Assembly: GCA_040235515.1 (NCBI GenBank)
Contig: JBECKX010000106.1
Coordinates: 1 to 21,784 of the forward strand
Direction of reading: 5' to 3'
Length of the DNA: 21,784 nucleotides
Source of the DNA: Candidatus Zixiibacteriota bacterium
GTDB lineage: Bacteria > Zixibacteria > MSB-5A5 > CAIYYT01
The translations under genes were made by a program, and so were the position numbers. Each line of letters begins with the position of its first letter. Within the stretch, counting starts at the first letter, position 1. The notes beneath the pieces were generated by a model that worked only from the letters and a program-made list of their open reading frames with translations, did no database searches and was not told the DNA's origin. Below are positions 1 to 21,784 of the stretch, one piece after another.

Positions 1-15
1 ATTGTGTTTCCTCCT
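1..15 (-). promoter_or_regulatory. Strong Shine-Dalgarno site and first two bases of a probable start codon for a gene beyond the window edge
   Basis: Minus strand reads AGGAGGA-AACACA-AT at positions 15 to 1; the G of ATG would lie outside the window. Same layout as the tssC start (GAGGAAACA-ATG). Confidence 0.65.
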
Positions 16-158
16 AAGGCAACTGGTTTATTTTAGTTCAATCTTTGTTCTGTTTAGAACCTCAATCACTTTCAAACCAACTGTCGCGTCAGCCGGGTGG
101 TGGTTCGCAAAAAAGTCGTCCCGATCAGGCCTTATTTAGCCGGCCCGGCGCAGGAATC

Positions 159-1568
159 TTACTTGACCCCAACCTGCCCCGACTCATCCTCCATCGCTTC
201 AAGCTTCACGACATACTGCTTGATAGGAGTCTTGGTGTTGAGCGCCACCTCCAGGATCATCTGCTGATTTTCGATCATCTCGTTGGTAGCGATCACGTTA
301 CAGGTGAAGCCGTTGATGACGCGGTTCCGCTGCATCAGGCTGAGGAACTTGTTGAGATCGTTGTCGATCGCCTTCTTGAGCTTCTCGTCGAAGCCCTTGT
401 AAACCTGCTGGTTCAGATAGTTGCGCATCACCTTATATATATAGTCATAGGTGCGCTTGATCGTATAGTTGCGGAACTTCGGATCCTTCGCCAGCGTGTC
501 GGCGCCCATCGCGACAACATCCCCGACATCACCCTGCCAGTTGAGAACGCAGTTAACACCCTTCTCATTCATCTTGGTGTTCTTCTTCTCATTCAACTTG
601 ATCGCCGTCGACTGGACTCCGGCGAGCTTGCCGTTCGCCTTACCGGCTGTCGGCGCCTGGATACCTACCTCGTTGTCGTTCTTGTAGATCGCTCCGGCTA
701 CGAGGGAGGATGGCGGCAGCCACAACGGCTTGTCATCGAAGCGGCTCTCCGGCTTGTCAGCCTTGACGTAGTTGCCGAATACCGAGATGTAGGCCTTGTA
801 CTCGTCGTTACCGCGCATGTCGTCGTACGACGGGTCGTCCAGCTCCTCGTTCATCTCTTCGTAACTGTCAAAGTGTTTGAAATCGGTCAGCACATGCAGT
901 TTGTTCGGCAGGCCCATGTCGCGCGCGACCGTGTCGATATCCTTGACGCTGCCGAGATAACCGGGAATGCAGCAGAGCGAGTAGCAGTTGCGGATATCGT
1001 AGAGACCGTAGATATCGTGAATCTGCTGATTGATCGCTTCAAACTTCTCCTTGTCATTCGGATCGGTCAGATCGGAAATACCGACATTGCCAAAATAGGC
1101 ATAAACCTCTGAATCGGGAGTCGCCTTGGCGTTCTGGAAGAACAGGTCGACGCCACGATATGCGGTTTCCAGCGGGCGGATAGCCTCATGGATCGCCGCC
1201 ATGTTGCTCGAGAGGTTCTTGTCCGCCTCCTTGATCATGTTGTCGAGCTTGTCCGCGAACTCATCCGAGGTGACATCGTTGCTGCTGATCAGATCGGCCC
1301 ACAACTGCAGGCGTTGCTTCAGCTGCTCGCGACGATCCTTGAATTCGTCCGATGTCAGAAACTTATTGTACGACTCATGCTTGGGATCAAGGAACTTGAC
1401 ACCCTCCATGTGCAGGCCGTCCTGGCTCTTGAAATGGGAGAGGTGATCCTTGATCAACTCATATTTGACAAAACCCTCACCGAGGATATCCTTTAGGTCG
1501 GCTTTTTCTTTAACCTCGGCCTCGGCTGTCGGCTTTTGTTCTTGTAGATCTTTTTCTTCGTCAGCCAT
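159..1568 (-). CDS. tssC: Type VI secretion contractile sheath large subunit, Bacteroidota-type (DUF5458-like)
   Basis: 469 aa. Segments LQLWADLIS, LETAYRGVDLFFQN, YSLCCIPGYLGS, LTDFKHFD, LPPSSLVAG and RTYDYIYKVMRNYLN resemble Bacteroidota TssC as I recall it. GAGG RBS; directly downstream of a tssB-like gene. Confidence 0.85.
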   Translation of the reverse strand: MADEEKDLQEQKPTAEAEVKEKADLKDILGEGFVKYELIKDHLSHFKSQDGLHMEGVKFLDPKHESYNKFLTSDEFKDRREQLKQRLQLWADLISSNDVTSDEFADKLDNMIKEADKNLSSNMAAIHEAIRPLETAYRGVDLFFQNAKATPDSEVYAYFGNVGISDLTDPNDKEKFEAINQQIHDIYGLYDIRNCYSLCCIPGYLGSVKDIDTVARDMGLPNKLHVLTDFKHFDSYEEMNEELDDPSYDDMRGNDEYKAYISVFGNYVKADKPESRFDDKPLWLPPSSLVAGAIYKNDNEVGIQAPTAGKANGKLAGVQSTAIKLNEKKNTKMNEKGVNCVLNWQGDVGDVVAMGADTLAKDPKFRNYTIKRTYDYIYKVMRNYLNQQVYKGFDEKLKKAIDNDLNKFLSLMQRNRVINGFTCNVIATNEMIENQQMILEVALNTKTPIKQYVVKLEAMEDESGQVGVK

Positions 1569-1586
1569 TGTTTCCTCGCTGTAAGG

Positions 1587-2039
1587 TTAAAGTTGATCGA
1601 TGTAAGCTTTCACGACCTGCAGGAATTCCTGCTTCTTGCCTTCATCCGAAAGCATCTTCTTCAGCTTCGAATTCGGCTTCTCCAGCAGGTTCTGCAGATT
1701 GCGCAGTATCTCTACCTCGTTGTACTTCTCGCGCAGGTAGTCAATCTTGTTGATGATTTCGAGCGAGCCGAAGTCTTTCATCGAATTGAACTCGAGATCG
1801 ACCGTTTCCTCGGAACCATCCTGCTTGTTGACTGTCACCTCCTGCGACGGGCGATAGTGCGCGAATACCTCTTTGAGGCTCTTGCACTTGGTCAACTCAG
1901 GCTCCTGCTCCTCCTGCGAGTTGAGCTTGGTGAGATACACCATCTTGTTTGACGGCAGCAGATCCAATGGGACAGAATCACTTTTGTCCTTGTATTCGGT
2001 TGTGCCGATATGAGGTGCGGCAATTTTATAATCCGCCAT
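1587..2039 (-). CDS. tssB: Type VI secretion contractile sheath small subunit, Bacteroidota-type
   Basis: 150 aa. LKEVFAHYRPSQEV...DGSEETVDLEFNSMKDFG followed by a helical C-terminus matches the T6SS-iii TssB pattern. GGAGGT RBS; 18 nt from tssC. Confidence 0.8.
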   Translation of the reverse strand: MADYKIAAPHIGTTEYKDKSDSVPLDLLPSNKMVYLTKLNSQEEQEPELTKCKSLKEVFAHYRPSQEVTVNKQDGSEETVDLEFNSMKDFGSLEIINKIDYLREKYNEVEILRNLQNLLEKPNSKLKKMLSDEGKKQEFLQVVKAYIDQL

Positions 2040-2124
2040 GGGACCTCCACTGTGGGTTATTAAAGTGTGTTAATTGCGTTCTATCTGTAATTCGGTCTGA
2101 CATACATACAACGGTCTGTCGCAC

Positions 2125-2145
2125 GCCGGACTAACGCGGTCCGGC
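2125..2145. other. Intercistronic stem-loop between the Clp ATPase C-half gene and tssB
   Basis: Perfect 7-bp stem GCCGGAC/GTCCGGC with a 7-nt loop; no U-tract on the minus (coding) strand. Confidence 0.5.
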
Positions 2146-2181
2146 AATTTCACGTCGTACTCTTCACTCCACCAACTGAAC

Positions 2182-3264
2182 TTACAGCTTCACCAACTCA
2201 AACGTGTCATTGGCGAAGCGTACCTCTACTTCCGATCCCTCGGGAAAACGTCCGTCGATGATTCCAATCGAAAGCGGGTTGAGAACCTCTTTCTCAAGGA
2301 CCCTCTGCAACGGACGCGCACCCATCTCAAAGTTATACCCGCGCTTGGCGATTTCGTCGCGCGCATCCGGGCTCACCTTGATGGTCATCTTCTGTTCCTT
2401 GAGAATCTTATTGATCACATTCAATTGGATATTCACGATTGTGTTGATTCCCACCTCGGTCAGCGGGCGGAAGATAATCCACTCAAGGCGGTTGAGAAAC
2501 TCCGGTCGGAATTTTGCCTTGAGAATGTTCATCATTTCGTCGCGATCCACCGGCTTCTCCTCGCGGTAGCACTCAAGGATATATTGCGACCCGAAGTTTG
2601 AAGTCAGGATCACGATCGTGTTGGTGAAATCGATGGTGTTGCCCTGACCATCGGTGAGGCGGCCGTCGTCCAAAAGCTGAAGCATGATGTTAAACACATC
2701 GGGGTCAGCCTTCTCGACTTCGTCAAACAGCACGACCGAGTAAGGGTTTCTCCGGACGCTCTCGGTCAGGAGTCCGCCGGCGTCATAGCCCACGTAACCG
2801 GGGGGCGCGCCGATCAATTTCGCCACGGAGTGTTTCTCCATGAACTCCGACATGTCAAAGCGCACCATGTTCTTCTCGTCATTGAAAAGAAACTCCGCCA
2901 GGGTCTTGGCGAGCTCTGTCTTTCCGGTGCCGGTCGATCCGAGGAACAGAAATGATCCGATCGGTCGATTGTGTCGCTTCAGCCCGGAGCGGGAACGGCG
3001 CACCGCTTCAGAGATCGTCTTAATCGCCTCCTCCTGGTCCACCACTCGCTTGCCGAGATGATCCTCGAGCTTAAGCAGCTTCTCGCGTTCATCCTGAAGC
3101 ATCCGGTTGACGGGGATCTTCGTCCAGCGCGAGATCACGTAGGCGACATCCTCCGGACCCAGCTTCTGATCCTCAGCCATCACGAACTTCTCGAGGCTCG
3201 ACAGCTTCTCCAGGTTCTCCTTGAACTGCTGGATTTCGTTCTGTTCAGTGCGTTCAGTTTCCAT
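2182..3264 (-). CDS. ClpB/ClpV-family AAA+ ATPase, C-terminal half (NBD2 plus small C-terminal domain)
   Basis: VISRWTKIPV linker, Walker A GSTGTGKT, pore loop GAPPGYVGY, Walker B LFDEVEKA, FRPEFLNRL and GARPL. Own AGGAG RBS at 3278-3274 before ATG at 3264 (TTG at 3267 is an alternative start). Confidence 0.9.
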   Translation of the reverse strand: METERTEQNEIQQFKENLEKLSSLEKFVMAEDQKLGPEDVAYVISRWTKIPVNRMLQDEREKLLKLEDHLGKRVVDQEEAIKTISEAVRRSRSGLKRHNRPIGSFLFLGSTGTGKTELAKTLAEFLFNDEKNMVRFDMSEFMEKHSVAKLIGAPPGYVGYDAGGLLTESVRRNPYSVVLFDEVEKADPDVFNIMLQLLDDGRLTDGQGNTIDFTNTIVILTSNFGSQYILECYREEKPVDRDEMMNILKAKFRPEFLNRLEWIIFRPLTEVGINTIVNIQLNVINKILKEQKMTIKVSPDARDEIAKRGYNFEMGARPLQRVLEKEVLNPLSIGIIDGRFPEGSEVEVRFANDTFELVKL

Positions 3265-3278
3265 CAATCATCACTCCT

Positions 3279-4700
3279 CTAAACCCTGCCCGTCCAGAGC
3301 GAGAAGAGTTCATCAAATTTCTCGTTGAATGCGGCAATCTTACCTCTGACTTCACCATCCAGCCCTTCTTCGTTTTCGCTGTCGAAGGCACCGCCCAGGG
3401 TCTTCTTGATCTCCTCGGCTTCTTGCTTCAAAGGCCCGAGACCATTCTTCGCCCTCGTGCAATTCAGGCGAAATGACGCAGAGGCTTCATCGAGCAGGTC
3501 GATAGCTTTGTCGGGAAGAAAACGGTCGCCGATGTAACGCTGCGACATCCGAATCGCTTCACTGACCACTTCATCGGGAATCGACAGCGCGTGGTGTTTG
3601 CCGTATACGTCACGAACGCCCTTCAGAATCTCGAACGCTTCATCGAAGGTGGGTTCTTCCACCATCACACGCTGGAACCGGCGGTCAAGCGCCTTGTCTT
3701 TCTCTATGTACTTGCGGTACTCTTCAAGCGTCGTCGCTCCGATCACCTTGAAAGCTCCTCTGGCCAGTGCCGGTTTGATCAGATTGGCGGCGTCCATACC
3801 GCCACTGGGGTTGCCGGCACCCACAATCGTATGAATCTCATCGATATAGAGGATCAGGTTGCCTTTACCCTTGGAGAGTCGGGAGATCAGATTGTTGAAG
3901 CGTTCTTCGAATTCACCCTTGTACTTCGCTCCCGCGACCAACTGCCCCAGGTCAAGCGCCAGGATCGTCGCGTCGTGCAACTCAGGGGTCGTCTCTTTGT
4001 TCGCGATCTGAATCGCCAGACCCTCCACGAGTGCGGATTTGCCCACTCCCGGAGGACCAACCAGAATCGGGTTGTTTTTGCGACGGCGGATCAGCACGCG
4101 AGAGATGTTGTAGATATCCTCGGTGCGTCCGAAAAACTTGTCAAAATCACCCTTGCGCGCCTTCTCGGTGAAGTCGGTGCAGTACTTGATTCCCTCTGCG
4201 CCAGCTGCCTCAGACTCCCCCTCCGTCGAAACAACACCACCGCCGGTTGTGATGGTGTCAAGCGCGGTGATATCGGCGAGGGCATCGATGATCTTGCCTT
4301 CGTCGAAGTCCATCCGGCGTTTGATCTGCTCACTCAGCGGCGAATCTGGCCCGACGAAAACCATCAGGATATGCTGCGGGCCCACCTCGGCGTCGGAATA
4401 CTTATCTTTGATCTTGGTCGCCCCTACCAGCAAAGACTGCAGTGCGGGTGACGCGACTGGTTTTACTTCATCTGCCGCTGATTTGCCCAATTTCGACAAT
4501 TCATCGGCAACGAGGTTTTCGAAGTACTGCGGTTTCTTGCCAAGCTGCTTGAGCAAACCGCCCAGGGAATTCGATTCGTCACGAAGTAGTGCCAGGAAGA
4601 GATGCTGAGGACGAATTTCCGCGTGAAAATAGCTTTTTGCCAGCTCCTGCGCCCGCCTGATAGCGTTCTGCAGGTCCGACGAGAGGGAACCTAAATCCAT
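3279..4700 (-). CDS. ClpB/ClpV-family AAA+ ATPase, N-terminal half (Clp-N repeats plus NBD1); TssH-like by context
   Basis: Two Clp-N repeats ([21 protein letters not shown]), [18 protein letters not shown]alker [19 protein letters not shown] Walker [10 protein letters not shown] and [12 protein letters not shown]. Confidence 0.9.
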
Positions 4701-4758
4701 GCTTTTCTTTCGTGGTTATGGTTGTGTGTCAACGCTTGCGCTCGCGTTTAGAACAATA

Positions 4759-4787
4759 AATTTACCCAGCCCCCCAACAACTGTCAA
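4759..4787 (-). promoter_or_regulatory. Sigma70-type promoter for the clp-clp-tssB-tssC operon
   Basis: Minus strand TTGACA (4787-4782), 17-nt spacer, TAAATT (4764-4759), about 60 nt upstream of the ATG at 4700 in an AT-rich intergenic region. Confidence 0.65.
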
Positions 4788-5018
4788 GGTCATTATCTAC
4801 CCATATTACTCAGGACGAAATAGTTAGACTCAATTTATAAGACGGAGCTTTCGCCAACTTCTAAAGCGAATTTATGGCTCAAGATAGTCCAATTTGCTGT
4901 TTCATTTTTGCGACCGTCTATATGCAGAATTACAAACCGTTTTACAAGCGAGCAGATCACGTTGAACCAGGATCGAAATGCTCTCCGATATCGCTGTCAC
5001 AACACCACTCTCTCCGGA

Positions 5019-6053
5019 TTAGCGGCCGAACAATTTGTCGATAAACCCCCGTTTCCGCGTACGATTGCTCTGGAATGCTCCGACACGCAGGAAGTCCGCG
5101 ATAGCGTCCTCCGGCCGGTCATAGGAGCTTCCGAGAAAGTAATCCTGAAGTCGACTCTCAATATCTACTATCGTTGCCGGACGATTCCCCGGCTCGTGTT
5201 CCATCATCGTTTCCGCCAGCTTCCCGAGTTGCTTGAGCAACCATTTTATCATACTGTCGCGGTAGACCGGGTAGAGTTCGGAGTACTTCAGACGGCTATC
5301 CTCGCGAACATTTTGTCGCACTTCATAGGCGTTGTGTCCGGTGAATGGAATGCGGCCGGTCAGCATTTCGAAGCAGATAAGCCCGAGCGCGTAGATATCG
5401 GAACGGCGGTCGGCAAAGCCTGCTTTGAGCAGTTGTTCCGGAGAGGCGTAAACACTGGTTGAGTAAGGCAACTCGATCTGCTGTCTGTCAGCAAAATCGC
5501 TCAGCGCCCGCATATCGATGTCGGTGAGATAAACGCGTCCAGTCGCCGTAATCAGGACATTCTCAGGCTTCAGGCTGCGGTGCAACGGAATCAGGTTCCC
5601 GAGTCCCGGCGATGGTCTCAGGCCATGGATCTCGTTTAGCCCGGTAGCTATCTGCGCGGTGATCAACGCCGCCAGATCGGGATGAAGCGGCGCGTGATTG
5701 GCGATAATGCTCCTGAGGCTGGATGCTTCAACGAACTCGAATTCATAATAGAGGATCGATGAATGCATCCCGGTACGCTCGAAGTGCAGAATGTGGCTGC
5801 CCCGCATCTCAGCCAATACTCGTCCCTGCCGATGGAATTGCTCACCGAACTCCGGGTTCTCGCAGAGGCGGCGGCGCATCACCTTGAGCCGCACAGGCGA
5901 GTTGGTGTCGGTCCTGACCGCACGATAGCTGAATCCAACCGCCCCTTCCCCGATGATATCTTTGTTCAGCTTGTAGCTCTGGAACTGCTCCGGCAAGTTC
6001 GGCGCGTCCTGCGCCTCAAACCGGGCATACAGCTCGTCCATCTCGTTTGTCAT
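5019..6053 (-). CDS. Hanks-type Ser/Thr kinase-fold protein with degenerate catalytic motifs (probable pseudokinase)
   Basis: IGEGAVG glycine loop, VRLK, HRSLKPENVLI, YASPEQ and DRRSDIYALG...EMLTGRIPF. Start set at ATG 6053 because the 6260 extension overlaps the upstream gene and is not kinase-like. Confidence 0.85.
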   Translation of the reverse strand: MTNEMDELYARFEAQDAPNLPEQFQSYKLNKDIIGEGAVGFSYRAVRTDTNSPVRLKVMRRRLCENPEFGEQFHRQGRVLAEMRGSHILHFERTGMHSSILYYEFEFVEASSLRSIIANHAPLHPDLAALITAQIATGLNEIHGLRPSPGLGNLIPLHRSLKPENVLITATGRVYLTDIDMRALSDFADRQQIELPYSTSVYASPEQLLKAGFADRRSDIYALGLICFEMLTGRIPFTGHNAYEVRQNVREDSRLKYSELYPVYRDSMIKWLLKQLGKLAETMMEHEPGNRPATIVDIESRLQDYFLGSSYDRPEDAIADFLRVGAFQSNRTRKRGFIDKLFGR

Positions 6054-6062
6054 AGGTCGCCT

Positions 6063-6068
6063 ATTATA
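6063..6068 (-). promoter_or_regulatory. Possible -10 element for a near-leaderless kinase transcript
   Basis: Perfect TATAAT 9 nt upstream of ATG 6053; no good SD or -35 visible. Confidence 0.35.
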
Positions 6069-6180
6069 AAGGCTGCTAGGCCGATATCCTAATGGAATTG
6101 AAGAGCTTTCGGCTTTGTACCCTGTCCGGGCAGCAGCACCACCTTTCCAATACAACCTATCCCCGCTCCCTCGAGTCCGG

Positions 6181-7068
6181 CTAATCCAAACCCCGCCAGA
6201 ATTCCCGGGCATACTCTGCGAACCGGCCGGCCAACTCCGCACTCCCGCCCAGATCGACAAATATCGGGCAATGCCCCTGGTTCGGGATCACCCACAATCG
6301 GGCGTCTGCGAGTCTTTCCTGCAACCGTGATACGACGCTCGGCGGGAAGTAAGGATCGCTGTCTCCGCATACCAGAAGTGCAGGTGCGGATATGAGCGAG
6401 AGGTGCTCTGGGGTGAACTCAGACCACTCCTCGCTGTCAGGGAGTTTGTTCAGTTGTGCAAAGAGCTTCTTGATCTGCTCGTCACCACCCGGGTGAATGG
6501 CCCTGTAGAACTCAAGCAGCCCCGCGTCGAGTTGCTCGAATCGATCGTTACGCAACAGATGGCTCCCCTCGGCGGAGGCTTCGTGTGCAGCACCGACCAG
6601 GATCAGCGATCGCAGACGGGTCGAGTCGAGCACGGCCAGGTCGAGCAAAGTTATCCCTCCCGCGCTGTGACCGATAGCATCATACTCACGCACCCCCAAT
6701 TCATCCAGCAGGGTCATGATCAACTGAGCTGATCCGCGAAAACTGAAATCGCCCCGCTGCGGATCGGAGCTGCCATGACCCGGTAGGTCAACCGCGATCA
6801 CTGTGTGGTCCCTGCCAAACTCCGTGATAAACGGTTCCCACGATTGGCCGGAGAGGGTGAAACCGTGCAGCAGAAGTAAGTATGGCCCCTCGCCGGCGAC
6901 ACGGTAATGCAGCTTCAAGCCGCTTACGATGGAGCTTTGTTCCCGCAAAATCTGATCACCCTTGGCGTGAAGCTGTTCTCCTGCGCTAAGCACAACTGCA
7001 AGACTCGATATCAGGCACGATAAGAATGTGAAGAAGATCTGTGGGTATGACGGTTCGATACTACTCAT
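6181..7068 (-). CDS. Alpha/beta fold hydrolase, probably exported
   Basis: LLLHGF oxyanion motif, DLPGHG, nucleophile elbow GHSAGG, acid GDSD and His in GHCP. Hydrophobic N-terminus; GAGG RBS. Confidence 0.9.
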   Translation of the reverse strand: MSSIEPSYPQIFFTFLSCLISSLAVVLSAGEQLHAKGDQILREQSSIVSGLKLHYRVAGEGPYLLLLHGFTLSGQSWEPFITEFGRDHTVIAVDLPGHGSSDPQRGDFSFRGSAQLIMTLLDELGVREYDAIGHSAGGITLLDLAVLDSTRLRSLILVGAAHEASAEGSHLLRNDRFEQLDAGLLEFYRAIHPGGDEQIKKLFAQLNKLPDSEEWSEFTPEHLSLISAPALLVCGDSDPYFPPSVVSRLQERLADARLWVIPNQGHCPIFVDLGGSAELAGRFAEYAREFWRGLD

Positions 7069-7228
7069 GGCTGCCTCTCAAATTGTCCTGTTCTGAAAAG
7101 TCGCCTATGCAGGTAAGTTTTATCGATTTTCCGGTGCCAGAGTTTCCTTTTTTTTCAACTTCAGCTTTTCCTGCGCAAGAATCTCTCCCCAACCCTTTCT
7201 TGCGCAACCAGGCGACCAAATCGAACAG

Positions 7229-7852
7229 CTAAAGCACCTCCGCTCTGCCTGTAGCACTCCGCCATTCGTAGAGCAGCCGCCGCAACCTGATGGCGCGATC
7301 CGCGCCGGGATTGAGGCGGCCTTCGGGCATAACATAGGCAAGCTCGACCGGGTAGGTGTTCTGTGCCCATTCAACGAATTCGCCCAGTTTATCGGGCGGT
7401 GGATCGCCACTCCCCGATTCGATCAGTTGACCATTGATCAGTCCGGTCGAGTCGAAGTAAATCGTCAGGCTCGCCTCCTGCGGCGCGCGCTCGATCATGC
7501 GGTAGAAATCACTATCTACCAGCGAAACGACCTTTACACTACTGTCGACCTCGGTCCAGTCCCTGAGATCAAGGCGCGCGTTGAAAACGCTATCCCACGT
7601 CGACCATGGCCCATCCAGTCGCCACGGTTCACCTTCTCCGTTGCGACTCTGATACCAGATTCGCGCATCCGCAGCCATCATTGCGCGCGCGGCATCGAAT
7701 CGCCGTTGTTCGCGCAACTCATAGAATCGCTTCGCCCTGGCAATTGGCGAATTGGATTCGCCGCACGCCAGTAGCAACAGGTTACTCAACAGCAGCAGAC
7801 AGACCGCGAGCTGATAGATTCCAGCCGGGGATATCGATTGTCGCCGTGACAC
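7229..7852 (-). CDS. Putative lipoprotein with NTF2/SnoaL-like domain
   Basis: Signal peptide ending LLLA-C; AKRFYE...FDAARAMMAADARIW is typical of a SnoaL-like N-terminus; GTG start 5 nt after the upstream stop. Confidence 0.65.
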   Translation of the reverse strand: MSRRQSISPAGIYQLAVCLLLLSNLLLLACGESNSPIARAKRFYELREQRRFDAARAMMAADARIWYQSRNGEGEPWRLDGPWSTWDSVFNARLDLRDWTEVDSSVKVVSLVDSDFYRMIERAPQEASLTIYFDSTGLINGQLIESGSGDPPPDKLGEFVEWAQNTYPVELAYVMPEGRLNPGADRAIRLRRLLYEWRSATGRAEVL

Positions 7853-7857
7853 TTCGT

Positions 7858-8559
7858 CTACTTCACGCCCAATTTCGCTTTGACACGCTCACCGCTGAGG
7901 TGCTTCACCACATCGATCGGCTGACATGAGTTATCACCATAGTCCACTTCAACCCTGCCGATCGACTTCGCGGCCTTGAGGGCGGCCGAGTGCAGTTGCT
8001 TGCTGCGACAGCCGATGTTGTACAGTGCCGTATTCATTGCATCGCGAACGAAGTTCTCCTCACCCTTGATCTCCTTTTCGATCTTTTCGACAATCGGGAG
8101 GAAGAAGTCATCGGGTGTCGTCTTGTCACTGGCGGCAAGACCACTGAGGGCCAGGTAGCCGCAGCGCCGCTCGATATGATTCTTGCTCTTCCGCCACTTC
8201 GGAGCTTTGTCGCGGATAAATGGCAGTTTTGGAAAGAGTGTGCTGACATAGACATGCGCCAGCATCCAGAACTCAAGATCGGCCAGTTGTGCATCCACCT
8301 GCTTCTCGGTAACCTCTTTCGGGTCCTCCACCAGGATCGCCATCTGTTTGGCGTCGAAGTTCGGTTCCTTCCATAACTCGGTTGCGAGTTTGTGATCCCT
8401 GCCGATCTGCTTGGCGAGTTTCTTCAGCTGCGTCAATCCTATACCGAATGAACTCCACTTACCGTTCGAGGGGTCGGACTTCTTCCAGTTCGCGATGCCG
8501 CGCTCGTTCGCGTTTTCTTTCAGCAGTTTCAATACTTCGCTCTTCGTCATAGCAGCCAT
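7858..8559 (-). CDS. DNA alkylation repair enzyme family protein (AlkD-like HEAT repeat)
   Basis: FGIGLTQLKKLAKQIGRDHKLATELW, VRDAMNTALYNIG and IGRVEVDYGDNSC. GGAG RBS before ATG 8559. Confidence 0.85.
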   Translation of the reverse strand: MAAMTKSEVLKLLKENANERGIANWKKSDPSNGKWSSFGIGLTQLKKLAKQIGRDHKLATELWKEPNFDAKQMAILVEDPKEVTEKQVDAQLADLEFWMLAHVYVSTLFPKLPFIRDKAPKWRKSKNHIERRCGYLALSGLAASDKTTPDDFFLPIVEKIEKEIKGEENFVRDAMNTALYNIGCRSKQLHSAALKAAKSIGRVEVDYGDNSCQPIDVVKHLSGERVKAKLGVK

Positions 8560-8561
8560 AA

Positions 8562-8873
8562 CTACTCCGGCCTCCATTGGTATCTAGCAAGATTGATTCT
8601 ATCATCCCGGTCAAACTTAACCCCCTCCTTGATCAGCAGCGATTTCTGCAATTCGTATCCGTTGCCCTTTTCGAGCGAGATGCCACCCTGCTTATTGATT
8701 ACCCGATGCCACGGCAGTTCTTCGCTGCTCGAGTACGCATTGAGTAATCGCACCACCTGGCGTGCCGCGCGAGGGCTGCCGGCGAGCGCAGCGACCTGGC
8801 CATAGGTGACCACGCAGCCACGCGGAATCGCCTTGAGCACCCGGATGACATCAGCGGAAAATTGGCTCGGCAT
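8562..8873 (-). CDS. atl: Alkyltransferase-like protein (MGMT family, Atl/YbaZ type)
   Basis: IPRGCVVTYGQVAALAGSPRAARQV and PWHRV (Trp in place of the catalytic Cys of PCHRV). 103 aa from ATG 8873. Confidence 0.9.
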   Translation of the reverse strand: MPSQFSADVIRVLKAIPRGCVVTYGQVAALAGSPRAARQVVRLLNAYSSSEELPWHRVINKQGGISLEKGNGYELQKSLLIKEGVKFDRDDRINLARYQWRPE

Positions 8874-8950
8874 GATTGAGTGACTCCCTGTCGCTAAGTT
8901 CAGGGGGAAATATAAGCTGCATACTTCTGAATGTGGAGCACAAATAAAAT

Positions 8951-9457
8951 GACCGAACCCGGAGAGTGGCCGCCGCATCGATTCGGGGAGGAGTGAATCG
9001 ACGCGACTCGTAGTTGAGACTACTCGGGCACGAGTTTGGGAAATCCACTTCCGGCATCATTACCGCTCATCTGCATTCCCGGAAGGTACTGACCGGGAGG
9101 CAGGGAGGTGTCGACGGTCGCGGCGAGATTAAGTCTCTCCGGCAAACCCACTCACTGGAAGCAATCTCTGGAGGCACTGCTTAACGGGCGGCGGCGAGCG
9201 CAGGTACTGATCAGTTCGAGTGCGCTGTGACTGACAAGTAGCGCAGGTTCCTTGGCCGCGGATAGTTCGACAATCGGTTGCGCGAATGTGACTCGCCCGC
9301 GAGTCGGTTGCCGCGAAACGTCGCTTGCTTGCCGTGTGCAAGCGGTCTCGCCGGACATTTTGAGCGAATGATGCTGTTGAGTGAAGTTCGTGCCCCTGGC
9401 CTGTTTCTCCCGCCAGAGCATCAACGGGATCTGCAGGCGTTTACGCCGGGTTCGGTC
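8951..9457 (+). ncRNA. Candidate large structured non-coding RNA of unassigned class (~507 nt)
   Basis: Perfect 12-bp terminal helix 8951-8962/9446-9457. Nested long-range helices 9026-9037/9384-9395, 9046-9050/9379-9383, 9052-9061/9367-9376, 9064-9069/9361-9366, 9106-9112/9354-9360 and 9121-9130/9344-9353, plus many local hairpins. Non-Watson-Crick pairs are mostly G-U on the + strand. No credible ORF. Confidence 0.75.
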
Positions 9458-9614
9458 GCACGGACTTACTGCATGGTTCGTATCCCCAGTTATCGGAGTG
9501 ATTCACTCCATATCTGATTCATTCCGGCACATTGTCCGAAATTGAAACGCCGTGTGCAGGCGCTGAACAACAGCGCTTGACCTGCAAGCATAATCATGCT
9601 TGCTTATCCACACC

Positions 9615-10142
9615 ATGGACCAGAAATCGTATGACCACCAAAGCGAGATACTCATTCGTGATCTGAATGGGGCCGACTCTCTCGAGGAACTCACCATCCT
9701 CCTCAACCGCGCCTATGGCTACCTGCAGCGGATGGGTCTGAAGTTTCTGGCGACCCATCAGGATGCCTCCATCACCCGGCGTCGCGTTGAAAGCGCGCGC
9801 TGCTTCGTGATCGAAATCGCCGGCGAGATCGTCGGCACGGCCTGCTACTACGACCCGGAACACTCTCGCGGCTGCAGCTTCTACGAGCGGCCCGATGTCG
9901 GTACCCTGGCACAACTTGCGGTCAAACCGGAGCTTCAAGGTAAGGGTCTGGCGACTCGCCTGGTGCAACGCGTAGAAAAACAGGCTCGCGCCGATGGCTG
10001 CAATTATCTCGCCCTCGATACGGCGGAACCGGCGCACCACCTGATCGAGTGGTACAACCGCATGGGATATGAGTTCATCTGTTATCACCAATGGCCGGTA
10101 ACCAACTACCGCAGCGTGGTGATGGCCAAGAGGCTGGCGTGA
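9615..10142 (+). CDS. GNAT family N-acetyltransferase
   Basis: LAVKPELQGKGLATRLV acetyl-CoA motif A; LALDTAEPAHHLIEWYNRMGYEF. Start at ATG 9615 or TTG 9600. Confidence 0.92.
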   Translation: MDQKSYDHQSEILIRDLNGADSLEELTILLNRAYGYLQRMGLKFLATHQDASITRRRVESARCFVIEIAGEIVGTACYYDPEHSRGCSFYERPDVGTLAQLAVKPELQGKGLATRLVQRVEKQARADGCNYLALDTAEPAHHLIEWYNRMGYEFICYHQWPVTNYRSVVMAKRLA

Positions 10143-10234
10143 GCCACCCCGCCAATTCCCCTTTCCTTTCTTGCAGCAAAGTATAGATTTCCGGTCAGGT
10201 TTGATCAACAGGAGCCCCGACCCAGGAAGATTGC

Positions 10235-11557
10235 TTGAATAAAGATATCCTCAGACTCGCGATCCCCAGCATCATCAGCAATATCTCGATCCCGTTACTC
10301 AGCTCGGTCGACACGGCGCTGGTGGGGCATCTCTCCGAAGAATACTACCTGGGCGGCGTCGCCGTCGGCAGCATGATCTTCAATACCCTTTTCTGGGCCT
10401 TCGGATTCCTGCGGATGGGTACCACCGGCATGACGGCGCAAGCCTATGGTGCCACCGACGAACCGCAGGCAATCCACACGCTGCTGCGGGCACTCGCGGT
10501 CGCGTGGATAGTCAGCCTGCTGCTGCTCGCACTGCAGCAGTTGATCAGCGCAGCGGCATTTTACCTGGTGGACTCATCCGAAGATGTCACCACACAGGCA
10601 GCCATCTATTTCAACATCCGTATCTGGTCGGCGCCGGCCGAGTTGTCGATTTATGCCTTCAATGGCTGGTTCCTCGGAATGCAGAATGCGCGCTACCCGA
10701 TGATCATGGCGATCTTCATAAACAGCCTGAACATCATCCTCGATGTTGTTTTCGTCAACGTGCTCGGGATGAAGACCGACGGTGTCGCGCTGGGAACGGT
10801 GATCGCAAACTATGCCGGAGTGACGCTGGCTATCATCCTCTTTGCGATCAGCTACCGGGGATACCTCAAGAAAGTTGTTAAGTCACGGCTGATGCAGATC
10901 GAGAAGCTCAAGGAGTTTTTCTCGATCAATACCGATATCTTCTTCCGCACCCTGTTGTTGACGCTCGCCTACGCCTTCTTCACCGCCATCTCCGCAGACC
11001 ATGGCGACACGATCCTGGCGGCGAACACGATCCTGCTGCAGTTGCTGATGGTCCTCTCGTATGGCATCGACGGCTTTGCATTTGCCGGCGAAAGTCTGGT
11101 CGGCAGGTTCTTCGGCGCGCGCGATCCGGAACAGCTCAAGCGAGCCATCAAGCATATCTTCGCCTGGGCCACCGCGATCGCGGTCGCCGTCTCGCTCTGC
11201 TATCTCCTGCTCGAACGCTCAATCATCGGTATCTATACCGACAATCCCGATGTTATCGCCGTAACACGAGGTGTCTACCTCTGGGTAATCATTGCCCCGC
11301 TCGTGAATACTTATTGCTTTATCTGGGATGGCGTGTTTATCGGCGCGACGGCCACGCGAGCGATGTTGATCTCGATGGTGGTTGCGACGCTCGTATTCTA
11401 TTTTCCGATTTACTATCTTCTCGAGGGTACGATCGGCATTCACGCGCTCTGGCTGGCTATGACGATGTTCATGGCGGTGCGCGGGATCACGCTCACCCTC
11501 TACGCGAAGCGCAGAGTTGTTGACCGTGTGCCGACAGCCACGCAGTTGCAAACGTGA
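10235..11557 (+). CDS. dinF: MATE family efflux transporter, DinF-like
   Basis: LAIPSIISNISIPLLSSVDTALVGHL, FGFLRMGTTG, GWFLGMQN and DGFAFAGESLVG; about 12 hydrophobic segments. Confidence 0.9.
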   Translation: MNKDILRLAIPSIISNISIPLLSSVDTALVGHLSEEYYLGGVAVGSMIFNTLFWAFGFLRMGTTGMTAQAYGATDEPQAIHTLLRALAVAWIVSLLLLALQQLISAAAFYLVDSSEDVTTQAAIYFNIRIWSAPAELSIYAFNGWFLGMQNARYPMIMAIFINSLNIILDVVFVNVLGMKTDGVALGTVIANYAGVTLAIILFAISYRGYLKKVVKSRLMQIEKLKEFFSINTDIFFRTLLLTLAYAFFTAISADHGDTILAANTILLQLLMVLSYGIDGFAFAGESLVGRFFGARDPEQLKRAIKHIFAWATAIAVAVSLCYLLLERSIIGIYTDNPDVIAVTRGVYLWVIIAPLVNTYCFIWDGVFIGATATRAMLISMVVATLVFYFPIYYLLEGTIGIHALWLAMTMFMAVRGITLTLYAKRRVVDRVPTATQLQT

Positions 11558-11654
11558 TGGGAAACCTCAAATCGAGCAATATTCTCAAATCTGAAAATCA
11601 GTTACGGCTGTATAGATATTATGAATTTGACTTTGTTCGACTCCGCTGGAGGCA

Positions 11655-13718
11655 ATGATGAAATCGCGAAATCTACTATGGATAAGTCTGCTGGTCGCCG
11701 GGCTCTTACTCTTTTCGTGCGCATCCGATGCAACGCAGGGAGAGGGGAGCAGCACTCAAACCTCGGAGAGTCAGGCGACAGAGAACGCAGAACCAGAGAG
11801 CGAGCCGGTTGTGCTGTCTGAAGAGCAACTGAACGGGTCACTTGATGCGCCCGATTTCCCCGATGGCGTGGAATGGCTCAATACCGGATTTCCGCTGGCA
11901 ATGGTTCAACTTCGTGGCAGCGTGGTGTTGCTCGATTTCTGGACCTTCTGCTGCATCAACTGCATGCATGTGCTGCCCGATCTCGCCCGGCTTGAGGAGA
12001 AATACAAGGATGACCTGATCGTCATCGGAGTGCACTCGGCGAAGTTCACCAATGAGAAATCGACGGACGCAATTCGTGAGGCAATCCTGCGCTATGATAT
12101 TCATCACCCGGTAATCAACGACGATCAATTCGAGGTCTGGAACCAGTATGGCATTCGCGCCTGGCCCTCATTCGTGTTGATCAATCCCGATGGCAAGATC
12201 ATCGGCACTCACAGCGGTGAAGGTATCTATGATCTCTTCGATGATGTCATCGGTCAGACGGTTGACTACTTCGGGAAGCAGGGTAAGCTGAAGCAGAAGC
12301 ATTTCCAGTTCGTCCGAGAAATCCAGATGTCGCAGCAACATATCCTCCGCTATCCGGGCAAAATCGTTGCGACGGAAGATGACAAACTGCTGATCACCGA
12401 CTCGAACAACAACCGGCTGCTCCTGGTGCGGCCCGATGGCCAGATCGAGCTGGTGATCGGCTCAGGCAAACAAGGCCTGGCAGACGGCAGCTTTGCAGAG
12501 GCACAGTTCAACAAACCACAAGGGGTTGTGCAGGATGGCGATAAACTCTACATCGCCGACACCGAGAATCACGTGATCAGAGTCGCTGACCTCGATGACC
12601 AGACGGTCAAGACCGTACTGGGCACCGGCAAGCAGGCCCGCCGCTACAATGTCAGTGGCAAGGGTCGCAATATCGCGCTCAACTCACCCTGGGATCTGCA
12701 ACTTGTCGCCGACAAGCTCTACATCGCGATGGCGGGGTCGCATCAAATCTGGGTTGCAGACACCGACTCGTGGGAGGCGAAGCCTTACGCCGGATCGGCT
12801 GCCGAGAACATCGTCGACAGCACGCTGCTGGATGCAAATCTTGCCCAACCGAGCGGCCTGACCACCGATGGAAAGAAACTATACTTCGCTGACAGTGAAA
12901 CCAGTTCGATCCGCTCAGCCGATCTCGATCAGAACGGTGAAGTGGAAACGATCATCGGTCAGGGACTTTTCGAATATGGTGACATCGATGGCACATTCCC
13001 GGATGCCCGCCTGCAGCACCCGCTTGGAGTTGTCTACCATGATGGCCTGCTGTATGTCGCCGATACCTACAATCACAAGATCAAGGTAATCGATCCCGAG
13101 AAGAAGTCTGCGACCACCCTTGCCGGTACCGGTGCTCGCGGCTGGAGAGATGGTGGTTTTACCCAGGCCCAATTCGATGAGCCCTCGGGACTCACCTTTC
13201 TAAATGGCAAGCTCTATGTCGCCGACGCCAATAACCATCAGATCAGAGTCCTCGACCCTGTCACGAAACAGGTCAGCACGCTGATGCTCAAGAATGTCGG
13301 TATGCTGGCCGGGCAGACGATGGACAACTTCGATGGCCGTATCATTGAAGTTCCGAAACGGATGCTGCACACTGGCAATTCCGCCGTTAGTTTCGCCCTG
13401 GTGATGCCGCCGGGGTATAAACTCAATCAGGAAGCCCCGTTCCATGTCGACTTTCATACCGAGAGCGATAACATCAAGTTTCGTGCTGATCCGAGCCAGA
13501 TTGTGCTCGACCGACAGAAGCTGACGTTCGAAATCCCCCTTGAGGTTGAAAAAGGTGATGCCGAAATTACGGTTGATGCAGTCGTCTATATGTGCGACGA
13601 GAAATCAGGACTTTGCCTGTTCGATAACTTCAGGATCAAGGTACCTTTTGAGGGTAGCGATAGCGGCGGTGGAATGTTCGGTGTCGCGGTTAACCTGCGC
13701 ACCAGCCCGAGGATGTAG
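11655..13718 (+). CDS. Lipoprotein with thioredoxin-like domain and NHL-repeat beta-propeller (NHLRC2/SOQ1-like)
   Basis: Lipobox LLFS-C, DFWTFCCINC, GVHSAKF and multiple LYIADTENH/LYFADSETS-type repeats; GGAGG RBS. Confidence 0.92.
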   Translation: MMKSRNLLWISLLVAGLLLFSCASDATQGEGSSTQTSESQATENAEPESEPVVLSEEQLNGSLDAPDFPDGVEWLNTGFPLAMVQLRGSVVLLDFWTFCCINCMHVLPDLARLEEKYKDDLIVIGVHSAKFTNEKSTDAIREAILRYDIHHPVINDDQFEVWNQYGIRAWPSFVLINPDGKIIGTHSGEGIYDLFDDVIGQTVDYFGKQGKLKQKHFQFVREIQMSQQHILRYPGKIVATEDDKLLITDSNNNRLLLVRPDGQIELVIGSGKQGLADGSFAEAQFNKPQGVVQDGDKLYIADTENHVIRVADLDDQTVKTVLGTGKQARRYNVSGKGRNIALNSPWDLQLVADKLYIAMAGSHQIWVADTDSWEAKPYAGSAAENIVDSTLLDANLAQPSGLTTDGKKLYFADSETSSIRSADLDQNGEVETIIGQGLFEYGDIDGTFPDARLQHPLGVVYHDGLLYVADTYNHKIKVIDPEKKSATTLAGTGARGWRDGGFTQAQFDEPSGLTFLNGKLYVADANNHQIRVLDPVTKQVSTLMLKNVGMLAGQTMDNFDGRIIEVPKRMLHTGNSAVSFALVMPPGYKLNQEAPFHVDFHTESDNIKFRADPSQIVLDRQKLTFEIPLEVEKGDAEITVDAVVYMCDEKSGLCLFDNFRIKVPFEGSDSGGGMFGVAVNLRTSPRM

Positions 13719-13806
13719 CTTCCCCCACTAAACAAAATTGGACATTCTACGTTATGTTCATTAGGTAACCTGGATCTTACTAAGGCATAACAGGTAGGGT
13801 CATAGT

Positions 13807-14688
13807 ATGAGAAAAATCGTGGGCATTCGCGTCATTTGTTCTATCGTCATTGCCGTCATGGCGGCCATCTTCTGTGGAGCGTGCAACGATTCACCTACGC
13901 AGGATCAGATGGATGTGCGCGCCTTTCTGGATAAACCCTTCACTATCCATATCGGGCAGACTGCCAATGTATTCGAGACTGGTATCTCGATCACTTTCAG
14001 AAAGTATGCCTTTGATTCCCGCTGCTGCGACTTCTGCTTCTGTGTCTGGGAGGGGATCGCTGCTGCGGATTTGTGGATCCAAACAGATGACTTCAATGGA
14101 CCATTCTACCTCTATCTCAGTGGCAGCGGCAGTGACGCCGACATTGAGAAGATGAAGCGCACGCTCTCCGGCTACGAGTTCTCCCTCATCAGTCTGGAAC
14201 CTATCTGGCCGTATGAAGGACTTGACAAGACCACGACAGTTCCGCGACCGCCCGGTGAAGCACGATTGGTCGTCAGACTGGCTTCTGACTCCGACTCGCT
14301 CACCGGCAGCGTGACTCCTCTTGAGATTCCCCCCATCACGACTCAAGTTACGAGTTTCCAGTTGAACGCCGCCTCGGCGGAGGATCACATCCTAACCATC
14401 GACCTGTCTTACTCAGGTGGCTGCAATCTTCACTACTTCTGGGCAATCATGTCACCGGCTAGCTTTACCGAAAGCGATCCACGTTCAGCTGATATCTATC
14501 TGCGCCACGCAAGCTTTGATCCGTGTGATGCCTTCTTCACCGACCGACTCTACTTCGATCTGACGCCGGTGATGGACGCATATATCGAGGAATATGGGCG
14601 GCTCGACCCGATTAAGTTGAATATCTATAATTTCTTCGAGACCGAGCCGGGCGAGAAGCTGGAGGTACTCTTTAATCCCGAAGAATAG
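13807..14688 (+). CDS. Cys-containing two-domain putative lipoprotein of unknown function
   Basis: Signal peptide ending FCGA-C; DSRC...CVWEG motif in the N-domain and YSGGC...H-Y-F...C in the C-domain. Confidence 0.7.
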   Translation: MRKIVGIRVICSIVIAVMAAIFCGACNDSPTQDQMDVRAFLDKPFTIHIGQTANVFETGISITFRKYAFDSRCCDFCFCVWEGIAAADLWIQTDDFNGPFYLYLSGSGSDADIEKMKRTLSGYEFSLISLEPIWPYEGLDKTTTVPRPPGEARLVVRLASDSDSLTGSVTPLEIPPITTQVTSFQLNAASAEDHILTIDLSYSGGCNLHYFWAIMSPASFTESDPRSADIYLRHASFDPCDAFFTDRLYFDLTPVMDAYIEEYGRLDPIKLNIYNFFETEPGEKLEVLFNPEE

Positions 14689-14708
14689 TCCCCGGTTGAT
14701 TCCGGGGA
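14689..14708. other. Intercistronic stem-loop
   Basis: TCCCCGG-TTGATT-CCGGGGA, a perfect 7-bp stem immediately after the stop codon. Confidence 0.5.
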
Positions 14709-16013
14709 GTGAAGTTCAAACAATCTCTAACATTCTCCAAATGTGAGGTCAAAATGTTGGTGCGTCGATGCAGATCAGGACAAATCGCATCGTTGAGCAT
14801 ATTGACAAGCTTTCTCGCACTGCTGCTGCTCGGATGTGGCGATGGCGGCGTTGAGCCGCAACCCGTTCATCGTGAACTAACGCAGTTGGAGAAACAGCTC
14901 GTAAACTCCGGCAATGATTTCAGTTTCAAGTTGTTCCGCAAACTGGTCGAGATGGAGTCCCGGGAAGAGCAGCAAAACATTTTCGTGTCCCCCTTTAGCG
15001 TGTCGATGTCACTGGGCATGGTTTACAACGGTGCGGCCGGTGAGACAAAGACAGCGATGGAGGAGTGCCTCACACTCAGCGGCATGAGCGTAGAGGAAAT
15101 CAACCAGTCATATCAAAGCCTGATCGATTTCTTCACGCAGCTCGATCACTCGGTCACCGTCGATGTCGCAAACTCGATCTGGTACAGGCAGGATATGCCA
15201 TTTCGCCAGGAGTTCCTCGATCTCAACCAGGAATACTTCGATGCTGAAGTTGCCGGGCTCAATTTCAGTGATCCCCGCTCCGTCAATACAATCAACGATT
15301 GGGTCTCCTCAGCCACGAATGGTCGCATCCCGACTATCGTTGATGAGATCTACTCCAATGAAGTGATCTTCCTGGTGAATGCGATTTACTTCAAGGGGGA
15401 CTGGACCACCATTTTTGAAGACTCCAGGACCAAGCCGATCAGCTTCACCAAACCCGACAGCACCACGGTAACCGTCAACGGCATGCATATGTCGCATGCT
15501 CCAATGAAATTCATGGCCAACGATGATGTCACCGGGCTACAGATGCCGTATGGCGACGGCGATTTTGCCATGACCCTGTTGATGCCGCTCGAGGGTGTCG
15601 ATATCGATGCACTGCTTGCCAACCTGGATGAGCAGCTATGGCAGGAAATCCAGAGCTCAATGCGAGCTGGCAAGAACGATATCATGGTGCCCAGATTCAG
15701 GCTCAGCTACTCGCTGAAGCTCAATGATGTGCTTTCAGAACTCGGGATGGAGGTGGCATTCGACGCCGACCGTGCCGATTTCGATGGGATGTGCGAGGAG
15801 TGCGCCATCTATCTCAGTCGCGTAATGCACAAGACTTTTGTGCAGGTCGACGAGAAGGGAACCGAGGCTGCGGCGGCAACTTCTTCGAGCGGAGCAGTCG
15901 GCGCCGCTCCACCGATGTGGATTTTCAATCGGCCATTTATCTACGTGATCCATACCACTAACCCAGATGTGATCCTCTTCATGGGGAAGATGGTTGAGCC
16001 AGTCTGGGAGTAG
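14709..16013 (+). CDS. Serpin family protease inhibitor, lipoprotein
   Basis: NIFVSPFSVS, INDWVSSATNGRI, LVNAIYFKGDW, hinge VDEKGTEAAAAT and FNRPF. Lipobox LLLG-C; the true start may be ATG 14754. Confidence 0.95.
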   Translation: MKFKQSLTFSKCEVKMLVRRCRSGQIASLSILTSFLALLLLGCGDGGVEPQPVHRELTQLEKQLVNSGNDFSFKLFRKLVEMESREEQQNIFVSPFSVSMSLGMVYNGAAGETKTAMEECLTLSGMSVEEINQSYQSLIDFFTQLDHSVTVDVANSIWYRQDMPFRQEFLDLNQEYFDAEVAGLNFSDPRSVNTINDWVSSATNGRIPTIVDEIYSNEVIFLVNAIYFKGDWTTIFEDSRTKPISFTKPDSTTVTVNGMHMSHAPMKFMANDDVTGLQMPYGDGDFAMTLLMPLEGVDIDALLANLDEQLWQEIQSSMRAGKNDIMVPRFRLSYSLKLNDVLSELGMEVAFDADRADFDGMCEECAIYLSRVMHKTFVQVDEKGTEAAAATSSSGAVGAAPPMWIFNRPFIYVIHTTNPDVILFMGKMVEPVWE

Positions 16014-16044
16014 CGCCCCCCACTCTGACCATTGCAGTATCTGA

Positions 16045-16080
16045 AGGGACACCGCTGACGATGTGGTGTCCCTCTCCGTC
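16045..16080 (+). terminator. Terminator-like hairpin after the serpin gene
   Basis: AGGGACACCGC (16045-16055) pairs with GTGGTGTCCCT (16063-16073); weak pyrimidine tail. Confidence 0.5.
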
Positions 16081-16205
16081 TGGAGGCCTTCCCCCTCGTT
16101 TTAGCTGTTGAACTCCCCGGTGCGATTTACTAACTTCGATCGAATCTGTAAACCTCTAACATCTGGAATATACCAGGCACGTAAGTGCAAAGGAGCTCTG
16201 ACTTA

Positions 16206-19200
16206 ATGATATCATCACAGCGAGATGGAGCCTCTGCTGTGCCGACGGGGTCGAAGATACACGCTTTGGCGAAGGTATTCGCCGCAGTAATCTTGTGTGC
16301 CGCTTTCCTCCTCTCGGCCGCCGCGTGGAGTGCTGAAACCACGCCCGAATATGGGATTCGTGACAAGAGCCCGACAGTGATGGCGTTCACGAATGCGAAC
16401 ATCGTGGCATCCCCCGCAACCACTTATCAGAACGCGACCCTGTTGATCAGAGATGGCAAGGTAGCGGCCGTGGGTACCAATGTTACCATACCGCCGGAAG
16501 CAATCGTGGTCGACCTGAGTGGCAAGACAATCTACCCCGCGTTCATTGACCCATTCACCGACTACGGAATAGAAAAACAGCGTTCGGAGCCACGCCGCGG
16601 AAACGATACGCCGCAGTACGAAGGCCACCGCGAGGGCGCCAACGCCTGGAACGACGCGATCCACTCGGAGATCGACTGGGTATCACAATTCAAGCCCGAT
16701 TCCGATGAGGCCAGGAATCTCGCCAAGTTCGGGTACGGCACTGTGCAATCCTGCCGCCTCGACGGGATCTTCCGCGGACGTTCCTTTGTGGCGACGCTGG
16801 CGCCGAAACTTCCGAATGATGTCATCCTGCGCGCCTACTCGCTGCCTTTCATGTCATTTGACAAGGGCTCATCCCGGCAGCAATACCCCTCCTCTCTGAT
16901 GGGGAGTATCGCGCTGATCAGGCAGACTCTCTACGACCTCGACTGGTACCAGAAGGCGCGTGCCGCCTACGCTCAGAATCGTGACCAGGAGATGCCGGAA
17001 TTCAACCGCGCGATCGAGGCGCTTGCCGACATCAAATCCCGAACGATTATGTTCGATCCGGGAGACAAGCTCTCGATTCTCCGTGCCGATGCGATCGCTA
17101 AAGAGTTCGGGCTGACCAACCTCTATCTCGGCTCAAACTACGAGTATGCGATCCTCAACGACCTGAAAGCCACCGGCGCCGCCCTGGTCTTGCCGCTTGA
17201 TTTTCCCGACGCGCCCGATGTCAAATCGCCCGATGATGCCGTCGCTGTCTCGCTTGCGGAGATGCGTCACTGGGAGATGGCACCCTCGAACGCCAAGCTC
17301 CTCGCCGACGCAGGAGTAGAGTTCGCATTCACTACCAACGGGCTTGATCGCGACCGCGATTTCTTCACAGCGCTGCAGAAAGTCGTTATGCGCGGGTTGA
17401 CCAAGCAGCAGGCGCTCGCTGCCCTGACCACCATTCCCGCGCGGATGTGCGGCGTTCAGAATCTCGTCGGCACCCTTGAACCGGGCAAGCTCGCCAGCTT
17501 CGGTGTCTACGACGGCGATATCTTTGACAAGACCAGAAAACTTTATTCTGTCTGGGTCGCCGGGGATGAAATCAAGCTCGATGATCTACCGCAGTTCGAA
17601 CTTCGTGGAACTTACAACCTCACCTTGGGCAACGATACCTGGGAACTGAAGGTGTCAGGCTCGGCAGAACGACCGCGCGGTAACCTGCAGGTTGGAGATA
17701 AGCGCGCTCGTATCGAGAACCTGGAGATTGATGGAAAACTGGTTCGCTTCACTATCAAGCTGGATACCGAACCATACAACGGTGTCGTTCGCTTCTCTGG
17801 TGAATCGGATGCAGGCGCCCTCGCCGGAGTGGCAGCGTTGCCGGATGGCTCGGATATCCCCTGGCGCGCAGAATTGGTCACTCCCTACGAGGAGGGTACT
17901 GCTGAAAGTGACAGGGAGGAAGGCGACCGTGAGGAACGCGGTGACTCCCCCTGGCAGCAATCCAGCGAAGTAAAGAGTGACCTTCCGCTGGTCTCGCGCC
18001 TCACCTATCCGAATCGATCCTTCGGTCTTTCGGAGCAGCCGCCACAGGAGGCGGTGCTTATCCAGAATGCAACGATCTGGACTTCAGAGGATGATGGCAT
18101 CCTTGAGGAGACAGACTTGCTCATCCAGAAGGGTAAGTTTACTCAGATCGGCAAAGATCTACCGGTGCCCGCCGGGGTCCGCATCATCGATGGCACCGGG
18201 TTGCATGTGACTGCAGGAATCATCGACGAACACTCCCATATCGCGATTTCGAGAGGCGTGAATGAAGGCAGCCACGCGATCACTTCGGAAGTACGCATTG
18301 GTGATGTCGTCAATCCTGAAGACATCAGCATCTATCGTGTCCTTGCCGGTGGGGCAACGATGTCGCAACTGCTTCACGGTTCAGCGAATCCGATCGGTGG
18401 CCAGGCGCAGATGATCAAACACAAGTGGGGACTCAATGCTGAAGGACTCAAGTATAAGCTGACTCCACCCTCGATCAAGTTTGCACTCGGTGAGAACGTG
18501 AAACAGAGTAACTGGGGAGAAAACTACAACATCCGCTACCCACAGAGCCGCATGGGAGTAGAGACCATTATGAAGGATGGTTTCCAGACCGCGGAAGAAT
18601 ATGAGAAGGAGTGGAACGATTACAACGCACTGAGCAACTCGGCGAAGGCAAAGACTGTTCCGCCGCGGAAGGATCTGATGCTCGATGCGCTGCTTGACAT
18701 CATTCGTGGCCGCATGTTTATCCACTGCCACTCCTACGTGCAATCAGAAATCCTGATGCTGATGCGATTGGCTGAAGAGTTCGGGTTCACGGTACAGACG
18801 TTTACTCATATCCTCGGTGGCTACAAAGTCGCCGGCGAAATGCGTGAACATGGCGCCAGCGCAGGCTCTTTCTCTGATTGGTGGGCGTACAAGTTTGAAG
18901 TCTACGACGCCAATGCATACAGCCCGGCGCTGATGGCCGAGAAGGGCGTCGTCGTCGGGATCAACTCCGATGATTCCGAGATGGCGCGCCGCCTCAATCA
19001 GGAAGCCGGCAAGTCGGTGATGTATGGCGGGATGTCACAGGAAGAAGCGATTAAGATGGTAACGATCAATCCTGCGATTCAAATGAGGATTCAGGATTAT
19101 GTCGGCAGCATCAAAGTTGGAAAGGACGCCGACTTCGCTATCTGGGATGGCAATCCTCTCTCAACCTACACCAAATGCCTGCAGACCTGGATCGAAGGGC

Positions 19201-19391
19201 GAAACTATTTCAGCTGGGAGAAAGACAAAGCAGAGCGTGAGGCGATCGCCAGGGAGCGCAACGCCCTGATTCAGAAGATACTCCAATCTGACTCGCCGCG
19301 CCGCGAGTTTGGCTCGCGCCGTGGCTACGAGGAAGAGGAGAGAGAATATCATTGCGATGACAACATCGATGTCTGGAGGTCGTTGAAATGA
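16206..19391 (+). CDS. Exported double-domain amidohydrolase family protein
   Basis: Two amidohydrolase barrels (IYPAFID...GTLEPGKLA and GIIDEHSH...HCH...THI...NSDD...GSIKVGKDADF) joined by a beta-rich linker. AGGAG RBS before ATG 16206; signal peptide. Confidence 0.9.
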   Translation: MISSQRDGASAVPTGSKIHALAKVFAAVILCAAFLLSAAAWSAETTPEYGIRDKSPTVMAFTNANIVASPATTYQNATLLIRDGKVAAVGTNVTIPPEAIVVDLSGKTIYPAFIDPFTDYGIEKQRSEPRRGNDTPQYEGHREGANAWNDAIHSEIDWVSQFKPDSDEARNLAKFGYGTVQSCRLDGIFRGRSFVATLAPKLPNDVILRAYSLPFMSFDKGSSRQQYPSSLMGSIALIRQTLYDLDWYQKARAAYAQNRDQEMPEFNRAIEALADIKSRTIMFDPGDKLSILRADAIAKEFGLTNLYLGSNYEYAILNDLKATGAALVLPLDFPDAPDVKSPDDAVAVSLAEMRHWEMAPSNAKLLADAGVEFAFTTNGLDRDRDFFTALQKVVMRGLTKQQALAALTTIPARMCGVQNLVGTLEPGKLASFGVYDGDIFDKTRKLYSVWVAGDEIKLDDLPQFELRGTYNLTLGNDTWELKVSGSAERPRGNLQVGDKRARIENLEIDGKLVRFTIKLDTEPYNGVVRFSGESDAGALAGVAALPDGSDIPWRAELVTPYEEGTAESDREEGDREERGDSPWQQSSEVKSDLPLVSRLTYPNRSFGLSEQPPQEAVLIQNATIWTSEDDGILEETDLLIQKGKFTQIGKDLPVPAGVRIIDGTGLHVTAGIIDEHSHIAISRGVNEGSHAITSEVRIGDVVNPEDISIYRVLAGGATMSQLLHGSANPIGGQAQMIKHKWGLNAEGLKYKLTPPSIKFALGENVKQSNWGENYNIRYPQSRMGVETIMKDGFQTAEEYEKEWNDYNALSNSAKAKTVPPRKDLMLDALLDIIRGRMFIHCHSYVQSEILMLMRLAEEFGFTVQTFTHILGGYKVAGEMREHGASAGSFSDWWAYKFEVYDANAYSPALMAEKGVVVGINSDDSEMARRLNQEAGKSVMYGGMSQEEAIKMVTINPAIQMRIQDYVGSIKVGKDADFAIWDGNPLSTYTKCLQTWIEGRNYFSWEKDKAEREAIARERNALIQKILQSDSPRREFGSRRGYEEEEREYHCDDNIDVWRSLK

Positions 19392-20701
19392 AGAAGCTCT
19401 TCCTAATCATGCTCAGCATGCTCTGCGCGACTTGCGGAATCGTGGTTGCCCATGACTATGTACCGGGAGCACCGCAGCAGTATCCAGTTCTGTTGCGCGG
19501 CGGCGATCTCTACACAGTCGCCAATGGTGTGATGCCAGCCACGGACCTCCTGTTTGAAAACGGCAAGATCACCGCGATCGGCAAAAACCTGCCTTTGCCT
19601 GCAGGCGTGGACTCTGTTGTAGTGATCGATGTCTCCGGCAAACGGGTCTACCCGGGGCTGATCGATCCCGTCTCCACTCTCGGACTAATCGAAATCGGCG
19701 CCGTGCGCGCTACGCGCGACAATGCCGAAGTTGGTGCGCTCACTCCGGAAGTACAAACCCACATCGCCTATAATCCCGATTCCGAGATCATCCCGACAAT
19801 CCGCTCGAATGGAATCGTGGCATCCCTGATCGCGCCGCAGGGCGGGACGATAAGTGGCAGGTCATCTTTGCTCTACCTTGATGGCTGGACCAAAGAGGAT
19901 GCCATGATCTCCGAGAACCTCGGTTTGCACATCAACTGGCCGCGTGCCGGCATTCAGACCGGTTGGCGTGCGCGTTCAACTCCCGAAGAACAGCGCAAGC
20001 AAAACGCCGAGAATCGCCGCAAACTCGAGGACGCTTTCAAGACTGCTCGTTCCTACTGGCAGGCGCGCAATAATGGCACACAACAGGAAATCGATCTCCG
20101 CTGGGAGGCAATGATGCCCCTCTTCGATAAGGAGATGACCCTGTTCATCAATGCCGATGATCTGCGCCAGATCCGGGAAGCGATCAGTTTTGTTGTGGAG
20201 AATGATCTGCGTGCCGTGATCGTTGGTGCGCGAGAAGCCTGGCGCGTTGCGGATTTGCTCGCCAGGCATCATATACCGGTCATACTCTCACGCGTTCAAG
20301 AACGACCCTACCGTGCCGACGACGACACCGACATAAACTTCAAGCAACCGAAGCTGCTGCAGGATGCAGGTGTGAAGTTTGCGATCGGGTATGGCCAGGG
20401 GAACTGGCAGAACCGCTCATTGCCGTTCCAGGGTGCTCAAGCGGTGGCTTTCGGTTTGGACCGGGCCGATGCGTTGCGTGCGCTGACCCTTTCGACTGCC
20501 GAGATCATGGGCGTCGATGATCGCCTCGGCTCGTTGGAAGTGGGCAAGGAGGCTACGATAGTTGTCTCTGACGGTGACATCATGGATCCGATCACGCAAC
20601 AGGTTACGCGGATGTGGATTCGCGGTCGCGACGTAGATCTCGATAATAAGCAGAAGGAACTTTATCGCAAATATCGCGCGAAGGAGTTCCCGATCGAGTA
20701 G
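19388..20701 (+). CDS. Exported amidohydrolase family protein lacking the HxH metal motif
   Basis: VYPGLIDPVSTLGL and LGSLEVGKEAT; signal peptide; ATGA overlap with the upstream stop. Confidence 0.9.
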   Translation: MKKLFLIMLSMLCATCGIVVAHDYVPGAPQQYPVLLRGGDLYTVANGVMPATDLLFENGKITAIGKNLPLPAGVDSVVVIDVSGKRVYPGLIDPVSTLGLIEIGAVRATRDNAEVGALTPEVQTHIAYNPDSEIIPTIRSNGIVASLIAPQGGTISGRSSLLYLDGWTKEDAMISENLGLHINWPRAGIQTGWRARSTPEEQRKQNAENRRKLEDAFKTARSYWQARNNGTQQEIDLRWEAMMPLFDKEMTLFINADDLRQIREAISFVVENDLRAVIVGAREAWRVADLLARHHIPVILSRVQERPYRADDDTDINFKQPKLLQDAGVKFAIGYGQGNWQNRSLPFQGAQAVAFGLDRADALRALTLSTAEIMGVDDRLGSLEVGKEATIVVSDGDIMDPITQQVTRMWIRGRDVDLDNKQKELYRKYRAKEFPIE

Positions 20702-20717
20702 CGGCGCGCTGAGTCAA

Positions 20718-21127
20718 GTAGGTCAAGCCCCCTTGGGGATTGATATTGGGTGCCCCACCGCTCTGCGGTGGGGTGCAGCGTGCGGCGGGTAGGCTTGAAA
20801 GAACACACCCCGTCTCACGATAATGCCGCCGGCGGCATCAATCGTGATCCACCCCTCTCTTAGAGGGGAGTTCGGAATATCTCCAGCCCTCAGGATGATC
20901 GACTTACATGGCTCCCTCTCCCTCGTGAGGGAGAGGGCTGGGGTGAGGGTGCACTCATGGCCGACAATTCACAGGAATTTGGACGTGAATTCGCTATCCG
21001 CAGACGTCGAAATGCCAGCAAAATTCCCCTCTTGAGAGGGGTGGACTCAATTCGAGCTTGCGAGAATTGAGGACGGGGTGTGTATGCGCAGTCTAACGCC
21101 AACTACCCCACAGCAAGCTGCGGGGTA
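20718..21127. repeat. Cluster of REP-like palindromic elements between convergent genes
   Basis: Hairpins at 20753-20773, 20914-20937, 20966-20991 and 21104-21127, plus two inverted copies of a composite element at 20803-20869 and 21025-21083. Confidence 0.8.
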
Positions 21128-21237
21128 CCCAGCGCAACGAATCACCCTGCTTCAACTTTCATTGCGAGTGAGCGAGTCGGTCGGAACCACTGACGTTTCG
21201 ACACAGCCAGCTCGCCGATTAGATTCTTGGGACACCA

Positions 21238-21738
21238 TTACGGTTCCCATAGTTCTATCTTATTGCCTTCGGGATCAAGTATGTGCACGAACTTCCCATA
21301 GTCGTAGGTAACGATACTGTCGAGCACCGTAACCCCGTTACCCTTGAGTTTATCCACTAGCGCTTCGATGTTCTGAACGCGGTAGTTTATCATGAATTCT
21401 TTCTTCGAAGGGCTGAAGTAGTCACTCCCCTGTTTGAACGGACTCCAGATCAACTGAGTAACTTTGTCGGGGTTGTCCAGGTCTCGTGATTCGAAAGTTG
21501 AGCCGTAGTCATCAATCTTGAGCCCCAGGTTTTGTCCATACCATTCTTTTGTCTTCTGCGGATCGGTTGAAAAGAAGAAAATCCCGCCTACTCCCGTTAC
21601 CTTCGGGATGGTGTCATCCGGCGAACCGGCGTCAGTTGCTTCATTCTTGCTTTCTTGCATTACGTTGGTCCTTTGCGTAGTTGAAGTGCAACTCGTAAGA
21701 ATCATGACGAGCAGAACAATTGCCAGTCTTGAGTTCAT
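21238..21738 (-). CDS. VOC family (glyoxalase/bleomycin resistance-like) protein with lipoprotein-like N-terminus
   Basis: KVTGVGGIFF, FMINYRV and YGKFVHILDPEGNKIELWEP; N-terminal ILTS-C; AGGA RBS. Confidence 0.9.
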   Translation of the reverse strand: MNSRLAIVLLVMILTSCTSTTQRTNVMQESKNEATDAGSPDDTIPKVTGVGGIFFFSTDPQKTKEWYGQNLGLKIDDYGSTFESRDLDNPDKVTQLIWSPFKQGSDYFSPSKKEFMINYRVQNIEALVDKLKGNGVTVLDSIVTYDYGKFVHILDPEGNKIELWEP

Positions 21739-21784
21739 GCTATTCCTGTCTATCGCTAATGTTGAGCCGAAGTTCGGGCAAAAT

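Follow-up and report, generated by a model that had tools for sequence, protein, structure and literature searches.

The described systems closest to the locus presented here are type VI secretion systems (T6SS) of subtype iii. In the excerpted text of a survey of T6SS-iii (Bongiovanni et al. 2024, PMC10781749), the subtype is confined to Bacteroidota, none being reported from more than 20,000 genomes of other bacteria, TssN is nearly ubiquitous in T6SS-iii, and the T6SS-iii membrane complex is described as unrelated to TssJLM and as having arisen by convergence. TssM, of the TssJ-TssL-TssM complex of T6SS-i, has ATPase activity according to a passage of PMC3346141. Two further groups enter the comparison, i.e., the extracellular contractile injection systems (eCIS, such as Afp and PVC) together with T6SS-iv, and the DO-GTPase/GAP1-N2 conflict systems, for which the excerpted text of Kaur et al. 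2020 (PMC7159879) mentions neither T6SS nor IcmF.

The window is the whole stretch of DNA that was analysed (21,784 nucleotides). Judged from its sequence, it probably carries the sheath end of a T6SS locus that is sister to the T6SS-iii of Bacteroidota and that would arm the killing of neighbouring bacteria by way of a predicted three-protein anchor. Like the T6SS-iii of Bacteroidota, the system has a TssC of PF17541 with a separate TssB, a TssD-type Hcp of PF17642 (in relatives), VgrG and baseplate proteins and a ClpV that groups with TssH, and has no match to TssJ or TssA. Unlike them, it resides in another phylum, its host has no TssN and no TssO match, its TssC belongs to a sister clade (24–28% identical), its ClpV is usually encoded by two genes, and tssK is followed by three genes designated orfX, GTPase-TM and sec174.

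Sheath genes and the split ClpV

All ORFs of the sheath operon lie on the minus strand, at the coordinates given by the first-pass annotation. The features of the window are:

1..17, minus strand: AGGAGG ribosome-binding site, followed by the start codon of hcp/tssD, which the contig end cuts off after its first two bases
159..1568, minus strand: tssC, large sheath subunit, T6SS-iii family; 469 aa (PF17541, E 1.2e-52)
1587..2039, minus strand: tssB, small sheath subunit; 150 aa (PF05591, VipA, E 1.8e-7)
2182..3267, minus strand: clpV-C, C-terminal half of ClpV/TssH (second AAA ring); AAA_2 and ClpB_D2-small, with its own Shine–Dalgarno (SD) site
3279..4700, minus strand: clpV-N, N-terminal half of ClpV/TssH; Clp_N, first AAA ring, lid and start of the linker
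4759..4787, minus strand: predicted sigma-70-type promoter TTGACA-17-TAAATT; a sequence motif, positionally conserved in relatives
5019..6053, minus strand: cytoplasmic kinase-fold protein, likely a pseudokinase; 344 aa from the likely start ATG 6053 (Pkinase, E 2.7e-30)

The first-pass annotation had described the two sheath proteins as divergent members of the subtype iii type rather than as VipA/VipB, and this is borne out: against the strong match of TssC to PF17541, the proteobacterial VipB model TIGR03355 reached just 2.9e-4 (19.8 bits, with a cut-off of 271.5), so that TssC does not fall within the VipB type, and the identity of 24–28% quoted above is that to TssC from Bacteroidota plasmids. 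In the mapped loci of the family, tssB immediately precedes tssC. Among solved structures, TssC matches sheaths of eCIS and phages best (Afp3, 1.8e-9).

In two trees, with eCIS sheaths as outgroup, the TssC of the host clade groups with T6SS-iii, far from eCIS, and lies outside the clade of eight named Bacteroidota TssC, which it adjoins without being nested in it. Approximately unbiased (AU) tests rejected trees in which the host clade was forced together with Runella (p-AU 6e-5) or with the six core Bacteroidota (p-AU 5e-8). Support for the deep part of the tree is moderate (SH-aLRT 91 in the quick tree), and the outgroups are long branches; the IQ-TREE set holds 37 of the 86 rows, T6SS-ii is absent from the trees, and in the big tree the 47 rows marked ‘rep’ are largely without a label, most deep representatives having no taxon name.

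ClpV is encoded in two pieces. The clpV-N gene ends with TAG 11 nt ahead of clpV-C, which lies in a different frame and starts at TTG 3267 or ATG 3264; clpV-C is 55% identical to residues 472–808 of an unsplit relative of 813 aa. In a tree of the second AAA ring (D2), the C-terminal half groups with TssH of Bacteroidota, apart from the housekeeping ClpB/C (support 86). An assembly error or frameshift as the origin of the split was rejected, given that the C-terminal half has its own SD site, that the gap varies from 11 nt here to overlaps elsewhere, and that 125 of 130 scorable genes or genomes have the split, with fused forms scattered among them. A sequencing-run contig, possibly from the source sample, also crosses the junction without a gap. 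The split is inherited. Thus, the split ATPase that had been listed as an unusual accessory is the common state and no quirk of one lineage, and a natural two-piece Hsp100 ATPase is available together with its scattered fused forms.

Host, tail genes and distribution

That the operon resides outside Bacteroidota, as first proposed, agrees with several kinds of evidence. Marker and homologue evidence points to Zixibacteria, a host phylum of 285 genomes for which all listed rows are ‘same class’, and RpoB of the host genome is 81% and 67% identical to that of two genomes titled Zixibacteria; the host lies outside Bacteroidota. A profile search of the host genome gave no SusC over the cut-off. 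Genome-wide, an SD 4-mer stands at -16 to -5 of 617 of 1591 long ATG ORFs, as against 146 in a control window, and the promoter pattern that the first-pass annotation gave for Bacteroidota is not enriched (12 occurrences, 10.7 expected). The best RpoD match in the host genome is a short sigma factor of 288 aa. A short form is known from Bacteroidota as well, and the length of the sigma factor therefore cannot separate the two groups.

The first-pass annotation had advised a search to the left of the window for hcp, vgrG and tssE, F, G and K; vgrG and the four tss genes were located, and hcp begins exactly at the contig end. The last 17 nt of the contig are the sequence that precedes hcp in two related loci, in one of which hcp matches TssD (PF17642, 2.1e-24). 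In the host assembly there is no TssD match, only the SD site and two bases of the start codon having been assembled; the gap to the next contig of the locus is estimated at about 1.1 kb and was not bridged by contigs of the sequencing run. That next contig carries, in order, vgrG, tssE, tssF, tssG, tssK, orfX, the GTPase-TM gene, a GAP1-like gene and sec174. VgrG, TssG and TssK were identified by Pfam and NCBIfam models (TssK by TIGR03353, 1.3e-13), TssF weakly by TIGR02243 alone (1e-3), and TssE, with no family match, was assigned from size and position. For VgrG, the model NF033848 (VgrG_rel) scores above the T6SS-i VgrG models, and the best plasmid matches of TssK are in Bacteroidota. Two other contigs carry PAAR, a DcrB adaptor and large ORFs that precede ORFs with a signal peptide; these are candidate effector cassettes, and point to antibacterial effectors of sediment and sludge bacteria that have likely not been tapped.

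TssC was found in 145 of the 285 genomes of the host phylum, and GTPase-TM likewise in 145; both occur together in 143, the 4 discordant genomes being only 58–77% complete. The gene order clpV-tssB-tssC-hcp-vgrG-tssE-tssF-tssG-tssK is kept in 10 mapped genomes from 7 families, and in each of them orfX lies 3′ of tssK. The earlier proposal of a deep-branching T6SS-iii relative in another lineage thus stands as to its position outside the Bacteroidota TssC clade; as to its being a rare oddity it does not, for the system is found in half of a phylum. Two outcomes had been named that would speak against the proposal, a Bacteroidota contig with a nested TssC and a genome devoid of tube, spike and baseplate genes, and neither was found. 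The open-licence literature (supplements excluded) yielded no published description of this system or of a T6SS in Zixibacteria; a single-cell genome of Latescibacteria with ten tss genes has been reported, in a passage that does not give the subtype (PMC4454575).

The three genes after tssK

OrfX has about 305 aa, with a helical cytoplasmic domain and one C-terminal transmembrane (TM) helix. Its predicted model (pLDDT 86.5) ranked the DotU/TssL structure 4ACL 12th of 48161 (Z 6.2, rmsd 4.0, 127 of 155 residues), the Z value lying within chance for helical bundles, and a Foldseek search gave nothing at E <= 0.001. HHalign found no similarity between OrfX and a TssL profile, and nothing when OrfX was compared with the single sequence of Vibrio TssL. 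When run on the host genome, the TssL profile did not match OrfX; it matched six other ORFs, which are taken for OmpA-domain proteins that resemble long-form TssL.

The GTPase-TM protein (630–740 aa) comprises a GTPase domain, a TM helix and a predicted periplasmic arm of 270–400 residues. Its model has a complete small-GTPase fold; the lists from the fold search were filled by GTPases, and thus do not address the arm. Among 321 reference ORFs, the six best matches of the GTPase profile were six of the seven TssM (E 7e-4 to 0.017), and HHalign (probability 46.6, E 2e-4) aligned 206 colinear columns with the seven TssM, beginning at the G4 motif and running up to the TM helix. The reverse search with a TssM profile on the host genome did not find the GTPase (best E above 2), and HHalign with the single sequence of Vibrio TssM found nothing. 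Of 50 GTPase members, 33 matched IcmF_N (PF14331) weakly (best 0.0017) and 49 matched DO-GTPase2 (PF19993) better (best 2e-7). In Walker B, where DO-GTPases carry a Glu, the motif reads DYKGE in seven rows of the host family; the Glu is present in only one of nine other rows. In families f1 and f16, a GAP1-N2-like gene lies 3′ of the GTPase gene; the similarity to GAP1-N2 is weak in 8 of 8 members, with E of about 1e-4 and scores below the cut-off. The idea that this gene is TagF, suggested by the order tssM-tagF, found no support (HHalign E 0.51).

The third gene encodes sec174, an exported beta protein of 174 aa with, by eye, an ordinary signal peptide and no lipobox. It is present in 29 of 30 GTPase loci. 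The GTPase gene is remote from the tail locus in three genomes (G257, G258 and G175); in the last, sec174 adjoins it although the tail genes are 420 kb away. PDB sequences, plasmids and Pfam were searched with sec174 and yielded nothing usable. Comparison with the TrbI cluster (PF03743; Atlas 0.78–0.79) and with TraM (E 0.036) offers a lead, and only a lead, that sec174 may be VirB10-like. Complex prediction for the GTPase periplasmic part with sec174 scored 0.34 against 0.00 for the best control (contact agreement of 88% or more, partner pLDDT of 78 or more). Among 157 solved pairs, 18 attained that mark at 0.60 or lower, as did both of the mismatched pairs that passed; support for the predicted pairing is weak.

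Membrane components of known T6SS were looked for as well. A sequence-profile test for TssN gave 0 of 156 host-phylum genomes that are at least 95% complete (positive control, 2 of 2), and TssJ (PF12790) and TssA (PF06812) were found in 0 of 21 family genomes, the E. coli control scoring over the cut-off. In the host genome, the models for DotU/TssL (PF09850) and IcmF_N/TssM (PF14331) gave no match; nor did TssO and TssR, in a search of this one genome run with no positive control, and both are often missed by profiles according to the survey excerpt (PMC10781749). Inspection of the mapped loci, without a family search, brought up no candidate for TssP or TssQ. The missing TssN and the different membrane genes 3′ of tssK are the chief new feature of the system, and one that the first-pass annotation had no means of seeing.

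From the sequences, we infer that OrfX, GTPase-TM and sec174 likely form a membrane complex of a third type, besides the two known from T6SS-i and T6SS-iii and of distant kinship to TssM. TssK would dock on OrfX, which has a TssL-like position and topology, and on the GTPase-TM protein, a putative remote relative of the cytoplasmic domain of TssM; the periplasmic arm of the latter would reach sec174, which would fill the outer-membrane role of TssJ or TssR, possibly as a VirB10-like ring. GTP binding could gate assembly or firing, toxins would likely be fired into neighbouring bacteria, and after contraction the two ClpV halves may combine into one hexameric unfoldase that recycles the sheath. 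When compared with T6SS-i (reference loci L072 and L136–L140), the locus is alike in the order of tssK, a gene for a single-TM helical protein and one for an NTPase-TM-periplasmic protein, in a GTPase that remotely resembles TssM at the profile level, and in the FHA and kinase-fold accessories of the host family. It is unlike T6SS-i in its sheath family, in having no matches to TssJ, TssA or DotU, in a GTPase protein that lacks the N-terminal TM segments of TssM and is shorter than its 1150–1200 aa, and in sec174, which by eye has an ordinary signal peptide and no lipobox. The lineage is sister to that of Bacteroidota, occurs in half of another phylum and combines T6SS-iii tail genes with a TssM-related GTPase at the position of the tssK-tssL-tssM order; it bears directly on the way in which phage-like tails became attached to the cell envelope and on which anchor came first. 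OrfX, GTPase-TM and sec174 are small expressible proteins suited to studies of structure and binding. A bolder form of this reading, which we hold as tentative and rather doubtful, is a new T6SS subtype with a T6SS-iii-type tail, in which a true GTPase, kin to both TssM and the DO-GTPases, crosses the inner membrane, with a VirB10-like ring as the opening in the outer membrane. If true, it would provide a link showing the origin of TssM from a DO-GTPase, and an ancestor of T6SS-i and T6SS-iii with a TssL/TssM-like anchor that was replaced by TssNOPQR in Bacteroidota.

It is unlikely that the GTPase, with its GAP1-like partner, is instead a switch captured from a DO-GTPase conflict system that regulates the firing of a working T6SS, whose channel would be OrfX alone or the product of unrecognised genes. 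The protein is a TRAFAC GTPase whose best Pfam match is DO-GTPase2, its fold is that of a complete small GTPase, its gene is sometimes away from the tail locus, and a GAP1-N2-like neighbour in two families recalls the GTPase-centric systems described in the text of PMC7159879. Such a switch would fit poorly with a TM helix and a long periplasmic arm, with colinearity to TssM as far as the TM helix at the TssM position, and with the mapped f5, f6, f8 and f10 loci, where the GAP1-like gene is absent and GTPase and sec174 remain; unlike the conflict systems, the host has a single, tail-linked GTPase that extends at its C-terminus into a periplasmic arm, by eye it shows no zinc ribbons, and most mapped families of its phylum have no GAP1-like gene.

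Very little probability attaches to a system that does not span the envelope, i.e., a released or intracellular contractile apparatus of the eCIS or T6SS-iv kind with an inner-membrane tether only. The structure matches of TssC, whose C-terminal sheath fold has relatives in eCIS, the VgrG_rel-type spike and the lack of any detected known outer-membrane component agree with it. A split sheath, TssK, TssG and ClpV are traits of T6SS, whereas the sheath of eCIS and T6SS-iv is a single chain and TssK is absent there. The host has all of these, its ClpV being dedicated, together with membrane proteins; its TssC groups with T6SS-iii, eCIS being the outgroup; and the PAAR, effector and signal-peptide cassettes suit contact-dependent killing with immunity genes. 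Least credible, and largely refuted, is an ordinary Bacteroidota T6SS-iii acquired by recent transfer or read from a mis-binned or mis-labelled contig of Bacteroidota or Ignavibacteria. Of 19 loci, 10 are titled Ignavibacteria or Ignavibacteriaceae, one of them with an RpoB 92–98% identical to that of the host genome; yet one Ignavibacteria-titled record shares an identical TssC with a record titled Zixibacteria, and the titles are therefore loose. The host phylum with its RpoB identities, the SusC result and genome-wide SD use, the rejected nesting of TssC and the absence of TssN all stand against such an origin. The predicted three-protein anchor is the preferred reading.

Predicted promoter and accessory genes

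Canonical SD sites, claimed for most genes of the operon, are present in three of four (tssB GGAGGT, tssC GAGGA, clpV-C GAGGAG; clpV-N has none). The predicted promoter TTGACA-17-TAAATT is likewise present, at 4787–4759. By count alone it lies within chance (4 sites, 3.9 expected in shuffles); of 18 related loci, which include near-duplicates, 17 have TTGAC[A]-17-TAnnnT at 55–62 nt upstream of clpV-N.

The kinase-fold gene lies outside the span 159..4787 that the first-pass annotation assigned to the operon. Its product has HRS in place of HRD and DID in place of DFG, and of six orthologues in an alignment one retains the catalytic Asp and none has DFG, which makes it a likely pseudokinase. 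No kinase-fold gene lies upstream of clpV in L005, L006, L029 and the other families mapped. The pseudokinase is thus a family-level accessory, seen only in the family of the host, and as an unusual accessory it holds where the split ATPase did not. An FHA gene lies upstream of the kinase-fold gene in two genomes (G015 and G023); in the host family, the products of both genes may serve to adjust the system.

The tail locus and its continuation

The locus is a conserved type VI secretion system (T6SS) that resembles T6SS-iii, the Bacteroidota subtype, in its tail. The two share tail genes; the host system differs in two tested features, i.e., TssN and the host clade, and is probably a new subtype of T6SS, of which a literature search found no description. 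The first-pass annotation had claimed sheath genes of the T6SS-iii type, and the family scan agrees, as TssC belongs to PF17541 (E 1.2e-52) and scarcely matched the VipB model.

Genes and promoter of the sheath operon region (the four operon genes from open reading frames and family scans)
159-1568, minus: tssC (PF17541)
1587-2039, minus: tssB
2182-3267, minus: Clp C-half
3279-4700, minus: Clp N-half
4787-4759, minus: promoter TTGACA-17-TAAATT, position conserved
5019-6053, minus: kinase-fold gene, Gly loop and VAIK lysine kept, with HRS and DID

The promoter is present as annotated; by count the pattern is not beyond chance (4 sites vs. 3.9 expected), and such a site recurs with the same spacing to clpV-N in 17 of 18 related loci. 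Shine-Dalgarno sites, also claimed for the operon, precede three of its four genes, one gene being without, and their usage is general in the genome (617 of 1591 ORFs vs. 146 in the control window).

The window opens contig C177 of a 3.59-Mb genome assembly in 218 contigs, with a completeness of 100 and a contamination of 0.16. The contig breaks off within the start codon of hcp, and its final 17 bases are identical to the sequence preceding hcp in the related loci L002 and L013, whose Hcp is PF17642 TssD. More of the machine is encoded on contig C108, which starts inside vgrG and continues with tssE, tssF, tssG, tssK, orfX of 332 aa, then a gene for a GTPase-TM protein of 637 aa and a GAP1-N2-like gene (297 aa); sec174, a signal-peptide gene (175 aa), lies there on the strand opposite to the tail genes. 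By comparison with L013, the gap between the contigs is estimated at about 1.1 kb. The order clpV-tssB-tssC-hcp-vgrG-E-F-G-K-orfX is retained in ten loci from seven families.

Between tssC and hcp (window about 70-95, minus), the motif CGACAGTTG-N4-5-GAA is preserved in the window, L002/L013, L006 and L016 amid divergent flanking sequence, and might serve hcp as an internal promoter or as a site for a regulator. In three assemblies (G009, L133/L134; G163; G166), tssC is broken into two or three pieces, which may reflect sequencing indels or decay.

Host phylum and descent of TssC

A host outside Bacteroidota had been proposed, and several lines of evidence uphold this. A search across the host's phylum, set to allow up to 400 genomes, yielded 285, every one listed being 'same class' or closer; Bacteroidota are far bigger than this. 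Named homologues are Zixibacteria in most cases, RpoB is 81% and 67% identical to that of two Zixibacteria-titled genomes and 58-61% to that of a Latescibacterota-titled genome, and no SusC match rose above the cut-off in a profile search of the genome. The host is very likely a member of Zixibacteria, and its exclusion from Bacteroidota is firmer still. Ten of 19 related loci carry Ignavibacteria or Ignavibacteriaceae titles, one with RpoB 92-98% identical to that of the host. TssC in the 'uncultured Ignavibacteria' records (L013-L021, L026, L030, L031) equals or nearly equals that of Zixibacteria-titled records; because one is identical, these titles are read as loose and look like placeholders. 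TTGACA-type promoters are enriched in the genome (211 vs. 48 expected from base content), and the Bacteroidota promoter pattern showed no enrichment there. The best RpoD match (C16:7367-8233; L147:1367-2233) is a sigma factor of 288 aa with regions 1.2-4 only; a short sigma factor is a form known from Bacteroidota.

PF17541 occurs in 145 of the 285 genomes; counting good genomes alone, the figure is 107 of 198. Within the host family, all 20 of the other members have it, and it is absent from 13 of the phylum's 20 families. TssC trees (FastTree, 86 rows; IQ-TREE, 37 rows) were rooted on eCIS sheaths and included T6SS-i. Host-phylum TssC forms one clade with one Eisenbacteria and one Krumholzibacteria sequence (and one Latescibacterota in the larger tree), separate from that of all eight named Bacteroidota; support is moderate (FastTree 97, SH-aLRT 91), with long outgroup branches. 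In keeping with the annotated relative in another lineage, two forced nestings of the host clade (with Runella; with six core Bacteroidota) were rejected (p-AU 6e-5, 5e-8). Among >20,000 non-Bacteroidota genomes, Bongiovanni et al. (PMC10781749) report no T6SS-iii; for Bacteroidota, they used complete genomes.

The system is also present in other phyla: L028/L036 (Latescibacterota-titled), P0022 (Krumholzibacteria), and P0205 and P0084 (Eisenbacteria). The Latescibacterota-titled genome also encodes OrfX and the GTPase, and P0084 forms a deeper branch. The Krumholzibacteria TssC lies inside the host-phylum clade, which suggests transfer.

The predicted membrane anchor

Profile searches found TssN in none of 156 host-phylum genomes (control positive, 2/2), TssJ and TssA in none of 21, and TssO, TssR, DotU and IcmF_N not in the host genome. 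The place of the missing membrane components is taken by three conserved genes: orfX, the GTPase gene and sec174.

Motifs G1, G3, G4 and G5-like are present in the GTPase, together with a single TM helix around residue 340, a helical arm and a beta domain. Of the 285 genomes, 145 encode it, 143 in common with TssC, the four discordant genomes being 58-77% complete. We infer that this anchor is remotely related to TssM. Against 321 ORFs of reference T6SS loci, the GTPase profile placed six of seven TssM at ranks 1-6, above ClpV, ABC and ParA ATPases, and HHalign (E 2e-4, probability 46.6) gave 206 columns in colinear order as far as the TM helix. Against this relationship, the GTPase matches DO-GTPase2 with a better score than IcmF_N, and the reverse search with the TssM profile did not find the GTPase in the host genome.

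The predicted OrfX fold is a helical domain followed by a long C-terminal helix bearing a hydrophobic segment; TssL likewise has a helical domain and a C-terminal hydrophobic helix. DotU 4ACL ranked 12 of 48161 structures (Z 6.2, rmsd 4.0, 127/155 aligned), within the chance range for helical bundles, and profile comparison of OrfX with TssL found no similarity. As the TssL guess preceded the search, the match is suggestive of a TssL-like OrfX.

Of 30 GTPase loci, 29 yielded sec174, which comes after the GTPase gene even in G175, where the latter is unlinked from the tail locus; in G257 and G258, sec174-like ORFs (by eye) lie beside the GTPase gene, with a PAAR gene alongside. The named Atlas cluster closest to sec174, TrbI/VirB10 (0.78-0.79), is a lead only as to a possible relationship. 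Complex prediction with the GTPase periplasmic arm gave 0.34 (control 0.00), weak support.

Split ClpV, probable pseudokinase and cassettes

The ClpV break falls between the two AAA rings, in the linker that joins them, and Walker motifs and pore loop are preserved in the halves examined. By open-frame lengths, 125 of 136 matches are split, five fused (G052, G138, G139, G143, G187; some in genera with split members) and six end before the junction. This scattered fusion suggests that the halves act as one enzyme. Families f16 and f17 fell below the cut-off of that search; three of their genomes, when read, have a single 813-aa clpV gene, and their placement differs between TssC and Clp trees.

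The pseudokinase and an FHA gene lie upstream of clpV in only some members of the host family, and the catalytic Asp is retained in one of six pseudokinase orthologues; a regulatory role is a guess. The conserved amphipathic tail at its C-terminus (window 5022-5051, minus; GFIDKLFG-type) resembles the MinD membrane-targeting helix. The host FHA gene (C108:17472-17813; L032), which precedes the pseudokinase in relatives, is about 7 kb beyond the T6SS genes.

Two further cassettes are candidate effector-immunity sets, judging by position and signal peptides.

Cassettes elsewhere in the genome
C129:33097-40073 (L145): PAAR fused to a conserved domain, 1124-aa ORF (weak OmpA match), beta-propeller and signal-peptide ORFs, DcrB adaptor
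C53:9868-14252 (L146): conserved 299-aa protein, 799-aa SH3-containing ORF, signal-peptide ORF

Elsewhere in the window, 11655-13718 (+) encodes an exported protein combining thioredoxin and NHL repeats, not T6SS-related; 14709-16013 (+) what we take, from a motif, to be a serpin-like lipoprotein; and 16185-20701 (+) two exported amidohydrolase-family proteins, the first assigned by family scan.

Follow-up and report, generated by a model that had tools for sequence, protein, structure and literature searches.

A non-coding stretch of 0.5-0.6 kb, located between divergent genes of uncultured sediment bacteria and strongly conserved across three relatives, is best read as encoding a large structured RNA that is restricted to one lineage and lies outside the described families. 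Judged from sequence comparison, we put the probability of this reading at about 0.5; because the covariation rests on three sequences, a large structured non-coding RNA is only the best reading. The window, i.e. the whole stretch of DNA analysed, comprises 21,784 nucleotides of contig JBECKX010000106.1 of a Candidatus Zixiibacteriota genome (assembly GCA_040235515.1, here G000), and all coordinates refer to it. An earlier note on this DNA had proposed a + strand RNA extending from 8951 to 9457. Of this proposal the non-coding, long-range self-complementary and single-copy nature of the element and the absence of an Rfam match stood, while the + strand, several helices and the 3' end did not.

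Conservation of the element as non-coding sequence

Three distinct versions of the element were compared, all from close relatives: the window (G000), a genome of the same genus (G001) and a metagenome contig (L016). The gene order atl(-)/element/GNAT(+) is kept in all three. A family scan of the window identified an ATL-like gene (PF01035) on the - strand and a GNAT gene (PF00583) on the + strand, the flanks named in the earlier note; DNA_alkylation and MatE were the other neighbouring families found among the 17 window ORFs scanned.

In pairwise comparisons taken from the three-way alignment, the element is 64-68% identical between the two arms of its closing helix (P1 to P1) and 66-73% identical in the extension described below. 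The flanking genes show 65-73% nucleotide identity. Their four-fold degenerate sites (those of the GNAT gene, and those of atl for the G001-L016 pair only) are 30-43% identical and thus saturated. Invariant blocks within the element reach up to 27 bases, and the 27-nt block that carries the right arm of P1 is the same in the window and in G001. The spacer left of the A-rich run, which adjoins the left arm, could not be aligned among the versions. Indels read from the alignment are 1, 2, 3, 4 and 41 columns long, i.e. not all multiples of three. Six-frame blastp among the three versions detected no shared ORF, only short matches in every frame with frame switches. Since identity lies above that of the saturated four-fold sites, indels are not confined to triplets and there is no shared ORF, selection must have acted on the element as non-coding sequence. 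At the level of sequence, this establishes the element as non-coding, as the earlier note had assumed, and as held by purifying selection far more strongly than neutral sites (64-73% identity vs 30-43% at four-fold sites). A hidden small protein was dropped for lack of an ORF common to the versions in any of the six frames.

Conservation does not stop at the proposed 3' boundary. It passes 9457 and carries on to ~9572, so that the core of ~507 nt (8951-9457) grows to ~620-630 nt with the conserved extension. This extension (9458-9572), which lies outside the closing helix, contains the blocks GCACGGACUUA, UUAUCGGAG, CUGAUUC, GAAAUUGAAAC, UGUGC and CUGA.CA and the consensus helices 19-22. Just beyond it, CTTGACCTG (9576-9584) reads as conserved in the three versions and may be a promoter element, with either direction possible.

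Helices and compensatory changes

The two P1 arms, GACCGAACCCGG (8951-8962) and CCGGGTTCGGTC / CCGGGUUCGGUC (9446-9457), are complementary in 12 of 12 positions and form a perfect 12-nt inverted repeat with a spacing of 483 nt. Among 3000 mononucleotide shuffles of 8800-9650, 49 contained a perfect inverted repeat of at least 12 nt. The left arm is invariant in all three versions, and the right arm carries one change in L016, which turns pair 33/527 into G-U on the + strand. The closing pairing was thus found to be perfect, as described in the earlier note, and conserved. The A-rich run at 8942-8950 reads on the - strand as the U-tract AUUUUAUUU, directly 3' of this helix.

Inside P1, hairpin P2 (8974-9005, stems 8974-8984/8995-9005) has 12 pairs, three of which changed on both sides, and a nearly invariant 10-nt loop (8985-8994; GGGGAGGAGU on +, ACUCCUCCCC on -). 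The small hairpin P3, GUAGU-UGAG-ACUAC (9010-9023), forms in the window and in L016 and poorly in G001 (72% of cells paired). The nested trunk, recovered in the minimum-energy fold of the window, begins with T1, GGGCAC/GUGCCC (9026-9031/9390-9395), whose six pairs are formed in 94% of cells with one G-U (G001) and one A-C (L016). It includes T3, CACUU/GAGUG (9046-9050/9379-9383), which, read by hand from the alignment, varies as CACUU/GAGUG, CACAG/CUGUG and CACAU/AUGUG, and T4, CGGCAUCAUU/AAUGAUGCUG (9052-9061/9367-9376), seen in the consensus fold. The T3 and T4 consensus helices together have 10 pairs, three with both sides changed. The trunk helix CGCUCA/UGAGCG (9064-9069/9361-9366) belongs to the minimum-energy fold of the window.

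The arm UCCCGG-loop-CCGGGA (9077-9098) keeps GGUAC in its loop, and its innermost pair, again read by hand, is G-C in the window but A-U in both other versions. It is followed by the block GGGAGGUGUCGACGGU (ACCGUCGACACCUCCC on the - strand; 9103-9118), mostly unpaired and invariant in the three versions, and by a variable arm (9121-9175) that is present in the window and L016 and mostly missing from G001 (41 alignment columns). The best conserved part is the core domain (9176-9358), which contains the hairpin at 9322-9344, the hairpin UGCGCU/AGCGCA (9221-9226/9240-9245) and two AGUUCGA heptamers (9213-9219 and 9264-9270). The terminal arm (9396-9445) aligns poorly; when folded individually, all three versions form a long hairpin here, out of sequence that differs for the most part.

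The arms at 8974-9005, 9077-9098 and 9322-9344 are also found in G001 and L016, where they show compensatory changes. Other pairings listed in the earlier note fared less well. The relatives have GAGUUU/AAGUUC in another register, AGGUGUC/GACAUUU is invariant on its 5' side but varies on its 3' side, which does not pair, the GG-GAAA-UC branch has 2 bp and lacks conservation, and the 9290-9305 hairpin is lost in the relatives. The arm at 9137-9173 falls inside the 41-column stretch missing from G001, as does the 5' half of CGGCGAGAUU/GGUCUCGCCG. Sequence comparison nevertheless indicates that several arms keep pairing despite sequence change and that the closing helix and the long-range trunk are conserved. 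An arm that is variable or absent, together with a terminal arm rebuilt from other sequence, is typical of structured RNAs.

Folding was compared with that of shuffled sequences. The window sequence alone gave z -2.5 on the + strand (1 of 100 shuffles as good) and z -5.5 on the - strand (0 of 100). The consensus folding energy gave z -4.1 and z -7.9, respectively, against column shuffles, 0 of 60 being as good on each strand.

In a strand-neutral consensus without G-U pairs, 118 pairs were obtained; 91.2% of their cells are paired, compared with 31-40% in slid controls, and 15 of the 118 pairs changed on both sides, compared with 0-5 in slid controls, a number reached by 0 of 500 shuffles. For the core domain (46 pairs) the corresponding values are 92.7% vs 28-48% and 7 of 46 vs 0-1. 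Both consensus structures were counted on the same three-sequence alignments from which they had been derived. A transfer test, in which the minimum-energy structure of each sequence was applied to the other versions, avoids such fitting to the same data. Among pairs with any change, 34% (+) and 42% (-) were canonical, which is no better than the 35-46% of slid controls. Doubly changed pairs were the only enriched class, 52% (+) and 58% (-) being canonical vs 30-43% in slid controls. Double changes in excess of the controls are compatible with covariation, but three closely related sequences are too small a sample for proof, and the signal in the transfer test is modest.

Strand, relation to known RNAs and possible function

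The earlier note had assigned the + strand because imperfect pairs were said to be mostly G-U on it. This was not the case: in the strand-neutral consensus of the three sequences the non-Watson-Crick cells comprise 6-7 G-U, 13 A-C and 18-22 others. A palindrome at the DNA level would likewise give G-U and A-C in roughly equal shares.

The signals for the strand are in conflict. The excess of A-C over G-U cells (13 vs 6-7) and the better scores in the transfer test point to the - strand. So does the U-tract, which follows P1 in all three versions (G001 ...ACAAAAAAG|GACCG, L016 ...AAAAAAAT|GACCG). Two RNA genes of the same genome end in a comparable way: the SRP RNA gene of G000 has its closing helix followed by UGUUUUUUUAUU, and in the tmRNA gene CCA is followed by AAAUUUAUUUU. 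The + strand is indicated by a raw minimum folding energy that is lower in all three versions (by 2.6, 15.9 and 11.5 kcal/mol), by a G>C skew and purine-rich loops, by GTTCG, which occurs 5, 4 and 5 times on this strand vs 0.6-0.8 expected, and by the extension hairpin at 9495-9509, whose G-U pairs on + are kept in L016, as read by hand from the alignment. On balance an RNA on the - strand appears the better choice, and one on the + strand retains a substantial though smaller chance.

Canonical intrinsic terminators are short GC-rich hairpins with a loop of 3-8 nt, followed by a U-tract. P1 encloses 483 nt and is therefore not a canonical terminator hairpin, and a scan of the window, L010 and L016 called none there. 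In the same three sequences, no + strand terminator was called between the element and GNAT, and no consensus sigma-70 promoter was found beside the element on either strand. The sole promoter-like site called is on the atl side of the window (TCCACA-17-TATATT, between the U-tract and the atl start); TATAAT or TATATT could be read at the corresponding place in G001 and L016.

The element might also act in cis. A - strand transcript starting at ~9570 would then stop at P1 and the U-tract or enter atl and the downstream gene, or a + strand leader would run into the GNAT-MATE operon. In the window and L016, P1 with its U-tract lies 75-78 nt ahead of the atl start codon, which is consistent with such a role; so is the lack of a called + strand terminator before GNAT. 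The neighbours (ATL, DNA_alkylation, GNAT, MatE) are stress and detoxification genes, which are often under RNA control. However, atl is preceded, on the near side of the U-tract, by a promoter-like site of its own, and the distances to the genes vary, G001 having 146 nt between the element and atl and ~130 additional nt ahead of GNAT. In the sister genus g3 the GNAT orthologue is kept without the element; upstream of it there is another gene and a short spacer. Moreover, known riboswitches and leaders are, to our knowledge, all far shorter than 500-630 nt. A cis-acting leader or attenuator is thus unlikely.

A free-standing RNA was compared with known families. Rfam 15, whose models include OLE, ROOL, GOLLD, HEARO, raiA, RNase P, tmRNA, SRP, 6S, RNAIII and group I/II introns, gave no match at the gathering score in the whole window, and the novelty envisaged in the earlier note held even at E<=10, where no match appeared on either strand of 8800-9700. 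A divergent housekeeping RNA was rejected, as G000 has normal copies elsewhere of RNase P RNA (289.7 bits, C184), tmRNA (191.4 bits, C142) and SRP RNA (65 bits on RF00169, C42). No 6S RNA (RF00013) was detected in the genome, but the element has about three times the length of one. ARAGORN predicted no tRNA- or tmRNA-like gene in the window. A CsrB/RsmZ-type sponge was likewise discarded, there being no excess of GGA (14, 10 and 11 vs 11.8, 12.8 and 13.5 expected).

Few bacterial non-coding RNAs combine a length above 500 nt with a complex conserved fold: the rRNAs, RNase P, tmRNA, group I/II introns, OLE, ROOL and GOLLD. New classes of large bacterial non-coding RNA have tended toward unexpected biochemistry. 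The element shares with OLE, ROOL and GOLLD the size class of ~500-800 nt and the arrangement of many helices among highly conserved unpaired blocks. It differs from them in that it matches none of their Rfam models, is known from three sequences only and occurs in one genus-level clade of uncultured sediment bacteria, not in Bacillota or phage contexts; unlike OLE, it has no genes for OLE-partner-type proteins beside it among the window ORFs. OLE RNA is put at ~600 nt (PMC9723947, PMC12054373), and OLE, ROOL and GOLLD are all described as forming homo-oligomers, i.e. assemblies of RNA only (PMC12286853).

A large structured RNA encoded here would be transcribed as its own unit. On the - strand, the U-tract straight after P1 would terminate the transcript, whose two ends would be held together in a single helix, as in the SRP RNA of G000 (C42), where the U-tract also directly follows the closing helix; SRP RNA is much shorter and recognized by its family model, whereas no family model recognizes the element. 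The RNA would work through its invariant unpaired blocks, namely the P2 loop, the 9103-9118 block and the pair of AGUUCGA heptamers in the core. Both the P2 loop and the 9103-9118 block contain CCUCC (- strand) or GGAGG (+ strand), and GGAG-type Shine-Dalgarno sequences can be read upstream of atl in the window, G001 and L016.

Staphylococcus aureus RNAIII, an RNA of 514 nt with 14 hairpins and long-range helices, has C-rich loops that pair with Shine-Dalgarno sequences. A - strand RNA would resemble it in size, in having domains closed by long-range helices and in its two conserved unpaired CCUCC motifs; it differs in having no homology to RNAIII, no embedded peptide ORF and no quorum-sensing locus nearby. 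By this analogy the RNA could act in trans through C-rich loops pairing with Shine-Dalgarno sequences, a doubtful proposal that we hold with low confidence. Alternatively, it might, like the ornate large RNAs, scaffold a protein or assemble with itself. The more specific picture, an undescribed class of ornate RNA of at least 500 nt that arose in, or is confined to, one genus, with a 12-bp closing helix that doubles as terminator stem and with CCUCC/GGAGG and AGUUCGA used for Shine-Dalgarno pairing or RNA/RNP assembly, has in our estimate a little less than an even chance. If true, it would add one more class, from an uncultured lineage, to the short list of large RNAs, and would mean that large ornate RNAs can be evolutionarily young and narrow in distribution.

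Two similarities within G000 were dismissed. The left end of the element and the start of the SRP transcription unit are alike in 20 of 23 nt, which is at chance level (E 2.95). ACCGAACCCGG has 11 copies in G000 (four in G001), mostly coding-like and without common flanks, and was attributed to chance or composition.

Distribution of the element and DNA-level alternatives

A conserved perfect 12-bp inverted repeat around 483 bp, placed between divergent genes, could also be a DNA-level device: a segment invertible at its repeats, or a dense palindromic regulatory region whose folds are by-products. G-U (6-7) and A-C (13) cells are both frequent, as if no strand were favoured, and GTTCG, repeated 4-5 times one way, could mark protein-binding sites. 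Recombination or operators would, however, leave unexplained the nested helices 320-360 nt apart with their compensatory changes and the rebuilt arms. In addition, no recombinase family was found among the 17 window ORFs scanned, and the orientation of the element is identical in four of four independent assemblies (window, G001, L017 and L016). An explanation at the DNA level is thus improbable. A look for sequencing runs that cover 8600-9900 turned up four DNA runs of one study and no RNA run. Contig pieces from these DNA runs, covering parts of this interval, matched the window exactly, with no joints or variants; they are silent on expression and on inversion.

Least probable is that the element is the relic of a non-autonomous mobile element inserted in the genus ancestor and since co-opted or slowly decaying: both ends carry 12-bp terminal inverted repeats and it is found in genus g1 only, g3 having the other gene and the short spacer before its GNAT orthologue, but there is no second copy in G000 at E<1, no visible target-site duplication beside the arms (AAAAT|GACC ... 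GGTC|GCAC) and no viral-contig match beyond chance, and conservation far above the saturated neutral level excludes plain decay. A relic co-opted as RNA would merge with the large structured RNA that we prefer. Like a MITE, the element is ~0.5 kb long, has perfect 12-bp end repeats and is able to fold; unlike one, it is syntenic in three species and under purifying selection. The earlier note had named many genomic copies with target-site duplications as the mark of a MITE; a genome-wide search of G000 returned one full match, all others being <=28 nt with E>1, so that the element is single-copy and does not belong to a MITE family, and no duplication is visible.

On present sequence data the element is restricted to one genus-level clade (genus g1) of a sediment lineage of the FCB group. 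Among 61 relatives searched with BLAST, G001 was the sole match. A covariance model (R1), built from the core domain (9176-9358), matched only G000 and G001 at the levels of family and order (21 genomes), class (151) and phylum (151); a weak match in G048 (E 0.09) falls within a 468-aa ORF and was ascribed to chance. Full-text literature searches returned no paper on such an RNA in Ignavibacteria or Zixibacteria. Two scans of viral contigs (83 and 10 stretches; 90 loci screened with R1, best E 0.65) yielded nothing beyond chance. A scan of genome contigs returned the contig of G001 and one 20-mer from a Microbacteriaceae contig, which at 9.7 bits is a chance match. One metagenome scan recovered L016 and L017. 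The latter is 99.5% identical to G001, and none of the 16 differences between the two falls within the element.

Locus and conservation

The conserved stretch between the ATL-like gene (atl) and the GNAT gene is best read, with a probability of about 0.5, as a separate gene whose product would be a large structured RNA of a class not described before and restricted to a single genus-level clade. The spacer between these divergent genes (window 8874-9614) is bounded by atl (8562-8873, minus strand, PF01035), which is followed on the minus strand by a DNA_alkylation gene (PF08713), and by the GNAT gene (9615-10142, plus strand, PF00583), which is followed on the plus strand by a MatE transporter gene. 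The element occupies this position in all three distinct versions, those of the window, of the same-genus genome G001 (contig L010) and of the metagenome contig L016. In G001 (L010 357-755) and L016 (195-719) the next minus-strand gene after atl encodes a Cys-rich protein (132 and 174 amino acids) with CPCC...C motifs. In the window the DNA_alkylation gene occupies this slot, thus synteny on the atl side ends after atl.

The flanking genes were 65-73% identical in overall nucleotide sequence, and their four-fold degenerate sites, identical at only 30-43% (GNAT, three pairs; atl, G001 versus L016 only), are saturated. Among the three versions identity was 64-68% from one arm to the other of the closing helix P1 (8951-8962/9446-9457) and 66-73% in the stretch to its right. 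A 27-nt block was identical in the window and G001, and the spacer immediately left of the element was unalignable. Conservation was mosaic, with pairwise gap runs including 1, 2, 3, 4 and 41 columns. Six-frame comparison of the versions yielded no shared ORF; the matches were short, appeared in all frames and switched between frames. Two assemblies of the G001 species show 16 differences, all outside the element (about 2.7 would be expected inside), which is weak evidence. Together these comparisons show that the element is non-coding and under selection. That it serves one flanking operon in cis, as a leader or attenuator, is a distinctly less probable reading. No consensus promoter for the element itself was found in either direction.

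In G001 (L010 1885-2057) about 130 extra nt, including a perfect 8-bp hairpin GGGCTCCATACATGGAGCCC, separate the conserved region from the GNAT start. Directly before the GNAT start codon the window contains TTATCCACA (9604-9612), which agrees with the DnaA-box consensus at every base. Since it is not kept in L016 or G001, the likeness is probably due to chance.

Predicted fold and compensatory changes

The 12-nt closing helix described in the earlier note is exact: the arms of P1 are perfectly complementary, with 483 nt between them. Shuffling the 851-nt region 3000 times produced a perfect inverted repeat of this length in 49 cases. The minimum-energy fold of the window also included the trunk and most of the arms proposed there. 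Several of that note's helices do not persist in the relatives, namely GAGUUU/AAGUUC, AGGUGUC/GACAUUU, the GG-GAAA-UC branch and 9290-9305.

A consensus fold of the three sequences gave z-scores of -4.1 (plus) and -7.9 (minus) against column shuffles, none of 60 shuffles being as good. In the strand-neutral consensus (118 pairs in 22 helices) G-U pairs were forbidden so that neither strand was favoured. Three related sequences allow no significance test. Of the cells, 91.2% were paired versus 31-40% when partners were slid by 1-3 columns, and 15 pairs had changed on both sides versus 0-5. Neither value was reached by any of 500 shuffles. Within the core domain, changes on both sides affected 7 of 46 pairs (0-1 when slid). 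Both consensus structures were counted on the data to which they had been fitted.

Convincing compensatory changes could be read by hand from the alignment. The trunk helix T3 (9046-9050/9379-9383) is CACUU/GAGUG in the window, CACAG/CUGUG in G001 and CACAU/AUGUG in L016, and one pair of T4 (9052-9061/9367-9376) is C-G in the window and A-U in the other two. The hairpin P2 (8974-9005) has GAUUC/GAAUC in the window and L016, and GAAUC/GAUUC in G001. The innermost pair of the arm 9077-9098 is G-C in the window and A-U in G001 and L016. Hairpin 9322-9344 reads CGCUUGC/GCAAGCG in the window and CGCCUGC/GCAGGCG in G001, with a C-A intermediate in L016. The arm 9121-9175 is mostly absent in G001, and the terminal arm 9396-9445 forms a long hairpin of different sequence in each version. 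Two mutually exclusive helices, neither of which varies, are possible in the 50 nt of highest conservation within the core (~9197-9245).

When the minimum-energy structure of each sequence was checked for survival of its pairs in the other versions, pairs with any change were canonical in 34% (plus) and 42% (minus), a level that slid controls also attained (35-46%). Enrichment was confined to doubly changed pairs (52% plus, 58% minus versus 30-43%). The test is diluted by errors of the minimum-energy folds and by misaligned arms, but its signal is modest. An explanation at the level of DNA, for example an invertible segment, we consider improbable.

Strand of the putative RNA

The earlier note had placed the RNA on the plus strand on account of its G-U pairs. 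This argument fails: the non-Watson-Crick cells of the strand-neutral consensus comprised 6-7 G-U, 13 A-C and 18-22 others, and A-C on the plus strand is G-U on the minus strand. For the minus strand speak the compensatory intermediates in the 7-bp core-closing helix and the 9322-9344 hairpin, which are A-C on the plus strand, the better outcome of the pair-survival test and the more negative folding z-scores in all three versions, to which base composition contributes. In addition, a U-tract directly follows P1 on this strand in every version (AUUUUAUUUG, UUUUUUGUUUG, AUUUUUUUGG). The DNA past it is unalignable, and a promoter-like site of atl lies just beyond. The SRP RNA gene of the window's genome (G000) has the same ending, its closing helix being followed by UGUUUUUUUAUU; in the tmRNA gene CCA is followed by AAAUUUAUUUU.

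For the plus strand speak the lower raw folding energy in all three versions, the excess of G over C with purine-rich conserved loops, a GAAA loop in two versions, and the 9495-9509 hairpin, which retains G-U pairs on this strand in L016. GTTCG occurs 5, 4 and 5 times on the plus strand of the three versions (0.6-0.8 expected); the window copies are at 9214-9218, 9265-9269, 9386-9390, 9450-9454 and 9476-9480 (0.8 expected). Four copies are invariant across the versions, and CGAAC occurs once, in the left arm of P1. The copies include two AGUUCGA heptamers, reminiscent of T-loops. We lean slightly towards the minus strand.

Relatives, known families and possible roles

BLAST across 61 related genomes found one homologue, in G001. 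Searches with R1, a covariance model of the best-conserved core (9176-9358), detected only G000 and G001 in the whole family (equal to the whole order, 21 genomes), in 151 genomes from the class and in 151 from the phylum. One metagenome scan added the contigs L017, 99.5% identical to G001, and L016, the clearly divergent third version (121.7 bits with R1). A 20-mer in a Microbacteriaceae genome (a chance match), a weak match in genome G048 (inside an ORF) and 90 screened viral loci were rejected as relatives. The sister genus g3 retains the GNAT orthologue in 13 of 13 genomes (52-56% amino-acid identity); in G007, the single g3 genome inspected, another gene lies upstream across a short spacer of ~270 nt.

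The Rfam comparison proposed in the earlier note gave no match, either for the whole window at the gathering score (Rfam 15) or for 8800-9700 on both strands at E<=10, and ARAGORN found no genes in the window. A disguised housekeeping RNA was ruled out, since normal RNase P, tmRNA and SRP RNA genes are on other contigs of G000. The listings and abstracts returned by full-text literature searches contained no description of such an RNA. It would add a new class to the large ornate bacterial ncRNAs, which are a known kind. New RNAs this large are seldom found and merit follow-up; here there are three sequences and an uncultured host.

At the SRP RNA gene (L134 1385-1601, G000 C42) a near-consensus promoter, TTGACT-17-TATTAT, precedes the Rfam small-SRP match by ~80 nt, thus a 5' domain is possible for this RNA. 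The start predicted for it, ACCGAACCCGGTGATCGGCCGCC, agrees with the left end of the element at 20 of 23 nt, which is no more than chance (E 2.95).

Only one copy of the element is present in G000, and none of the 17 window ORFs scanned belonged to mobile-element or recombinase families. A relic of a mobile element is very improbable. The rest of the window encodes T6SS sheath proteins, a ClpV-like ATPase, a Ser/Thr kinase, a hydrolase, a serpin and amidohydrolases, and is ordinary chromosome. The ClpV/ClpB-like AAA+ ATPase (2182-4700, minus strand), adjoining the sheath genes TssB/TssC (159-2039), consists of two minus-strand ORFs, 3279-4700 (Clp_N, AAA, AAA_lid_9) and 2182-3267 (AAA_2, ClpB_D2-small), which may reflect a split gene, a frameshift or an error in sequencing. 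ACCGAACCCGG has 11 copies in G000 (reversed control 1) and 4 in G001; sites outside the element have no common flanks, and most look like coding sequence.

As to the role of the putative structured RNA, a scaffold or self-assembly function may be envisaged by analogy with OLE, ROOL and GOLLD (PMC12286853). Invariant unpaired blocks read CCUCC on the minus and GGAGG on the plus strand, and GGAG-type ribosome-binding sites lie upstream of atl in the lineage. Given these blocks and sites, a minus-strand RNA could conceivably pair with ribosome-binding sites as S. aureus RNAIII does, a role we consider rather doubtful.
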